Positions 1 through 64,000 of a stretch of 64,000 nucleotides of DNA are shown in pieces. Location: positions 13,687 to 77,686 of IMG/VR virus record IMGVR_UViG_2934377003_000001. One strand, written 5' to 3'. Under the pieces are notes generated by a model. It saw only the letters and a program-made list of their open reading frames with translations. It was not told where the DNA came from and did not search any database. How positions within the stretch are numbered: position 1 is the first letter of the stretch; each line of letters starts with the position of its first letter. The stretch is from a virus (lineage: Duplodnaviria; Caudoviricetes). Made by a program: the position numbers and the translations under genes.

Positions 1-302
1 GCCGTGACCTTCTTCGCGGCCATGTCCGCGCGCAGCACCACCAGATCCACGCGCGCCGCGCCCCCCGCGTTGGCGGTCACGGTCAGGGTCTTCGCCGCGT
101 CGAGGTAGTAGTAGAAGCCGTTCACGAACGCGTGCCCCGGCCCGACGGTCACGGTGGTGGTCGCTGACCCGGTGACCTTCAGCGCCGTCGATGTGGGGTC
201 TTGGGCGTGGACGCCGTCCAGACCCCAGCGGCGCGCCACACGCGACCACTGGACTTGGGTGGTGATCGGGGAGCCGTCGAACGGCGCGGAGAACTCAGCC
301 AT
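1..302 (-). CDS. Minor tail protein (5' part only; runs off the window)
   Basis: ATG at 302 reads MAEFSAPFDGSPITTQVQWSR...VTVGPGHAFVNGFYY...RVDLVVLR, typical of actinophage minor tail proteins; follows the minor tail gene. Confidence 0.75.
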   Translation of the reverse strand, partial: MAEFSAPFDGSPITTQVQWSRVARRWGLDGVHAQDPTSTALKVTGSATTTVTVGPGHAFVNGFYYYLDAAKTLTVTANAGGAARVDLVVLRADMAAKKVT

Positions 303-304
303 GG

Positions 305-1480
305 TCAGGCCGCCTTCCTGGTCTTGACGCGCCCGACGTCCTTCTTGATCTGGGCGATGTACGAGTAGATGCGGGCGACGACACTTTCGCCGGTGCTGTC
401 CCCGCCGACCGTCGCCTTCACCGACGAGCCCGCGGTGGAGCTGGTGAGGGTGACCTCCCGGCAGACGTCCGTGTACCAACTGCCGCCCCGCAGCTGGGCG
501 CTGACGGTGTCGCCGACGTTGTAGTCCCGGCCATAACGCAGGAGCGGCAGATCCACGGGGCTGATCGACAGCGAGCCCTGTCCGGCACCGCGGGTAAGGG
601 CCTCCTCGGCGGCCTGGTCCATCTGCGCGACGAGGTCGACGGAGGCGGAGTCCACGGACGTCTGGTCGACGAACTGCTCCAACACGAGGTCGGGGAAGAG
701 GGGGTCGACGCGGTCGTAGGTCTTGCAGATGCGGGGGCTGGTGCCGCCGCCTGCGACGACGATCGCGCGGGTGCAGGTGGGCGGGGTGGTCGTGTAGTTG
801 GCGTCGGTGAGGTTGCCCAGGCCGAAGGAGAAACGGGCTGTGCGGGACAGGTCGGCGGGCTCGAACACCTGGAACTGCAGGCCGCTCCCGACCTGGACGA
901 CGCGGAAACCCAGCCCGGCGGCCTCGGCGACGTCCTGCAGCACGGTGAGGAGGTTGTCGAACTGGTTGACCTCCCGCACCAGGGCTGGCCCGTGGGCGCC
1001 GTTCGCGGCGAGGGTGAGCAGCGGGTTCCGGCGCGACGACAGGGCACCCGGCCCGACGTTGAGGTTGACCAGGTTCCGCATGCCGGTCTCGGCGGCAGCC
1101 ACGTCGATCTTGTACACGGATGCCGACTGCGAGCCGATCACCGCCGTCGGCGACGGCCAGCACGTGTACCGGGCCAGCAGCTCGTCATCGGAGACCGCGC
1201 CGACGGTGAGCTTCCCGCCGCCGGCGTCCGACTCCGACCGCGACCAGTCGACCGTGCGGATCGGCCCGGACATGACCGTGTCGCCGTCCATGGTCTTCAC
1301 GATCAGCCCGTTGCCCTCGGCGAGCAGCGGCGTCATCGGGGAGTCCGCGGCGATCTCCATCGTCATGGCGCCGATCGCGTTGTGGCGGGGCACGACGGTG
1401 AGCTGGGTGTAGTCGGCGACCTGCCCGATCCGCTCCAGTGTCGAGTTCCGCACGTACACGCGCTGCGCAGTGGGGTCCAT
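305..1480 (-). CDS. Minor tail protein (ReqiPepy6 Gp37-like / Tal hub)
   Basis: 391 aa downstream of Dit; C-terminal RYGRDYNVGDTVS motif typical of this family. Confidence 0.8.
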   Translation of the reverse strand: MDPTAQRVYVRNSTLERIGQVADYTQLTVVPRHNAIGAMTMEIAADSPMTPLLAEGNGLIVKTMDGDTVMSGPIRTVDWSRSESDAGGGKLTVGAVSDDELLARYTCWPSPTAVIGSQSASVYKIDVAAAETGMRNLVNLNVGPGALSSRRNPLLTLAANGAHGPALVREVNQFDNLLTVLQDVAEAAGLGFRVVQVGSGLQFQVFEPADLSRTARFSFGLGNLTDANYTTTPPTCTRAIVVAGGGTSPRICKTYDRVDPLFPDLVLEQFVDQTSVDSASVDLVAQMDQAAEEALTRGAGQGSLSISPVDLPLLRYGRDYNVGDTVSAQLRGGSWYTDVCREVTLTSSTAGSSVKATVGGDSTGESVVARIYSYIAQIKKDVGRVKTRKAA

Positions 1481-1490
1481 GGCCTGCCTC

Positions 1491-2456
1491 CTAGGACGCC
1501 AGGTAGCGGGGCTGGTAGGTCATGGACACGCTCGTCGTGCCGGTGGAGCCGTCGACGATGAGGTTCAGCTGGTTGCGGCCCTCCTCCAGTGGCCACATCA
1601 CGGATGCGTCCGACAGGTCCGGCCACAGGTTGGTGGTGCCGTTGAGGAGGGCGGTCTGGCGGCGTTCGCGGGTGTCGAGGACGATTGTGTCCGTGTCGGT
1701 GAGCGTCCGCTCGACGGTCAGCTCCCGCACCGCGCTCTCGCCTGTGGCGAAGTCGGTGACCGTGTTGGTGAGGGTGATGCCGGTGGCGGGTCCGTGGATC
1801 GTCCACACCGGGTAGGCGACGTCATCCCCGAGATTGTCGACGGTGACTTCACCGAGGACTTGGGAGTCGCCGACAACGAGCGGCAGCAGCGGAAAAAACT
1901 CGTCGTCGCTGCCGGCCTTCCAGCTTTGGGTGACGGGCTCGCCGACCCAGTACGGGGAGGGCACGCCGAAGGTGAGGGCGTTGATGCACCAGCGCTCGCC
2001 CGCGGCGTCGAGACTCTCGTCGCCTTCGAGGCCGCTCGTGTAGTAGGCGCCGATGGAGCGGGTCGCGCCGTCAGGCTCGGTCAGGGTGAGCGTGCCGACG
2101 CCGCGCTTCGGATTCAGGCTGTTGATGAGGGCCCGGCGGCGCGCCTTGTACGCCTGCCTGCTGTCATTGGCCCAGAACGCGATCGGCAGGATGATCTGCT
2201 TGCCCTGGGCTCGGATGTCGCGGACTTCGTAGCCGTCGATGCCCGGCGACTCGTCGGTGGCGACCTGGTATTCGGGCATGTCGAGGCCCTTGGCGCCGGG
2301 CTGGAGGAGCCAGCCGCGTTCCCAGTCGGAGAAGAGCGTCGTCACACCGCGCGGGTCCGTGAAGCTGACCCGCGGCATCCAGTTGATGCGTGTCGGCCAG
2401 CCCGGGCCCTCCTGCTCGCCGGGCGGGACTGCCTGTGACGGGACGAGGATCGGCAT
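1491..2456 (-). CDS. Distal tail protein (Dit)
   Basis: 321 aa directly after the tape measure gene; NLGDDVAYPVWTIHGP and WPLEEGRNQL motifs. Confidence 0.85.
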   Translation of the reverse strand: MPILVPSQAVPPGEQEGPGWPTRINWMPRVSFTDPRGVTTLFSDWERGWLLQPGAKGLDMPEYQVATDESPGIDGYEVRDIRAQGKQIILPIAFWANDSRQAYKARRRALINSLNPKRGVGTLTLTEPDGATRSIGAYYTSGLEGDESLDAAGERWCINALTFGVPSPYWVGEPVTQSWKAGSDDEFFPLLPLVVGDSQVLGEVTVDNLGDDVAYPVWTIHGPATGITLTNTVTDFATGESAVRELTVERTLTDTDTIVLDTRERRQTALLNGTTNLWPDLSDASVMWPLEEGRNQLNLIVDGSTGTTSVSMTYQPRYLAS

Positions 2457-5400
2457 TACTGCATCACCACCGGTCGGTTGAGCATCTCGTCAGTGGCGAG
2501 CGCATCGAGGACGCTCTTGCGGGAGGCGACCTCGCGGACGAGGGCGCTGTAGTGTAGATGCCGGTCGCCGCCGTAGCGGATGGCCTGGCTGTTCTGCACC
2601 CGGGCCGACGTTGCGGAGGCGGTGGCCCGCACCGTGCCGGCCATCCGCAGCGCCGCCGCTTCCACGTCGGGTACGGTCCGCTCCACACCGCGGGCGTAGC
2701 CGAGTCCGGTGAACCGGCCGAGGGCCTCGAGGACCCGCGACGGGGACTTGATCTTCAAAGCCTTCTTGATCGACGCCTGGATGGCCTTCGCCATCTGCGC
2801 CATCTGCGCCTCGATCGCCTTCTGCTGCGACGCAAGCCCAGTCAGGTAGCCCTTGCCGGAGTCGGCGCCGGCGTCGTACATGGCGTCCGCCGCGTCCTTC
2901 CCGAACGCGGATGTGGCCGTGCTGATCGCGGACTGGGCGGCGTTGATGTCCTTCAGCTGTGCGGGCGTCGCGTCGACGAGAGCTTGGGCGTAGGCGGCGC
3001 CCTGCTCGGGTCCGGCGGTGATGATCTGCTGGAGGAGCGTCTTGTTGAGGCCGCGGGTGGCGAGGGCCTTCAGGTTGGCGCCGAACTTCTTCAGCTGCCC
3101 GAGCCGGGTGTTGAGCCCGGCGAGGATCCCGCTCGCGTCGAACGTGTTGCCGCCGTTGGGCAGCCCGGTCATGGAGGTGTAGCTGACGGCCTGCTCGGTG
3201 GATGCTTTGGCGAGTTCGTTGGCGGCGGTGATTTTCGCGGCGATGTCGTCGCGCTGCTTCGACAGGGCCTGGAGCTTCTTGTTGCTGTCGGCGATCTGCT
3301 TCAGCAGCTTGTCGTCGAGGCTGGTCTTCACGCCCTTGAACGCGGCCTTGACCGCGTTGGCGACCTTGGTCATGGCCGTGTTGATGGACGTTGCCGTTCC
3401 GGCGAGGGCCTTGAGGAAGTCCGCACCGACCGCGTTCTTGATGGCGTTGGTGTTGACGTTCTTCCCGCCGACCCGGATCACGCCGCCGCTCGCGTAGCCG
3501 CGGGGCAGGCCGCGGCGGACACCGACCATGCCGCCGAGGGCATAGCCGCCGGGCCGGTTGTACGCCTTCGCCAGGCTGCCGTAGCGGGCGAGGGCGTACC
3601 GCATCGACGCGTAGATGTTCGCCGTCGGGTCGGTCGACACCCCGTACATGAACGGGCCGGTCCGCTTGTACTTCCCGGCGTAGGCGGCGAACGTGCCCTT
3701 GATGACCTGCATGAGGCCGACAGACGGAGTGCCGTTCTGCCAGTTGATGTCGTTCCGGTTGACGGCCTTGGGGTTGCCGCCGGACTCCTGGTTCATGCGG
3801 CGCAGCGTCGTGTTCGTCAGCGACAGGGACTGCTTGACCTGCCCCAGCACCTGCTGCACCACGCCCGTCCACCGCTTCACGCCGGTGCCGCCGACGTCGC
3901 CGCCGGACAGGTACTTCATGGGGTCGACGGTCTTGCCGCTGACGCGGGCCTCGAGGTGGAGGTGCGGGCCGGTGACGTTGCCGGTGGCGCCGACCGAGCC
4001 GATGCGGGCGCCCTGCTTGATGCCCTGCCCGGCCTTGGCGGCCATCGCGGACATGTGCGCGTACAGGCTGGTGAGGCCGCCGCCGTGGTTGACGGTGATG
4101 TGCTTGCCGTAGGGGCCGCCGGACTGGGCCTTGGCGACGGTGCCGTTGTCGACCGCCACGATCTTCGTGCCGGTCTTTGCGGGGAAGTCCAGGCCGGTGT
4201 GGTAACCCGAGGACCACATCGACCCCTTCTTCCCGAACGGGGTGCCGTAGGGCGCGTTGACGGGCTTGATCCAGGCGCCGGACGACTCGGGGATGTCCTT
4301 GCCGCGGATGTAGTCGATCGCCTTGTCGATCAGGTTCAGTGGGGCGCCTGCGATGGCGCCGGGCCAGCCGGACTTGTTCTTGCCCAGGGCCTTGGTGATG
4401 CCGGACTTGACGGGCTTGAACGCTTTCGCGGCCAGGTCGGCGAGGCCGCCGCGGACAGCATCCTTGCCCTTGTTGAGGGCGTCGCCGACGCTCGACGCGA
4501 TGCTGGAGCCGACCGACTTGATACCGCCGAGGATGCCGCCCTCGGCGAAGCCGCGGAACGGGGCCAGCGAGCGGCCGGCCATGGCGGCGGCGTTCACCGC
4601 GTGGAGGCGGGCCTGCTCGTAGGGGTCGCGCATGGCTTCGGAGACGTAGACGCCTTCGCCGCGGCGCATGGGGACGAGCTGGTCGTCACCGTCGCGCCAC
4701 GTGGACCATCCGGGGAGGATCCCGCCGCGGGCGAAGCCCTTCGGCATCGCCATCTTCTTCAGGTCCGGGACGCCGGGGATCTTCGCGGCGGTGGCGTTCC
4801 ACACGCCGACCACGCCACGGTTGAAAACCGTCTCGATCCAGAAGCGGATGGGGGCCTTCACCAACTCCTGGAGGCCCTTCCAGGCCACACCAAGGCCCTT
4901 CACGGCGTACTTGAAGCTGCTGGTCAGGCTGCTCGCGAACTTGTCCCAGCCCTCCCGCACGAGCGACCACGACCGGGAAGCGATGGCCCTGACACTGCCC
5001 CAGAAGGCGTCCCAGACGGCCGTTGCGCCGGTCTTGAGGGCGCGGAAGCCGGCGAGGACGCCGTCCTTGATGCCCTTGACGACGGCGACGAGCCACGTCC
5101 ACATCAACTTGAACCAGTAGGTGGCCCCGTTGACGATGTCCGGGATGATGCTGTGCCCGAGGAGCTTGTCCCACAGCCAGTAGAAGCCGTCGTAGACGAC
5201 TTTGACGCCCTTGGTCAGGACGTTCACGAACCACGTGATTCCGCCGATGACCTTCGTCAGGATCGGCACGAGGTAGCCGACCGCTGCGCCGAGGCCCTTC
5301 ATCATCAGGGTGAAGAGCGGGATCAGCGGCGTGATGGCCTGCAAGCCCAGGGTGATCAGCGCAAGGGCCAGTTGCGTCAGCGGAGGCAGCAGCGGGAACA

Positions 5401-8323
5401 GTGCCTGCAGCAGCGCCGTGAACACTGGCGTCAGCTGCTTGACGAGCGTTCCGATCATGGCGAATACCGGAACCAACGCCATGATCACCGGGTTGAGTGC
5501 CTGGATCAACGGCGGCAGCAGCGTCGTCAGGAGCCCGCCGATCAGTGTGATCAGCGGGCCGATCGCTTGCAGGATCGCCGCGATCAGCTGAGCGACGGGC
5601 ATCAGCACCGGCAGCAGCTGCACCGCCAGCTTCGCGATGATCCGCACCACGTCCGCGATGATCGGCATCAGCGCCTGAACCACCGGCATCAAGGCCTCAC
5701 CGATCGCGGCAAAGACCTGCGCGACGACCGGCCCCAGCTCTTCGGCGAGCTGCTGGATGACCGGGGCCATCGCCGCGAGCAGCGGCAGCAGCGCTTGCAG
5801 TGCCGCACCGAGTGCGCCCGCGAGGAGTCCCGCGACGGCGTTGAGCGCCCTGAAGATCGCCGTCAGTGCGGCCTGCACCTCGGGCATCTCGACGACGCGG
5901 CGGATTTCCTTGATGGCGGCGCCGATGACGCCGAAGAAGTCCCCGCCCGCCGCCCCCGCCGCCTTGAAGATCCCCGCGAAGATCCCGCCGAGATCCGCGA
6001 GGACCCCGCCGAACTTCACGGCCACGTCCAGAGCGGTGGATATGGCCTCTTCGAGGCGGCCGTCTTCGAAGGCTTTGCCGAGCTTGGCCATGACCCGGTC
6101 CATCGCGGAGCCGAGGCCGGACGTCATCCGGTCGAACGCGGGCTGGGCCGCCACCGACAGCTGCGCGAACCCGGTCACGAGCTGGCCGGGGATACGGTTG
6201 AGGTTGCCGAGGCTGGTGCGGACGCCGTCGAAAACCTTCCCGAGCGTCCCGGCCTTCTCCAGGTTCGACACGGCCGACAGCGCGTTCAACGCCATCAGGT
6301 TCAGCTCGCCGGCCGCGCCCACCAGGCCGGTACGGACCGTGGGCAGGATCTGCCCACCCACCGCCTGCAGCCTGGTGCCGAGGTTCGCGAACAGGGCATC
6401 CTGCACGTCGAGACGCATCGCCCCCCACGCCGGGGCCATCGCCTGCAGCGCCCCGACGAACGCCCGCGCATTCGGGGACAGCCCAGCCAGAGCGTCGTCG
6501 ACCTTGGACGTCTTCTCAGCCGCCGTCTCCTGCGCCTCAGCAACCCGACGGACCGCGTCCGCGACCGCCTCCTGGGCGTCCGCGACCTGCCGGCTCCCCT
6601 CTGCCTGCGCGTCACTGACGCCGCGTTGGGCGTCCGCGAGAGCACGCTCACGGTCGGCGACCTGCTCGTTTGCCCCGGCGATCTGCCGCTTGGCGTCCGT
6701 GACCGCCTTCGAGCCCTCCACCCCGGCCCTGTTGGCGGCGGCCGTGTCCTGTTCGAGGCGGGCGACCTGGACGCGCTGCTCTTCCAGAGACTGCACGGCG
6801 CGCTGCCGGGCAAGGTCCGCCTGCTCGATCTGCAGCTGGGTCGCGGTCGGGTCGGAGCGCACTTCCTGCAGGTCCAGCTCCGCCTGCTGGACGGCGAGGG
6901 TTGCCTCTTCCTCCGAGAGGCGGCCAGAGGTGAGCTGCTGGTTCAGGTCTTGCAGGTCGCGGACGGCTTGGCGGCGGACCGCTGAAAGTTCCTGCTGCGC
7001 CTGGCGGGCGTCGCGCTGGGCCCGGGACAGGTCCCGTTCGGCATCAGCAACCTGCCGGTTGGCCTGGGCGACGCGCTCCGCGGCCTGCCGTTGGGCGTCC
7101 TGCACGCTCCGCTGTGCCTTGGCGAGGGAGCGTTGGGCGTTCTCCACCTGCTTCGTCGCAGAAGCAGCCTTGGCGCCTTCCGTGGCGACCGGCGCGAACG
7201 CGGCCTTGATGGCCTCCCCGATGCCCTTCGTGCCGACCTTGATAGCGGCGAACCCGCCGATGAGCGCCGCCAGGCCGGGCGCCGCCGTCGCCGCCAGCGG
7301 GCCCACCTGCGCCAGGGCGGACCCGACGGACACGATGGTCGGCAAGACGGCCCCGGCGACCGCCCCGACGCGTCCGAGGGACGCCGACAGCGACGCGAGA
7401 CCCCCCAGCGCATTGCTGCCGAGACCGGCAAGGGTGCTGACCAGTGACGACAGGCCACCCGACTGGGTGCGGATGTTGATGCGCCGGTCGCGGGTCAGCG
7501 CGTTCAGGCGGGCTGCGGCGCCGGCGGTGTCGGCGTCCGCGCGGACGGTGACGGTCCGACGGCGGGTGAGGTTCGCGAGGTCGTCTGCGGCTGCCCGGGT
7601 GTCGGCGTCGGCGTCGATGCGGACCTGGCGGCGCCGGGTGAGGTTGGCCAGGTCGTCGGCGGCGGCGCGGGTGTCAACGCGGACGATGACGTTGACGTAG
7701 CGGTCGCGGCACAGGCGGGCGAGTTGGCGTTCGGCCCGGTCGTAGGCCGCCTGCTGGATCCTCGGCAGGATGTCGACGGTGCGCTGCCGTACCAGCTGGT
7801 CGATCTTCTTCTCGGCGTCGGTGGTGTCGGCGGTGGCCGTGACCTTCACCGTGCGCGCCTTGGTGAGCTTGTCGAGGGCCGCCGATGCCTGACTGTCTGA
7901 GAGCTGAGCGGTGACCTTGACGGTGCGCGCCTTGGTGAGCTCGTCCAGCTTGCTCTTCGCCGAGCCCGTGTCCAGGTCGACGGACACCTTGACGGTGCGT
8001 GGAGCGGTGAGCTTGTCGAGGGCGGCTCGGGCCTTGGTGTCGTCGAGATCGACGCCGACCTTGATGCGGCGGGCGGCGGTCAGCTGGTCGAGCTTGGTCT
8101 TGGCCGCGGCGGTGTCGAGGTCGAGGCCGACCTTCACCTTCGGCTTGAACTCGGTGAGGCGGGCGGTGGCCGCGCTGATGATCGACTTTCCGAGGACGTC
8201 GCCCGCCTTCAGGGCGGCGGGCCGGACCGCCTTGGGCAGCTCGACGAGCAGGACGGGGCCGAACTTCGACGTGTCCGGGGTGATCGAGACCCGGGTGCGT
8301 CCGACGATGGTCGCCTCGGCCAT
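2456..8323 (-). CDS. Tape measure protein with M23 peptidase and lytic transglycosylase domains
   Basis: 1955 aa, Ala/Leu-rich coiled coil; M23 motifs HTGLD, YAHMS and HLHLE; SLT motifs QESGGNP and GLMQ; IKSPSRV C-terminal motif. Confidence 0.95.
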   Translation of the reverse strand: MAEATIVGRTRVSITPDTSKFGPVLLVELPKAVRPAALKAGDVLGKSIISAATARLTEFKPKVKVGLDLDTAAAKTKLDQLTAARRIKVGVDLDDTKARAALDKLTAPRTVKVSVDLDTGSAKSKLDELTKARTVKVTAQLSDSQASAALDKLTKARTVKVTATADTTDAEKKIDQLVRQRTVDILPRIQQAAYDRAERQLARLCRDRYVNVIVRVDTRAAADDLANLTRRRQVRIDADADTRAAADDLANLTRRRTVTVRADADTAGAAARLNALTRDRRINIRTQSGGLSSLVSTLAGLGSNALGGLASLSASLGRVGAVAGAVLPTIVSVGSALAQVGPLAATAAPGLAALIGGFAAIKVGTKGIGEAIKAAFAPVATEGAKAASATKQVENAQRSLAKAQRSVQDAQRQAAERVAQANRQVADAERDLSRAQRDARQAQQELSAVRRQAVRDLQDLNQQLTSGRLSEEEATLAVQQAELDLQEVRSDPTATQLQIEQADLARQRAVQSLEEQRVQVARLEQDTAAANRAGVEGSKAVTDAKRQIAGANEQVADRERALADAQRGVSDAQAEGSRQVADAQEAVADAVRRVAEAQETAAEKTSKVDDALAGLSPNARAFVGALQAMAPAWGAMRLDVQDALFANLGTRLQAVGGQILPTVRTGLVGAAGELNLMALNALSAVSNLEKAGTLGKVFDGVRTSLGNLNRIPGQLVTGFAQLSVAAQPAFDRMTSGLGSAMDRVMAKLGKAFEDGRLEEAISTALDVAVKFGGVLADLGGIFAGIFKAAGAAGGDFFGVIGAAIKEIRRVVEMPEVQAALTAIFRALNAVAGLLAGALGAALQALLPLLAAMAPVIQQLAEELGPVVAQVFAAIGEALMPVVQALMPIIADVVRIIAKLAVQLLPVLMPVAQLIAAILQAIGPLITLIGGLLTTLLPPLIQALNPVIMALVPVFAMIGTLVKQLTPVFTALLQALFPLLPPLTQLALALITLGLQAITPLIPLFTLMMKGLGAAVGYLVPILTKVIGGITWFVNVLTKGVKVVYDGFYWLWDKLLGHSIIPDIVNGATYWFKLMWTWLVAVVKGIKDGVLAGFRALKTGATAVWDAFWGSVRAIASRSWSLVREGWDKFASSLTSSFKYAVKGLGVAWKGLQELVKAPIRFWIETVFNRGVVGVWNATAAKIPGVPDLKKMAMPKGFARGGILPGWSTWRDGDDQLVPMRRGEGVYVSEAMRDPYEQARLHAVNAAAMAGRSLAPFRGFAEGGILGGIKSVGSSIASSVGDALNKGKDAVRGGLADLAAKAFKPVKSGITKALGKNKSGWPGAIAGAPLNLIDKAIDYIRGKDIPESSGAWIKPVNAPYGTPFGKKGSMWSSGYHTGLDFPAKTGTKIVAVDNGTVAKAQSGGPYGKHITVNHGGGLTSLYAHMSAMAAKAGQGIKQGARIGSVGATGNVTGPHLHLEARVSGKTVDPMKYLSGGDVGGTGVKRWTGVVQQVLGQVKQSLSLTNTTLRRMNQESGGNPKAVNRNDINWQNGTPSVGLMQVIKGTFAAYAGKYKRTGPFMYGVSTDPTANIYASMRYALARYGSLAKAYNRPGGYALGGMVGVRRGLPRGYASGGVIRVGGKNVNTNAIKNAVGADFLKALAGTATSINTAMTKVANAVKAAFKGVKTSLDDKLLKQIADSNKKLQALSKQRDDIAAKITAANELAKASTEQAVSYTSMTGLPNGGNTFDASGILAGLNTRLGQLKKFGANLKALATRGLNKTLLQQIITAGPEQGAAYAQALVDATPAQLKDINAAQSAISTATSAFGKDAADAMYDAGADSGKGYLTGLASQQKAIEAQMAQMAKAIQASIKKALKIKSPSRVLEALGRFTGLGYARGVERTVPDVEAAALRMAGTVRATASATSARVQNSQAIRYGGDRHLHYSALVREVASRKSVLDALATDEMLNRPVVMQ

Positions 8324-8338
8324 GCGCCCTCCCCTCCG

Positions 8339-8845
8339 CTATCCGTTTGCTGCGTTGTCGAGTTCGGCGAGTCGCGCCTGCCACTCGTCGATCTCTGCCT
8401 GGTCGGTCTCCGTGGCCCGGACCGGGGCGAAGCCGTCCAGGTACTGCTCGGTGCGCTGCTGTACGGCGGCGGTTGCTTCGTCGTCCGCCTGCTGCCCGGC
8501 CAGTACGGGCGGCTGGATGGGTTCCATCTCCGGCGCACGGCCTTTGAGGTGGGCGGTCCAGAGGATGCGGATGACCATCAGCAGCGCGTTGTACTGGGCT
8601 GCGCCGACGAACGTCGCGCTGGTCCAGCGGCGGCCTTCGACATCTCCGGCGAGGGCCGCCTTGGTCGCCGAGTCCTCCGGCAACGCCACGATGAGGTCGC
8701 GGAGTTCGGCCCAGTTCATGGAGCCCTCACCCCACGACATGGCCCAGAACTCGCTCAGGCGGCGGCCGGGGTAGTAGCGCTGGATGTCGGCTCGGAGGCT
8801 CCCGGCGTGCTCGTGGAGGACGTCGAGGAGCCACTGCCTTCCCCC
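8339..8845 (-). CDS. Tail assembly chaperone, frameshifted C-terminal extension (gpGT-like)
   Basis: The -1 frame reads GGRQWLLDVLHEHAGSLRADIQRYY...; entered through GGGGGAA (ttccccc at 8839-8845 on +). Confidence 0.85.
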   Translation of the reverse strand, partial: GGRQWLLDVLHEHAGSLRADIQRYYPGRRLSEFWAMSWGEGSMNWAELRDLIVALPEDSATKAALAGDVEGRRWTSATFVGAAQYNALLMVIRILWTAHLKGRAPEMEPIQPPVLAGQQADDEATAAVQQRTEQYLDGFAPVRATETDQAEIDEWQARLAELDNAANG

Positions 8846-9168
8846 TCCGTCGTCCCGGCCTCGTCGGCGAGGGCTTCGACGATCTCCTTGAGTTCGCCGA
8901 CGGTGAGCCGGCCGACCTTCACGAGCCGGTCGAAGGACTCCGGGGGCAGGGCCAACTCGCGGAGGAGGCCGATGTTGGCGTCGCCGCCCTTCTCCTGGAC
9001 CTCCTCGATGACCTCGACGGGCCAGTCGTCCTGGGTGGGGAGGGTGCAGACCTCTTCGACGCCGTTCTCGTTTTCGAAGTAGATGTCGACGAACTGGGTC
9101 TTGGCGGCCTGCGCGCGCTGGGCGCGCATCTGCTGGAGGCGGACGATCTTCCGGTTGGGCTTCGACAT
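8755..9168 (-). CDS. Tail assembly chaperone (gpG-like)
   Basis: 137 aa between the major tail and tape measure genes; contains the slippery site G GGG GAA. Confidence 0.85.
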   Translation of the reverse strand: MSKPNRKIVRLQQMRAQRAQAAKTQFVDIYFENENGVEEVCTLPTQDDWPVEVIEEVQEKGGDANIGLLRELALPPESFDRLVKVGRLTVGELKEIVEALADEAGTTEGEGSGSSTSSTSTPGASEPTSSATTPAAA

Positions 9169-9277
9169 GGCTGCGGTTCCTTCTCGGGCGAGGGCGGGGC
9201 GGGGGCTGTGTCAGGTGGCCCGTCGTGCCGCCCCCGCCCAGGAGATGAGCGCGACGGACCACCAGTCAGAGGGGGGA

Positions 9278-9877
9278 TCAGCCAGGGTCGGGCTCGGGCT
9301 CGACGGGCAGCGTCACTTCGGTGATCATGTGCTGGACGGACTGGGCGCCGCCGGGCGCGGCGAGCGCGGTGAACGTCATGCCGAAGTTGCTGCTCTCCTC
9401 GGAGGAGTGCTTGACGGCTTCGCGGTCGGACACACCGCAGCGGGCGATCATGATGCGGTGCCGCTTCCCCGACATGATCACGTCGAGGCCGAGGGCGACC
9501 TCCACCGTGTCCGTCACGCTGCCCGAGCCGAAGGACAGGAACTGCTTCTTCGGTGTGGCCGCCGCGGTCGACGTCATCGACGCCAGCTTCACCTGGTAGT
9601 ACAGGGAGAGGTTGAACGCGTTCGTCTCGCGGAACACCAGCTTGAACGTCTGCGTCCGCTTGCGGGCGAGGTCGACGACCGGGGCATCTTCACCCCACGC
9701 ATCCAGCTGTGTCCGCTCCTCCTCCAGCGCCTCCTCCAGGCCGTCCGGGGTGATGAACCCCATGTCGGAGAAGTCCGCCCCCCACGGCTCTTCCGGGCCG
9801 GTCGGGAACGTCGCCCCGACCTCGGCCCGGTACGCCTTGCCGGCTGTGCCGACGATGATGTTCGCTGCGTCGCCCAC
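9278..9877 (-). CDS. Major tail protein
   Basis: 199 aa; FSDMGFITPDGLEE and DAWG motifs of actinophage tail tube proteins. Confidence 0.9.
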   Translation of the reverse strand: MGDAANIIVGTAGKAYRAEVGATFPTGPEEPWGADFSDMGFITPDGLEEALEEERTQLDAWGEDAPVVDLARKRTQTFKLVFRETNAFNLSLYYQVKLASMTSTAAATPKKQFLSFGSGSVTDTVEVALGLDVIMSGKRHRIMIARCGVSDREAVKHSSEESSNFGMTFTALAAPGGAQSVQHMITEVTLPVEPEPDPG

Positions 9878-9887
9878 GACGGGCCTC

Positions 9888-10319
9888 CTAGCTGGTGGAT
9901 CGGGGTGGGCTGACGCTCATCCCCAGGGTCATCCCGACGCGAGGCACGTCAGGGTTGAGGTCTTCGGGCCGGTCCTGCGGGCCGGTCTCTTCGCTGATCG
10001 CGAGGACGATGCCGTCCGCGGTGTCGCGGCCGGGCAGCAGTTCCCATGCGGCGCGCACCCGCAGCGCGAGGCGCATCGCGGCTCCGCGGTCGGTGGCGTA
10101 GCAGTCGACGGAGAACCGCGGGTTGTCGCGTGACGCCGGGTCCGCCCAGCCGCGCTGCCCGGCCGTGCCGCCGATGCGTAGCACCCGCACCGCAGGCAGC
10201 ACCGCGTTCAGCGCCTTGCCTTCCGGCAGGGAGCCGGTGACGTGCACGTCGGGCAGGTCGGCGGCGAGGAGGGTCACGGCGATCTGCTTGCCGTCGGGGA
10301 GGGTGGTCGGCGTCGCCAC
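9888..10319 (-). CDS. Tail terminator protein
   Basis: 143 aa; VRVLRIGG and FSVDCYA; positioned just before the major tail gene. Confidence 0.8.
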   Translation of the reverse strand: MATPTTLPDGKQIAVTLLAADLPDVHVTGSLPEGKALNAVLPAVRVLRIGGTAGQRGWADPASRDNPRFSVDCYATDRGAAMRLALRVRAAWELLPGRDTADGIVLAISEETGPQDRPEDLNPDVPRVGMTLGMSVSPPRSTS

Positions 10320-10321
10320 GG

Positions 10322-10540
10322 CTACGCCTTCGCCGGGGGCTTGGTCGTCTTGTCGCTGGCCGCCGCGGGGGTGGTGGACTGCCCGGACGGCTTGGGGGTG
10401 TCGACCGGCTTGGCGAAGCCCTTCCAGCGGTGGACCTCGTCGGCGGGAACCTCGATGAGGTCGCCGGGCTTCTGCGTGCCCCGGGGGAACGTCAGCCGCA
10501 TCTTCACGGTGTCGCCGTCAGCCATCGTCTGCTCCTTCAA
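10322..10540 (-). CDS. Small hypothetical protein in the virion module
   Basis: 72-aa ORF tightly packed in the head-tail operon. Confidence 0.6.
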   Translation of the reverse strand: MKEQTMADGDTVKMRLTFPRGTQKPGDLIEVPADEVHRWKGFAKPVDTPKPSGQSTTPAAASDKTTKPPAKA

Positions 10541-10876
10541 CTAGTGGTCGCCGCCAGCGGCGTCGAGCGCGTGCCCGAGGGTGTGATGCGGCAGATGAAT
10601 CCGCCTGCCGGTGCGGTCGGTCTGCCGCGTGCCGTACTCCACGTAGATCGAGTGGTCGGCATCCGCGTCGACGTGGACGGTGCCGTCGTCGTCGTGACCG
10701 TCGACGCGGTGGATCTTCGACCGGTACTCGCCGGTGTCCACCGGCGCGGTCGCCTGCCCGACGTCGACGACCCGCTCCATGCGCGCGCCGAGGTCGGCCT
10801 GTACTTCGTCGCTCACCGCCAGATCGCGGACGGCTTCGTCGTCGATGTTGACGGCGATCTCCACGCGGGTGGCCAT
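10541..10876 (-). CDS. HK97 gp10-like neck/tail completion protein
   Basis: APVDTGEYRSKI and YVEYGT motifs; ATG at 10876. Confidence 0.85.
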   Translation of the reverse strand: MATRVEIAVNIDDEAVRDLAVSDEVQADLGARMERVVDVGQATAPVDTGEYRSKIHRVDGHDDDGTVHVDADADHSIYVEYGTRQTDRTGRRIHLPHHTLGHALDAAGGDH

Positions 10877-11217
10877 TAGCCCGCCACCTCCCGCAGGTTG
10901 ACGACCTGCCCGGCCAGCGGCCCCGTCGCCTCCGGGTTCGACGGCACCCCGTCGACCTCCCAGATACGGCCCTGCCACGAGACCCGCATCCACTCCGTCA
11001 CCACGACCGGTGCACGCGGAGGCAGGTCGAGGCGTGCCGTGGTCACGGTCTGGTCGGCGGCGTTCTTCGTCTCCGTCGCGCCCGTGATGTCGACCGTGCA
11101 GCGCCCCACGACCGTCTCGGCGGCCTGCCCCCAGTCCCGGAACTGCTCGTTGTACGAGGCCGATACGAGCGGCGCGTCAAGGACGGTGACGGTCTGGCGT
11201 CCGATGTGGCCCGGCAT
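10876..11217 (-). CDS. Head-to-tail stopper
   Basis: DWG..., RVSWQGRIWEVDGVP; gene order. Confidence 0.75.
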   Translation of the reverse strand: MPGHIGRQTVTVLDAPLVSASYNEQFRDWGQAAETVVGRCTVDITGATETKNAADQTVTTARLDLPPRAPVVVTEWMRVSWQGRIWEVDGVPSNPEATGPLAGQVVNLREVAG

Positions 11218-11597
11218 CAGCCCTCCACCCACACGAAGCCGTGAAAATGGCCCGACGTGAGCAGGACGTCCGCCGCGGACTGCGTCAGCCGCGCCGAACT
11301 ACCCGCCGAGGACCCGTCCGCCGCAGACCGCCGCGTGAACGACCGCTGGCCCGTCGACATCGACGCCAGGTCGTCCTGGGCGCCGGTCTCGTCGTCGCGG
11401 TCCATCGCCCACTGCACCTGCTGCACGCAGGCCAGCGACAGCGTCGCCTGCACCTCGATGTCGTCGGCGTCGTATGCGAGGCCGTACAGCGCGCGGTCGA
11501 TCGCCGTGGACGCCCGCGTCAGCAGGCGCACAGCGTTCGCGGGGGCAGGCTCAGGGGCGAGCCACTCCTCCAGCGCGGCGACGGTCGCATACGGCAC
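11217..11597 (-). CDS. Head-to-tail adaptor
   Basis: PYATVAAL...LLTRASTAID; gene order. Confidence 0.75.
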   Translation of the reverse strand: MPYATVAALEEWLAPEPAPANAVRLLTRASTAIDRALYGLAYDADDIEVQATLSLACVQQVQWAMDRDDETGAQDDLASMSTGQRSFTRRSAADGSSAGSSARLTQSAADVLLTSGHFHGFVWVEG

Positions 11598-11600
11598 AGG

Positions 11601-11939
11601 TCAGCCCTCCGACGTCTCGGAGTCGGCGACCTTCACCCAGTCCTGCAGCTCGGTCTTCGTCGCGTCGGCCGCGTCCTCCTCGGACATGCCGAGCGACACG
11701 GCGTAGGCGCGCCAGTCGTCGACCTTGCTGTTGGCGTTCGGCCGCCGCGGGCCGTCGTCGGCAGGGCCGGGCTCGGTCTCGTTCTGCGGGTCGGCGGGCG
11801 GCTGCGCCTTCGGCTCGTCGGCCGGTACGCTGTCGGCGACCGGGACGAGGTGGCCCTTGCGGATCTGGTCCGCGATCTGCGGCGACACCGGCTCGTCCAG
11901 GTGCAGACGGAGCCCGCCCGACCCCACGTACTCGCCCAT
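11601..11939 (-). CDS. Hypothetical protein with a C-terminal helix-extension-helix-like motif
   Basis: PNANSKVDDWRAYAVSLG...ATKTELQD, a motif common downstream of actinophage capsid genes. Confidence 0.6.
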   Translation of the reverse strand: MGEYVGSGGLRLHLDEPVSPQIADQIRKGHLVPVADSVPADEPKAQPPADPQNETEPGPADDGPRRPNANSKVDDWRAYAVSLGMSEEDAADATKTELQDWVKVADSETSEG

Positions 11940-12313
11940 CAGTAGGCCTTGGGGAGCTTGAGGACGGTGATCGTGCCAGTCGTACCGGAGGCGAAGTCCA
12001 CGAAGAGCTTCGTGCCGGTCTGCTGGAACCGGGCCGACGTGAACGGGCCGATGTAGGAGACGCCGGTCTCCGACGCCACCGACACCGCCAGGTCACCCTG
12101 GCCGGCCATCCACGCCGTACCGTCCCCGGCCCGGACGGTGACGGTCTTGGCGCCGGTCGACGTGTTCGCGACCCGGAGCAGCGTCCGCTCCGGATCCGCT
12201 CCTTCGACGACGACACCGTTCGTGACGAGCGTCGGGTTGATCGTGGTCCCGGCCGGCTCGGCGAGGCCGCCGTTCGGAACGAGGCTGCTGTACGTGACTG
12301 CTGTGCGAGGCAT
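11939..12313 (-). CDS. Probable capsid decoration / minor capsid protein
   Basis: Beta-rich ~124-aa ORF directly after the major capsid gene. Confidence 0.55.
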   Translation of the reverse strand: MPRTAVTYSSLVPNGGLAEPAGTTINPTLVTNGVVVEGADPERTLLRVANTSTGAKTVTVRAGDGTAWMAGQGDLAVSVASETGVSYIGPFTSARFQQTGTKLFVDFASGTTGTITVLKLPKAY

Positions 12314-12367
12314 GGGAGGACTCCCGGGGTCAGGATCGGATGCGGCGACGAGGATCACGCCGGGAGA

Positions 12368-13225
12368 TCACGCAGGGTCGATGAACGCGACCGCGATACC
12401 GGTCGGCCGCAGGAGCTTCGCGCCGTACACGTGCAGGCCACGGATCGCGTCCGCGATCGTGTTCTGCAGACGCAGCGCCTCGGTCTCGAGGATCTGCTCG
12501 GCGTAGGTGATCGCGCCTGGGTAGCCGGCCTGGACGACCTGGATGTCGCCGGTCGGGTTGGGGGTGTTGTTCGATTCGAGGATGTCGAAGCCAGCAGCCC
12601 GGCCGACGAAGCCGTTGCGGAGTCCCTCGGTGGTGCCGGAGGCGTCCGCCCGGACGAACCGGTCGTCGTTGAGCATGGAGCCGATGAACTCCGGGCTACC
12701 GACCACGTAGCGGCCTTCGGTGGGGACGTTGGCCCGGTTGAGCTTGGTGCGCAGCGGCACGAGCACCTTGGAGTAGGCGTCCGTCGGCGCGGTGAACGTG
12801 TTGATCGGGGCGCCCGTGGAGCCGAGCGTGTTCGCCGAGGCGACTCCGGTGTACAGGTTCGCGACGAACGCGTCGGCCTTGTCGCGCAGCCCGTAGGCCG
12901 CGTTCTGGGCCATCTTCACCATGGGGTTGAGGAGGGCCTGCGCCTTGTCGACGTCGTCGAGGCGGAACGCGAACGCCTTCGCCTGGTCGATGATCAGGTC
13001 CGTGCCCGCGGTCTCGACTTCCTCGTAGTTGAGGTTCGCCGACTTGTCGTAGTCGAAGATCGTCGGGTCGCCGATGCTGGTGATGTGCACCGACTGGCCC
13101 TGCGTGGAGATCTCGCCCTCGTAGTCGCGGTTCACCAGCTGCGGCTGGGCGTAGACGAGGGCGTTCTCCAGTGCGTCGAGGAGCTGGGCGGACCAGATCT
13201 CCGGCTTGAAGTTGTTGATCGACAA
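12368..13225 (-). CDS. Major capsid protein (P22 coat-like)
   Basis: NNFKPEIWSAQLL, VNRDYEGEI and GLHVYGAKLLRP; TTG start after a GGAG RBS. Confidence 0.92.
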   Translation of the reverse strand: MSINNFKPEIWSAQLLDALENALVYAQPQLVNRDYEGEISTQGQSVHITSIGDPTIFDYDKSANLNYEEVETAGTDLIIDQAKAFAFRLDDVDKAQALLNPMVKMAQNAAYGLRDKADAFVANLYTGVASANTLGSTGAPINTFTAPTDAYSKVLVPLRTKLNRANVPTEGRYVVGSPEFIGSMLNDDRFVRADASGTTEGLRNGFVGRAAGFDILESNNTPNPTGDIQVVQAGYPGAITYAEQILETEALRLQNTIADAIRGLHVYGAKLLRPTGIAVAFIDPA

Positions 13226-13245
13226 CGGAGGCTCCTAGGGAGGCA

Positions 13246-14034
13246 TCAGCCGCTGCCGAGGTAGGCGTTGAGCCTGCCCTCCTGCACGGCCTGAGTGATC
13301 TGCTTCGGGGTCATGCGCGCCACGTCCGCCGCTCCCAGCTGCCGCTTGCCGCCCGCTGCTCCGCCCATGTCCGCGCCGCCCGCAGGGGTCTCCGGCTTCT
13401 TCGGCTCGGGCGCCTTGGCCGCGAGCTTCGCGTTGCCGTCGACCGCCGCCTTCACGGCCTCGCCGACCTTCGCGTCGAAGTCGGCCGCGGTCGGGTCGAG
13501 TTTCGCGATGGCGTTGGCGAAGGAGCGTGAGTCGAGCAGGGCGTCGGGGTCGCCGCCGTGCTTTCCGGCGGTCTTGTAAACGGCGAGCTCCACCTGCGTC
13601 TGGCGGGCGCGATCGTCGGACGCCTTGGTCCGGGTCTGCTCCTCTTCCAGCTGCTGGGCGAGCTCTTCGGGGGTGGGCGGCTTGGCCTCGTCGGTGGTGA
13701 CGCCGAAGATCCCGGCCAGCTTCTTCATGAAGTCGGCCTGGTCGTCGGTGGCTTTCTTCTCTGCGGCCTGACGCTTCTGCTTCTCGGCTTCGACGTCGCC
13801 GCGGAGGTTCTCGACGAGCTTCTCGAACCGGGCAGGGTCGAAGTCGCCTTCGAACTTGGGCGCCTTGGCCTTGGGTTCGACGGTCGGCTCGGCGGACGGT
13901 GCCGGATCGGGAGGTGTGGCGGGTGCGGCCGGCGCTGGCGGCGTCGGTGCGGGGGCGCCTTCGGGTACGGGCGGGGTGGCCGGCTGGTTGCTCGGGTCCG
14001 CGGGCGTGCTCTGGGGCTGGGCGGGGGTCGTCAT
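13246..14034 (-). CDS. Capsid scaffolding protein
   Basis: Pro-rich N-terminus, coiled coil, DALLDSRSF; immediately upstream of the capsid gene. Confidence 0.85.
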   Translation of the reverse strand: MTTPAQPQSTPADPSNQPATPPVPEGAPAPTPPAPAAPATPPDPAPSAEPTVEPKAKAPKFEGDFDPARFEKLVENLRGDVEAEKQKRQAAEKKATDDQADFMKKLAGIFGVTTDEAKPPTPEELAQQLEEEQTRTKASDDRARQTQVELAVYKTAGKHGGDPDALLDSRSFANAIAKLDPTAADFDAKVGEAVKAAVDGNAKLAAKAPEPKKPETPAGGADMGGAAGGKRQLGAADVARMTPKQITQAVQEGRLNAYLGSG

Positions 14035-14190
14035 CTGCGGTGCCTCCTCGGGCGGCCTGCGCGGTGTGGGCGATGCCTTGATCGCTCCGCGTTAGCCCAG
14101 ATGTTAACCCTGAACCCACCACCATGCTGCACAATCAAAGGCAAGAAGGCAAGAACACCTTACGATCGAAGGCTCGAAGGGGGTGGTGGG

Positions 14191-15054
14191 ATGGACACCG
14201 GACAGGCCGCAAACCAAGCACAACAGCAATCCGAACGGCAGCGCGCCCACGAGCAGCGCGCCATCGCCGCCGCAACCCAAGCCCTCGCCCAAGCCCTCAC
14301 CGACGCCCAGAACAGCGCCCTCACCCGCTGGATCCGCGAAACCGTCACCCGCCGCATCCCCGAGAAACTCGCCGAGTTCACCGCCTGGGTTCGCGCCCTC
14401 ATCGGCCGCGCCTTCACCGGCAAGGGCCGCCATGCCCAAACCGTCGCCGAACACGCCGCCCACACCGCAGCCCAAAACAGCGCACAACACGCTGCCGGAA
14501 TTGCCGCCGCCCTCCGAGGCCAGCCCACCCCACCCGTCCAAGCTCAGCCCGGAGACGACGCGCTCGCCGCCGCCGCCAGCATCCCCGCCGCCGTCGACGA
14601 AGAACACGGCCACACGCTCGCACTCCTCACCACCGCCGGACTCACCGCCATGGGCCTCGCCGGGCTGACCGCCGCCTTCACCCGGGCCCGGCGCGCCATC
14701 GGCCGCATCGCGCGCGCCACCGCCACCGCCATCGGCACAGCAGCCGCACACGCCGCCCAACTCGTCGCCCACACCATCAGCCCGAACACCCGCCTCCTGT
14801 GGGTCGCCGAACCCGACGCCTGCCCCGCCTGCCCCGCCTACTCCGGCCACCACATCCGCCGCGGCGGCCGATTCCCCGGCGGCCTCACCCTCGACCCCCG
14901 CCGCCGCGCCGTATTCCCCACCGCCATCCCCGCACCACCCCGGCACCCCCACTGCCGCTGCGTCTTGATCCCCTGGTCGGCCGCCTGGCCGGCCACCGGA
15001 ACGCCCCTGCCCACCCTGCTGCGCCAGCGCGCACGCACCGCCCGGAGGACCTGA
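14191..15054 (+). CDS. MuF-like minor capsid / head morphogenesis protein
   Basis: WVAEPDACPAC...PPRHPHCRCVL C-terminal MuF motif. Confidence 0.75.
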   Translation: MDTGQAANQAQQQSERQRAHEQRAIAAATQALAQALTDAQNSALTRWIRETVTRRIPEKLAEFTAWVRALIGRAFTGKGRHAQTVAEHAAHTAAQNSAQHAAGIAAALRGQPTPPVQAQPGDDALAAAASIPAAVDEEHGHTLALLTTAGLTAMGLAGLTAAFTRARRAIGRIARATATAIGTAAAHAAQLVAHTISPNTRLLWVAEPDACPACPAYSGHHIRRGGRFPGGLTLDPRRRAVFPTAIPAPPRHPHCRCVLIPWSAAWPATGTPLPTLLRQRARTARRT

Positions 15055-15569
15055 TGCCGAAAGACATCATGACCGAAGACAAGTGGCCCAAGCTGCGGGA
15101 ACTTCACGCCCTCGGCATGGGCCGCAACGAGATCAGCCGCGAGATGGGCATCACGAACTCGGTGATCTCCCGCACTGCCGCGCACATTGGGCTGACGTTC
15201 GACCGGTCGAAGATCCGGGCTGCGTCCGAGGCGCGCGCTGCCGACCTTGAGGAGCGCCGCTCTCTGATCGCCGAGCAGTTCATGGCGGTCGCTGAAGATT
15301 CACTGCGCCGCATCTACGAGCCGACCACCGTGTTCTCCTTCGGCGGCAAGGACAACGACTACAACGAGCACGAGTTCCCCGAGGCTCCGAACGCGGACCG
15401 CAAGGCCCTCATCACCGCGGCGGCGATCGCCGTGGACAAGGTGCTCAAGCTGGTGCCGCCGGCCGAGGCATCCGGGCTGGACTCGGCGAAGAGCATGCTG
15501 GGGTCGCTCGGGGATGCCCTTGCCCGGTATTCGCGGGAGCAGGACGAGACCGAGGACGACGAGGCGTAG
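15054..15569 (+). CDS. Terminase small subunit (HTH)
   Basis: LRELHALGMGRNEISREMG HTH; directly upstream of the large subunit. Confidence 0.8.
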   Translation: MPKDIMTEDKWPKLRELHALGMGRNEISREMGITNSVISRTAAHIGLTFDRSKIRAASEARAADLEERRSLIAEQFMAVAEDSLRRIYEPTTVFSFGGKDNDYNEHEFPEAPNADRKALITAAAIAVDKVLKLVPPAEASGLDSAKSMLGSLGDALARYSREQDETEDDEA

Positions 15570-15571
15570 CC

Positions 15572-16822
15572 GTGCTCGACTCCCTGCCCTTGTCCCGGAA
15601 GCAGATCAGGTCTGTCGCCGAGTCGACGACCAAGATTTCCTGCTGGGAGGGGGCGATTCGGTCGGGGAAGACGATCGCTTCGCTGCTCAAGTGGTTGATC
15701 TTCATTGCGGATGCGCCGACGACGGGCGAACTCGTGATGATCGGCAAGACGTCGCAGACGATTCACCGCAACCTTTTCCTGCCTATGCAGGATCCGGCCC
15801 TGTTCGGAGAGATCGCCCACCACGTCCACTACACGCCGGGCGCGCCAACGGCGATCATTCTGGGCCGGGTGGTGCACGTCATCGGCGCCAACGACGCGAA
15901 GAGCGAACCGAAGATCCGCGGCATGACGGTGTGCGGCGCCTACGTCGACGAGGTCACTCTCGTCCCGCAGATCTTCTTCGAGCAGCTCTACGGCCGCATG
16001 TCGGTACGCGGCGCCCAACTGCTGTGCACCACCAACCCGGACAACCCCGCGCACTGGTTCATGCGGGACTGGCTGTCCCAGGCCGGGAAGAAGCCCGTGT
16101 CCCGGTTCAGCTTCACCATCGACGACAACCCGTTCCTCGACGAGGACTACGTCGCCGACATGAAAGCCTCCCACGAGGGCCTGTTCTACCGGCGGTTCAT
16201 CCTCGGGGAGTGGGTCGCCGCAGAGGGCGCGATCTACGACTCGTGGGACCGCGACCGGCACATCGTCACAGCCCTCCCCCGAGACGGCATCCACAAGTGG
16301 ATCAGCCTCGGCGTCGACTACGGCACCAGCAACCCGTTCCACGCTGTCCTCCTCGGCCTCGGCCGGGACCGTCGCCTGTACGCGGCGGCGGAGTGGCGGT
16401 ACGAGGCGCGGCAGACGAAGAAGCAGCTCACCGACACCGAGTACTCGGCCCGCCTCCGCGGCTGGCTCGGCGAGGTACCCGGGATCGGCGCCGTTCGGCC
16501 CCAGTTCATCACCGTCGACCCCAGCGCCGCCAGCTTCGTCACCCAGCTGAAGCGGGACAAGCTCACCCCGACGCCGGCGAAGAACGACGTCATGGACGGC
16601 ATCCGTGTCGTCTCCAGCCTGCTCGCCTCGAACAAGCTCCTCGTCCACGAGTCCTGCAAGGCGCTGATCCAGGAGATCGGCGGCTACAGCTGGGACGACA
16701 AGGCCGCCCTGCGCGGCGAGGAGCAGCCACTCAAGGTCGCCGACCATGGCGTCGACGCCCTCCGCTACGGAATCTTCACCACCCGCCCCCTGTGGCAGCG
16801 CCAGCTCGCCCTCGCAGCCTAG
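15572..16822 (+). CDS. terL: Terminase large subunit (PBSX-like)
   Basis: Walker A GAIRSGKT, Walker B YVDE, TTNP, GVDYG, VDPSA, DHGVDALRY. Confidence 0.97.
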   Translation: MLDSLPLSRKQIRSVAESTTKISCWEGAIRSGKTIASLLKWLIFIADAPTTGELVMIGKTSQTIHRNLFLPMQDPALFGEIAHHVHYTPGAPTAIILGRVVHVIGANDAKSEPKIRGMTVCGAYVDEVTLVPQIFFEQLYGRMSVRGAQLLCTTNPDNPAHWFMRDWLSQAGKKPVSRFSFTIDDNPFLDEDYVADMKASHEGLFYRRFILGEWVAAEGAIYDSWDRDRHIVTALPRDGIHKWISLGVDYGTSNPFHAVLLGLGRDRRLYAAAEWRYEARQTKKQLTDTEYSARLRGWLGEVPGIGAVRPQFITVDPSAASFVTQLKRDKLTPTPAKNDVMDGIRVVSSLLASNKLLVHESCKALIQEIGGYSWDDKAALRGEEQPLKVADHGVDALRYGIFTTRPLWQRQLALAA

Positions 16823-16835
16823 AAGGAGATCCGTC

Positions 16836-18521
16836 ATGCCGCTGCCCCCGTCTGGTAACACGTCGTGGCCGCCGCCCGCCTTGGAGATTCCGCACGCCGA
16901 CATGGATATGTGGCGGGCCTGGTACTCCGGCAACACCGATCACCTGGCGGCGGTGTATGGCGGGCCGGCGAATTACCGCAACAACCAGGTGGCCCGCGCG
17001 TTCTTCGAGGTGGATCAGCGGCGCGCCGGGTCGGGTGAGTTGCGGACGTTTTGGGGTGCGGAGGTGACGCCGGGCCAGCAGTCGGCGAAGCTGCATGTGC
17101 CGATCGGCGCGGACATTGCGGAGCTGTCGGCGGATCTGTTGTGGGCGGATGTGCCGACGGTGACGGTGGACGCCGACTCGACGGATGCGGTGACGGCGAA
17201 GTCGACGGCGGCGCAGATCGGCCGGTATCTGGATGATCGTGGGCATGCGCGGATGCGGGAGGCGGCGGAGCTGACGGCCGGCCTGTCCAACGTGTACCTG
17301 CGGGTGGTGTGGGACACGTCGTTGCGTCCGCGGCCGTGGACGGATGTGATTCAGCCTGAGGCGGTGGTGCCGACGTGGCGGTGGGGTGAGTTGGCGGAGG
17401 CGATCGTGTGGCGGGAGCTGGCTCCGCTGGAGGACGGGTCGAAGGTGTGGCGGCTGCTGGAGCATCACACGGCGGGTGTGATCGAGTACGGCCTGTATGA
17501 GGGCGGTGTGGGGACGCTGGGGATGCGCGCGGACAGTCTGGGCGCGCATCCGGACACGGAGTATCTGGTGGCGCGCACGGATGCGCAGGGCAGGCAGGCG
17601 ACGGGCGTCGACCGGCTGCTGATCACGCATCTGCCGAATGTGCTGCCGAACCGGGTGTGGGATGGCGTGCCGAATACGGCGCCGTTGGGCCGGTCGGATC
17701 TGTCGGGGGTGGAGCCGCTGATGGATTCGCTGGATGAGACGTGGTCGTCGTGGATGCGTGACCTGCGGCTCGGGAAGGCGCGGCTGCTGATCCCGCAGAC
17801 GATGCTCGACTCCGACGGCCCCGGCACGGGCGGCCTCTTCAACCTCGAGCAGGAAGTGCGGGTTGCCCTGTCGGGGCTGCTGGGCGGCGAGACGATGAGG
17901 GACTCGATCAGCGAGATCCAGTTCAAGATCCGGGTGGAGGAGCATGAGCAGACGTCGAAGGCGCTGCGTCTGCAGATCATGTCGTCTGCCGGGTATAGCG
18001 CGCAGCATTTCGGGGAGGCGGGGGCGGTCGCGGCGACGGCGACGGAGGTCGCGGCCCGTAAGGAGGAGTCGCTGACGACGCGTGGGACGAAGTTGCTGTA
18101 TCAGCGGCCGGCACTGCTGGATCATTTGACGGTGATGATGATGGTTGATGTCCGGCACTGCGGTGCGAAGGGTGTGGATCCGGCGGCGGAGTTGACGGCG
18201 TCTTGGCCGCAGGCTGTGCAGCCGGATCAGGAGGCGACGGCGCGCACCCTGTCGCTATTGGACGCGGCGGGGGCGATCTCGACGTTCATGAAGGTGAAGT
18301 GGCGGTCGCCGGAGTTGGATGACGCGGAGGTGGCGGCGGAGGTGGCGCGGATCCGCGCGGACAAGCAGTCTGCGACCCCGGCCGGGGACCCGTTCAACAC
18401 CGGTGGGCGGCCGGGCGAGCCGGGCGACGAGAGCGCGGAGAGCGATGACGTCGAGGCCGGCGCGGATGAGGGCTTGGACGACGAGGAAGACGACGACGGG
18501 GCGGGGTTGAGGGCGGCGTGA
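16836..18521 (+). CDS. Portal protein (SPP1 gp6/A118-like)
   Basis: About 560 aa after terL; LGRSDL, LMDSLDETWS and TATEV motifs. Confidence 0.9.
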   Translation: MPLPPSGNTSWPPPALEIPHADMDMWRAWYSGNTDHLAAVYGGPANYRNNQVARAFFEVDQRRAGSGELRTFWGAEVTPGQQSAKLHVPIGADIAELSADLLWADVPTVTVDADSTDAVTAKSTAAQIGRYLDDRGHARMREAAELTAGLSNVYLRVVWDTSLRPRPWTDVIQPEAVVPTWRWGELAEAIVWRELAPLEDGSKVWRLLEHHTAGVIEYGLYEGGVGTLGMRADSLGAHPDTEYLVARTDAQGRQATGVDRLLITHLPNVLPNRVWDGVPNTAPLGRSDLSGVEPLMDSLDETWSSWMRDLRLGKARLLIPQTMLDSDGPGTGGLFNLEQEVRVALSGLLGGETMRDSISEIQFKIRVEEHEQTSKALRLQIMSSAGYSAQHFGEAGAVAATATEVAARKEESLTTRGTKLLYQRPALLDHLTVMMMVDVRHCGAKGVDPAAELTASWPQAVQPDQEATARTLSLLDAAGAISTFMKVKWRSPELDDAEVAAEVARIRADKQSATPAGDPFNTGGRPGEPGDESAESDDVEAGADEGLDDEEDDDGAGLRAA

Positions 18522-18773
18522 GGCGCACACTGGTCGCATGACCACAGCGAGCGGATACGAGCCCGGTCAGTGCAGTGCCGCGTGCCACCGGGTGAGGTAC
18601 TCGTCTGTCCTGCTGCGTCGGGGGTTTCGGCGGCGGGTCCATGCGGTGCGGGATGCTCACCTGGGTGTGGACTTGTGCGTCGGCGAGTCAAGTGAGTTCG
18701 TGCAGCGGCGGACCGTGACGCTCAACGGCTGGGAGCGGATGGAGCGGTTGGTGGGCGGGGGCTTGCGCGGGGC

Positions 18774-18941
18774 TTAGCGGCGGCGGGTTCGTTTCCGTGC
18801 GGGGAGCCGACGGTAGCGGGTCACTGGCCCGCCTTTCGTGGCGTGGGCCTTCGCCCTGGCGTAGCGCCGGAGTCGGGGGTTCGCGAAGAACAGCTTCCAC
18901 TGGGCGCGGCTCTTGAAGCCGGTGTGTCGTCGTCCGGGCAT
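18774..18941 (-). CDS. Small, highly basic hypothetical protein
   Basis: GFKSRAQWKLFFANP; Arg-rich; RBS GGAGGTGA. Confidence 0.65.
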   Translation of the reverse strand: MPGRRHTGFKSRAQWKLFFANPRLRRYARAKAHATKGGPVTRYRRLPARKRTRRR

Positions 18942-19031
18942 GGGGTCACCTCCTTCCGGTGCTTCCCGTACAGTCTGCCCGCGCATGCCTGAGGGCCCGC
19001 ACTGGTCTGGTGCGGGCCCTCGGCGGTGGGG

Positions 19032-22027
19032 TCACTTCTGGGCGGGTAGTGGTCTGCCGCATCGGGCGCAGTGGGTGTGTCCGGGGCGTCGGATGTGGCC
19101 TGCGGTGCGTTCGTTGCCGTAGGCGTCGACGCATCTGTCGATCAGCGGGGTCATCGTTCTCACTCCTCGGCGGCACGCTGACGTGCGATGCAGTTGTGGG
19201 CGGGCAGGGTCTCCAGCGTCTTCGTGCGGACGACGGTTCCGCAGTCGGAGCACGGGATCAGGCCGGTGCAGTACCAGTCGCGCTCCTCATCCTCGATCAG
19301 AGCTTCCTCGTGCAGTCGGTCCAGCACGCGCTGCACCACGTCCATGGCTGGTGTCCTCACTTCTCGGTGGCGCGTCGGCAGGCGGGGCAGGTGACGGGCG
19401 CGTTGTCGGGCAGGAAGTCGCCGGCCTCGGCGTTTCGGTCGCAAGCGGTGACACGGTCGGAGTGGCCGACTGCGTAGCCGACGGCGTGGGTGTGGCGGCC
19501 TCGGGGGAGCCTCACCCGCTCGGGCCACTTCGCGCTCATGCTGGTCTCCTCACTTCTCGGTGGCGGGGTCGGCGGCGGCCTTCTGCTGCTGACGCCACTG
19601 GTAGCGGAGTTCCTGGGCGTCCTCCCAGAGCTGGTCGTAGCGGGAGCGGGCGTTGACGAACGCTTTGCGCGCGTCCTCGATGTCCTCCTCCAGGCGGCGC
19701 TTCCGCTCCTCGTACTCGTCCTCCGTCATGGTCAGGCTCCTCGCTCCTCGTCTGCGTTCATGATGCCGATGGCGGCGATGTCGCCCCGGCTGAGTTGGTA
19801 GGTGCATCCGTCGGCCTCGGCGGTGATCCCGCCGGGGCCCGCTTCGGTGATCTCGTAGACGCGGGTCTGGTTGTCGCGCATTCCGGCGTTCGGGAACCGC
19901 ACCCGGTCGCCGGGCGCGTACCGGCGGCCGCCGATGTCGAAGGCGGCATCGGTGCGGGGTTCGGTGGTCACGGCTTCTCCGGGTAGGCGGTTTCGAAGTG
20001 CTCCCAGCGCCCGTAGTCGACGCTCCACTTCTCGACGCGGATACGGACGGTCCGGCTGGTTCCGTTGGCGATGCGCTCCTTCTCTGCGGCCACTTCCCGG
20101 TAGGTCTCGGGCTCGGAACGGTGCTTGGTCTCCACGACGGAACCGGGCGTCGTGTGCAGCAGACGCCACGGACGGGACGGCTTCTTCGGAGTGGGCATGG
20201 TCAATCCTCGTCTCGGTCGGTCCAGTAGCGTCTGTCGGCGGCGGCTGCTTGGGCGGGGGTTTCGTCCCACCAGTCGGCGGGAGGCCCCGGCTCGACCAGC
20301 GGGGCAGGCGGCTGGGCGGTCACGTCGGGAACACCTCCGGGTGGGCGGCCTTCCAGTCCAGCCAGTGCGGCATCGGCTCGTCGCCGATGGTGTGGCAGAG
20401 GTCCATGACCTGTTCCAGCGAGAGCGGGCCGGGGTGCTTCGTGTACTCGTGTTCGGTGCCCCGGGTCTTGGGACTGGACGGCACGTAGGTGGGCCCGTTC
20501 TGCCAGGTGACGACGCGGTATCCCCAGTCGTCGGCGCCGTACTTGATGAAGACGCGGGTGACGACGCGACCTTCGACGTCGAGGGGCCGCTGGAGCATCC
20601 GCTGCCGCCCGCGGTCGCCGAGGAAGTAGTGGATGTACTCGTCGATGTAGGACCGCAGCATCGCGGCCTCGGCGTCGGTGGGCCGTTCGGCGCTGCCCCA
20701 GCTGTACGGCCCGGTGTCTACGTCGATGTAGGCGGCGATGTACTTCCATTCCGGGTTGAAGCTGGTGACGACGGGGATGCGGAGCTTCGTCAGCGGGTCG
20801 CTCTCGGCAGCATCGGTGCCGAACGGCCAGGCGGCGGTCATCACTGCTCCTGCTGGTCGTCGCCGAGGGCGATGGCGTGGACGCGGCGGACGGTGAACGG
20901 CTCACCCGAGGCGATGCCGCCGCGCTCCATCTCGTCGCACAGATCCATCACCCTGCTGAGGCGGTCGGCGGTCTCGGTCTCCCGCTCGAAGTTCGCCAGG
21001 ATCACTTCGGCGTCCGCGTGGGTGTGGGTGGCGGACAGTACGGCCAGCAGGTACTGGCGGGCAGTCATCGATCGGCGGGCGGCGATCTTTTCGCGGACCC
21101 GGGCCTTTGCGGCGGCCTTCTCTTCGGCGTTCATGATTCTCCTAGCTGGGTTGGGATGTGGGCCCACCGCGCGGTGAGCCCAGGATTGTGGGCGGTGGGA
21201 ACCTTGGAGGCCCCCGGCCCGGCTGCGGGTGGTTACAGGAGGCCTTCGGGGTCGGCGAAGCGGGCGGTGGTGCGCGCCCAGTGGTGCCGGGCGTCGTGCC
21301 CGTCGGAGATCAGGACGGCGTTGCGGAGCGCCGCGATGAACTGCGCCCGCCGCAAGCCGTCGAACCCGAACTCGGTGACCGCCTGTTCGCGGATGAGTCG
21401 CACGTCGTGCGGGGTGACCAGGTCGTCGGTCGGCAGCTCGGACAGGTACAGAGCCTGCCCGGCGGGGGTGAGCGTCGTGTCGACCCAGTCGGGGTTGAGG
21501 TCGGGGTTCACGGCGGGCTCCTTCGCGGGGTGATGGGCGGCTGATCAGCGCCGGGCGCGGCGGACGGCCCAGCGGGCGGTTTCGGTGACGGCCATGACGG
21601 CGACCGCGACAACCGCAGCCACCTGCACCTCACCGGTGCGGGCCCAGGCAGCGAACTCGGCGATGAAACCCATGACGACTCCTTCGGGTCAGGCGGCGAG
21701 GACGAGTCGGGCGGCGGCGAGCTTGAACGCGAGCCGGCGGGGCCGGTATGCGGCGGCGATGAGGGCGACGGCGGCGGGCGTGTACCGCTGGCAGTCCCGC
21801 ATCCGCCGGCCGCGGTGGATGCGGCCCGGGATGCCGACGACGCCCAGCTTGGCGGCGACTTTGCGCAACGTGCTGACCATGCTGCGGGCGTCGCGCGGGG
21901 CGAGTCCCTGAGCGATGGCGTGCGAGGCGAGGGTGCCGGTGCCGCGACGGTTGATGCGGGAGGCGGCACGGGTGGTGCGGGCGCGAGCCTTCAGCGCGGC
22001 GCGGCGGGCGCGGTTCGAGCGGATCAT
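19032..22027 (-). other. Cluster of about 11 small, translationally coupled hypothetical phage genes (e.g. 19357-19539, 19968-20198, 20320-20844, 20841-21134, 21233-21511, 21689-22027)
   Basis: Overlapping stop/start (GTGA/ATGA) junctions with RBSs; no recognisable family. Confidence 0.65.
19347..19565. repeat. 26-bp direct repeat (one mismatch) flanking a 60-aa gene
   Basis: gctggtGtcctcacttctcggtggcg at 19347-19372 and gctggtCtcctcacttctcggtggcg at 19540-19565. Confidence 0.9.
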
Positions 22028-22048
22028 GCGGGTCCCCCTTGGTGCGAC

Positions 22049-22170
22049 TGCCAACTTTCTTGGCACTTCGATAGTGACACGCCCACCCGGCGGAGTGCAA
22101 CATAGTTGGCATGACGAATCCCCGAATCAGTGCCCACTCGGTTGGCAGTGAGCTGCCTACCGACTTGGCA
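22049..22170. promoter_or_regulatory. Four palindromic operator-like sites, TGCCnA-N5-TTGGCA, in a divergent promoter
   Basis: Copies at 22049-22065 (perfect), 22095-22111 (left half degenerate), 22131-22147 and 22154-22170. Confidence 0.75.
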
Positions 22171-22194
22171 GCCACACGTGAGATCATCTGGGAC

Positions 22195-22437
22195 ATGACG
22201 CCACGCCCCGACCCTCAGACCGAGGCCGCCTGGCTTCGCAAGCTCGACCGCGCAACCACGGCCCACGAGAAGGCCAGGGTCACGCTCGACGAACTCGTCG
22301 CTGACGCGCGAGCAGCCGGCGTCCCCCTCATGACCATCGCCAAGCACACGCCCTACAGCCGCGAGTGGGCACGAAAGATCGCTGACCGCATCGACAAGGA
22401 GCGAGCCGCCAGAAAGGCAGCCGAGGAGGGTTCATGA
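22195..22437 (+). CDS. Small HTH DNA-binding protein
   Basis: LVADARAAGVPLMTIAKHTPYSREWARKI helix-turn-helix; divergent from the leftward cluster. Confidence 0.7.
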   Translation: MTPRPDPQTEAAWLRKLDRATTAHEKARVTLDELVADARAAGVPLMTIAKHTPYSREWARKIADRIDKERAARKAAEEGS

Positions 22438-22907
22438 CGACTGCCGTAACCCGCACGGCCCTCTACCGGCTGTACGACATCGACGACCGCCTCCTCTACA
22501 TCGGCATAGCTGTTGATCCGGAGACTCGATTGCGGGTGCATTCGCGCGAGAAGACGTGGTGGCCCATGGTCGCGCAGCGCTCAATCGAGTGGTTCGCCGA
22601 CCGGCCTGCGGCCGAGGCGGCGGAGAGGTCGGCCATCGTCACCGAAAAGCCAGTGCACAACGTTTCGCACTCCACCACCCGCAAGCGCGGGGACGCGATC
22701 CGCGAGTATCGAAGCCCTTACCCCAAGCCCCGGCAGGTGCGCATCGCCACCCAGCGATGGGGCGAGTTCGGGCGTGTAGCAAGGCTCGGGGGGACGTCGC
22801 GAGGCAAGGTCGTGGCACAGCTCATCGACTGGTACATCGGCGAGCCTGGAGCCGAGCTGCCGGTTCGGCCCCAGAAGGTCCAGGCCGGGGAGGCGCAGGA
22901 TGGATGA
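22434..22907 (+). CDS. GIY-YIG domain protein with a C-terminal RHH-like segment
   Basis: ALYRLYD...LLYIGIA...R...H...E...HN; C-terminal RQVRI...W..F...LIDWY. Confidence 0.8.
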   Translation: MTTAVTRTALYRLYDIDDRLLYIGIAVDPETRLRVHSREKTWWPMVAQRSIEWFADRPAAEAAERSAIVTEKPVHNVSHSTTRKRGDAIREYRSPYPKPRQVRIATQRWGEFGRVARLGGTSRGKVVAQLIDWYIGEPGAELPVRPQKVQAGEAQDG

Positions 22908-23274
22908 GCTGGTGCAGTGGCTGCGCGCGCAGCTCGACGGGGACGAGCGGACCGCGCGGGCGGCTGACGGCGAGCTCTCCGCCGTGTTCACCCGGATCGG
23001 CAGCTTCGACCCGGAGATGGCGGCCGACGAGCGGCACATCATGACGCACCAGCCGGCGCGGGTGCTGCGCGAGATCGACGCCAAGCGGCGCACCTTGGAG
23101 CGGCACACCCCCCACAGCAGCGGAACAGCCGATTGCTCGGTGCACTGCGAGCGGGCCCATCCTGGCGTACAGGTGTGCAACCACGACGGCCGCCGCTGGC
23201 CCTGTCCCGACGCTCTCGACCTGACAGCCGGATACGCGGACCGGCCCGGCTACCGGGAGACGTGGCGCCCGTAG
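22900..23274 (+). CDS. DUF6221-like hypothetical protein
   Basis: LVQWLRAQLDGDE, PARVLREIDAKRR, YADRPGYRETWRP. Confidence 0.75.
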   Translation: MDELVQWLRAQLDGDERTARAADGELSAVFTRIGSFDPEMAADERHIMTHQPARVLREIDAKRRTLERHTPHSSGTADCSVHCERAHPGVQVCNHDGRRWPCPDALDLTAGYADRPGYRETWRP

Positions 23275-23284
23275 CCGAACGACG

Positions 23285-23322
23285 GAAGGCCCCGCACCGG
23301 AGCGATCCGGGCGGGGCCTTCC
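23285..23322. terminator. Bidirectional hairpin between convergent genes
   Basis: gaaggccccgc...gcggggccttc inverted repeat. Confidence 0.7.
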
Positions 23323-23333
23323 GCGCTACGTCG

Positions 23334-23894
23334 TCAGGCGCCTTGGGTGATGACGTCGGTGACTTCGACTGTGACCTTCGTACTCGATGACGGGGTGCTG
23401 ATCGAGGTGGGCGTGTAGTTCAGCGTCGTCTCGTCCATGAGTTCGGCGGTTTCGATGACGGGACCGGAGTCGCCGCCACGGATCTCGTAGGTGATCTCGT
23501 AGATCGCGTCCGGGTCGATGTCCATGAAGTTGCCGGTGAACTCCATCTTGGGCTCGACGGTGACGTTGCAGCCCGCGGAGCCGAAGCACTGCCGGTCGGT
23601 GGTGCGCAGCGTCATCTTGAAGTCGTCGGCGGACAGCGGCCCGTAGGTGGGCTCGGCCGGTTCTTCCGCTTCCTCGGCGGCGGGGGCGGCGTCTTCAACG
23701 GGCGTGCTGGACGCGCTGCTGGCGGCGGGCTTGCTGTCGTCGTCCTGCGCCTGGACCACGATGACGCCGGTGCCGATGATCGCGGCGATGACGGCGGCCG
23801 CGGACCCGACGATGATCAGGTTGGTGCGGGACTTCCTCGGCGCGGGCGGCAGGATCGGAGGCTGCTCGGGCATCGGCGGCGTGGGCTGATTCAT
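23334..23894 (-). CDS. Membrane-anchored/secreted protein
   Basis: Pro-rich N-terminus, one TM helix, extracytoplasmic domain with CFGSAGC. Confidence 0.75.
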   Translation of the reverse strand: MNQPTPPMPEQPPILPPAPRKSRTNLIIVGSAAAVIAAIIGTGVIVVQAQDDDSKPAASSASSTPVEDAAPAAEEAEEPAEPTYGPLSADDFKMTLRTTDRQCFGSAGCNVTVEPKMEFTGNFMDIDPDAIYEITYEIRGGDSGPVIETAELMDETTLNYTPTSISTPSSSTKVTVEVTDVITQGA

Positions 23895-24230
23895 GGTTCC
23901 CCCCAGGGAGTTCGTGCGTGGATGCATGATGCTCGCCTGTGGAGGCGCCGTGAAGGGAAAGTTCCTGATCCGTGACCCGAATCGGCGGAACCCCCGCCAC
24001 TCCCCCGCGGCGACCGGCAGACTGCGGGTATGGCGATCCGGGTGAGCGTCCAGGCGGCGACGGAGGACGAGTGCGTCGAAGGCCTCGCCCAGCTCGTGGA
24101 TGCCGGGTTCCTGCCGGTGATGCTGCCCCGGTACCTCACCGACGGCCGCTGGATGGCGCGGGCGGTGCCGGCACCAGCGACGAAGGCCCCGGCCGCGGGT
24201 GGCGGTCGGGGCCCTGTCGTTTCGGGTTGA

Positions 24231-26843
24231 TCAGGTGGCCAAGTCCCGGTACTCGTCGGCCATGTCGCCCAGCCCCGCGAGGCACAGTGCCGCGCACTGC
24301 AGGAGTACCTCACGGCGTTGGGACTGCTCGTCGGAGGCTTCGGAGATCAGGCGGGCGGCGGATTTGAGGTCGTGGTGGCCGACGATCCCGGCCACCTCCA
24401 GATGATCGGCGACCGCACCCAACTGGGCGATGAACCCGGCCACGGTGGTGGCGGGGGTGGGCTCGTGGGCGAGGTAGGCGACGGCGTGCGCGTGCTGCTG
24501 GACGAGACCGTCGACGGTGAACGTGGCGGGCATGGGGGTCACCGGCCGGCGTTGTCGATGAGCCACCGGCCGTATGCGCGGTCGGCGTCGGCGTGGATGC
24601 CTGTCCGGTCGCTTCCGGCGGCGACGGCGGCTTCTACGGCGGGCTGCACGGTGCCGCGGTAGAAGTCGCCGGTGCGCTCACCGGCCCGCTCCCGCCGGTT
24701 CAGGTCGACGAGGGCGGCGACCGCCTTCCTTTCGAACTGCTGCTTGTCGGCCATGGTGTCTCCTACTGGTAGGCGGGCCCGTCGTATTCGACGGCGGTGA
24801 TCTGGGCGGACGGGTTCTCCTGCTGGGTGCGGAGGACGTCGGCGACGAGACTGTCGAGGCTGTTCGTCGAGTTGAACGACAGCAACTTGCCGGTGCGCCG
24901 GTCGTACAGCCGGTAGTGCAGGTTGGTGTGCGTCTGACGGCGGACGGGCAGGGGCTTGCCGTTCCAGGTGTCGGCCATGGTCACCTGGCCCATCGGTGGG
25001 GCTCGTGGTCGGCGGCGGCGTCGAGGATGGCCATGGCGGCGGCCTGTCGGTCGAGTCCGGCGGCGACGGCTTCCTCGATGACCTGGTCGGCTTTCTTGCT
25101 GCTGCCGCGGCCGAGGAATCCGCCGCGCTGCAACTGGCGGCCGGCTTCCTGGATTTGGGCCGGGGTGGGCTTGGGCATGGTCACTTCCCGATCGCGTTGC
25201 CGGGGGCCATGCGGATCTCCCCGTAGGTGTCGAGTACGTCCTGGTGGTGCCGGTTGCAGAAGTACTTGCCGCGGGCCTTCGGGCGGGTGCAGAAGCGGTG
25301 GCCGTCGTTCTGCCGGTGGTCGACCTGGGTCTGGTAGCCGCAGGTCTGGCTGCTGCGGTCGGGTTCGGTGCGGGTGAAGCCCATCAGAGGCCCTTCCTTG
25401 CGGCCTTCCGGAACCTCTTCGGCAGCTGCTCCTCGGCGTCGATGACGGCCTGGTTGAGGCGCTGGTACTCGGGCGTTTCGTGGGTGATTCCGGCGGCGGC
25501 TTCGCGGGCGGTGTTCTCGGCGAGGGCGGCAGACGCCTTGTGGTAGTCGGCGATCAGACGGTTCTCGTCGGCGTACACGGCGAGCTCGTCGCGGCTGGGC
25601 TTAGACATGGTGGTCTCCTACTTGTTGTGGGTGTGGGTGTGCTGGGTGGCTCGGTCGAAGGCGGCGAGAACGGGTGCGGCGGTTCGCTGCTGGGCGTTCC
25701 AGCTGGGGATCGTGTCGGCCGCAGGGGAGCGTTCCTGGATGGCGTCGAGGAGCGCCACGCACGCGTCGTGCGTGGCATCCCGGTCGCCGCGGGATTCGAG
25801 GCGGATCGCCTGGATGGGGCAGACGGCGCCGGCTTCGTCGCGGACGGCGTCCCGGCACCAGCCCGCGGTCTCGATCCGAACGCGGGCCCGGTGGAGGAGG
25901 TCGGCGACGGGCGTCCGGTACGGGGACGGCGAGGCGGCCGGTGCGGGCAGGGGTGCTTCGGTGATGTGCGGAACCTGCCCGGCGCCGGGCAGGTGCGCGG
26001 TGTTGACCTCGAACTCGACCGCGGCTTCGTCGAGGCGGGCGCTCATGACGGCGCCGGTCAGGGCGAGTCGGGCGTCCAAGTCGAGGACGGGCGGGGCGTG
26101 CGGACTTGCGGGCGCGCGGGTGGTCGTGGGCATGATGAGGGTCTCTCCGTCGATCTTCTGGTGGGCGGGTGAGACCGGGGCGCCCCTGGTCGCTGCCAGG
26201 CATTCGAGGGGCGCCCCGGGCGGAGCTACAGGTCTTCGCCGAAGCGGACGGTCATGGTGGCGTCGAGGAGTTCCGCGGCCTCGCTGCCGTCGGTGGTGCG
26301 AGTGTCGAAGCGGGCCGTGACCTCGCGGATGATTCGGTCGGTGGTGGCGCGGTCGCCACGCTTCTTCGCCGCCACGTAGTCGCGGACGGTCTGGTGGGTG
26401 TACTGCACGGTGATCTCCTTCGGGTTGGGGTGGGGTCAGATGCGCCAGCCGCCGAGGCGGCGACGGGTCTTCGGGTTGGAGCCCTGCGCGGCCTGCTTCT
26501 CCAGGCCCCGCAACTCGGCCTCGTCCAAGATCCCCTCGTAGTTGTCCGAGCCCATCGGGCCCGCAACCTGCGGGGCCGGGTCGGCGATGTTCCGCATGCC
26601 GCGCGGCGGCGCGTCGAACACCGGGCCGCGGGTCTGGCACAAGGTCACCGCGCTGTATCCCGACTCCGTGCACGGGCTCCCCGTGAACGGAAGCCGGGAC
26701 GTGAACCGGTACTCGCCGTACAGGTGCGCGTCCTCGTAGGGCGCGGCCCGCCGGCTGATGTCGTACACGACGTAGTACGACTTCCCGAGCTCCACATCGC
26801 GGGCGAACTTCTTCGCCTGGCTGGCACTCCACGACTTCGACAT
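24231..26843 (-). other. Cluster of about 9 small hypothetical genes downstream of traB (including DUF6197-like 25618-26133, 26226-26408 and 26436-26843), similar in style to AICE/plasmid accessory genes
   Basis: Coupled small ORFs with RBSs; LDLDARLAL...GWC...GAVC...IPSWN pattern at 25618-26133. Confidence 0.65.
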
Positions 26844-26882
26844 AGATGATCTCCGCTTCCGGTATGGGATGGTTTGCTCTCG

Positions 26883-27043
26883 CTGCTCAGGACTGCTCAG
26901 CGGGAGAAAGTGCAGGTCGGGTCTGCTCAGCCGCCTGATCAGGCGCTGCTCAGAGCAGACGCTGAGCAGGTCGTGAGCAGCAGCCTGAGCAGCTGTGACC
27001 TGCGGGTTTGTGGCCTGATCAGGGCTGAGCAGGCCCTGATCAG
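26883..27043. repeat. clt-like array of 8-bp repeats (candidate TraB recognition sequences)
   Basis: CTGCTCAG at 26883, 26893, 26923, 26946; its reverse complement CTGAGCAG at 26962, 26985, 27025 (GTGAGCAG at 26973); palindromic CTGATCAG at 26935, 27015, 27036; non-coding and immediately 3' of traB. Confidence 0.8.
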
Positions 27044-27065
27044 GGGTACATACTTCGCATAGCGG

Positions 27066-29321
27066 TCACAGCAGGTGGCGGAGCCGATCACGCTTGAAGC
27101 CGCGCGGATTCTTCTCCTCGCCGATCGGACCCAGCGTGATCGGCGACCCAGCACCCGCCTGCTTCATCAGGGCCTTGAACGCGACGGCATCCATGTCGCC
27201 GTAGGCATCCGGGTCGTACTCCTGCAGCGCGGCAAGAAGCGGCTCGGTGATCATCCGGTCGACGTCCGCCTTCTCCATCACGTCGACCGCATCCTCGACC
27301 GCAGCCCGTGCCGGCCCGTCCGTCAGCTCCGAGCCGGCGGGCGGCTCTGCGTCGCACAGGCGCAGCAGTTGCTCCCAGGTGAGAAGCTTGACGGGCGCCG
27401 GCTTCTTGATCTGGTCGTCCTTGTCGTACTCGGGCTCGCAGTACTCGGGGAGGTCGACGTTCTTCATCGCGTCGAGGCTGTCCTGGTCGGGCTCGACCAG
27501 GCCGGCGTCGCACCTCTCCTGCGCCAGCTTGCGCAGCGTGGCGGAGGGCGTCTCGTGGACGGCGTACTCGATCGGCTCGTCCGGTCGGCCGGGCACGCCC
27601 TGGATGTAGACGTGGCCAGCGTCCTTAGGGTCGGTGTCGGTGGCGGGAGACAGCTTGTGCGGCATCCAGCCCTCGGCGACTGCCCCGTCTCCGAAGACGG
27701 CGCGGGTGTCGCCGACCTTGCAGGGCCCGACCGCCTTGAAGGCGATCATCTGGGCGATGTTCTCGCCGAGGTACAGCTTGGTGCCGCCCTGCGAAGCGAT
27801 GATCAGCGTGACGGCCTCCTTGCGGCCGACCAGCAGCAGATCGAAGGCCAGCTTCTTCGCCAGCTCGGATCCCTTGGGGAACTCGTCGAAGATGATCGTG
27901 AAGTGCGGGTGCTCCTTACTGACCTTCCACTTCTTGCCCATGCCGAGCTTCGCCCGCAGCCGGGCGCGACCCTTGGACAGCATCAGGAAGAACAGCAGGA
28001 CTGCTTCGATCTGCTCGTGGCTGCGCCCGGTGACCCGGACGGCGTCGTGGAGGTCCTCCAGACCGTCGCCGTGGGGGTCGAGGTCGATGGTGATGTTGTC
28101 GTAGCAGGCGGTGGTGATCTCACCGATGGCCTGCAGCAGGCCGGTCTTGCCGCCGCCTGACGCCGCAACGACGAGCCCCATGACCCCAGCGAACGCGGCG
28201 TCGAGGGGTTCGCCGCCCACAGAGGATCCGAGACGGCTCTTGCCCGTGATGGAGATCGACTTGGGGGCGCGATGGGGCAGCCCGGGGGCGGTGGCGAACG
28301 GGTCTCCCTCGACGAGGCGCAGGACCGCGCACGCCCGTCGCTCCAGGATGGGCTGGGGCCGGACACCGTTGGCTTTCAGGTCGAAGCGGGTCTCGAGGTC
28401 CCCGCTCTTCGCGATGATCGCTTCGGGGGTGCCTTCGCCGACGCGGACGACGCACTGCCAGCCCCACGGCTGCCGCTGCACATCGGCGACCTCGACGATC
28501 GGCACGTTCTCGGCGCGGGCGGCGAGGAGGACGCATTCAGCGAGCTGCTGCGGCGTGGACACGTTCCTGAGCGGGAACGGCTTGGCGCCTTCGTCGAGCT
28601 GCTCGACGTTCATGACGACGTGCGATCCGACGCTCATCGCTCCCCCGGCCTGCGTCGGGTCCGCCAGGAACGTGGCGGGCAGGCTGACCGGGGCCTGACC
28701 GAAAGGGGCCCCCACCTCCTTGGCCTCTTCGACGTGCGGGCGGGCCAGGAACCACCAGCCGAAGCCGCCGGCCGGGATCGACAGCAGCAGGAGGGCGGGT
28801 TCGGCGGCGATGCCGTGCAGGTAGCCGTAGCCTCCCGCGAGGACGGCGGCTACGCGGGTGGCCTTCTTCGTCCAGCGGGCACGGTCCAGTTCCCGGTTGG
28901 TGGGCGGCATGACGGCGACCGCGGGTCCTTCCGCAGCGCGGGTTTCGACGCGGGCCTGGAGCGCGGCGAGCTCGCCCTTGAGCCGCTCGATCTGGGGGCT
29001 GGTCTCCTCGCCCTGCCGGGCGGCGTCGATGCGGGCCTGTGCGAGGCGGCTGTTGACTCGGCCGACCTGGCGCAGGAGTTCGTCATCTTGGCGCTGCGCC
29101 TGGCGACGCTTGCTGTCGACGACCTGTTCGGCGAGCTTCTGGTCGTCGATGTCGGCGGTGGCGAACCAGCCGGCGAGGCGCTGCCGGACGTTCTGCTTCT
29201 GCTCACCGTAGGCGGCCTTGGCCTGCAGCTTCACGGTGTCAATCCGCCGCTTACGGGGGATGGTGGGCGGGTTGACGGGCATGGGCGGGATCTGCTCGAA
29301 GGGTTCGGTCTCGGTGGCCAC
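27066..29321 (-). CDS. traB: TraB-like FtsK/SpoIIIE conjugative DNA translocase
   Basis: 751 aa; N-terminal TM pair; Walker A variant AASGGGKT; Walker B IIFDEF; GRKEAVTLIIASQ; C-terminal wHTH-like domain (LLAALQEYDPDAYG...NPRGFKRDRL). Confidence 0.85.
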   Translation of the reverse strand: MATETEPFEQIPPMPVNPPTIPRKRRIDTVKLQAKAAYGEQKQNVRQRLAGWFATADIDDQKLAEQVVDSKRRQAQRQDDELLRQVGRVNSRLAQARIDAARQGEETSPQIERLKGELAALQARVETRAAEGPAVAVMPPTNRELDRARWTKKATRVAAVLAGGYGYLHGIAAEPALLLLSIPAGGFGWWFLARPHVEEAKEVGAPFGQAPVSLPATFLADPTQAGGAMSVGSHVVMNVEQLDEGAKPFPLRNVSTPQQLAECVLLAARAENVPIVEVADVQRQPWGWQCVVRVGEGTPEAIIAKSGDLETRFDLKANGVRPQPILERRACAVLRLVEGDPFATAPGLPHRAPKSISITGKSRLGSSVGGEPLDAAFAGVMGLVVAASGGGKTGLLQAIGEITTACYDNITIDLDPHGDGLEDLHDAVRVTGRSHEQIEAVLLFFLMLSKGRARLRAKLGMGKKWKVSKEHPHFTIIFDEFPKGSELAKKLAFDLLLVGRKEAVTLIIASQGGTKLYLGENIAQMIAFKAVGPCKVGDTRAVFGDGAVAEGWMPHKLSPATDTDPKDAGHVYIQGVPGRPDEPIEYAVHETPSATLRKLAQERCDAGLVEPDQDSLDAMKNVDLPEYCEPEYDKDDQIKKPAPVKLLTWEQLLRLCDAEPPAGSELTDGPARAAVEDAVDVMEKADVDRMITEPLLAALQEYDPDAYGDMDAVAFKALMKQAGAGSPITLGPIGEEKNPRGFKRDRLRHLL

Positions 29322-29378
29322 AAGCTGTCCTTTCCTGGGTCGGGGCGGGGCCCCGGGTTGGGGCCCCGCGGGGCGTGG

Positions 29379-29969
29379 TCAGCCGAGGTTGCCGAGCATG
29401 GTGCCCAGCGATCCGACGAGCGAGTTGGTGAGCTGGCTACCCATGGCGCCGATGACAGTCCCGGACAGGGCGATCCCGAGCAGGCCACCGAGGACCGCGT
29501 CGCCAGCCTTGAGGCCACTGTGCTTGACCTTGACGAACACGATGATCGCCAGGATGAGGATGGCGACGACGCCGACACCGATGGCGCCTCCGCCGGCCTG
29601 GGTCTGGTACTGCTGCTGGGTTCCGGCGGGCATCTGCTGCTGCGGGTTGACGAGCTGACTGCCGCTGCCGCTGTCGGGGGTGAGGTCGTTGGTGATGCCG
29701 TCGCCGCTGCCGGGCTCGGTGTCAGCCTTGAACCCGGCGACGACGGAGATCTGCTCGGTGGTGGCGTGGTGGCCGTAGCCGCCCATGCCGGTGATCCGCA
29801 GGGTGCGGCCGTCCGGCAGGGTCACCGGCGCGGTGACCGCCCGCTCGACCACGTGCTGGGTGGCGGCGGAAGCCGGCGACGGGGCGGCCACGGTGATGGT
29901 GGCGGCACCGCCGAGGACGGCGACCGCGGCACTGCCCGACACGGCGACACGACGAAGGGTGCTGGTCAT
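29379..29969 (-). CDS. Membrane protein upstream of traB (Spd/TraA-like)
   Basis: Signal peptide, Gln-rich linker, C-terminal TM helices. Confidence 0.65.
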   Translation of the reverse strand: MTSTLRRVAVSGSAAVAVLGGAATITVAAPSPASAATQHVVERAVTAPVTLPDGRTLRITGMGGYGHHATTEQISVVAGFKADTEPGSGDGITNDLTPDSGSGSQLVNPQQQMPAGTQQQYQTQAGGGAIGVGVVAILILAIIVFVKVKHSGLKAGDAVLGGLLGIALSGTVIGAMGSQLTNSLVGSLGTMLGNLG

Positions 29970-29992
29970 TTCGATCTCTCCAGAAAGGTGGG

Positions 29993-31315
29993 TTAGTTGG
30001 CGTTCGGGCGAGTGCTCTTGGCGGCCACAGACGGCTGCTCGAGGCGCGCCTGAGTCTTGGCTGCGGGGGTGTACGGCTGCGTGTCTCCGGCCCGTCGAGT
30101 GGGCGGCGTGCCACCGTTGTTTCGGCGTCCGTCGGGGGCGTTCGGGTCCTTCTTCTGGCGGGGACCCTTTTGGGAATTGATCAGCGACAACGAGCCCAGA
30201 ACGGGGGCTTCGGTGACGGTCCGCATGTGGGCCTGTGCGGCGCGCGACTGGGCTTCGATTTCGGGGCGGATTCCGACCTTCGTGCAGCCCGTCACGAGGG
30301 CCCACGACTCAGCCCAGATCTGCTCCGTGACGTACTGCGAACCACGCGCGGAACGAAGCGCGTCGGCGACCTCCCACACGTCGGGATGCTTGTCCTTGCG
30401 GTCGTCGTCGCGGCGCTTCTGATCCTCCGCGGCGCGGGCCTCCGCGGCGGCCTTCTCAGCGGCAGCCCTCGCCTCGGCGGCTTGCTTCTCGGTGCGCGCC
30501 TTCTCCTCCGCGCGGGCCTTCTCCAAGGCTGTCGTCTTGGCCGCCCGGCGCTCCCGGAAGGACGGGATCCCGTCGGCCTTCTGAGCGATGCCGTGCTCGT
30601 AGGCCATCAGGACGATCGGCCCGCCCAGGGAGGCGATCGCACCGATCAAGCCGGCGTTGAAACCGATGTGATCGTTGGTCAGCCCGCCGTGCAGGTTGAT
30701 CGCGGCGGCGATCGCCGCGGACAGCATGATGCCGACCCGGTAAGGGGCGACGTCCCGCCGGTGAGCGACCGCCCAGGCGGCTCCAAACGCCAGCACCAGC
30801 GCGAGGCCTTCGAGGAGGGCCGGCGCAGCGATCAGGAAGGGCCGCTCGCGGTCCCAGAAATGCATGAACTGCACCGGGGCGGCGATGATCAGGCCGACGG
30901 CGTAGATACCGCGGGCACCCCACTTCCACCAGCGCTCCGACCGCTCCTGCTCTTCCAGCACCTGCGCCTCGGCGGCCTCCTCGTCGGCGGCAGCCTTCTC
31001 CGCCTTCTCCTTCTTGGCCTGCGCCTCGGCGGCCTCCGCTGCCTTCTTCGCGACGTGCGCCTTGTGGTCAGCCTGGTCTTTCTCCAGCCGCATGCGCTTA
31101 CGCTCGTTACTGATCCGCAGCTCTTCGGCCTGCTCGCCGGCGAGGATCCCGGCGGCCTTCGCGTCTCCCTCCGCCTTGATGCGGGCGGCTTCGGCTTCGG
31201 CATCGGCGCGTTTCCGGATCGCCTCCGCCTCGGCCAGCGCCACCGGGTCGAACCGGGGCTCGGGCGAGGCAACGGCGCGGCCGTTGACCTGCTTCTCGAC
31301 GGATACGGCGGTCAC
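29993..31315 (-). CDS. SpdB2-like / DUF2637-like spreading membrane protein
   Basis: Coiled coil, four TM helices, second coiled coil; same architecture as Streptomyces spread proteins. Confidence 0.65.
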   Translation of the reverse strand: MTAVSVEKQVNGRAVASPEPRFDPVALAEAEAIRKRADAEAEAARIKAEGDAKAAGILAGEQAEELRISNERKRMRLEKDQADHKAHVAKKAAEAAEAQAKKEKAEKAAADEEAAEAQVLEEQERSERWWKWGARGIYAVGLIIAAPVQFMHFWDRERPFLIAAPALLEGLALVLAFGAAWAVAHRRDVAPYRVGIMLSAAIAAAINLHGGLTNDHIGFNAGLIGAIASLGGPIVLMAYEHGIAQKADGIPSFRERRAAKTTALEKARAEEKARTEKQAAEARAAAEKAAAEARAAEDQKRRDDDRKDKHPDVWEVADALRSARGSQYVTEQIWAESWALVTGCTKVGIRPEIEAQSRAAQAHMRTVTEAPVLGSLSLINSQKGPRQKKDPNAPDGRRNNGGTPPTRRAGDTQPYTPAAKTQARLEQPSVAAKSTRPNAN

Positions 31316-31371
31316 GGTGATCGGTGTCCTTCCAGGGCTCAGGGGGGGGGTGGTGCGGTGGAGGTGGTTGG

Positions 31372-31578
31372 TCAGCGCCGACGGCGGCGGCGGGTGGACC
31401 GATAGCCGAACGGGCCAGGCAGGTCGGCGGAGTAGGTGTCGCGGCCGGTGGAGCTGCGCGTCCACCGGGGCACGGACCCGCCGCCCAACGTGATCGACCA
31501 AGACCGGCGGTTCAGGTTGATGCGGACGCCGGGCAGGATCCGGAAGCTCTTGCGGAACGTGACCGGCACGGCGATCAC
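31372..31578 (-). CDS. DUF4236-like small protein
   Basis: FRKSFRILPGVRINLN...SITLG...LPGPFGYR. Confidence 0.75.
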   Translation of the reverse strand: MIAVPVTFRKSFRILPGVRINLNRRSWSITLGGGSVPRWTRSSTGRDTYSADLPGPFGYRSTRRRRRR

Positions 31579-32752
31579 GCCTCCCGCAGCTGGTCGGGCG
31601 TGTACGACCGGTAGCCCTTGATCGCCTCGACGGCCCAGCTGTCGATGCTCCTCACGGACACGTCGCCGCCGGACAGGGCCCCGCCATCCACGACGATGCC
31701 CGTCTTGCCGACGGTGCCCTCGTTCTCCGGGCCCGCCGCGACCACGACCACCAGGTCGCCCTTCTTGAAACGCATGGAGTTTCCTCTCGGTTGGGTGAAG
31801 TGCTGGCGCGCGGTGCCCTCACCGCCCGTGAGCGACGGGCGGTGAGGACAGCCGGCTACTTGGTGGGCGCGCAGTCCGGGCAGTTCGGGTCGTCGCAGAG
31901 GGTGATGCGTCCGCAGCCGATGGCCTTGGACGCCCGGTTGGCGGCCCGACTGCCGCGCTCCCCGGCCACGGTGAGGCCGATCTGCTGCAGCCGACGCGCG
32001 ATCCCCTCGCGCGGGTCCATCTGGTTGGTCTTCTTGGTCTTCTTGGGCATGTGAGTCCTCTCGGATCAGTGATCGGATGCTGGTGCGTGCCCTGGTCTGC
32101 TTTGAAGCGGTAGACCCGAGTTCGGTCGACCAGGGCTGGGGTGCCGGGCGCGATGGGGGCACGCCCGGCAGTGGGTGGGTTAGCGGCGGGGGATGAGAGT
32201 CTTCGGGTCGGGGCCGAGCGGGCGGGGCGGCAGCCCGCGGCCCGTCCGCTGGACCGTCTTGAAGCGGCTCTCCCGGTCCTCACGGACCGCCCGCTCGAAC
32301 CGGTCGAGGAGCCCGGGGTACAGGGCGTCGAGGGCCTCGGCCTCCACCATGCGCCGGGCAAGATCGGCGTCCAGGTCGGCCAGGAGTCGCTCGTTACGGC
32401 CGGGCATGTCAGTGTCCTTTCGGTTGGGTGATTGGGTGGGTGGTGCGTGCCCCGGGCCCGATTCGCTCGGGCACCGTCGCGGCTTGGCCGGGGCCGGGGT
32501 GCCGGGGCGCAGTGGGGGTTTCCGCGCCCCGGCGGTCTCGGGGTCAGGCCGGGATGGCGGTGCAGTGGTCGGCGTGCTCCTGTGCCCACCCGGTGAGCAC
32601 GGTGCGGTATTCGACGCCGTGGTCCCTGGACCACTGGCATCCGCGGCAGGTGGCGACGGATCGGCGAGGGCCGTCCTCGATGTCGACGGTGGCGTTGCGG
32701 TCGCCGGTCAGGGCGGCAGCCTGGGTGAGGATGCGGGTGGGGGCAGGCACGC
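31575..32752 (-). other. Small hypothetical genes (31575-31775 KOW/SH3-like, 31856-32050, 32180-32407, about 32544-32752 with Cys/His motif)
   Basis: Short ORFs with RBSs in the transfer-module operon. Confidence 0.55.
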
Positions 32753-33165
32753 TAGGAACTCCTTGAGTCGGTGTGGATGGCCGGGTGGCGCTGTACGACG
32801 GGGCGACGGATGTCGCGGTGGGTGACGGTGACGGTGTGGCCGCGGCGGCGGAGCCGGCGGGCGAGCTGGTCGGCGACGACCACCGAGCGGTGCCTTCCGC
32901 CCGCGCAGCCGGAGCCGATGACGATCCGGTCGGCGGACGGGCCGGAGGCGTAGGCCTGCACCTGCCGGGTCGTGGCCGCCAAGAGCTGCCGGATGCCGGG
33001 GGTTCCGAGGACGGCCCGGCGGACAATCCGGTCGCGGCCGGTGAGCTGCCGCATCCGCGGGTTCACGTGCGGGTCGCGGAACGCCCGCCGCAAATCCAGC
33101 ACGACGTCGGCCTGCGGGGCAGCGGCGTGCAGGAACCCGAACGACACGATCTCCACGGTGGCCAT
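32752..33165 (-). CDS. Stand-alone RapZ C-terminal-like domain protein
   Basis: IVSFGFLH, DLRRAFRDP, GCAGGRHRSV, HRDI: the hallmark motifs of the RapZ C-terminal domain. Confidence 0.85.
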   Translation of the reverse strand: MATVEIVSFGFLHAAAPQADVVLDLRRAFRDPHVNPRMRQLTGRDRIVRRAVLGTPGIRQLLAATTRQVQAYASGPSADRIVIGSGCAGGRHRSVVVADQLARRLRRRGHTVTVTHRDIRRPVVQRHPAIHTDSRSS

Positions 33166-34380
33166 CAGGCGGCGGCGGGCTCGTTGAATCCGTCGAGTTC
33201 GGCCAGCAGGTCGGGGTCGACGGCGAGCCGGATCGTCGCAACCCGCGCCCGGTCCCCGCGGGCCACGGCGGCGGCGTAGTCGGCGAACAGGTCCGAGACG
33301 CTGAGGATCGACGCGTCGGCGACAGTCATCGAGGCGCGGGCCACGCCACCATCGGCGGCAGCATGGTCGGCAGAGAACAGGTACGGAGACATGGGTGGCC
33401 CTCTCAGGGTCAGAAGTGCGGGGGTGGGTTACAGCTGGTCGGGCTGCAGGTCGAAGAACAGGACCGCGGCGGCCCCGTAGTGCTGGGCCTGCTGCTCGTA
33501 CAGGCGCCGGAACACGTCGTGACGGGAGGCCCTGGCGGGCAGGGTGATGACGCCGGTGTCGCCGACGGTGCCGCGGTCGGTCTGCAGGGTCAGGACCCAA
33601 TGCCAGTCAGTGGTCTGGTCGGAAGCGGACATGCCTGATCTCCTCGGCGGATGCGGTGGGGTTGGGGGCCGCGGGGGCGGGACGGGGGTGAACACCGCCC
33701 CCGCGGCGGAACCGGGGTGCTACTTGGGCCGGTTGGCGGCGATCCGGGCGGCCTCCGCGGCAGCGGCTGCGGCCTTCGCCGCCTCCATCCGCTGCCGGGC
33801 CTGCTCGGCGAGCGCCTTCGCCTGCGCGCCCTGCTCGGCGGGGCTCACAGGGTCACCCCCTGCGGGTGCGGGCGCGGCGGGCGGATTGGCAGCGGCTCCT
33901 TCGCCCGCCCGTGCTCCGGGTCGGGCTCGCCCTCCAGCACAACCAGGAACGCGTCATCGGCCAGCGACATCACAACCGTCGCCGGGGTACCGGAGGCGGT
34001 CAGCTCGGCGGCCTTCTCCTCCGCCGGCCACGACCCGCGCGGATTGCCCGCCAGGAAGTCGGCCAGGATCTCGCGGCCCGCCATCACGCGCCGCCGATCA
34101 GCTTGAGCTGGCCGGCCTCCGCGAGAACCGACCGCGCGGCGGCCATGACGTCCTCCGCGGCGGCCAGCGAGTCCGCCTGCAAGTCCGTCATCCGACCGGA
34201 CGCGGCGACACCCGCCAGCTGCGCGGCGTGCACGGCGGCCGTCTCGTACTCGGCGACCGCCTGAACCAGCGGGAAGTGCGGGAGGGTACGGGCCAGCGCG
34301 GCGGCGGCAGCCGGCGTGAGCGGGGCGGTACCCGCCGTGTCGGCGCACGTCGGCGCCGGGATAAGCTTCTTCGTAGCCAC
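33165..34380 (-). other. Small hypothetical genes at the head of the transfer operon (33165-33392, 33429-33632, 33845-34085, 34084-34380)
   Basis: Coupled small ORFs. Confidence 0.55.
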
Positions 34381-34508
34381 AGGATCTCCTCGTTAGAACC
34401 TGGTGGTGAGGCCCTGGCCAGGGAGTGGAGTCCCTGAGCTGGGGCCGCTTTTTTGGTGCAGCCGGTGGAGCGACTGCGGGAGCTTCGGGCGGTGGAGCGC
34501 CGTTCGCT

Positions 34509-34587
34509 TCAACACCATACTGAAGACGTTCTGAGTCAGTGTCAACACCGTCTTGAGAACTGGCGTGTTGACTTCTACTGTGGGTCC
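34509..34587. promoter_or_regulatory. Divergent promoters with TCAACAC operator half-sites
   Basis: Rightward TTGAGA-17-TACTGT ends 6 nt before ATG 34588 (leaderless); leftward TTGACA (34545-34540)-17-CAGTAT; GTCAACAC (34541) and GTGTTGAC (34565) are inverted. Confidence 0.65.
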
Positions 34588-34923
34588 ATGACAGATGCGT
34601 TCACGGAGTCCCTGGAGGCGCGAGTCGCCGAGATTGCAGCCATCAAAGACCTTGTCGAGCGCGGCCTCGCCGCCCGCGAAGCGCGGGAACACATGGCAGT
34701 ACGCGACCGCGAGCTCTACGCGATCCAGAGGGCTGTAGTCCAGGAACTGAAACCGGGGCGCACCTGGGAAGAGGTAGGCCGGCTGTTCGGGCGTTCTCAC
34801 GCCTGGGCAGAAGCGCTCGCCACGGCGCGGAGTTCGAAGCGACGAAAGAGTGAGCATGCCGCCCAGCAAACGCCCACCGCGCGCGAGACAGAAGGACACG
34901 GCGAGGACACCAGCACGCCATAA
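34588..34923 (+). CDS. HTH repressor, Kor-like by position
   Basis: RTWEEVGRLFGRSHAWAEAL HTH; divergent from the traB operon. Confidence 0.7.
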   Translation: MTDAFTESLEARVAEIAAIKDLVERGLAAREAREHMAVRDRELYAIQRAVVQELKPGRTWEEVGRLFGRSHAWAEALATARSSKRRKSEHAAQQTPTARETEGHGEDTSTP

Positions 34924-35004
34924 AAGCACCACCCCGACACGGGGGCGACACCAACCCGTCGCCACCATGCCAGACCCGAGCGCCACGACACGGGAGCCCC
35001 CATT

Positions 35005-35643
35005 GTGGACGTCGTAGAAACCTGGACCGGCGCATCGGCCTGCCTCCTACAGCAGGCGATGCGGATGACGAACGAGGCGTTCGCCGAACACCTCGGAATC
35101 AGCGAACGGACCATCAGCCGGTGGCACGCCAGCCCCGGCATGGTCCACCGGACCGAGGTACAGCAGATCTTGGACATCGCTCACAGGGAGGCGAAAGAAG
35201 ACGTGCGACACCGCTTCGCGCTCCTACTGCGCCCCCCTGCGCCACGCCTCGAAGCCCAGGCACTGCGGGTAGCGATAGCGGTCGTCGTCCGAGGCGACGA
35301 CATCCTGCTGGTGTGCCGGCGCGGCGACGGCGAACTCCGCTGGCAGTTCCCGGCGGGCATGGTCAAGCCGGGCGCCGACCCGGCAACGGTCGCGGTACAG
35401 GAGACGCACGGCGAGACCGGCGTCCACTGCACGATCCGTGAGCAGCTCGGCGAACGCGTCCACCCGGTCACCGGGGTGGTCGCCTCGTACTACCTGGCCG
35501 ACCATCTGGCGGGCGACGCGTCGAACCGGGACCCGCTCGAGAACGTCGACGTCGCCTGGGTACCCCACACCGCCGTGACCCGCTTCATTCCTGCGGAACA
35601 GCTGTTCCCGCCGATCTTGACCGCCTTGGAGGCGACCGTATGA
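35005..35643 (+). CDS. XRE-HTH plus degenerate Nudix domain protein
   Basis: [23 protein letters not shown]; altered Nudix box [24 protein letters not shown]. Confidence 0.85.
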
Positions 35644-36053
35644 CGACCGACACCAGCACCGACAAGCCCGGCATCTCTGCCGCGATCATCGTCCGGGACG
35701 GCCGGGTGCTGATGGTGCGCCGCGCCGTGAAGGAGGGCGAGCTGATGTGGCAGTTCCCGGCGGGCGGCATCGAGGCCGGCGAGTCGCCGGAGGAGGCGGC
35801 GGTGCGGGAGACGCTGGAGGAGACGGCGCTCACCGTGAAGGCGGTACGGCTGCTGGGGCAGCGGGTGCATCCGAAGACGGGCCGGGAGATGTCGTACACG
35901 GCGTGCGATGTCGTGGACGGCGAGGCGCGGGTAGCGGACGACGAGGAGCTGGACGCGGTCGCCTGGGTCGCCCACGGCGAGATCGCCGACTACGTGCCCT
36001 ACGGCCTGTTCGAGCCCGTCCAGGAGTACCTGGATGATGCCCTGCCGCACTGA
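35640..36053 (+). CDS. Nudix hydrolase (MutT/Pif-like)
   Basis: Intact Nudix box [21 protein letters not shown]. Confidence 0.92.
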
Positions 36054-36333
36054 TCGATTTTCGGCCGTGTCGCTATCGACTCGCTTCCGGACCGCGCCCG
36101 TCAAGATGCGCAGGTCACGACCTCGGTGTGTACCAGTGGGTTAGCGCACGGTCTCGACCGAACGTAAACCTGCTGTCACCCGGGCTGCGGCGCAAATTGC
36201 CGACCCGGGAAACGCGGCCCCGCGAACGCGGCTAGCGTCCCCTTGAACGCGAACGGCCGGGCGGTGGCGACCGCCCGGCCAGTTCGACCAGCGAGTGGCG
36301 ACTCGCTGACCTGTAACCCCGACCCCGTCAAGG

Positions 36334-36639
36334 ATGGAGTTCTCCATGAAGAGTAGCGGCACCACGGCCTTAGCGCCCGCCTCTTTGTCGACACATCACC
36401 TGTTGCACGCGCCACTTCCCGAGCTGCTCGCCGAGCACGGCGTGGAGGTGGTGGAGCTGGAGGCGGACCCCGGGTTCACGGGCGGCTCCTTCGTCCGTAG
36501 CGACGGTTCTGTGCTATTCGTGCGTCCGGCGGACCGGCCGGTCGTCGAGTGGGAGATCACGGCGCGCGCCTTGTTGGGCCGGGTGTTGCGGGTGGCGTTG
36601 CCGCCGATGCCGTCGCCGTTCGAGGTGACCGAGGTGTAG
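36334..36639 (+). CDS. Hypothetical protein
   Basis: About 100-aa ORF followed by a hairpin terminator. Confidence 0.6.
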   Translation: MEFSMKSSGTTALAPASLSTHHLLHAPLPELLAEHGVEVVELEADPGFTGGSFVRSDGSVLFVRPADRPVVEWEITARALLGRVLRVALPPMPSPFEVTEV

Positions 36640-36772
36640 GCGCGGCGTTCCCCTGCGGGCTGTCGGTGGGGCGTGCCATAGTGGGCGGGCCGTCGGGTAG
36701 CCGGCGGCTGCTCCCCGCGTCAGCAGGGGTGTTCCTGCTTGGTACTTCGAGTGGTCCCCGCAGTGCGGGGGC

Positions 36773-36810
36773 GAGCCCCGGCCTGAGGGTCGGGGCTCTT
36801 TCCTGTTGTT
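36773..36810 (+). terminator. Intrinsic terminator
   Basis: gagccccg...cggggctc followed by tttcctgtt. Confidence 0.65.
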
Positions 36811-36908
36811 GATCTGTGCTCCCGCCCACATCTCCCCCAACTCGCTTGCTGTACCGACCGGTACCCCCTGACTCTGCTGTCCCGGTCTGCCGCTGCTTGG
36901 GAGTTGAT

Positions 36909-37229
36909 GTGATCGCTTGCCCGTCCGTCAAGTGTTTGTCACCGAATGTTGCGGATCTTCCGCACTACTGGGCGTCCCTGCCCGCCGACTCGCCGCTGAA
37001 AGGCCGGTACGCGCCGCCGGAGGTGCCGCAGGCCTCGTACTGGCTGCCGTTGGCGGCGGTCGCGGTGGGGGTGCTGCTGCTGGTCAGCGGAAGTCTCGCC
37101 GGGCTCCTCGTTGTCGCGGGCGCCGGCGCGTGGGGTGCGCTCGCGTGGCGGTCGGCGCAGCAGGTTGAGGCGAAGCGGACGGCGTGGGAGTCGTCGCACG
37201 TGTGCCTGGCCTGCACCGGAACGTTCTGA
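36909..37229 (+). CDS. Small two-TM membrane protein with terminal Cys pairs
   Basis: CPSVKC at the N-terminus, two hydrophobic helices, CLAC at the C-terminus; start uncertain. Confidence 0.6.
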   Translation: MIACPSVKCLSPNVADLPHYWASLPADSPLKGRYAPPEVPQASYWLPLAAVAVGVLLLVSGSLAGLLVVAGAGAWGALAWRSAQQVEAKRTAWESSHVCLACTGTF

Positions 37230-37233
37230 ACGC

Positions 37234-37279
37234 GACGAAGCCCCCGCCGCCTCCTGCACGGAGGGGCGGGGGCTTCGTC
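37234..37279. terminator. Bidirectional terminator hairpin
   Basis: gacgaagcccccgcc...ggcgggggcttcgtc between convergent genes. Confidence 0.75.
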
Positions 37280-37974
37280 AGTGACCGGCTTGGGGCGCCG
37301 CGTTCTCGGTGCATATGGCCGCCCGGCGCAGGCGGTTGATCTCCGCCCGCAGTAGGTGTGCGCCGAGCGCGTCCCGGGCGTTGACGGCCCAGCTACCCGA
37401 CTCGTCGACGATCACCGCGCCACCTGCCGGCTCGCCCTCGGCGGGCTGGTGGTGCATGGCGTCGCCGCTGAACTCCCAGACGTCGAGGGTGTCGTCGATG
37501 CGGGTGAGGATGTCGTCGCCGCGCATCAGGCCTCCTTCGCGGTGTCGAGGCCGTGGAGGGCGCTGCGGAGTCCGGTGGCGATCCCGTTGTGCGGACTGAT
37601 CTTCAGCTCATCCCGGATGCCGCCGCGTTCCTCGGTGACGCGGTCGGCGCGCTCCGCCTTTTCGACTTCCGCGGCCAGCCATGCCCGGTACTTGTCGAGG
37701 CGCTCGAGGTCGGGCTGGAGTTCGGCGAGGACCGCGCGGGCTACGGCACGCCGGGCGGACAGTGGCAGCCACTCCACCGCCTCCCGCAGCGCGGGCAGGA
37801 CCGCGTTGAAGGCGCGCGCCTCGAGCTGGGTCCACGGCGGGGTGGGGGCCGGCTCGGGCTGGTCGTGGCCGGGGCAGTGGACGGGGTTCATGCCGGGCTG
37901 CGGCTCCCAGCCGTGCGGGCCGTGCTCCTGCCGCAGACGGGCGTGATTGCAGGGCAGGCTGGTCGGGAAGTCGG

Positions 37975-38364
37975 TCATGCGGTCCACCTTCGAACGGGGA
38001 TGCCAGCCTGGTCGGCGAGGCGTGCGGTGTGGGTGGCGCCGCGGCTGCCGTCCTTGATGAAAGCCAGCACGGTGTCTGCGCCGAGGTTGACCATGCGGGC
38101 GTTGCGGATGAACCCGGCCCGCTTGCCCTCCAGGTCCCAGTTGGCGGGGTGGGCTTCCTCGGTGACGCCGTTGACGAATCCGTTGGCGGTCTTGCACCAG
38201 TGGACTGCGTGCGCGTCGGCGCCTCGAGGGCATGCGCCGTGGACGACGACCAGTCGACGGCTGGTGATCAGGGCTTCGTCGCGGACCTCGTTGAGGGCAG
38301 CCCACACCGTCTCGGGGGCAGGCCAGTCTCTGGAGCCGGTGACGAGCACGCGGTACGGCTTCAT
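37975..38364 (-). CDS. DUF2493 / YspA-like SLOG family protein
   Basis: RVLVTGSRDW, VVHGACPRGAD, AGFIRNARMV, SRGATH. Confidence 0.85.
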   Translation of the reverse strand: MKPYRVLVTGSRDWPAPETVWAALNEVRDEALITSRRLVVVHGACPRGADAHAVHWCKTANGFVNGVTEEAHPANWDLEGKRAGFIRNARMVNLGADTVLAFIKDGSRGATHTARLADQAGIPVRRWTA

Positions 38365-38600
38365 GCGGCTTCTCTCTGCTGGTCGGGGATGTGGATCTGG
38401 TGGATGCCGATCTCGCCGACGGCCAGGGCGATGGCGACAGCTTGGGCTCGGTCTGTGGCGCCGAGCCGGCGGTAGGCGGCGGACAGGATTTCGGCGACGG
38501 AGTGGACGGTGACACCGCGCCAGGCGGCGATGGTGCTGTTGGGGTTGCCGTTCGCGGCAAGGATGAGGACTTCCCGCTGCCGGGCGGTCAGCTGCCTCAC
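38361..38600 (-). CDS. LuxR-type HTH protein
   Basis: LTARQREVLILAANGNPNSTIA...YRRLGATDRAQAV. Confidence 0.85.
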   Translation of the reverse strand: MRQLTARQREVLILAANGNPNSTIAAWRGVTVHSVAEILSAAYRRLGATDRAQAVAIALAVGEIGIHQIHIPDQQREAA

Positions 38601-41600
38601 GGCACCCTCCGCCGGTGCTGGGTGTGGACTTTGCCGCGGGTGTCCAACAGGCCGTCGGCGTGGGCGAGGAGGAGTAGGGCGCGACGGAGGACGTCGCGGG
38701 GCCGGTCTCCGCGGCGGGTGTAGGCGGCGAGGATCGCAGCCGATGTGTCGTCAGGCTGCCAGTGCAGTGGTCGGCGGGGCATGGTGGCCTCCAGATCGGG
38801 GTGCGGGTGGGGGGGGGCGTGCCTGGCCTGGGGATGTCGAGAGGCACGCCCCTTCGTCGGGTGGCGGGTTACTCGTCGTCGGCGGGGTCCCACGTGGCCA
38901 GCGGATCGCGGGCTTCCGTGCTCCACACGTAGGTCGGGCACGGCCACCGGTGCTCACACTCGACGCACAGCCCCGACGTCATCCCGCTGACGACTTCCGC
39001 GCGGTGGGCTTCGGCGATGCGGGCGAGACGGTCGCTCGGATCGTCGGCGAGGACGATGCGGGTGGCGCCGCCGTGACCGTGGACGGCCTTGATGGAGGCG
39101 ACGCTGGGGTGTGGGGTGGTCGTGGGCCAGGTGCCGAGCCAGTGGATGGCGGCGTGGCCGTCGCTGAAGATGGCTCCTTCGGCGACCTTGCCGGTGCCGG
39201 AGACGCCGGAAACGTCGACGTCGCGGTGCAGTTCGAACAGCCGGTGGGCGCTCATGGTCACTTCTCCGTGGTGGTGGGTCCGGTGATGGCGGCTCGGATG
39301 CGGGTGGCGAGTTCGCTGTGGTTGGCGGTCCAGGGGGCGCCTGCGTGGATGAGGTCGGCGAGGTGGTGGACGCGGACGAGCGCAGCCTCGGCGCGTTCCA
39401 GGTCGGGCACGATCGCCTGCACGTGCCGCTTGTTGCCCGCGGCCACGTGCTCCAGCGTCTTGATCCGGCGGTGCGCAGCGTCGAGCTGGTCGTAGAGGGC
39501 GTCCAACTGGTCGCTGGTGAGGGCGTCGAAGGGGATCCGGTCGATCATGCTGCGCTCCGGTGGTCGGGGTCGGGGTTGAGGAGGGCCGCGTCGGATGCGG
39601 CGGCGTGGGTGAGGTGGTCGTGTTGGGCCCGGCGGCGCTGCTCTGCTCCCCGGGCGGATGCCGCGGCCCACAGGAGGAAGGCGGCGCCGGCCAGCCCGGG
39701 GACGGCGAGCCAGGGGTGCCAGGGGAGGGAGGCGACGGCGCTGAGGGTGGAGACGCCGGCGCCGAGGTGGCAGGCGGCAGCCGTCCGCCGAGCCGGGGTC
39801 ATCGGGTCTCGCCTGCGCTCGCGGCGACCAGCGCGGCGACGAAGATCCAGCCCTTGTGCCACGCCTGGTCCATCAGGTAGCCCGCGTTCGGGTCCCGCTT
39901 CAGCCAGCCCGCGTGCCCGGTTGCGGCGGCGAGACGGACGATGCCGCGCGGCTCCTCGTCGCGCCAGTGGCCGCCTTGCCGGTCGGCGATGTAGTGCGTG
40001 CCCGCAGAGATCGCGAGGCCGAGGGCAGCACGCTTCCAGGACAGCCGCATGCCGGTGGCGCGCTGCACTGCGGCGAGGGCGGCGGCTTGGGTGGCCGTGT
40101 AGGTCAGGCAGTGCTTGGCGCAGGCGACGGCGCCCTCACGGTCGGGCTGGCCCTTCACGGTGGCGTGCGCGTCGATCTGGACCCAGTGGTCGGCGACTTC
40201 GTGGGCGGCGACGAGGGCGGCGTAGACGGCGGCGAAGCGGGTGGCGGTCATGGTGGTGGCCTTTCGGGTGGGGCCCCGGCCGGGCGGGCCGGGGCCGGTG
40301 AGGGCAGGTCAGGCGGGTGTGTCGGGGAGTTCGATGCGGGCGGTGACGATCAGCCGCGTACCGGGCGGGAACCGCTTCGCTTCCGCCCAGAAGCCGGGGC
40401 CGGAGACGATCCCGTGGTGCGCCTTCTCGGGGTCTCCTTCAGGGCCCCAGTAGTCCCCGCTCGGCACTCGCTCGCCGTGCATGTTGGTGCGCCACTTGGC
40501 ATGCAGTTCCAGGGCGGTGGTCTGCTCGCGGTTCGTCGGGGACAGGTACTCGTCGGGCTTGTCGTGCTTGCGGCACGTCCAGGTCTTGCTGACGCCTTCG
40601 AGGTCGCGGCGGGCCGTGTACTCGATGTGGCTGGTCTCGCGGCAGCCGTGGGTGGTGCAGGTGCGGGTGTAGGTGCGTCGGCGGCTCATGCGGCTTCCTC
40701 GTAGTCGGGTGCGGGCGGGCGGCGTGCGTAGCGGCATGCTGTGCGGCCTCTCAGGGCCCAGGAGGGGCGCGGGCGACGTCCGGGGCGCCAGAGCCGCCAC
40801 AGGCCGCCCAGCGCCCGCACAGACCCCCGCACGACGGCGTACACGGTGACGGCGGCCGTCCACAGGACGAGCGTCAGCACGGCCGCCATGCCGAGCAGCC
40901 AGAGCCCGCCCGCGACGAGCAGCGTCCACAGCACGTCCAACGCCTCGGCGACCATCACGACGACGCCCCGTCCTGCCGCGCCCCGGCGGCGGGCTCGGGG
41001 AGGCAGACCGTGTAGCCCTTGGCGCGGCAGTCGGAGCAGCGGATGGCCTTGCCCGGGGTGTGCTGCACGGGCGCGACGGCCTGCGTCTCGGTGGCTGTCG
41101 TCTCGTCGGCCACACGACGCAGCGGGTCAGCTGGGGCGTCCAGCAGCTCGCACATGCCGCAGCTGAGGCCGGAAGGGCACGTCTCACGGTGGAGGTCGCG
41201 GACGCGCTTGAGCTTGCGGGTGAGGGCGCCTGCCCCGTCTCCGTACTCGTCGACCATGCAGCGCAGCCGCTTCAGCTCGGCCTCAGCCTCGGCGCGTCGC
41301 CGCTGCTCGTCCTTCCACGCCGCCCGGTACGACTCGCGCTCGCGGGCCACCGTCTCCGTGTTGCGGGCGTGCAGTTCGGCGTCGGCCTCGGCTTGCTCGA
41401 TGCGCTCGTCGGTGTCGTGGCGGGTGGTCGCGGGCAGCACGGCGGCGATCCCGGCGAGCGCCTCCGCACGCGCGTCCGGCGTCAGCGTGTCGCCCCCCGC
41501 GGCCTCCACGACGGCGAGCACCGCGGAGGCGATCGCATCGGGGGCGGACGGGACGGAGGGCGGCAGCGGGACGGCAGAAGCGCGGTCCAGCGCGGCACGC

Positions 41601-43465
41601 AGCGCCGACACCACGGCCGGGGTCCGGATCGTCTCGGGGAGGCGCTGCTCCCAGTAGTCGACCATCTGCCGGATACGGGCCACGACGGCACGCAGCCGGT
41701 CACGCTCCTCCCGCCGCTCGGTGGCAGCGTCGTACCAGTACTGCACGGCCTCAGCCGGGGTGTGCGGGGCGGTCATCGGGGTTCCTCCTGGTGGGTGGGT
41801 AGGGTTCGGGCACCGGCCGCCCGCGCACTTCGACTGCGCGGGCGGCCGGCCAGGGTTCACGGGGTGGCGGACTCGCAGCCGGGGTAGTCGTCTGGCAGTC
41901 GCGGCTCGATGTACGCGTGCCGGTAGTGCGGGATCGGATCGACGGCCGGAAGCAGGACGCGCGCGTGCCGGTCCAGTTCGTTGCCGTCGCGGTCGTAGCA
42001 GACCGGTTCGGCGGTCTCGTACTGCGCCTGCCAGGCAGCGAACTCAACGTCGGTGAGTTCCTTCGGTGGGGTCTCGCCGCCGTACCAGTCCTCGGTGATC
42101 CCGGCCTGCTTCAACTGCTCATCGCCCATCTCGTTGACGATGTGCTCGGTCGCGGCCTGTACCTCGAAACACTCGGGCTGGTCGATGTGCTCGTAGGCGT
42201 CGCGGAGTTCTTCGAGGCAGGCGACCATCCGCTCCTGCCAGGCGACCGGCATGGACTGCATGAGGGTGCGGTGCAGCACCTGGTAGTTGCTGTAGCTGAG
42301 GCTGAACCAGCCGTGGATGGGGCCGTCGGTGCGCTGGTAGGGCTGCTCAGTCATTGGGTCGCTCCTGGTGGTGTGGGTGTCGGATTATGTGCGGTTTCGA
42401 CGCCACCGGTCCTCAAGCGGAACCGGCGGGCAGTGTCGGGTCGTCGCGCCGCGTGTAGGGCTGCGGGACGGGTCCGGGGGTCTGGAACCAGGTGACGGGG
42501 ACCGCGCCGGGCGTGGTCTCGGCGGCGGCCGTGACCGTCCATCCGCCGTCCGCGCGCCGGGTGAACAGGGCGTGGCCGGCGTCGAGCCAGTAGTAGGCGT
42601 CCCGCAGATCCGCAGTGGCGGCGTCAAGCAGGTTGGGCTGCCCGCAGACGCGCCGGTAGTACTGGTCCAGCGCCTCAAGGGCCTGGCGCTTGTCGCCGGT
42701 CAGGGCGATGGCGTCGCCGGTATCTCCGAGGGAGGCGACGAGGACGCCGTCGTAGCAGTCCTCCATGTCGTCGGGGCCGGGGGTGAAGACGCGGCCCGTG
42801 TCGGCGGCGAGTCCGTACCAGTAGCTGCCGGGGGCGTCGTGGGTGGTGTTGGTCATCGGGGTCTCCTTGGCGGGTAGGGTCCGGCGGAGACCCGGCGTGT
42901 TAGAGGCACGCCGGGTCGCCTCGTTCACGGGGTGGGGGCAGCGGTCTTCGCCGCGGCGTGCTGCTCGCACTCCCAGTTGGCGCCGACGTGCTCGCGGTAG
43001 TGGGCCATGGTCATCAGTTCGGTTCGCAGCCCGGCCTTGGCGGCGCGGTCACGGTCACGCTTCGTCGGGTTCATGTGCCGGTGGGCCTGGTCGGCGGTGG
43101 CCAGGACCCAGCCGCTGTCGTCCCTGGCCTCCACGACGGCAACGGCGGCGGCGACGATGCAGCCGCACGGGCGCCGCTCGAACCATCCGCAGGCGTCGAG
43201 CGGAACGTGCTCGCCGTCGACAACGACGGTCAGGTTGGTGGTCATTGCTTCTCCTTCGGGTTGGCTGGTCACAGCGACCAGAGGCTGGGCTGGTGGTGGT
43301 TCAGGTCGAGGGCGGTCTGGCCGTCGCAGTGGACGACTGCGGGTTCGGCCACCCGGGCAGGCGCCGGACGGGCCGGGCGGGGTTGAGTCGGCGGGCACAG
43401 ACCGGTCCGAGGCCGGTGGGCGACGGGCGGCGTAGGCGCCGGCCGCACGCCGTGCAGCGGGACAT
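38597..43465 (-). other. Cluster of hypothetical phage genes (38869-39255, DUF3307-like membrane protein 39799-40251, 40686-40958, 40955-41776, 41857-42354, 42413-42856, 42925-43245)
   Basis: Coupled ORFs with RBSs; AHEVADHWVQ...THYIAD...DQAWH in 39799-40251. Confidence 0.6.
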
Positions 43466-44514
43466 CAGGCGGCCTCCGCGATCTGACCGCTGGACAGCGG
43501 CAGCCCGAACGCGGCGGCGATGACGTGCTCGGCCAGCAGGCAGGGCACGGCGTTGCCGATCTGTTCGAACTGCTTGGTGCGGCTCCCCCGGAACGGGTGA
43601 TCGGCGGGGAACGACTGGAGGATCGCCGCGTCCTGGACGGACAGGCGGATGGTGTCCCGGCGTCCGCCGCGGTAGGCGGGCAGGCTGTCGGCGTCGACGA
43701 TGCGGGTGCAGTCGATCCAGCGTCCGGCGTCGCGTTCGCCGTAGAGGGTGGCGCGGGCACCGGATCCGCCGACGCACGACGGATCGGGCCCGCCGGCTGC
43801 TGTGCCGACAGCGATGGTGAGCGCCGGCCGGGCAGTCATGCCCCAGCCGATCGCGTCGGCCATGGAAATCCACGGCTCCAGCCCGAAGACTTCCTGTACT
43901 TCGGTGACGCCCTTGCGGTACCGGTGGTGCGTGGGCTGCGGCAGCCGGGCCTCCCCGTCCAGGCTGGCGGCGAGAAGGGCACGCACCCGGGTCTGCGCGA
44001 CGCCGTACTCCTCGGCGGACAGTCGGCCGGTCGCCACGCTGTAGCCCTCGGCGCGCAGGAGTTCACCGAGCGCCTCCCACACGGGCAGCACCGTCGGCAC
44101 CTGCTCCAGGAGGATCGTCCGGTACGGGCGGCCGGCGTCCATCGCTTCCAGCGCCCACCGCAGCGGCTCCAGGACCAAGCCGGTCCGCTCGTCGTCGAAG
44201 CCGACGAGCGCCTCCCCGATGTCCTGGCGTGCGGCCAGCCGCCGTGCCAGGCCGAGGACGGTGTCCAGGGCGGCCCTGCCGCGGCCCTTGCCGCCAACGG
44301 AGAACGGCTGGCACGGCGGGGAGCCGATCATGTCGGTGGCGTCGGGGAAGTCTGCGGGCCCGTAGGCGCGGACGTCGCCCTCCACCGTGCGGAGCCCAGC
44401 GGCGCGGCGGGTCTCGCATGCGGCGTGATCGCGTTCGATGCCGGTCACGTCGAGACCGAGACGGGTGGCTCCCACGTCCCAGCCACCGGGACCGGCGAAC
44501 AAGTCGACGATCAT
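43465..44514 (-). CDS. DNA (cytosine-5) methyltransferase
   Basis: DLFAGPGG (motif I), GSPPCQPFS (IV), EQV (VI variant), QTRVR (VIII), LQSFP (IX), QIGNAVP (X). Confidence 0.93.
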   Translation of the reverse strand: MIVDLFAGPGGWDVGATRLGLDVTGIERDHAACETRRAAGLRTVEGDVRAYGPADFPDATDMIGSPPCQPFSVGGKGRGRAALDTVLGLARRLAARQDIGEALVGFDDERTGLVLEPLRWALEAMDAGRPYRTILLEQVPTVLPVWEALGELLRAEGYSVATGRLSAEEYGVAQTRVRALLAASLDGEARLPQPTHHRYRKGVTEVQEVFGLEPWISMADAIGWGMTARPALTIAVGTAAGGPDPSCVGGSGARATLYGERDAGRWIDCTRIVDADSLPAYRGGRRDTIRLSVQDAAILQSFPADHPFRGSRTKQFEQIGNAVPCLLAEHVIAAAFGLPLSSGQIAEAA

Positions 44515-46316
44515 GCGGCCTCCTCCGTGGTGTCGTCGCCGGCGCGGGTGTGGAGGTCCCGCAGCGCGTAGGCGGCCTGCTGCCGGACGACCCCGTTGCC
44601 GAGGGCACGGAGCATGGCGGGCCGTGTGAGGCCGGGCGTGTCGGTGACCCAGCCGTCGGGCAGGCCCATCAGCCATTCGGTGAAGACGGGGCTCAGACGT
44701 CCCAGAGCGTCGGTTGGCCAAGGGGCTCGTCGTCCGAGGACTCGCTCCCAGCGGCGGATGGCGGGTCCGTAGTCGCCCCAGTCGAGGTCGGGTTCGCCTT
44801 CTCGGAGGTCGAGAACTGTTCGACGATCCGCCTGCTGCTGGGCGGCAGATCCTCGTTCGCCGGCAGGTTGTCGGGGCGTTCCCCTGTCGCCAGCTTTGCG
44901 ATCTCCGTCAGGCCGAGGGAGCTGGACTGTCCTCCGCCCGTCCGCCGGCCGTTCCCCGTGGACGAGGTGAGGGCCCTGGTGCTCTTCTCCGTCGCGCTGG
45001 CTGTCGGTGTCGGCAGCAGCTTCGGCGGCGCAGACGGGGCAGTCATCGGGGCAGAATCCGGGCTGTCCGAGTTCGGGGTCGGTGCAGTGAAGGCATCCGT
45101 TGCATAGCCCGTCGGGGGCGTGCTCGGACTTGAGGCAGAGGCAGGTGGGGCAGGTGGTTTCGGCAGGAGCTGCGCTGCCGCGCTCGGCAGCATCAGGTCG
45201 CCCTTGCTGCCGCGCTGGTTCGGTCCGCCCTTCGTTCCGTCCGTGGCTCTGGGGGTCGGCAGCAGCTTCACGGTTATCGCCAGCGGCGTGCCCTGCCCGT
45301 TCCCGTTGATCCCCTTCTCCAGGTTGCGCTGCCGCCTGGCTTCCCAGGACTCCAGCGACTCCCCGTCGTTCGGGTTCGACGCTGCTGGCGTCGGCAGCAG
45401 CTTCACCTGGCCGTCCGAGTTCGGGGTCGGTGCAGCCGTGGCATCCTGCGCAGAATCCTCCGGCGTCGTGCATCCACTCGCCGCATCCGCAGGTCGGGCA
45501 GACGGGCTCGTCGGCGACGGCAGGCAGTTCACGACGACCTCGTTCAGCGGCCGGGAGTTCCGGTCCATCAGGTTCGACTCGCCCGACTTCCAGTCCGGGG
45601 CGGCCGGGGTCGGCAGCATCCGCGCCACCGATTCCAGCATCGGCGAGCGCCGAGCCCGCTCCGATGGGCAGTCGCCGCGGTCCATGTCCGAAGCCTTCGG
45701 TGTCGGAAGCAGCCGGCCAGGCGCGGATGATGATGCGGCGGCGGCGGTGGGGGGCGCCGACTTCGTCCGCGCCGTAGCGGCCCCATTCCGCATCGAACCC
45801 GAGGCTGGCCAGGTCCCCAAGAACGGCTCCGCATGCCCGCAGTACAGGCTCAGCGTGTCCGTCTCCCACGCAGTACGGGCAGGGTTCCATGTCGCTGGCA
45901 GCCGGCGCCGAGAGGAGCCCTTCGACATTTTCGATCACCACGAGTTTCGGTTGGAGGATGGAGATGGCGTGGGCCATGTGGTTCCACAGCCCGGAGCGGG
46001 TTTCGGGGGTAAGGCCAGCGCGGCGGCCAGCCGAAGAGACGTCGGTGCAGGGGAAGCCGCCGGTGAGGATGTCGACCGGCCCGTGCTCGTCGAGGACGCC
46101 CTGCCAGTCGATCTTTGTGATGTCGCCGAGGTTCGGGACGTTGGGCCAGTGCCGGGCGAGGATCTTCGCCGCGTACTGGTTCTTGTCTTCCTTGCCGTTC
46201 TTGTCCGGCGGCTCGTACTGCGAGTGCCAAACGACCTCGGCGTCGTACACGTCCATCACGGCCAGGTCCAGGGCCCCGGTGCCGGTGAACAGGGAGCCGA
46301 TACGCAGCGGGCTCAT
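44511..46316 (-). CDS. DNA (cytosine-5) methyltransferase with a long variable region
   Basis: SLFTGTGA (I), GGFPCTDVS (IV), ENV (VI), HRRRRI (VIII), EWLMGLP (IX), ALGNGVV (X). Confidence 0.9.
   Translation of the reverse strand: MSPLRIGSLFTGTGALDLAVMDVYDAEVVWHSQYEPPDKNGKEDKNQYAAKILARHWPNVPNLGDITKIDWQGVLDEHGPVDILTGGFPCTDVSSAGRRAGLTPETRSGLWNHMAHAISILQPKLVVIENVEGLLSAPAASDMEPCPYCVGDGHAEPVLRACGAVLGDLASLGFDAEWGRYGADEVGAPHRRRRIIIRAWPAASDTEGFGHGPRRLPIGAGSALADAGIGGADAADPGRPGLEVGRVEPDGPELPAAERGRRELPAVADEPVCPTCGCGEWMHDAGGFCAGCHGCTDPELGRPGEAAADASSVEPERRGVAGVLGSQAAAQPGEGDQRERAGHAAGDNREAAADPQSHGRNEGRTEPARQQGRPDAAERGSAAPAETTCPTCLCLKSEHAPDGLCNGCLHCTDPELGQPGFCPDDCPVCAAEAAADTDSQRDGEEHQGPHLVHGERPADGRRTVQLPRPDGDRKAGDRGTPRQPAGERGSAAQQQADRRTVLDLREGEPDLDWGDYGPAIRRWERVLGRRAPWPTDALGRLSPVFTEWLMGLPDGWVTDTPGLTRPAMLRALGNGVVRQQAAYALRDLHTRAGDDTTEEAA
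44693..45928 (-). CDS. Overprinted LLPTP-repeat protein nested in the methyltransferase gene, in a different frame
   Basis: 411-aa ORF with TWPASGSMRNG and 5-7 (L/M)LPTP repeats resembling phage methyltransferase TRD-type repeats. Confidence 0.65.
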   Translation of the reverse strand: MSKGSSRRRLPATWNPARTAWETDTLSLYCGHAEPFLGTWPASGSMRNGAATARTKSAPPTAAAASSSAPGRLLPTPKASDMDRGDCPSERARRSPMLESVARMLPTPAAPDWKSGESNLMDRNSRPLNEVVVNCLPSPTSPSARPADAASGCTTPEDSAQDATAAPTPNSDGQVKLLPTPAASNPNDGESLESWEARRQRNLEKGINGNGQGTPLAITVKLLPTPRATDGTKGGPNQRGSKGDLMLPSAAAQLLPKPPAPPASASSPSTPPTGYATDAFTAPTPNSDSPDSAPMTAPSAPPKLLPTPTASATEKSTRALTSSTGNGRRTGGGQSSSLGLTEIAKLATGERPDNLPANEDLPPSSRRIVEQFSTSEKANPTSTGATTDPPSAAGSESSDDEPLGQPTLWDV

Positions 46317-46623
46317 GCGGCGATTCCTTCCTGCGGCTGGTGGGTCGTGGTGCTGTTGGGGTTGCCGCCGCAGCGGGCGCAGGTGCAGGCGTCCGGCGGC
46401 GGCGTCGGGCCCGAGGCGGCGGTGCCGTCGATGACCCGGAGCAGGGGCCGTCGCGGGCCGCGGGTTTCGAAGCCGACGAGTGCGGCTTCGAGTTCGGCGC
46501 GGTGCGCGGCCTGCTCCTCCGGGGTCCAGGAGGGCCGCGAAGGGGCCTCTCGCGGCCTTTCGGGGCGTGAGTGCCCGAACGTGCCCGTTGGGACGGCTTC
46601 GGCCATCAGGCGCTCGTAGGCGT

Positions 46624-46932
46624 TCATGCGGCGGTCGCCTCGGCTTCCTGGTAGCGGCGGGCGTGGACGGTGCGGCGGGCGCGGCCGTCCTCGTGGCACG
46701 GGGTGGCCAGACCAACCTGGCACTGCGGGCAGCAGGCTGTGGCCTGAGCCCAGTCCGACACCCGCTGCGGGTGCGGCTGGCTGAGGACTGTGTTCCGGGT
46801 GCGGACCCGGCACGGCCGATGCGCGGCAGCCCCGCAGTGCGGGCAGGCGACGGACCGCGCCGGGTGCTGTTTCGCGCGGAGCACGTGCCGCAGGGACTCC
46901 GGCATCTGGGCGGCAGGCTGGCGAGTGGTCAT
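46624..46932 (-). CDS. Double zinc-finger protein
   Basis: CPHC...C...H and CPQC...C...H motifs. Confidence 0.7.
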   Translation of the reverse strand: MTTRQPAAQMPESLRHVLRAKQHPARSVACPHCGAAAHRPCRVRTRNTVLSQPHPQRVSDWAQATACCPQCQVGLATPCHEDGRARRTVHARRYQEAEATAA

Positions 46933-47472
46933 CGACGGCCCCCGTTCACGGCACGGGCGATCAGCAGGGCGTGGTTGCCGTCACACCAGGTGCAGGTGTC
47001 GCCGCCGCGGTCCTCGGGGTCGAGCATGGCCTGGCAGCCCAGCCAGTCGGCCACCTGCTCCATGACCTCGGGGTCCTGCGGCGCGTCGGGCTGGGTGCGC
47101 AGCCGCTGGGCCGCGTTGCTGAACTCGATCTCGGGCTTCACTGGTTCTCCTCTGGCGGGCAGTTGCCGCAGTCGCAGGGCTGGTCGGGGAAGTGCTCGGT
47201 GTTGCGGTAGTGGCGGACCGCCGCATCCCAGGCGGCCTTCGGCAGGTCCCACTCCGGCGGCCGGCCGGGTGGCGAGCTGCCGGTGGGCCAGGCGCCCGGA
47301 CGGTGACCCGGCGGGCTCGGGGCCGCCGCCGGCTTGGCAGGTTCGGTGCGGCGTGCGCGGCCGATGTCGATCTGCGCCCGCATCAGCGCCCGAAGCTCAG
47401 CCCGGCCGCCGGCACGGACCGCCCGCATGTCCTCAACCTGGATGCCGTCGTCGTCCGGGATCTGCGCGTCAC

Positions 47473-48090
47473 TCACGACGCCTCCTCGACGCCGGGACCT
47501 TCGTCCGTCTGGCTGCCGAGGATGCGGGCCGAGGCCGCCTTGCGGCGTTCAATCTCGGCCTGCTCGTCACGGCCAGACCGTGCCGAGTGGGGAGCGCGTT
47601 CCCGACCGCTGTCCATCCGGCAGGGCCTGCCTATCGGTGCTCCGCACGCGGGGCACTCGATGCCCAGCGGGCCCGGACGTCTTACGACGGCCACCTCGTC
47701 CGGGATCTCCCGGCCGACGCCGGCCAGGAGCTCAGCGACAGGACGGCGCTTCATCACCTGACCGTCCGCTGCACGAGTGCGCTGACCACGGAGGGCCGCC
47801 AGGTAGGCCTGGACGTCGTCCGGGTCGGCGTCCGGCACCTCGGCGGGCAGGCCAGGCCCCTGAATGTCGGAGGCGCGGTCGTCCCGGGTGCGTCGGATCT
47901 CCGCAATGATCTCGGCGGGGCTGACGAACGGCTGCTTGCGGGCTACGGCGGCGGCGGCGGCACGGGCATCGGCGAGGGCGAAGTCGGCGAGGACGTCGTG
48001 CCAGGCATCCGGGGTGTACTCGTCGAACTTCTGCTGGGGGCAGAGGGCTCGCACGTAGCGGGCGAGCACTACAGCTTCGTCGGGGGTCAC
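47473..48090 (-). CDS. Helicase loader/inhibitor-like protein with a C-terminal Zn finger
   Basis: Directly downstream of the initiator; DAWHDVL...FVSPAEI; CPAC...C...H. Confidence 0.6.
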   Translation of the reverse strand: MTPDEAVVLARYVRALCPQQKFDEYTPDAWHDVLADFALADARAAAAAVARKQPFVSPAEIIAEIRRTRDDRASDIQGPGLPAEVPDADPDDVQAYLAALRGQRTRAADGQVMKRRPVAELLAGVGREIPDEVAVVRRPGPLGIECPACGAPIGRPCRMDSGRERAPHSARSGRDEQAEIERRKAASARILGSQTDEGPGVEEAS

Positions 48091-49055
48091 TGATCCTCCT
48101 GCATGCGGGACTTGGCGCGCTGCATGGCGCGGTCGAAGAGGTCGTTGGTTTCCTGCTGCTGACGGGGGACGGGGCCGCTCTGCCCGACTGCGGTGGGCAA
48201 GTACGCGATTCCGTTCTGCTCCTCGGGGGCCTCGAGGGTTCGCCAGCCCTGCACCCAGGCGGAGGCCCCGGCCGGTACGCCTTTGAGGCGGGCGGAGTTA
48301 ACGGCGAAGGCGACCATCGCGGCGACGCCGACGCGGTTGATGGCTTGCCGCGTGTACTCCCAGCCGGACTCTCGGAGGTCCCAGCCGACGCCTGCGAGGC
48401 CCGCGTTGGCGATGCCCCGCTTCAGTTCGGCGAGGGGGTCGGGGAGGCCGTCCGCTCGCGGCTCGCTAGCAGCACCAGTACTTCCGTAGGAAGTACTGGG
48501 GTATGGAGTGGCAGCGGCATGGATACCCGTGACGGAAGCGTCACGCCGTGACAACCCGCTCTGACCTGCACTGCTGTCGGAACTTTGAGATTTTTCCGAA
48601 GCACTTTCACTTTTTTTGGAGGACGAATCGAAGGTAAAGTCCTTCGATTCGTCGGCGTTTCCATCGCCTTTTCGGTCGCTGGGACGCCCCCCGCGGGCGC
48701 CCTCGCGGTGCTTCGACTGGCGGTCGCGGGCCTTCTTCCGCTCGGCCTCGGCGCGGGCGCGGGAGGTGTTGCGGCCGTCGTCGAGGAAGTTGTGGAAGAC
48801 ATAGTCGCCGGGCGCCGGGGCGGGGCATCCGTCGGGGCAGTTGTGGCCGTGCTCGTGCCACAGGCCGGCCTTGACGAGCTTGGCCGCCTGCGGCTTGGTG
48901 CCGTACAGCTCGGCGACGACGCCAGGCACGATGCCGTCGGTCAGGTGCTGTGCGGCGTAGGAGCCGCAGCGCAGCCACAGACCGAGCGCAGCGTTCCCAG
49001 CCTTGATCAGCTTCGGGTGGGAGTGCGCCTTGTCGTCGATCCTGAACCAGGGCAT
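48087..49055 (-). CDS. Replication initiator protein
   Basis: MPWFRIDD...HPK...GLW...LTDG N-terminus typical of actinophage replication initiators; low-complexity middle. Confidence 0.75.
   Translation of the reverse strand: MPWFRIDDKAHSHPKLIKAGNAALGLWLRCGSYAAQHLTDGIVPGVVAELYGTKPQAAKLVKAGLWHEHGHNCPDGCPAPAPGDYVFHNFLDDGRNTSRARAEAERKKARDRQSKHREGARGGRPSDRKGDGNADESKDFTFDSSSKKSESASEKSQSSDSSAGQSGLSRRDASVTGIHAAATPYPSTSYGSTGAASEPRADGLPDPLAELKRGIANAGLAGVGWDLRESGWEYTRQAINRVGVAAMVAFAVNSARLKGVPAGASAWVQGWRTLEAPEEQNGIAYLPTAVGQSGPVPRQQQETNDLFDRAMQRAKSRMQEDQ
48475..48660. other. Candidate replication origin inside the initiator gene
   Basis: AT-rich tract 48580-48620; inverted repeats at 48475-48499 and 48622-48653; CGTGAC/GTCACG repeats at 48528-48552. 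Confidence 0.5.
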
Positions 49056-49086
49056 CAGTTCTCCCTGGAGGTTTCGGTGTGGTCCA

Positions 49087-50409
49087 TCAGGCGGCACCGC
49101 CCAGCGGCTGCGCGGCGATCTCCAGAACGGAGAGGTGCCGCGGAAGGCAGGTGGCGAGGTCGGTGTCCTGGTAGGCGCCTGCTGCGGCTGCGGCGGCGAG
49201 GACGTCGTTGAGGTAGAAGTCGCCGTCGGCGACCACGCGGTTGTAGTGGTTCATGAACGCGCTTCGCTCTTCGGCCTCGGGCCACCGGTTGGCACCCGCG
49301 CGGAAGCTGCGCGACCAAAGGTCGACAGCACGGTGCCGGAATGCATCGACGCCGGTGTACTCAAGTTCGTTCGGGCGCAGTCCGTGGTGCAGCTCCGAGG
49401 AGTGGTGGGAGCCGGCGAGGAGTGCGGCGCGCCTGATGCGGTCCAGCGATACGCCGCCATCCGCGAGGTCGTCGACCTGGTTCTGGACGACCCTGAGCAG
49501 GAACGTGTCCGGTGGCTCAATGTACGTGGATAGCCCGTCGAGCTCGGTCCAGGCGTCGCACCACTCGATGACGACGTCGGCACGTTCCTGGTCGGTGGCC
49601 CCGGCCATCGCATCCTGGATGGTTGAGACGCCTGTAGATCCGCCGAAGATGGCCGCCCTGATCAACTGCTCGGGGTCTGTCCATTCGCTACATGCCTCAA
49701 GTTCCATGAGGCTGCGCGCGAACTGGGCGCGCAGTTCGCCCGAGGGCTCCGCTTCCAGATCAGATGCCCACGCGCGGGCCCAGCGGTCGACGGCCGCCTG
49801 TCCGATCAGGCTGAGCGAGCCGGGGGCCTTCTTCGTTGACGGGGTGACGATCTCTTGCGCGCGCTCATGGAGTTCCTTGACCATGCGCCAGCCGATTCCG
49901 CAGGCGTAGCGAAAGGTGTTGTCGATCCTGACCGTGGGGTTGGTCATGGCCTTCTCGACGATGTCGGGCCAGACTTCCTGCGGCAGGCCGGCCGCATAGA
50001 AGGCGTCGAGGCTGCCCTTCCAACTGTCGGGCAGTTCGACGCGCTCGGTTTTCCAGCCGTTCTCTCGAGTCCATCCGCTCCAGGTCTTCCTGAAGGACTC
50101 GCGGTACTCGTTCTTCGGCGCCTGCAGCTGGCGGAGATCCTCCGCCGCCTGCTTCATGGCGTCAGCCCAGCGGAGGGCGTCGTCGCTGACGTTGGCTACG
50201 ACGGCGGAGTCGACGGTTGCGCTGCTCTTGCCGCTGTTGCACGGCTCGCAGCTGGCGACGAGGTTGTCGGGCGTGTCGGTGCCGCCGAGCGCGACGGGGG
50301 TGACGTGATCGACGCGCAGCGGGACGTCCGGGGCGGACGTGCCGCAGTAGCGGCAGGTGTGGTTGTCCCTGCGGAGGATCTCGTAGCGGAGGCGCTTGGA
50401 GACGGCCAT
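49087..50409 (-). CDS. HNH endonuclease with a long repeated C-terminal extension
   Basis: RYEILRRDNHTCRYCG...DHV.P...GG...DNLVASCEPCNSGK. Confidence 0.88.
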   Translation of the reverse strand: MAVSKRLRYEILRRDNHTCRYCGTSAPDVPLRVDHVTPVALGGTDTPDNLVASCEPCNSGKSSATVDSAVVANVSDDALRWADAMKQAAEDLRQLQAPKNEYRESFRKTWSGWTRENGWKTERVELPDSWKGSLDAFYAAGLPQEVWPDIVEKAMTNPTVRIDNTFRYACGIGWRMVKELHERAQEIVTPSTKKAPGSLSLIGQAAVDRWARAWASDLEAEPSGELRAQFARSLMELEACSEWTDPEQLIRAAIFGGSTGVSTIQDAMAGATDQERADVVIEWCDAWTELDGLSTYIEPPDTFLLRVVQNQVDDLADGGVSLDRIRRAALLAGSHHSSELHHGLRPNELEYTGVDAFRHRAVDLWSRSFRAGANRWPEAEERSAFMNHYNRVVADGDFYLNDVLAAAAAAGAYQDTDLATCLPRHLSVLEIAAQPLGGAA

Positions 50410-50488
50410 TGAGTGGTGTCCTTTGATCGTTCTGCGCTGGTCGTTCTGAGGGCGCAAAGGGGTAGACGGGGGGCTCGACTTGACGCCT

Positions 50489-50562
50489 CCGTGTACGTAC
50501 ACGACCTTACCGGTCGTGTACGTACACGGCAACGCCCTATCTGGCGCTCGTGTACACACACG
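50489..50562. promoter_or_regulatory. Palindromic operators CGTGTACGTACACG (two copies plus one variant)
   Basis: Copies at 50490-50503 and 50515-50528 together form an 18-bp perfect inverted repeat; variant at 50549-50562. Confidence 0.8.
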
Positions 50563-50577
50563 CGCTACGCTCGGACC

Positions 50578-50829
50578 ATGGCCCCGAAGGAGACCCACAC
50601 GACCGCCCGTCCCGTCCGTATCCCGCAGAAGGACTGGGATGACTTCGGCGTGCTCGTGGGAGAACGGGAGCGGTCCCGCCTGGTCCGCGAATTCATCGCC
50701 TGGTACCTGCGCAGGCCGAAGGCGACGCTCCCCAAGCGGCCAGACGCGTCCCCGCGGCCTGAAGTGACTCTCCGGCGGGACGACGACCCCACAGTGTTCT
50801 TCGAAGCGAAGTACAACCGGAACGCCTGA
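50578..50829 (+). CDS. Ribbon-helix-helix-like regulator
   Basis: RPVRIPQKDWDDF...RSRLVREFIAWY; TACGCT -10 box 6 nt upstream (leaderless). Confidence 0.7.
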   Translation: MAPKETHTTARPVRIPQKDWDDFGVLVGERERSRLVREFIAWYLRRPKATLPKRPDASPRPEVTLRRDDDPTVFFEAKYNRNA

Positions 50830-50858
50830 CATCCCTTCCTCCTTTCGTTCGTCCTCCG

Positions 50859-50886
50859 GGCCCCGCCACGCGGCGGGGCCTTTGTC
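50859..50886 (+). terminator. Intrinsic terminator
   Basis: ggccccgcc-acgc-ggcggggcc followed by tttgt. Confidence 0.65.
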
Positions 50887-50891
50887 GTGGG

Positions 50892-51761
50892 TTAGGCGGC
50901 GGCAACCTGCTTCCGCTCGCGTTTCTGTCCGGTGCGCCATTCCTGGACGATCTGCCGGACGGTGGAGATGGAGACCTCGCTGTTGAGCCGGCCGACGATC
51001 TGCTTGGGGCTGTAGCCGCACCAGGCGAGGTGTTCGATCTCGGAACGGCGGAGATCGGCGAGTTCGAAGAAGTTGAGCTCGCGGTCCGCTGTGTCCGGGT
51101 CGAACGCGGGGTCGTCGATGTGGCCGTAGTCCTCCCACCACTGGGGGTCTCGCCAGCCTTTGCTGCGGGCTACGTTGAGCGTTCGCTTCGTGTGCCTGTC
51201 CGGTTCGGGCGGTGTGGTTCGCAGTTGCGCGTAGGCGGCGGCGATCCGGTTGGCGAGGGTTCGGCGAATGGTGGGCTGCCGGCCGTTGGCGATGGACATG
51301 ATCCGGTTGGGTGACGTGTCGGCGGCCGTGGAGAGGGTGGCGTAGGAGTGGCCTTGGGCCGAGAGTGCCTGGAGTCGGCGGGTGCTGCCGGTGCAGTCGA
51401 TGTACTGGCCGGGGTCGCCGTCGCTGGGGTTCGGGACGTTGAGGATCTTCGCTTCGGTTTCGTGGCGGATCTTCGTGCGTTGGCCGTGGTAGATGGCGAT
51501 GAGGTTGCTGAACCACACGCCGGTTGCCGCTTCGAGGCTGTCCCAGCTCATCGTCTTGTGGAGGAGGCGAAGGTGGGCTTGGGCCTTGTCGGGGCTGGTG
51601 AAGGGGCTGCGTCCGAGTTCGCGGTTGATGCGGTTGTGCTTCTGGTGGCGGTTGCGGGCGGTCCGGCAGGGGGTGCAGTTGCAGCGGGGCCAGCGGCCGG
51701 GACTTCCGTATCCACGTGCGCTGGTTCCGTGCGCCGGCCGGGGCTTGGCGGCGGTGGTCAC
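50892..51761 (-). CDS. Multi-HTH DNA-binding protein with an N-terminal HG...CxCxxC motif
   Basis: HGT...CNCTPC; two HTH-like segments; STRRLQAL motif. Confidence 0.7.
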   Translation of the reverse strand: MTTAAKPRPAHGTSARGYGSPGRWPRCNCTPCRTARNRHQKHNRINRELGRSPFTSPDKAQAHLRLLHKTMSWDSLEAATGVWFSNLIAIYHGQRTKIRHETEAKILNVPNPSDGDPGQYIDCTGSTRRLQALSAQGHSYATLSTAADTSPNRIMSIANGRQPTIRRTLANRIAAAYAQLRTTPPEPDRHTKRTLNVARSKGWRDPQWWEDYGHIDDPAFDPDTADRELNFFELADLRRSEIEHLAWCGYSPKQIVGRLNSEVSISTVRQIVQEWRTGQKRERKQVAAA

Positions 51762-52442
51762 GACTTCTCCTTCCGGGGCGGGGTGTCGGTGTTCCAGGTG
51801 GCGTGGCAGGTGTTGAGGAGCTGGGTGTCGGTGCCGGGCTGGGTGTCTTCTGCGGGCCGGGTGTCGGCGAGGAGTTCGCGGGCGGCGGTGATGCGGTCGT
51901 GGGCGTCGGCGAGGCGGTCGAGGGTGCGCCAGGTGAGGCGCCACAGGATTTGGAATCCGACGGCGAGGATCACGCCGGGGCCGAACACGGCGAGCTGGGT
52001 GTCGAGCCAGGTGTAGGCGTCGATGGCGGCGGCCAGCTGGTCGACGGTCATGCGGCGGCCCTCCTGGCGGCTCGGGCCTGCTGGCGTGCTTCGCGTCGGG
52101 CGGCGGCGACGGCTTCCCGCTGGTGGGCGGGGACGCCGATCCAGACGTGGACCATGGAGTGGCCGGCGCGGATGCTGGTGCCGCCGGAGTGGTGGCGGAT
52201 GATTCCGTCGTTCTGTAGGCGGCCGGGCAGGCTTCCCCACTGCGCTTTCGGGGAGGGCGGGTCGGGGAGTCGGTGTTTGCGGCTGACCTCGTCGACGGTG
52301 AACGGCTGGCCGGTGTCCGCGGCGGCCACGAAGTAGGGCCAGACTTCGTCGACCCAGGCTTCGTAGTCGTCGACTATTCGGCGGGTCTTCGCGGGCGCTG
52401 CGGCGGCTATCTCCGTGCCGTCGAACGCGGGCTGGACGTGGC

Positions 52443-52721
52443 TCATCGGGGTACCTCTTGTCCGCAGGTGGGGCAGGTCGGGATGGGGCTCTCGGGCTGG
52501 AAGAGGTCGCCGAGCGGGACACCGAAGAGGCGGCTGAGGTGGACGATCTCGAAGGCGGTCCAGTCGCGGGGGCGGCTTTGGCGTTCGGCGGCGGACCAGA
52601 CGGCGTTGGACCACGGGGCGCCGGTGAGTTCGCCGAAGTAGCGCCCGGCCTCTTCCTGGGTCCAGCCGCGGGCGATGCGCAGGGCTCGCACGTTGCGGCT
52701 GACGGTTTCGTTGATGCTCAC
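52443..52721 (-). CDS. XRE-family HTH protein with a Zn ribbon
   Basis: NVRALRIARGWTQEEAG...; CPTCG. Confidence 0.8.
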   Translation of the reverse strand: MSINETVSRNVRALRIARGWTQEEAGRYFGELTGAPWSNAVWSAAERQSRPRDWTAFEIVHLSRLFGVPLGDLFQPESPIPTCPTCGQEVPR

Positions 52722-52786
52722 GGCGGTGTGCTCTCCTGGTTCCGGGAGCCGCCCCGATTCGGGCGGGGCGGCTCCCGATGGGTGGG

Positions 52787-53191
52787 TCAGATGGCAGTGG
52801 CGGTGTCGGCGAGCTGCGCCTGGATGGCGGCGAGCACGTCGTCGTCCGCCGTCCAGAAGCCGAGGGCGCCCTTGGCGGGCACCGGCTCCGGGAGGGCGGT
52901 CACGTCGGCGAGGGTCCAGTGGTAGAGGCCGGGCTGGGCCCAGTAGCTGCAGCAGACCTGGTTGCCGTTGTCGTAGTGGCAGCCGGTGATCGTGGCGACG
53001 GCGACGATCGCGGAGTACACGTCGAGGTGTTCGCCGTACACCTGCGCGTGGCGGTCGGGCTGGGCGCCGGCGTGGATGAGGATGCGGGCGCCCTCGTACT
53101 TCGCGGGGAGCTTCCAGGTGCGGTTCTCGACCCGCTTCGTTCCGTGGGCGATCGCGCCCGCCCAGGGCTGGCGGATGGTCAGTGCCTTCAT
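52787..53191 (-). CDS. ASCH domain protein
   Basis: KALTIRQPWA...GTKRVENRTW...IHAG...KGALGFW. Confidence 0.9.
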   Translation of the reverse strand: MKALTIRQPWAGAIAHGTKRVENRTWKLPAKYEGARILIHAGAQPDRHAQVYGEHLDVYSAIVAVATITGCHYDNGNQVCCSYWAQPGLYHWTLADVTALPEPVPAKGALGFWTADDDVLAAIQAQLADTATAI

Positions 53192-53259
53192 CAGGTGGTT
53201 TCCTTGTCGGGTGAGGGGCCGCCCGCATTGCCCGCGGGCGGCCCATTCGCGTGTGCGGG

Positions 53260-54045
53260 CTACTGCGGGGGAAGCTCGTCGTCGGCGTCCGGCTTCGGCT
53301 CGGCGGCCAGCCAGGACAGGAGCGGCCCGGCGACGTCGCGGGCGCCCTGCGGGCGCTTGATGACCTGCCGGCTCAGGCCGGGGCAGCGGGACTTGAGGAC
53401 TTCGAGGGTGTTGTCGATGTCCATGGAGACGGCGAGGTCGAACTCGTACTCGATGCCCTTGCGCTGCTCGGGCCGGGTGCCGACGCGCTGCGGCTTGCCG
53501 CCTTCCAGCACCCACTCGGTGTAGGAGCGCATCGAGCAGACGACGTGGCCGGGGTAGTCGAGGATCGCGGCGACCATGTCGTTCTGGATGGGGGTGCCGT
53601 CCTTCCAGCCGGCGAACTTGTTGCCGCCGTACCGGCTGGACGCCTTCTCGACCTGGTCGAGGGTGCCGTCGGTGCCCTTCCAGAAGTGGGAGAGGCTGTC
53701 GACGAAGACGGTCGGGTAGCCGGCCTGGGCGGCGGATTCGAGGACGCGGACCAGGTCGCGGGGGTCGTAGCGGTCCATGGGGCAGGTGTCGAACTGGATG
53801 CCGCCGATGCCGGCGTACAGGCTGGCGGCGCCCTTCTCGGTGTCGATGACGGCGAACTTGCGGCCTTCGGACAGGCCGTGGGCGATGCCGAGGCCGGTCC
53901 AGGTCTTGCCGGAGCCGGACATGCCCTGGATGGAGACGCGGGCCTTGCGGCCAGCCTTGGAGGCGGGCCGGAACGAGAACTGCTGGTCGGTGCCGTTCTG
54001 TGCCGCGCGGGGCGCGGTGCGGACGGGCTGGCCGAGCTGGGACAT
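53260..54045 (-). CDS. Sak4-like AAA recombinase (single-strand annealing protein)
   Basis: GMSGSGKT, IDTE, VDSLSH, EYEFD. Confidence 0.85.
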   Translation of the reverse strand: MSQLGQPVRTAPRAAQNGTDQQFSFRPASKAGRKARVSIQGMSGSGKTWTGLGIAHGLSEGRKFAVIDTEKGAASLYAGIGGIQFDTCPMDRYDPRDLVRVLESAAQAGYPTVFVDSLSHFWKGTDGTLDQVEKASSRYGGNKFAGWKDGTPIQNDMVAAILDYPGHVVCSMRSYTEWVLEGGKPQRVGTRPEQRKGIEYEFDLAVSMDIDNTLEVLKSRCPGLSRQVIKRPQGARDVAGPLLSWLAAEPKPDADDELPPQ

Positions 54046-54054
54046 GGGGTTCTC

Positions 54055-54897
54055 CTAGGCGTACTGGCGCTCGACCCACGAGGGCAGAGCGGTCATCGGG
54101 TTGGGCAGGTAGCCGGGCCACTCGCCGCTGGCTCGGCAGATGGCGTAGGTGTTGAGGGCGACCTCGTTGAGGTGGCGGCCGATGCTGCGGGCCATCGGGT
54201 CGCAGGTCGTGACGACGACCAGGTAGGGCGGGTCCTTCTCCTGGAGCACGAACTGCATGGGCCGCTCGGGGTCGATGAGGTCGAGGGCGATTCCGCCGGC
54301 TTCGTAGAAGTCCTGCTGCTGCATGTAGCCGTGCTCCCAGAACGCCTTCTCGAGGTCTTCGCGGCGGCAGGAGCGGGTGGTCTTGTAGTCGACGAGCTGG
54401 CCGTCGTTGCGGAGGAAGTCGAAGCGGGAGCGGCGCCAGATGCCGTTGTCGTTCCAGAACGCCGACTGCTCGGCGACGCCGGATCCGGGCTCCAGGAGTT
54501 CGACAGCCTCGGGGTGGGCCCGCAGCGCCTCGACCATGGCGGTGACCTGCTCACCCTCGTGGAAGAGCAGGGGCACGCCGCCGTCGGCGCGGATGGCGTC
54601 GCGTTCCTCGCGGGCCGCCTTGGTGCGCCAGTCGTCGAACTCGGTGACGACGATGTTGTCGCCCTCTTCGAGCACGATGCTGTGGGCGGCGGTGCCGAAG
54701 TCGAGGTGGCGCTTCGGCGGCTCCGGGTTGTCCAGCCAGTACTTGAATTTGGCGGGGCAGTCCTTGACCAGCTTGCGGGCGCCGGTGGAGGAGAGGCTGC
54801 CGCCGGGGATGGGGTCGGAGTGGTAGAGCTCAGCCTTGATGTCGTACAGGCCGGGCTGCACCTCGGCCGACGCCTCGGCCTCGACGGCGGCGGTCAT
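54055..54897 (-). CDS. PD-(D/E)xK exonuclease (RecE/exonuclease VIII-like, DUF3799)
   Basis: LSSTG...CPAKF, FGTAAH, RSRFD, DYKTT. Confidence 0.88.
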   Translation of the reverse strand: MTAAVEAEASAEVQPGLYDIKAELYHSDPIPGGSLSSTGARKLVKDCPAKFKYWLDNPEPPKRHLDFGTAAHSIVLEEGDNIVVTEFDDWRTKAAREERDAIRADGGVPLLFHEGEQVTAMVEALRAHPEAVELLEPGSGVAEQSAFWNDNGIWRRSRFDFLRNDGQLVDYKTTRSCRREDLEKAFWEHGYMQQQDFYEAGGIALDLIDPERPMQFVLQEKDPPYLVVVTTCDPMARSIGRHLNEVALNTYAICRASGEWPGYLPNPMTALPSWVERQYA

Positions 54898-55538
54898 GCG
54901 ACGCCACCCGTGACGGCGTCGAACACGTCGCGAGCCCAGCGGGCGTCACCGAGGGCGGTGTGGGCCACGTCGTCTCCCGGCGGCTCGACGCCGACCCATC
55001 GGGAAAGGTTGCGGGACGAGAGCGGGAACTCGACGATGTCCGAGTCGAGCTGCTTGCCGCCGGTCCGCAGCACCATGTCGACCTGGCCAAGCTTGCGCCC
55101 GGCGGCGAGGGTGGCAATGTCGATGGTGCGGTAGTGCCACGGCACCGTCTCCAGGAAGACCTTCAGGAAGCTGGCGTCGAAGGCCGGGTTGGAGCCGATC
55201 AGGACGGCGCCGTCGAGCATGCCGCGGAGCTGGTCCCGGAGTTCGTCGCGCTTCATGGGGTGCGGGAGCCCGCAGGCGTGGGTCATGTCGCCGACCTGGT
55301 AGTCGTCGGGCAGGGCGTTCCGTTCGCGGTACCGGTTGATCTCCATGGCCTTGGGTTCGGCCTGCTCGATCTCCCAGTTGGCGAGGCGGATCTGCCACAG
55401 GTGCTCGGTGTCGGTGCCGTTCTCACGGCGGATGACGGCGAGCTCCCACATGGAGTGCGTGTCGGGGTTGAGGCCGGTGGTCTCGCAGTCGATGAACGCG
55501 AGTGGCGCGGAGGGTTTTGTGGTGCTTTCGGTGCTCAT
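54894..55538 (-). CDS. DEDD 3'-5' exonuclease (DnaQ-like)
   Basis: FIDCETTGL, NPAFD, HTALGDA. Confidence 0.9.
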   Translation of the reverse strand: MSTESTTKPSAPLAFIDCETTGLNPDTHSMWELAVIRRENGTDTEHLWQIRLANWEIEQAEPKAMEINRYRERNALPDDYQVGDMTHACGLPHPMKRDELRDQLRGMLDGAVLIGSNPAFDASFLKVFLETVPWHYRTIDIATLAAGRKLGQVDMVLRTGGKQLDSDIVEFPLSSRNLSRWVGVEPPGDDVAHTALGDARWARDVFDAVTGGVA

Positions 55539-55667
55539 GTAATGCTCCTGAGGATGTGCTGGGTGGTGGCGGCCCGTCCCGACGGGGGGGAGGTGCGGGA
55601 CGGGCCGCCTGGATGCCGCGGAGCGTGGGGGTCGCCCAGCGCGGCGGGTCTCCTGTTGTGGAGGGGG

Positions 55668-58600
55668 CTAGCTGTGGTCGTGGATCAGCAGCCAGGCGGG
55701 CGTCGGGCGGCCGGCCAGGCCGAGGCGGACGACGGCGGCGTGCAGCGCCGCATCCCACGCGGTCAGCTCCTCGACTGTGGCGAGGTCGACGGTGATCCGG
55801 GTGACGGTGTTCTCCTCGGCACGCACGTAGCGGGTGACGAGGAGCGTCTTGTCGCGGTCGCCGACGATGATGTAGCCGACGCTGTCCGGGCTGTTGGGCT
55901 GGCCGAAGAGCGCGCGGTCGATGTCGTCGATGCTGGTGTCGTTGGGGATCTCGATGCCGTAGCCGAGGCCAACGGAGTGGTAGAGGCCCATCACTCAGCT
56001 CCCGCCGCTTCGACGATGCGGTTGTGGGCGTCGTTGAAGTCCTCGGTGTCGAGGCCCATCCACGGCACGGTGTGCGTCATCGCGGTCAAGATCTCGAAGC
56101 TGTTGAAGCTGTCGGCCTTGTACTCGGCGGCGGCCTGCTCGATGTCGGCGTCGGTGTAGGTGCCGTTGCTGGTGACGTCACCGGGCATATACGAGGTGCC
56201 GGGCTCGTCGCACCAGACGTAGGAGAGCTTCACGTACAGGCCGCGGGCGGTCTCGGTGCTGATCGCGTTCTGGAGGTCGTCCTCGGCGAGCGTCCAGTCG
56301 ATGCCGGACTTGACGAGGATGTCGACGCCCTTGAAGGCGTTCTCGCGGCACATGGCTTCGGCGATGGCGCGTCCGTCGTGGTGGCCGATCCGCCAGCGGG
56401 CCGCCGAGTTGATGGACTGGTTGTTCGGCATGCGGAAGACGACGAGGCCGGGCGCGGCCTGGATGGCGTTTGGGACGGTGTACCGCTGCTCGCCGTGGAT
56501 GATCATGCGGTAGTCGGTGGTCTCACCGATCATGGGGTTCTCCTTGTGGGATCCTGGGTTCCGGACCCCGCCCGCTATCCCCGGGCGGGGTTTCTGCTGT
56601 GGTGCGCCGCCCGCGCCGGCCGGTGTCTTCCGGCGGGGCGGCGGGTCAGGCGGCCGGGGCGTCGTCGGCGCGGGCGGCCCAGGCGGGTACGTGGGCGGGG
56701 TTGGTGCTGCCGAACGCCTCCTGCAGGGTGATGACCTTGATGGGTTCGGTGGCCTGGTCTTCGAAGGCGCTGGTGTCGCGGACCATGGGCGGCACGGTGA
56801 CCGGGTGGGCGTTGGCTTCGGAGGCCAGCTCAGGCCCGAAGCGGACCTTCAGCGCGGCCAACTCGTCGCGGAGCTGGTCGTCTTCGGCGGTGAGGTCGTC
56901 GATGTCGGCCTGCTGCTGAACGACGAGTTCCTCGGCCTCCGCCTGCCGGGACGCGGTCTCGGTGAGCCGCTGGTCGAGGAGCTGGTAGGCGTCGCTGGCC
57001 CCGAACAGCTGGCCGAGAAGGCGGCGGTTCTCGTCGCGAAGCTCGGCGACCTTGTCGGTGGCACGGCGTCGGCCGGGACCCTTCAGGCGCGGTATCAGGT
57101 TGAGGCTCACGGCTTCTCCAGGTCGGTGTCGAAGTAGCCGGCGGCCCGTGATTCGCGGACGCTGGCTGCGGTGCGGAGCTGATGGTTGAGGTTGCGGGCC
57201 TCGTCGAGCTCCCGCCCTTGGATGGCGATGAACGGGGTAGCTCGGCGGATGTACAGGCGGGCCATCGCGTTGAGGAGGCCAGCGGTCGGCGAGGTCCGGG
57301 TCGGCTGCGGGGCGGTCACGCGACTGCCTGTCGGAGGACGCGCCGGTAGAGGCTGGCGGTCGCCTTGCGCGGGGTGGGGATGAGCGGCCCGTGCCACACG
57401 TACAGGTCGGGCAGGGTGACCAGCGGCGGCAGGAAGATGACGGAGCCGCGCTCGGTCGCCCCCATCCACGGCTCGCCCGCAGGGTTCCAGTCGCCGGACC
57501 ACTGCCATTCGACGCCGGTCACGTCGGTGTGGGTGACGGCCAGGTCGAAGCAGACACCGTCATGCAGGTAGGTGGTCATGCCGTGGTCTCCTGCTCGTGG
57601 GTGCGGAGCCACTGGCGGCGGTGGTTGTAGCGGACGTGGACCTTCTCGATCTCGGTGACGTACTCGGTCGGCGTCCACGGCTTCAGGCCGCGGGCCCGCC
57701 GCGCCATCTCCGCTTCGATGCGGGCGAGGGCGTCCTGTTCGAGGTCGGCGAGCGGTCGGGGCTCGATGACGGTCGCCATGTCAGGCCACCTCGCGGAGTC
57801 GGCGGGCCCGGTTGTCGGCGGCGGCTTGGGCGGCGACGGTGGCGAGTTTGTCGACGGCGTGCTGGGCGGTGAGGGGCAGGGCGATGGAGATGGGGCCGAG
57901 GAGGATGAAGGCGTGCCCGTCGTGGACTTCGAAGGCGACCTCGTCGGGGTTGGTGCCGAGGATGATCGTCTGGTTGAGGATGCTGGTGTCGCTCACGCCG
58001 CCACCGCCTCGAACGCGCCCTTGACCATGGCGTTGTGGGTGTCGGCAGCGGTGTTGTAGCAGCCCATGCAGAGGAAGCTGACGGGCATCTCCTCGTCGGG
58101 GCTGTGCCAGGGCTGGGCGGGCGGCTGGAAGCGGAACAGGCGACGGTTGTGGCCGCAGTCGGGGCACTTGCCGTAGCGGCTGCTGCCGACGATCAGGGCT
58201 TCTTCCTGGCGCCGCAGTTCGGCCTCGCGGTCGCGGTAGGTGATGCCGCAGCCGGTGCAGTCGCCGGGCCGCAGGATCGAGCCGTGCGGGGGCTGGACGG
58301 GGAAGCGGTGCTTGCAGAGGGAAATCTTCACGGCGTTGCCTCCACGGGGTAGTTGTCGGGCAGGGGGTCGATGCCGCGGATGTCGATGGGGCCGGCGAGC
58401 CGGTCGACGTGGACGACGGTCAGGCCGTGCTGCACGTCGACCGCGGTCGTGCGGGTGCGGGTGAGCTTCGGGCGCTCCGCACGCGTCTCCGGGAAGGCAC
58501 GGACCGGGGTGCCGACGGCATACAGGCGGTTGAAGGTTTCGGCGTCCATCAGCTCGCCGCCCCGTCCTTGAAGCCGCCTCGTGCGACTGCGCGACGGACG

Positions 58601-60870
58601 GCCCGCGCTTGGTGCTCCCAGTACGAGCGGTCGTCCTCGTCCAACTGGTCCCAGTCCGGACCTCGCGGGTCGAACCGCTGGTTCAGCCAGGCGGGCAGCG
58701 TGTCCGGCTGGTCGGCGCCACTTTCGGCGGCTCGGCGGCGAAGCTGGGTGGCGATGTCGCGGCACAGTCCCTGCTCGACCGAGCCAGCCCCGTAGCGGGC
58801 AACCAGGTCGGCGGCGGCCCGGTAGGTGGCAGCCGTGGCCTCGGCGGTCAGCGCGTCGACCAGCTTCTGTGCGCTGGTCTCGTCGCCGCCCCGGCGGGAC
58901 GCGAGCCCCGACAGGATCGCCTCGGCGGGCGTGCGGGTGGCCTGGCACCAGCGGCAGGCGAGCCCGTTCCCCCAGTCGTGACCGGGCGGGTTCGTCGGGC
59001 ACGTGGCAGCCTGCTCGGTCGCCATCTCGGCCGCGAGAGCCTCCGCCCACACCTCCTCCGACACCGGGTCGACGTGGGTCAGCGCGATGTAGGCGCCCTC
59101 CCCCTCCACCCAGACCACCGGGTCACCGGACGCGGACAGTTGGGCTGCGGTGCGGGTGCGGGTCACGAGGTGGGTACCCGTGCCGTCCTCCGGACGGCAG
59201 CCCGGGTAGGCGAACACCAGAGTGCCGACCGGGTACAGGGCGTTCCACTGCTCGGCATTCACGACGCCACCTCGGTTCCCTCGGCCGCCTGGTCGGCGAG
59301 CTTCTCCAGGTGCTCGGCTGCGGCGTCCAAGCCGTGCGTGTAGCCGTTGAGGTACTCGCGGGAGTACTCGCCGTCCGACGGGCGACTCTCCATGCCCTCG
59401 ACGGCCGTCGACGCCTCGGAGAAGACGCTGGAGCGGAAGGCGCGCGGCTGGGCGAACGGGTCGTCCGCGTGCGGCATCGCCTGGTGGTAGAGCCACTGGG
59501 CTCCCAGCGCGTCCGCGCCGGGGTCGGTCGAGTCGAAGATGAACGACGACAGTGATCGGCCAGCCGCCGCCAGGGCGTTTTCCAGTTCGGCGACCCGGGC
59601 CCGCAGCTCCTCGTTCTCCTTCAGCAGCTTCCGCGCCACCGGGTGCCGGCGGGCCTGGTCCTGCTCCCACGCGGCGTACATCGCATCGTGGTTGGCGTCC
59701 TCCCGCAGCCACTCGATGACAGCCAGTCGAGCCGTATCCGAAGTCGAGCCCGTCACTGTGCGGCGCTGCACGTAGTGCTCCTGCGCGGAGTCCACAACGC
59801 TCGGCCACGGCTCGCTCTTCGAGAACGGGAAGTGGTCCTCCGGCAGCATCCACGACGCGGCAGCCAGTCCGGGGATCTGCACGACCACCTGCGTGTGCTG
59901 CTCCGATGGGTGCATATAGTCGAAGGCGCCTAGTTGGACACGGACCACGATCGAGTCGGTCATGCCGTCACCTCGTTCTGGGTTCCGGCGGCGTGCCGCA
60001 GCCCCATCTCGACCTCGTACAGGGCTGCGGCCTTCACGTGGTCCGGCTCCAGGGCCTGCAGCTCGCGGAGGGCGGCGACAGCCTTGGCGATCGCGTCCGC
60101 CATGGCGGCGGCCTGCGTCTGCTGGCTCTTCTGCGCGGTCTCGGCGGTGTGCTGCGGGGTGAAGACCTGCGTGCCGTACTTGGTGGCCGTGGCGCAGGGC
60201 CAGCCGGTGACGACGCCCTCCTCCTGGCAGACGGCGCACAGCCACAGGTTCGGCACGCCGCAGTCGTCGAAGACGGGGACGTGGAAGCGGGCCGGGAGCT
60301 TCGCGTTCTCCTCCAGGGAGAAGCCGGCGAGGATCTCGTAGTGCGGGTGGTCGGGGGCCTGGAGGAGCGTGGCGCGCTGGGCGCAGCCCTCGTGCTCCAC
60401 CGGCTCCCCGGCCGCGACGTTGCCACGGCAGGTGCCGCACGCGGACGGGTCAGCGGAGGTGCTGCCCTTGGCGAGGAACTCGGAGCGGGCCTTGACCCAG
60501 AACGGGTCGAGATCGGAGACGGTCATCGGCCGTTCTCCTTCCGGTACGTGGAACCGGTGATGCCACCCGGAGTCATGCCGATACCGGTTCCGCTCGCCAA
60601 GAAGCTGCCCGCGGACTGGTAGCCGCGTCCGGTGCGACTGGGGGCGTTGGAGCGGAGCTTCTCCGTCCACTCGCCCCAACTGACGTGCACGTGCGTGCCC
60701 GCCACGAGCGCCGCGTGCAGAGCGGCGGAGTACGGCAGCAGGTAGTCGTGGCGGCCGTGGGCGTACTTCAGGTCGTTGCACAGGCTGCAGTGGCAGCCCA
60801 TGCCGTCTTTGCCGGACAGTTCGTCGTCGAACGGGGAGAAGTCCAGCGGAGTCTGGGATGATCGAGGCAC
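55668..60870 (-). other. Cluster of about 13 early hypothetical genes downstream of xis
   Basis: Coupled ORFs, e.g. 55991-56533, 56646-57110, 57993-58331, 58328-58549, 58549-59262, 59259-59963, 59960-60526, 60523-60870. Confidence 0.6.
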
Positions 60871-60961
60871 GTGAAGCCCCTTTCGTTGCGTGCTCTGGAT
60901 GGGGTGGAGCGTGAGGTCGTCGCGGGCTTAGCGGGTCGCGGCGGCCTCTTTGCGTTGCCGG

Positions 60962-61288
60962 TCAGGCGGCGGCGCGGGCGGTGCTGAGCGGCTTGGCGTA
61001 CTTGTTCGGCACGCGCTCGCCCTGGGCCTGCACCCAGCGGATGTGGTCGGCCGTCATGCGCGGCGACTTGCCGACGTAGGTGTGGGGGATCCGGCCGGCC
61101 TGGATGTTCTCGACCACCCAGTTCTCGGTCTTGCCAAGGAGTTCGGCGGCCCGCGCCGGCGTGAACGCGGTCAGTTCCAGCTCGGCTGGGCTCGGGCCGG
61201 AGGCCAGTCGCTCAACAGCTGCGGTGAGCTGGGTCAGGTGCAGGATCAGGGTCTCGTCGGTGGGGGGATCCAGATCGTTCTTGATCAC
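60962..61288 (-). CDS. Excisionase-like HTH protein
   Basis: FTPARAAELLGKTENWV...IQAGRIPHTYVG...R. Confidence 0.75.
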   Translation of the reverse strand: MIKNDLDPPTDETLILHLTQLTAAVERLASGPSPAELELTAFTPARAAELLGKTENWVVENIQAGRIPHTYVGKSPRMTADHIRWVQAQGERVPNKYAKPLSTARAAA

Positions 61289-61493
61289 GGGGTGTCTCCT
61301 TGTGGGTTATGGCGGCGATTGGCACGGCGAGACGCTCGGCGTAGCGGTGGAGGGTTTCGGCTCCTGCTCCTTGTTGGTCGCGTTCGACCTTGGAGAGGAA
61401 GCCGACGTCTCGGCCGATGTCTTTGGCGAGCTGCTGAAGGCTGATCCCCCGTGCCTCGCGGATTGCCTTCATTGCGGCCCCGTTCGGTCTCAC
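61212..61493 (-). CDS. Cro-like XRE HTH protein
   Basis: AIREARGISLQQLAKDIGRDVGFLSKVER; divergent from the repressor. Confidence 0.8.
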   Translation of the reverse strand: MRPNGAAMKAIREARGISLQQLAKDIGRDVGFLSKVERDQQGAGAETLHRYAERLAVPIAAITHKETPRDQERSGSPHRRDPDPAPDPAHRSC

Positions 61494-61547
61494 ACCCGCA
61501 ACGTAGACCCAATGACGGCTGGAAGGCAAGCCGTTGCGCCGGATTCG

Positions 61548-61595
61548 TTGGGTGTGGTTCGGGATTGCTTGGGTGTGGGTGGCTGTGTTGGGTGT
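61548..61595. promoter_or_regulatory. Three TTGGGTGT direct repeats in the cro/cI switch region
   Basis: Copies at 61548, 61569 and 61588, spaced about two helical turns. Confidence 0.6.
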
Positions 61596-61749
61596 CGAAC
61601 CATGGCCATAGGAGTGCGGTGAGCAAGGGCGCACTCACAGCGCGCGAGCGCAACGAAGGGCCAACGAGGCAACAAAAATGCGCCCCCATCACCGATCAAT
61701 CCTGGTCAATTGGGGGAATCGATGGGTGCGTGTTGCCAACCGGTGCGGC

Positions 61750-62304
61750 ATGATGAAGGCCATGACAGAGGACCGGACCACCTGGCAGTGGGGCAAGCTC
61801 GGAGCAGCCATCAAGGCAGCCCGCGAAGCGCGCGGCCTCCGCCAGATCGACCTCGCCGAACGCGCCGGCGTCAGCGAGGGCACCGTCCAGAACCTCGAAG
61901 GCGGCGAACCGCGCTCGCGCATGCCGCAGAGCCTCGCCAAAGTCGAGCCCCACATCGGATGGGCGGCCGGCTCGGGCCTCGCCGTCCTCCGCGGCGGCGA
62001 ACCAACCCTTGTCCCGGTCGTTCACGAAGCCACCGCCACGCTCGGACGCGGCAATGATCCGTTGCGGGAGAAGCTGCCGCTGCGGGTCGTCGACGAGCTG
62101 GAGAGCGACGACCCGCTGATCGACTCGCAGGTGATTCAACTGCCCGGCATTCCGGGCGCCCGCATGACGGTAGTGGTGCACGGCAGTCGGGATGCGACGC
62201 CGGAGCAGATCCAGGAGGCACTGCTCGCCTGGCGGCGCGCCGAGGCGAACCTGCACCGCCTGCCGGACGACCCCGACGAACCACGGGCAGCGAACGGGCA
62301 GTAA
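61750..62304 (+). CDS. Immunity repressor (XRE HTH)
   Basis: LGAAIKAAREARGLRQIDLAERAGVSEGTVQNLE; lies between cro and the integrase. Confidence 0.85.
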   Translation: MMKAMTEDRTTWQWGKLGAAIKAAREARGLRQIDLAERAGVSEGTVQNLEGGEPRSRMPQSLAKVEPHIGWAAGSGLAVLRGGEPTLVPVVHEATATLGRGNDPLREKLPLRVVDELESDDPLIDSQVIQLPGIPGARMTVVVHGSRDATPEQIQEALLAWRRAEANLHRLPDDPDEPRAANGQ

Positions 62305-62411
62305 CTATCTGCACAGTTCGTTGCGCACGATCCCTCCACATTTCACTCTCTGGTGTGGTCTCATATCCGGACACCACAAAGGGGGGCACCCGTGGTGGTC
62401 TTGGGGGACCT

Positions 62412-62630
62412 ATGAATGTGCGGGTTCTGCGCGTGTCAGAGATGCCGTTCAACGTGGACGTCTGGGTTGACGACCGGGACGACGGCACCTTCGTCATCTA
62501 CATCGACCGTGACCTGATCACGGACCGCGGCGCGGGGGCGCTGCAGCAGATGCTGGGCACCACCATCGCCGGCTGGCGGCGGTTGGATGATTCACACGTC
62601 TACGCCACACTTCGAGCCGTCACCGGCTAA
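62412..62630 (+). CDS. Small hypothetical protein between repressor and integrase
   Basis: 72 aa with a GGGGA RBS. Confidence 0.6.
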   Translation: MNVRVLRVSEMPFNVDVWVDDRDDGTFVIYIDRDLITDRGAGALQQMLGTTIAGWRRLDDSHVYATLRAVTG

Positions 62631-62653
62631 CCAACAGCTCGGCGAGGTGCACG

Positions 62654-64000
62654 ATGGCGTATGGGGAAAAGCGCGGCTACGACAAGAAGGCCCGCAAGTG
62701 GCGGTACCGCGGGCGGTACAAGAAGCCTGACGGGACATGGGGGTCCGTCAGCAAGGACGACGAGGGGCAGCCGTTTCACACGGAGCGGGCTGCGGAGGAA
62801 TACGCGCACGGTCTGGAGACCGACGTGCGCCGCAAGACGTACCTGGACCCGAAGAACAGCCGGATCACTGTTCAGGAGTGGTCGGAGCTGTGGATCGAGT
62901 CGGTGGAGCTCGCCAATCGCAGCGACAAGACGTACCGGCAGCGCCTCCGGTCGGTGATCGTCCCGAGGTGGGGGAAACTCGCCATGGGTGACGTCACCAC
63001 CGTCGCCGTCAAGACGTGGGAGCAGCAGCTGCGCAAGCAGTACAAGCCCCGGTACGTCAAGTCGGTCATGTCGGTGCTGCGTGTCATGTTCGATGACGCG
63101 GTCGCCTCCAAAGTCCGTGCCGACAACCCCGTTCCCACGCTGCAGTCGCGGCGGCGCGGCAAGTTCAAGGGGAAGCAGGAGCACGACGAAGTCGTCATCG
63201 CGACCCCGCGCCAGGCGCTGTTGCTAGCGCGGAATGCGAAGGCGATGCGCGGCGTCGTCGGCTACACGCTGGTCCTGACCGTCGCCTACTGCGGCCTGCG
63301 GATCTCCGAGGTCGCCGGTCTGCGCCGGGAGCACCTCGTCCTCGACGACCACGGCCAGGGATGCCGTCTCCTGGTGCAGGAGCAGAGCCAGTACGTGGAC
63401 GGCGAGAAGCAGCAGGTGCCGCCGAAGTACGGGTCGACGGGCAGCATCATCCTGCCGCCGTTCCTCGCCGGCCTGCTGCGGCAGGTGCTGGCATCCCATG
63501 ACAAGGAGTGGGTGTTCCCCAGTCCGACGGGCAAGAAGATGGACACCGGGGCCTACTTCTACGCGGACATCTGGCGGCGCTGGGTCGACGGCCATCAGGC
63601 GGTACCCGACCGGCAGGGGCGGCCTGCGAGGCTTCCGGGCATGCAGGCCGTCGCCGGGATCCGGGACATCGTGCCGCACGGGCTGCGGCACAGCATGAAG
63701 GTGTGGCTGGACGAGCTGAAGCATCCGCGGGTGGCGGTGGAGGAGCGGATGCGGCACGTCCTGCCGGGCGTGGAGGGCACGTACTCGCACACGACGCTGG
63801 CGATGGAGTTGGACATCGCCGCGGATCTGCAGAAGCTCTGGGAGACAGCGCTGGGGGTGAGGGACCACCATCGGGAGTGGGAGGCTCCGCGGCCTCGCCG
63901 GAAGCGGCAGCAGGGGTTGAAGTTGATCTCCCAGGAATCTCCCACGGCCTTGCCGGTCGATGTTGCCGAGGTCGAGGCTGAGGGTGGTGAGGTCGCGTGA
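62654..64000 (+). CDS. int: Tyrosine integrase
   Basis: N-terminal arm-binding and SAM-like domains; catalytic residues in GLRISE, PPK, HGLRH and GTYSH. Confidence 0.95.
   Translation: MAYGEKRGYDKKARKWRYRGRYKKPDGTWGSVSKDDEGQPFHTERAAEEYAHGLETDVRRKTYLDPKNSRITVQEWSELWIESVELANRSDKTYRQRLRSVIVPRWGKLAMGDVTTVAVKTWEQQLRKQYKPRYVKSVMSVLRVMFDDAVASKVRADNPVPTLQSRRRGKFKGKQEHDEVVIATPRQALLLARNAKAMRGVVGYTLVLTVAYCGLRISEVAGLRREHLVLDDHGQGCRLLVQEQSQYVDGEKQQVPPKYGSTGSIILPPFLAGLLRQVLASHDKEWVFPSPTGKKMDTGAYFYADIWRRWVDGHQAVPDRQGRPARLPGMQAVAGIRDIVPHGLRHSMKVWLDELKHPRVAVEERMRHVLPGVEGTYSHTTLAMELDIAADLQKLWETALGVRDHHREWEAPRPRRKRQQGLKLISQESPTALPVDVAEVEAEGGEVA

What the first reader, a model, noticed from the sequence alone, without database searches (positions are those of the whole stretch)
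44511..46316. Dual-coded cytosine methyltransferase: a 411-aa LLPTP-repeat protein is overprinted on the variable region
Two frames stay open on the same strand for more than 1.2 kb, and both carry non-random motifs in alternation. The MTase frame has motifs I-VIII, two Cys-rich Zn-finger-like units (CPTC..C..H..C..C..CTDPELG) and motifs IX-X. The nested frame (44693-45928) has TWPASGSMRNG and repeated LLPTP units. Its ATG is formed by the AAT GTC codons of motif VI (ENV). Established knowledge: M.EcoHK31I is a two-polypeptide C5 MTase whose beta subunit is encoded in an alternative frame inside the alpha gene, and multispecific Bacillus phage MTases carry tandem TRDs. Inference: a heterodimeric, possibly multispecific MTase with its recognition modules in the nested protein.
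Basis: partly seen in the sequence, partly recalled or inferred. Interest (0 to 1): 0.78.

Follow-up and report, generated by a model that had tools for sequence, protein, structure and literature searches.

The report
Methyltransferase gene read in two frames
A prophage DNA cytosine methyltransferase gene appears to make two proteins from one stretch of DNA, the catalytic core in one reading frame and the DNA-recognition modules in a nested second frame, and related phages keep the same layout.

Summary
ORF A (44511-46316, minus strand, 601 aa) carries C5-methyltransferase motifs I-VIII and IX-X. ORF B (44693-45928, 411 aa, +1 frame) lies wholly inside it.

B is not a chance high-GC ORF. Its Trp-rich N-terminal module and its LLPTP modules occur in frame, between motifs VIII and IX, in single-chain relatives.

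The two-frame layout recurs in 24 of 25 related loci that had all three segments. Both frames are held open by selection: 0 of 191 unique T-ending B codons create a stop in A, against 43 expected.

Substitutions fall on B's third positions in the modules. They fall on A's third positions in the Cys-rich unit and in the C-terminal domain.

B has its own Shine-Dalgarno-like site and start codon in all 22 loci examined.

Best reading (about 0.7): a two-polypeptide, probably multispecific C5 methyltransferase. Alpha holds all catalytic motifs, joined by a spacer that AlphaFold2 models with low confidence. Beta is the recognition subunit. M.EcoHK31I is the nearest precedent, but the division of labour differs.

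No translation, binding or activity data exist. No description was found in print.

The parts
44511..46316 (-). ORF A (alpha): 601 aa plus stop. Contains C5 methyltransferase motifs I-VIII, a 307-residue spacer and motifs IX-X.
   Evidence: PF00145 matches residues 5-200. TIGR00675 matches at E 6e-23 but scores 82 bits, below its curated cut-off of 100.65. The frame is continuous from the N-terminal to the C-terminal part in all 24 two-frame loci.
45711..46316 (-). Alpha N-terminal catalytic part (residues 1-202). Pro-Cys of motif IV at 46047-46052, ENV at 45924-45932, motif VIII at 45735-45758.
   Evidence: Residue numbers come from the invariant columns of alignment A1. The AlphaFold2 model gives pLDDT mostly 73-97 in 10-residue blocks over residues 1-204, with blocks of 55-56 over residues 141-160. 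GC at A's third codon positions is 0.88-0.97 in seven of the eight 15-codon blocks of codons 1-120 (0.80 in codons 91-105).
45933..45939 (-). Shine-Dalgarno-like GGTGATC, 4 nt upstream of B's ATG. It lies inside the Val-Ile codons of motif VI. The TGA within it closes frame B just upstream.
   Evidence: The predicted duplex with the 16S rRNA 3' tail is -13.6 kcal/mol, against a gene-wide mean of -4.6. Only 0.3% of the 357 windows sampled across the gene are as strong. The probe sequence was recalled from memory.
44693..45928 (-). ORF B (beta): 411 aa in the +1 frame relative to A. It consists of a Trp-rich N-terminal module, five LLPTP-type modules, two linkers and a tail.
   Evidence: 1509 proteins match at E<=1e-3 among 8000 candidates. 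3731 representative clusters match at E<=1e-3. phrog_1008 'DNA methyltransferase' matches at E 7e-19.
45713..45928 (-). Doubly constrained segment. B residues 1-72 (Trp...Trp...WPxSGxMRxG module) lie over A's motifs VI-VIII.
   Evidence: A's third-position GC falls to 0.42-0.71 in codons 121-180. Substitutions are spread over all three codon positions. The same module sits in frame after motif VIII in single-chain relatives P0097, P0057, P0103, P0106, P0188, P0214, P0230 and L029. It is a confidently modelled beta-sheet element in P0097 (pLDDT 76-94).
45620..45712 (-). Beta module 1 (B residues 73-103).
   Evidence: Boundaries were counted by hand from the sequences. The same module type is present in L019.
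45527..45619 (-). Beta module 2 (B residues 104-134).
   Evidence: Related modules occur in many loci and in frame in single-chain P0057, P0097 and P0103.
45414..45500 (-). Cys-rich unit 1 in frame A (A residues 273-301; pattern CxxCxC...H...CxxCxxC). Frame B reads it as a Pro/Ser/Thr/Ala-rich linker (B residues 135-176).
   Evidence: Nine such units occur in 8 of 22 loci. The Cys and His residues are conserved in frame A while the frame-B reading varies. Third-position GC is 0.76 in A and 0.66 in B. In the homologous unit of L005 compared with L014, differences fall on A's third position (8 of 23), against 1 of 23 on A's first position.
45266..45400 (-). Beta module 3 (B residues 177-221), the near-universal 'NPND' module.
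   Evidence: Its residues are invariant or nearly invariant in 20 aligned beta proteins. It is module group A, found in 16 loci. It is moderately confident and helical in the P0097 model.
45170..45265 (-). Beta module 4 (B residues 222-253).
   Evidence: Module group B, found in 10 loci. It occurs in frame in single-chain P0093, P0099, P0103, P0106 and P0107.
45066..45152 (-). Cys-rich unit 2 in frame A (A residues 389-417). Frame B reads it as a linker (B residues 254-303).
   Evidence: Third-position GC is 0.83 in A and 0.66 in B.
44816..45019 (-). Beta module 5 (B residues 304-371).
   Evidence: group M, shared with L003. It occurs in frame in single-chain P0099 and P0107.
44790..45710 (-). 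Alpha spacer (A residues 203-509). This is the -1-frame reading of the beta modules, apart from the two Cys units.
   Evidence: The AlphaFold2 model gives pLDDT 23-57 in 10-residue blocks over residues 201-490. Differences between close relatives concentrate on B's third position (0.18-0.42 per site, against 0.02-0.14 at the other two), so the A-frame residues are free to change. Stops are nevertheless avoided.
44693..44789 (-). Overlap of B's tail with the start of alpha's C-terminal domain.
   Evidence: Differences fall on A's third position (0.065-0.33 per site), so A is the constrained frame here. B appears simply to run on to the first +1 stop, which lies at a conserved Leu-Ser/Thr codon pair.
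44514..44789 (-). Alpha C-terminal domain (A residues 510-601, motifs IX-X; the Gly-Asn-Gly-Val-Val motif at 44586-44600).
   Evidence: The model gives pLDDT about 71-93 in 10-residue blocks over residues 491-590. phrog_1008 positions 173-321 match A residues 436-592 at E 8.7e-33.

Best explanation
The locus encodes a two-polypeptide DNA (cytosine-5) methyltransferase of an actinobacterial, probably Streptomyces, prophage.

Ribosomes that start at 46316 make alpha. Alpha consists of motifs I-VIII, a roughly 300-residue spacer that AlphaFold2 models with low confidence and is probably disordered, and motifs IX-X. The spacer is simply the -1-frame reading of the recognition-module DNA. It carries two small Cys-rich units that are coded in frame A and are possibly zinc-binding.

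Other ribosomes start internally at the ATG inside the ENV codons (45928), guided by the GGTGATC site. They make beta in the +1 frame. Beta has a Trp-rich beta-sheet module that probably docks on the catalytic core, followed by five tandem LLPTP-type recognition modules.

Beta would supply in trans the variable region that single-chain relatives carry between motifs VIII and IX. The active enzyme would then be alpha plus beta. The shuffled set of modules probably lets the phage methylate several target sequences and so escape several host restriction systems.

Shown: both frames are open; both are conserved and under frame-specific purifying selection; beta is homologous to in-frame recognition regions; a start signal is present.

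Inferred: internal initiation, alpha-beta association, enzymatic activity, and one specificity per module.
For: 1. Beta is real coding sequence. Its modules occur in frame between motifs VIII and IX in single-chain PF00145 proteins. Seven of the 120 listed hits carry PF00145, and L029 shows the same.

2. The layout is conserved. Of 31 sources, 25 had all three segments (alpha N-terminal part, beta, alpha C-terminal part). In 24 of these 25 the two alpha parts share a frame and beta lies in +1. All 24 have 0 stops in A and 0 in B across the middle, and 2-10 stops in the third frame. They span down to about 32-41% identity in the N-terminal part and include the Streptomyces phages Darolandstone and Raleigh.

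3. A is kept open by selection. 0 of 191 unique T-ending B codons precede AA, AG or GA, against 43.1 expected. Ordinary genes of the window have 27 -1-frame stops in 2619 codons. Shuffle probabilities per locus range from 0.000 to 0.575.

4. Constraint is frame-specific. It falls on B's frame in the modules, and on A's frame in the Cys unit and the C-terminal overlap. A's third-position GC drops from 0.88-0.97 (0.80 in one of eight 15-codon blocks) to 0.42-0.71 in the doubly coded segment.

5. Start signals exist. All 22 loci have a start codon preceded by rRNA-complementary sequence (-9.9 to -18.2 kcal/mol). In the 16 loci given a background test, 0.3-8.9% of gene windows are as strong. L023 and L025 have AAAGGAG followed by 9 nt and then GTG.

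6. In Mycobacterium phage ByChance, alpha stops after motif VIII. The +1 ORF carries the Trp module, the recognition modules and motifs IX-X. Beta must therefore be translated there for any enzyme to exist.

7. Structure models agree. Alpha's N- and C-terminal parts are confident and the spacer is not. In the single-chain relative P0097 the Trp module is confident, and the model matches M.HhaI at Z 24.3, rmsd 3.2 A over 246 residues.

8. Natural two-polypeptide C5 methyltransferases and fragment complementation are established (PMC3404938 and PMC2836561, passages read).
Against: - There is no evidence at protein or RNA level. No RNA run is listed for this DNA, and there are no proteomic or ribosome-profiling data.
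- A core that holds motifs I-VIII and IX-X in one chain and receives its recognition domain from a second chain has no solved or biochemically tested precedent that I know of.
- Most LLPTP modules are low-confidence in the P0097 model.
- The loci share modules by descent, so they are not independent trials. removes duplicate contexts but cannot remove all shared ancestry.
- Some relatives (L026, prophi104-2, Shauna1) carry recognition modules in alpha's own frame as well. Beta may therefore be accessory rather than essential in those.
- The rRNA tail used for the Shine-Dalgarno test was recalled from memory, not taken from this host.
Confidence: 0.7

Rival explanations
1. One polypeptide is made by two programmed ribosomal frameshifts. 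Translation begins in A, shifts +1 after motif VIII into the LLPTP modules, and shifts -1 back into A before motifs IX-X. This would recreate the single-chain architecture.
For: Single-chain relatives with exactly that domain order exist. In the window the first LLPTP codons follow motif VIII directly in the +1 frame.
Against: - The conserved B module lies upstream of any such shift site, over motifs VI-VIII. It distorts A's codon usage and has its own start signal.
- A would not need to stay open across the spacer, yet stops are avoided.
- A frame-A-coded Cys unit sits inside the spacer.
- 19 of 22 loci have no X XXY YYZ heptamer in B phase near B's end. The three that have one carry it at different places.
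- Frame A has no stop or other obvious stall site at the proposed +1 position.
Confidence: 0.08
2. Both frames are translated, but beta is not a subunit of the methyltransferase. It would act on its own, for example as a DNA-binding or anti-restriction protein, while alpha is a weak or non-specific enzyme or needs another partner.
For: Binding is untested. 151 of 235 retrieved relatives are beta-only proteins as called by gene finders. Relatives exist in which alpha has its own in-frame modules.
Against: The same modules are integral parts of single-chain methyltransferases, lying between motifs VIII and IX. The window's alpha has no recognition module of its own. In ByChance-type loci beta also carries motifs IX-X.
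Confidence: 0.12
3. The gene is decayed or mis-sequenced: a once single-chain methyltransferase broken by compensating indels. On this view the long second ORF is a by-product of about 70% GC.
For: High-GC DNA gives long spurious ORFs. Some database proteins (P0046, P0156) look like frame fusions that could be assembly errors.
Against: The same frame arrangement holds in 24 of 25 complete related loci from isolate genomes, cultured phages and metagenomes. There is stop avoidance, frame-specific purifying selection and a conserved start.
Confidence: 0.02

Closest known systems
M.EcoHK31I (two-polypeptide C5 methyltransferase with beta encoded inside the alpha gene in another frame)
   Same: A nested alternative-frame ORF lies inside a C5 methyltransferase gene, and the enzyme needs both products (PMC2836561, passages read; PMC3404938, passage read).
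   Different: [quoted passage not shown] Here alpha holds all ten motifs. Beta is 411 aa and carries the recognition modules plus a module that overlaps motifs VI-VIII. No sequence comparison with M.EcoHK31I was run.
M.AquI (C5 methyltransferase split within the variable region)
   Same: Two polypeptides, with the break in or near the variable region (PMC3404938, passage read). Relatives of the window such as phage ByChance have this division: alpha holds motifs I-VIII, and beta holds the recognition modules plus motifs IX-X.
   Different: In the window motifs IX-X are back in alpha's frame, and beta is wholly nested. The gene layout of M.AquI itself was not checked here.
Multispecific C5 methyltransferases of Bacillus phages (SPR, phi3T, rho11s). 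Recalled, not looked up.
   Same: Orphan phage enzymes with several short recognition domains in tandem within the variable region. Here there are 3-8 modules per locus, drawn from 21 recurring groups plus 10 singletons, in differing orders.
   Different: Those are single chains. Homology of the modules was not tested, and one specificity per module is not shown here.
[quoted passage not shown]
   Same: A second ORF is hidden in another frame of a phage methylase gene. The host frame stays free of stops and is predicted to loop out.
   Different: That insert is a mobile homing endonuclease in a different methylase family. Here the nested ORF matches phrog_1008, 'DNA methyltransferase', and is part of the enzyme itself.
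Lambda Rz/Rz1 (recalled)
   Same: A gene embedded in the +1 frame of another, whose product works together with the product of the surrounding gene.
   Different: The function is unrelated (lysis) and the overlap is much shorter.

Membership tests
DNA (cytosine-5) methyltransferase (PF00145 / TIGR00675) | N-terminal catalytic motifs I, IV (Pro-Cys), VI (ENV) and VIII | tested here: met
   PF00145 matches A residues 5-200 at E 5e-24. TIGR00675 matches at E 6e-23 but scores 82 bits, below its curated cut-off of 100.65. The invariant columns P89 C90, E129 N130 V131 and H190 R192 R194 appear in alignment A1.
DNA (cytosine-5) methyltransferase (PF00145 / TIGR00675) | C-terminal motifs IX-X completing the fold | tested here: met
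   The A C-terminal part matches phrog_1008 and phrog_10223. G573 N574 G575 V576 V577 are invariant. The relative P0097 models as an M.HhaI-like fold, Z 24.3, rmsd 3.2 A, 246 residues aligned.
DNA (cytosine-5) methyltransferase (PF00145 / TIGR00675) | Recognition domain between motifs VIII and IX in the same chain | tested here: not met
   Frame A has only a low-confidence spacer there. The homologous modules are in frame B.
M.EcoHK31I-type nested two-subunit methyltransferase | Second ORF wholly inside the methyltransferase gene in another frame | tested here: met
   B (44693-45928) lies inside A (44511-46316) in the +1 frame.
M.EcoHK31I-type nested two-subunit methyltransferase | Beta supplies motif IX; alpha carries the recognition domain | tested here: not met
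   Motifs IX-X are in A, and the recognition modules are in B.
M.EcoHK31I-type nested two-subunit methyltransferase | Both polypeptides are required for activity | not testable with these tools
   This needs expression and methylome assays.
M.AquI-type split methyltransferase | Alpha ends after motif VIII; beta carries motifs IX-X | tested here: not met
   This is not so in the window. It does hold in the relative ByChance and in 18 of 235 retrieved proteins, which combine the Trp module, recognition modules and C-terminal domain.
Multispecific phage C5 methyltransferases | Several tandem recognition domains, each giving one target specificity | tested here: inconclusive
   A tandem, shuffled module array is shown. 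Specificities cannot be tested here, and homology to the Bacillus phage enzymes was not tested.
Programmed ribosomal frameshift gene | Conserved slippery site at the frame junctions | tested here: not met
   19 of 22 loci have no -1 heptamer in B phase near B's end. The three that have one carry it at different places. +1 sites were judged by eye only.
Out-of-frame homing endonuclease insert (ShiLan type) | The nested ORF encodes an HNH or other endonuclease | tested here: not met
   B's only match in the four searches run is phrog_1008, 'DNA methyltransferase'. It has no match in Pfam. NCBIfam gave only a chance-level match (E 0.061, 12.7 bits against a cut-off of 417) to a fimbrial-chaperone model.

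The most novel reading that the evidence does not exclude
The locus is an interleaved dual-coding gene. Along 1.2 kb the DNA alternates between segments that are a structured domain in one frame and a mere linker in the other. One segment of about 70 codons has both frames under constraint.

The Trp-rich module may have been born by overprinting in the +1 frame of motifs VI-VIII. It may then have been 'unpacked' into the main frame in single-chain relatives by duplication plus frameshift. On this view the nested arrangement is ancestral to part of this large family, and frame-switching indels at module borders are a routine way for these phages to move recognition modules between subunits. An apparent example is the 8-nt repeat at the beta stop of phage Shauna1.
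Probability: 0.25. Interest if true: 0.88.

Novelty: new variant of a known kind. Interest (0 to 1): 0.8.

Why it matters
Long same-strand overlaps with both frames under selection are rare in bacteria and phages, and they usually pair an old gene with a young, poorly structured one. Here the nested frame encodes the conserved recognition part of a well-known enzyme family. The layout is widespread: 3731 representative clusters match beta.

Genome annotations miss it or cut it short:
- Darolandstone and Raleigh list only the outer gene.
- ByChance gene 64 starts about 300 nt after the start of the +1 ORF that contains it.

If confirmed, the finding would have four consequences:
- It gives a natural three-part topology for C5 methyltransferases, with the core in one chain and the recognition array in another.
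- It offers a system for swapping recognition modules.
- It corrects the annotation of many actinophage methyltransferases.
- It provides a clean test case for how two frames share one sequence.

It is directly testable with changes that are silent in one frame, followed by methylome sequencing.

Tried and rejected
**Explanations rejected**
- Chance high-GC ORF: rejected on homology, stop avoidance and substitution pattern.
- Sequencing error or pseudogene: rejected on conservation in 24 of 25 complete loci.
- Double frameshift: disfavoured.
- Homing-endonuclease insert: no such match in B.

**Searches that gave nothing**
- RNA evidence: no RNA holder is listed for this DNA.
- Pfam and NCBIfam on the Cys unit and on the Trp module gave nothing above threshold. 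The best was PF23903, 'Phage zinc binding domain', at E 0.059 and 13.7 bits against a cut-off of 27.

**Origin of the overlap**
- I read the in-frame Trp module of L029 in its -1 frame to look for remnants of motifs VII-VIII. The faint resemblance is what the codon relationship alone would give, so this is inconclusive.

**Technical failures**
- timed out and was redone.
- One search failed on a pattern and was redone.
- One search had a coordinate slip, corrected.
- (loose clustering) merged nearly all modules into one group and was redone more strictly.
The coordinates in 'parts' were counted by hand.

**Rows dropped**
- L017 (same sequence as L016 in this region) and L024 (a truncated copy of L023) were dropped from the 22-locus analyses.
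- L010, L011, L012, L027, L029 and L030 lacked one or more of the three segments.
- L026 is a mixed layout.

**Literature**
- Six searches found no paper that describes this layout. Subscription journals and REBASE were not searchable.

Full report
**What is there.** On the minus strand, ORF A runs 46316-44511 (601 aa from the ATG). ORF B runs 45928-44693 (411 aa), in the +1 frame and wholly inside A. The region is about 67-75% GC.

Pfam finds PF00145 only on A residues 5-200 and nothing in B. PHROGs place A's N-terminal part in phrog_363 and phrog_116. A's last 150 residues match positions 173-321 of phrog_1008, and B's residues 10-145 match positions 72-208 of the same family. So one phage methyltransferase family is matched partly by one frame and partly by the other.

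The window is part of a 77.7-kb provirus record. The neighbours are a replication and recombination module: an HNH protein, a replication initiator, an exonuclease, and a second C5 methyltransferase.

**B is the recognition region.** B finds 1509 proteins at E<=1e-3 among 8000 scored candidates. It finds 3731 representative clusters in the full library. Seven of the 120 listed hits carry PF00145 and are single chains. In these chains the LLPTP-type modules lie in frame between motif VIII and the C-terminal domain.

In some single chains, B's Trp-rich N-terminal module also lies in frame, directly after motif VIII. These are P0097, P0057, P0103 and P0106, P0188, P0214 and P0230, and locus L029.

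Of 235 retrieved proteins:
- 151 are Trp module plus recognition modules only.
- 45 are recognition modules only.
- 18 add the C-terminal domain.
- 14 are N-terminal domain plus modules plus C-terminal domain.
- 7 are other combinations.

**The layout is conserved.** I fetched 10 loci from genomes and 18 from viral contigs, plus two Streptomyces phages. Of 31 sources, 25 had all three segments. In 24 of these the two alpha parts share a frame and beta is in +1. Those 24 have no stop in A or B across the middle, and 2-10 stops in the third frame. A count of 4 B stops for L002 came from a boundary set too early and disappears.

The exception, L026, has later modules shifted into A's frame and a short beta. 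For the later statistics I used 22 loci. I dropped L017, which duplicates L016, and L024, a truncated copy of L023.

**Both frames are selected.** Frame A is the -1 frame of B, which in GC-rich genes is often open by chance. I therefore tested it in three ways.
- Shuffling synonymous codons of B left A open with probability 0.000-0.575 per locus, and 0.003 for the window. This is inflated where A-coded Cys codons supply B's T-ending codons.
- With the Cys units masked and duplicate 15-nt contexts removed, 191 T-ending B codons remain. None is followed by AA, AG or GA, against 43.1 expected (P about 6e-22).
- Eight ordinary genes of the window have 27 -1-frame stops in 2619 codons. That gives P = 0.044 for 303 stop-free codons in the window alone.

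Conversely, in single-chain L029 the +1 frame over motifs VI-VIII has six stops in about 57 codons.

Codon usage shows the conflict. In 14 close loci, A's third-position GC is 0.88-0.97 in seven of the eight 15-codon blocks of codons 1-120 (0.80 in the other). It falls to 0.42-0.71 in codons 121-180, where B's Trp module overlaps. It is 0.64-0.77 where B's tail overlaps the C-terminal domain, and 0.86-0.90 after B's stop.

**Frame-specific constraint.** I compared eight pairs of close loci.
- In the modules, differences concentrate on B's third position (0.18-0.42 per site, against 0.02-0.14 at the other two positions).
- In the one Cys unit that could be compared, they fall on A's third position (8 of 23, against 1 of 23 on A's first).
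- In the last 33 codons of B they fall on A's third position (0.065-0.33).
- In the first 66 codons of B they are fewer and spread over all three positions.

So B codes in the modules. A codes in the Cys units and from the C-terminal domain onward. Both frames code over motifs VI-VIII. B's tail looks like read-on to the first stop.

**The Cys units.** Nine units with the pattern CxxCxC...H...CxxCxxC occur in 8 of 22 loci, two of them in the window. The Cys and His residues are conserved in frame A, while the frame-B reading is a variable Pro/Ser/Thr/Ala linker. No family matched above threshold. AlphaFold2 gives them pLDDT of only about 50-57. Their role is unknown, and zinc binding is inferred from the pattern alone.

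**How beta would start.** In 16 of 22 loci, including the two cultured phages, the start is the ATG formed by the Asn (AAT) and Val codons of ENV. It is preceded by GGTGATC or a near variant, and the TGA within that sequence closes frame B just upstream.

The other six loci use AAC for Asn and start elsewhere:
- L023 and L025 have AAAGGAG, 9 nt, then GTG, inside an insertion in alpha.
- L028 has a GTG just after ENV.
- L007 and L008 have an ATG upstream of ENV.

Predicted pairing with the 16S rRNA 3' tail is -9.9 to -18.2 kcal/mol in all 22 loci. In the 16 loci tested against their own gene, 0.3-8.9% of windows are as strong. The rRNA tail was recalled, not read from the host.

No conserved -1 slippery heptamer lies near B's end. 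19 of 22 loci have none.

**Other layouts in the family.**
- In Mycobacterium phage ByChance, alpha stops soon after motif VIII. The +1 ORF carries the Trp module, the modules and motifs IX-X. The record annotates only its last 127 codons as gene 64.
- In prophi104-2, Shauna1 and L026, alpha continues after a short -1-frame spacer into its own in-frame modules. A short beta (Trp module plus one or two modules) remains.
- At Shauna1's beta stop the DNA shows an 8-nt near-repeat. Without it the two module arrays would be in one frame. Indels at module borders probably move modules between frames.

Modules are shuffled. The 114 modules in 22 loci fall into 21 recurring groups plus 10 singletons, with 3-8 per locus in differing orders. 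One module (window 45266-45400) is nearly universal.

**Structure.** The alpha model has confident N- and C-terminal parts and a spacer at pLDDT 23-57 (20-sequence alignment).

The single-chain relative P0097 models with a confident core. Its Trp module is a confident beta-sheet element (residues about 205-255, pLDDT 76-94). The universal module is moderately confident, and the other modules are low.

The P0097 model aligns to M.HhaI at Z 24.3, rmsd 3.2 A, over 246 residues (a second look at Foldseek's top 1000 chains). I could not inspect coordinates, so the docking of the Trp module on the core is inferred.

**Literature.**
- M.EcoHK31I has beta encoded inside alpha in another frame. Beta carries motif IX (PMC2836561, passages read).
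- M.AquI is split in the variable region, and fragments of monomeric enzymes complement each other (PMC3404938, abstract and passages read).
[quoted passage not shown] Its background is in PMC9957025 (abstract and passages read).
- A frameshifting review held nothing on these genes (PMC5009743, passages read).
- Six searches found no description of the present layout. Supplements were not consulted.

**Verdict.** The most likely mechanism is independent initiation of a nested beta ORF that supplies the recognition array to an alpha core. What remains unshown is translation, association and activity. It is also unexplained how a module found after motif VIII in single chains came to be encoded over motifs VI-VIII here.

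Noticed in passing
window 43465-44514 (-): A second C5 methyltransferase (PF00145; phrog_116) follows directly. Its ATG overlaps ORF A's stop codon in an ATGA arrangement. The upstream ORF ends in the same way on A's start. This suggests a translationally coupled operon.
   Followed up: partly
L027:2317-3567: In this viral contig the beta frame carries a LAGLIDADG-type endonuclease-like domain upstream of the Trp module. The alpha frame stays open across the insertion as low-complexity sequence. This resembles the hidden-endonuclease inserts described for another actinophage methylase (PMC11855218).
   Followed up: no
L033:1290-1345 (Mycobacterium phage Shauna1): At the stop of the short beta ORF there is an 8-nt near-repeat. 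Without it beta's last module would run in frame into alpha's first in-frame module. This looks like the footprint of the indel that moved the downstream modules into alpha's frame.
   Followed up: partly
L031:604-1684 (Mycobacterium phage ByChance): The record annotates genes 63 and 64 as two methylases with a gap between them. The +1 ORF that contains gene 64 in fact extends upstream across the end of gene 63 and includes the Trp module and the recognition modules.
   Followed up: partly
L030:1461-2450: A more distant relative uses WPTP-type modules. Its recognition ORF runs into the C-terminal domain in one frame, while the N-terminal catalytic domain is open in another frame. This is a further split layout outside the actinophage group.
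   Followed up: no
P0046, P0156 (database proteins): These are chimeric proteins that pass from the alpha frame into the beta frame. P0046 switches just after motif VIII, and P0156 switches in the middle of the doubly coded segment. They may be assembly indels or natural fusions.
   Followed up: no
window 49087-51516 (-): An 809-aa ORF with a central HNH endonuclease domain (phrog_14314, E 1e-67) lies upstream of a replication-initiator-like gene (48087-49097). The GC of third codon positions in these genes (0.73-0.80) is lower than in nearby genes (0.90-0.97).
   Followed up: no
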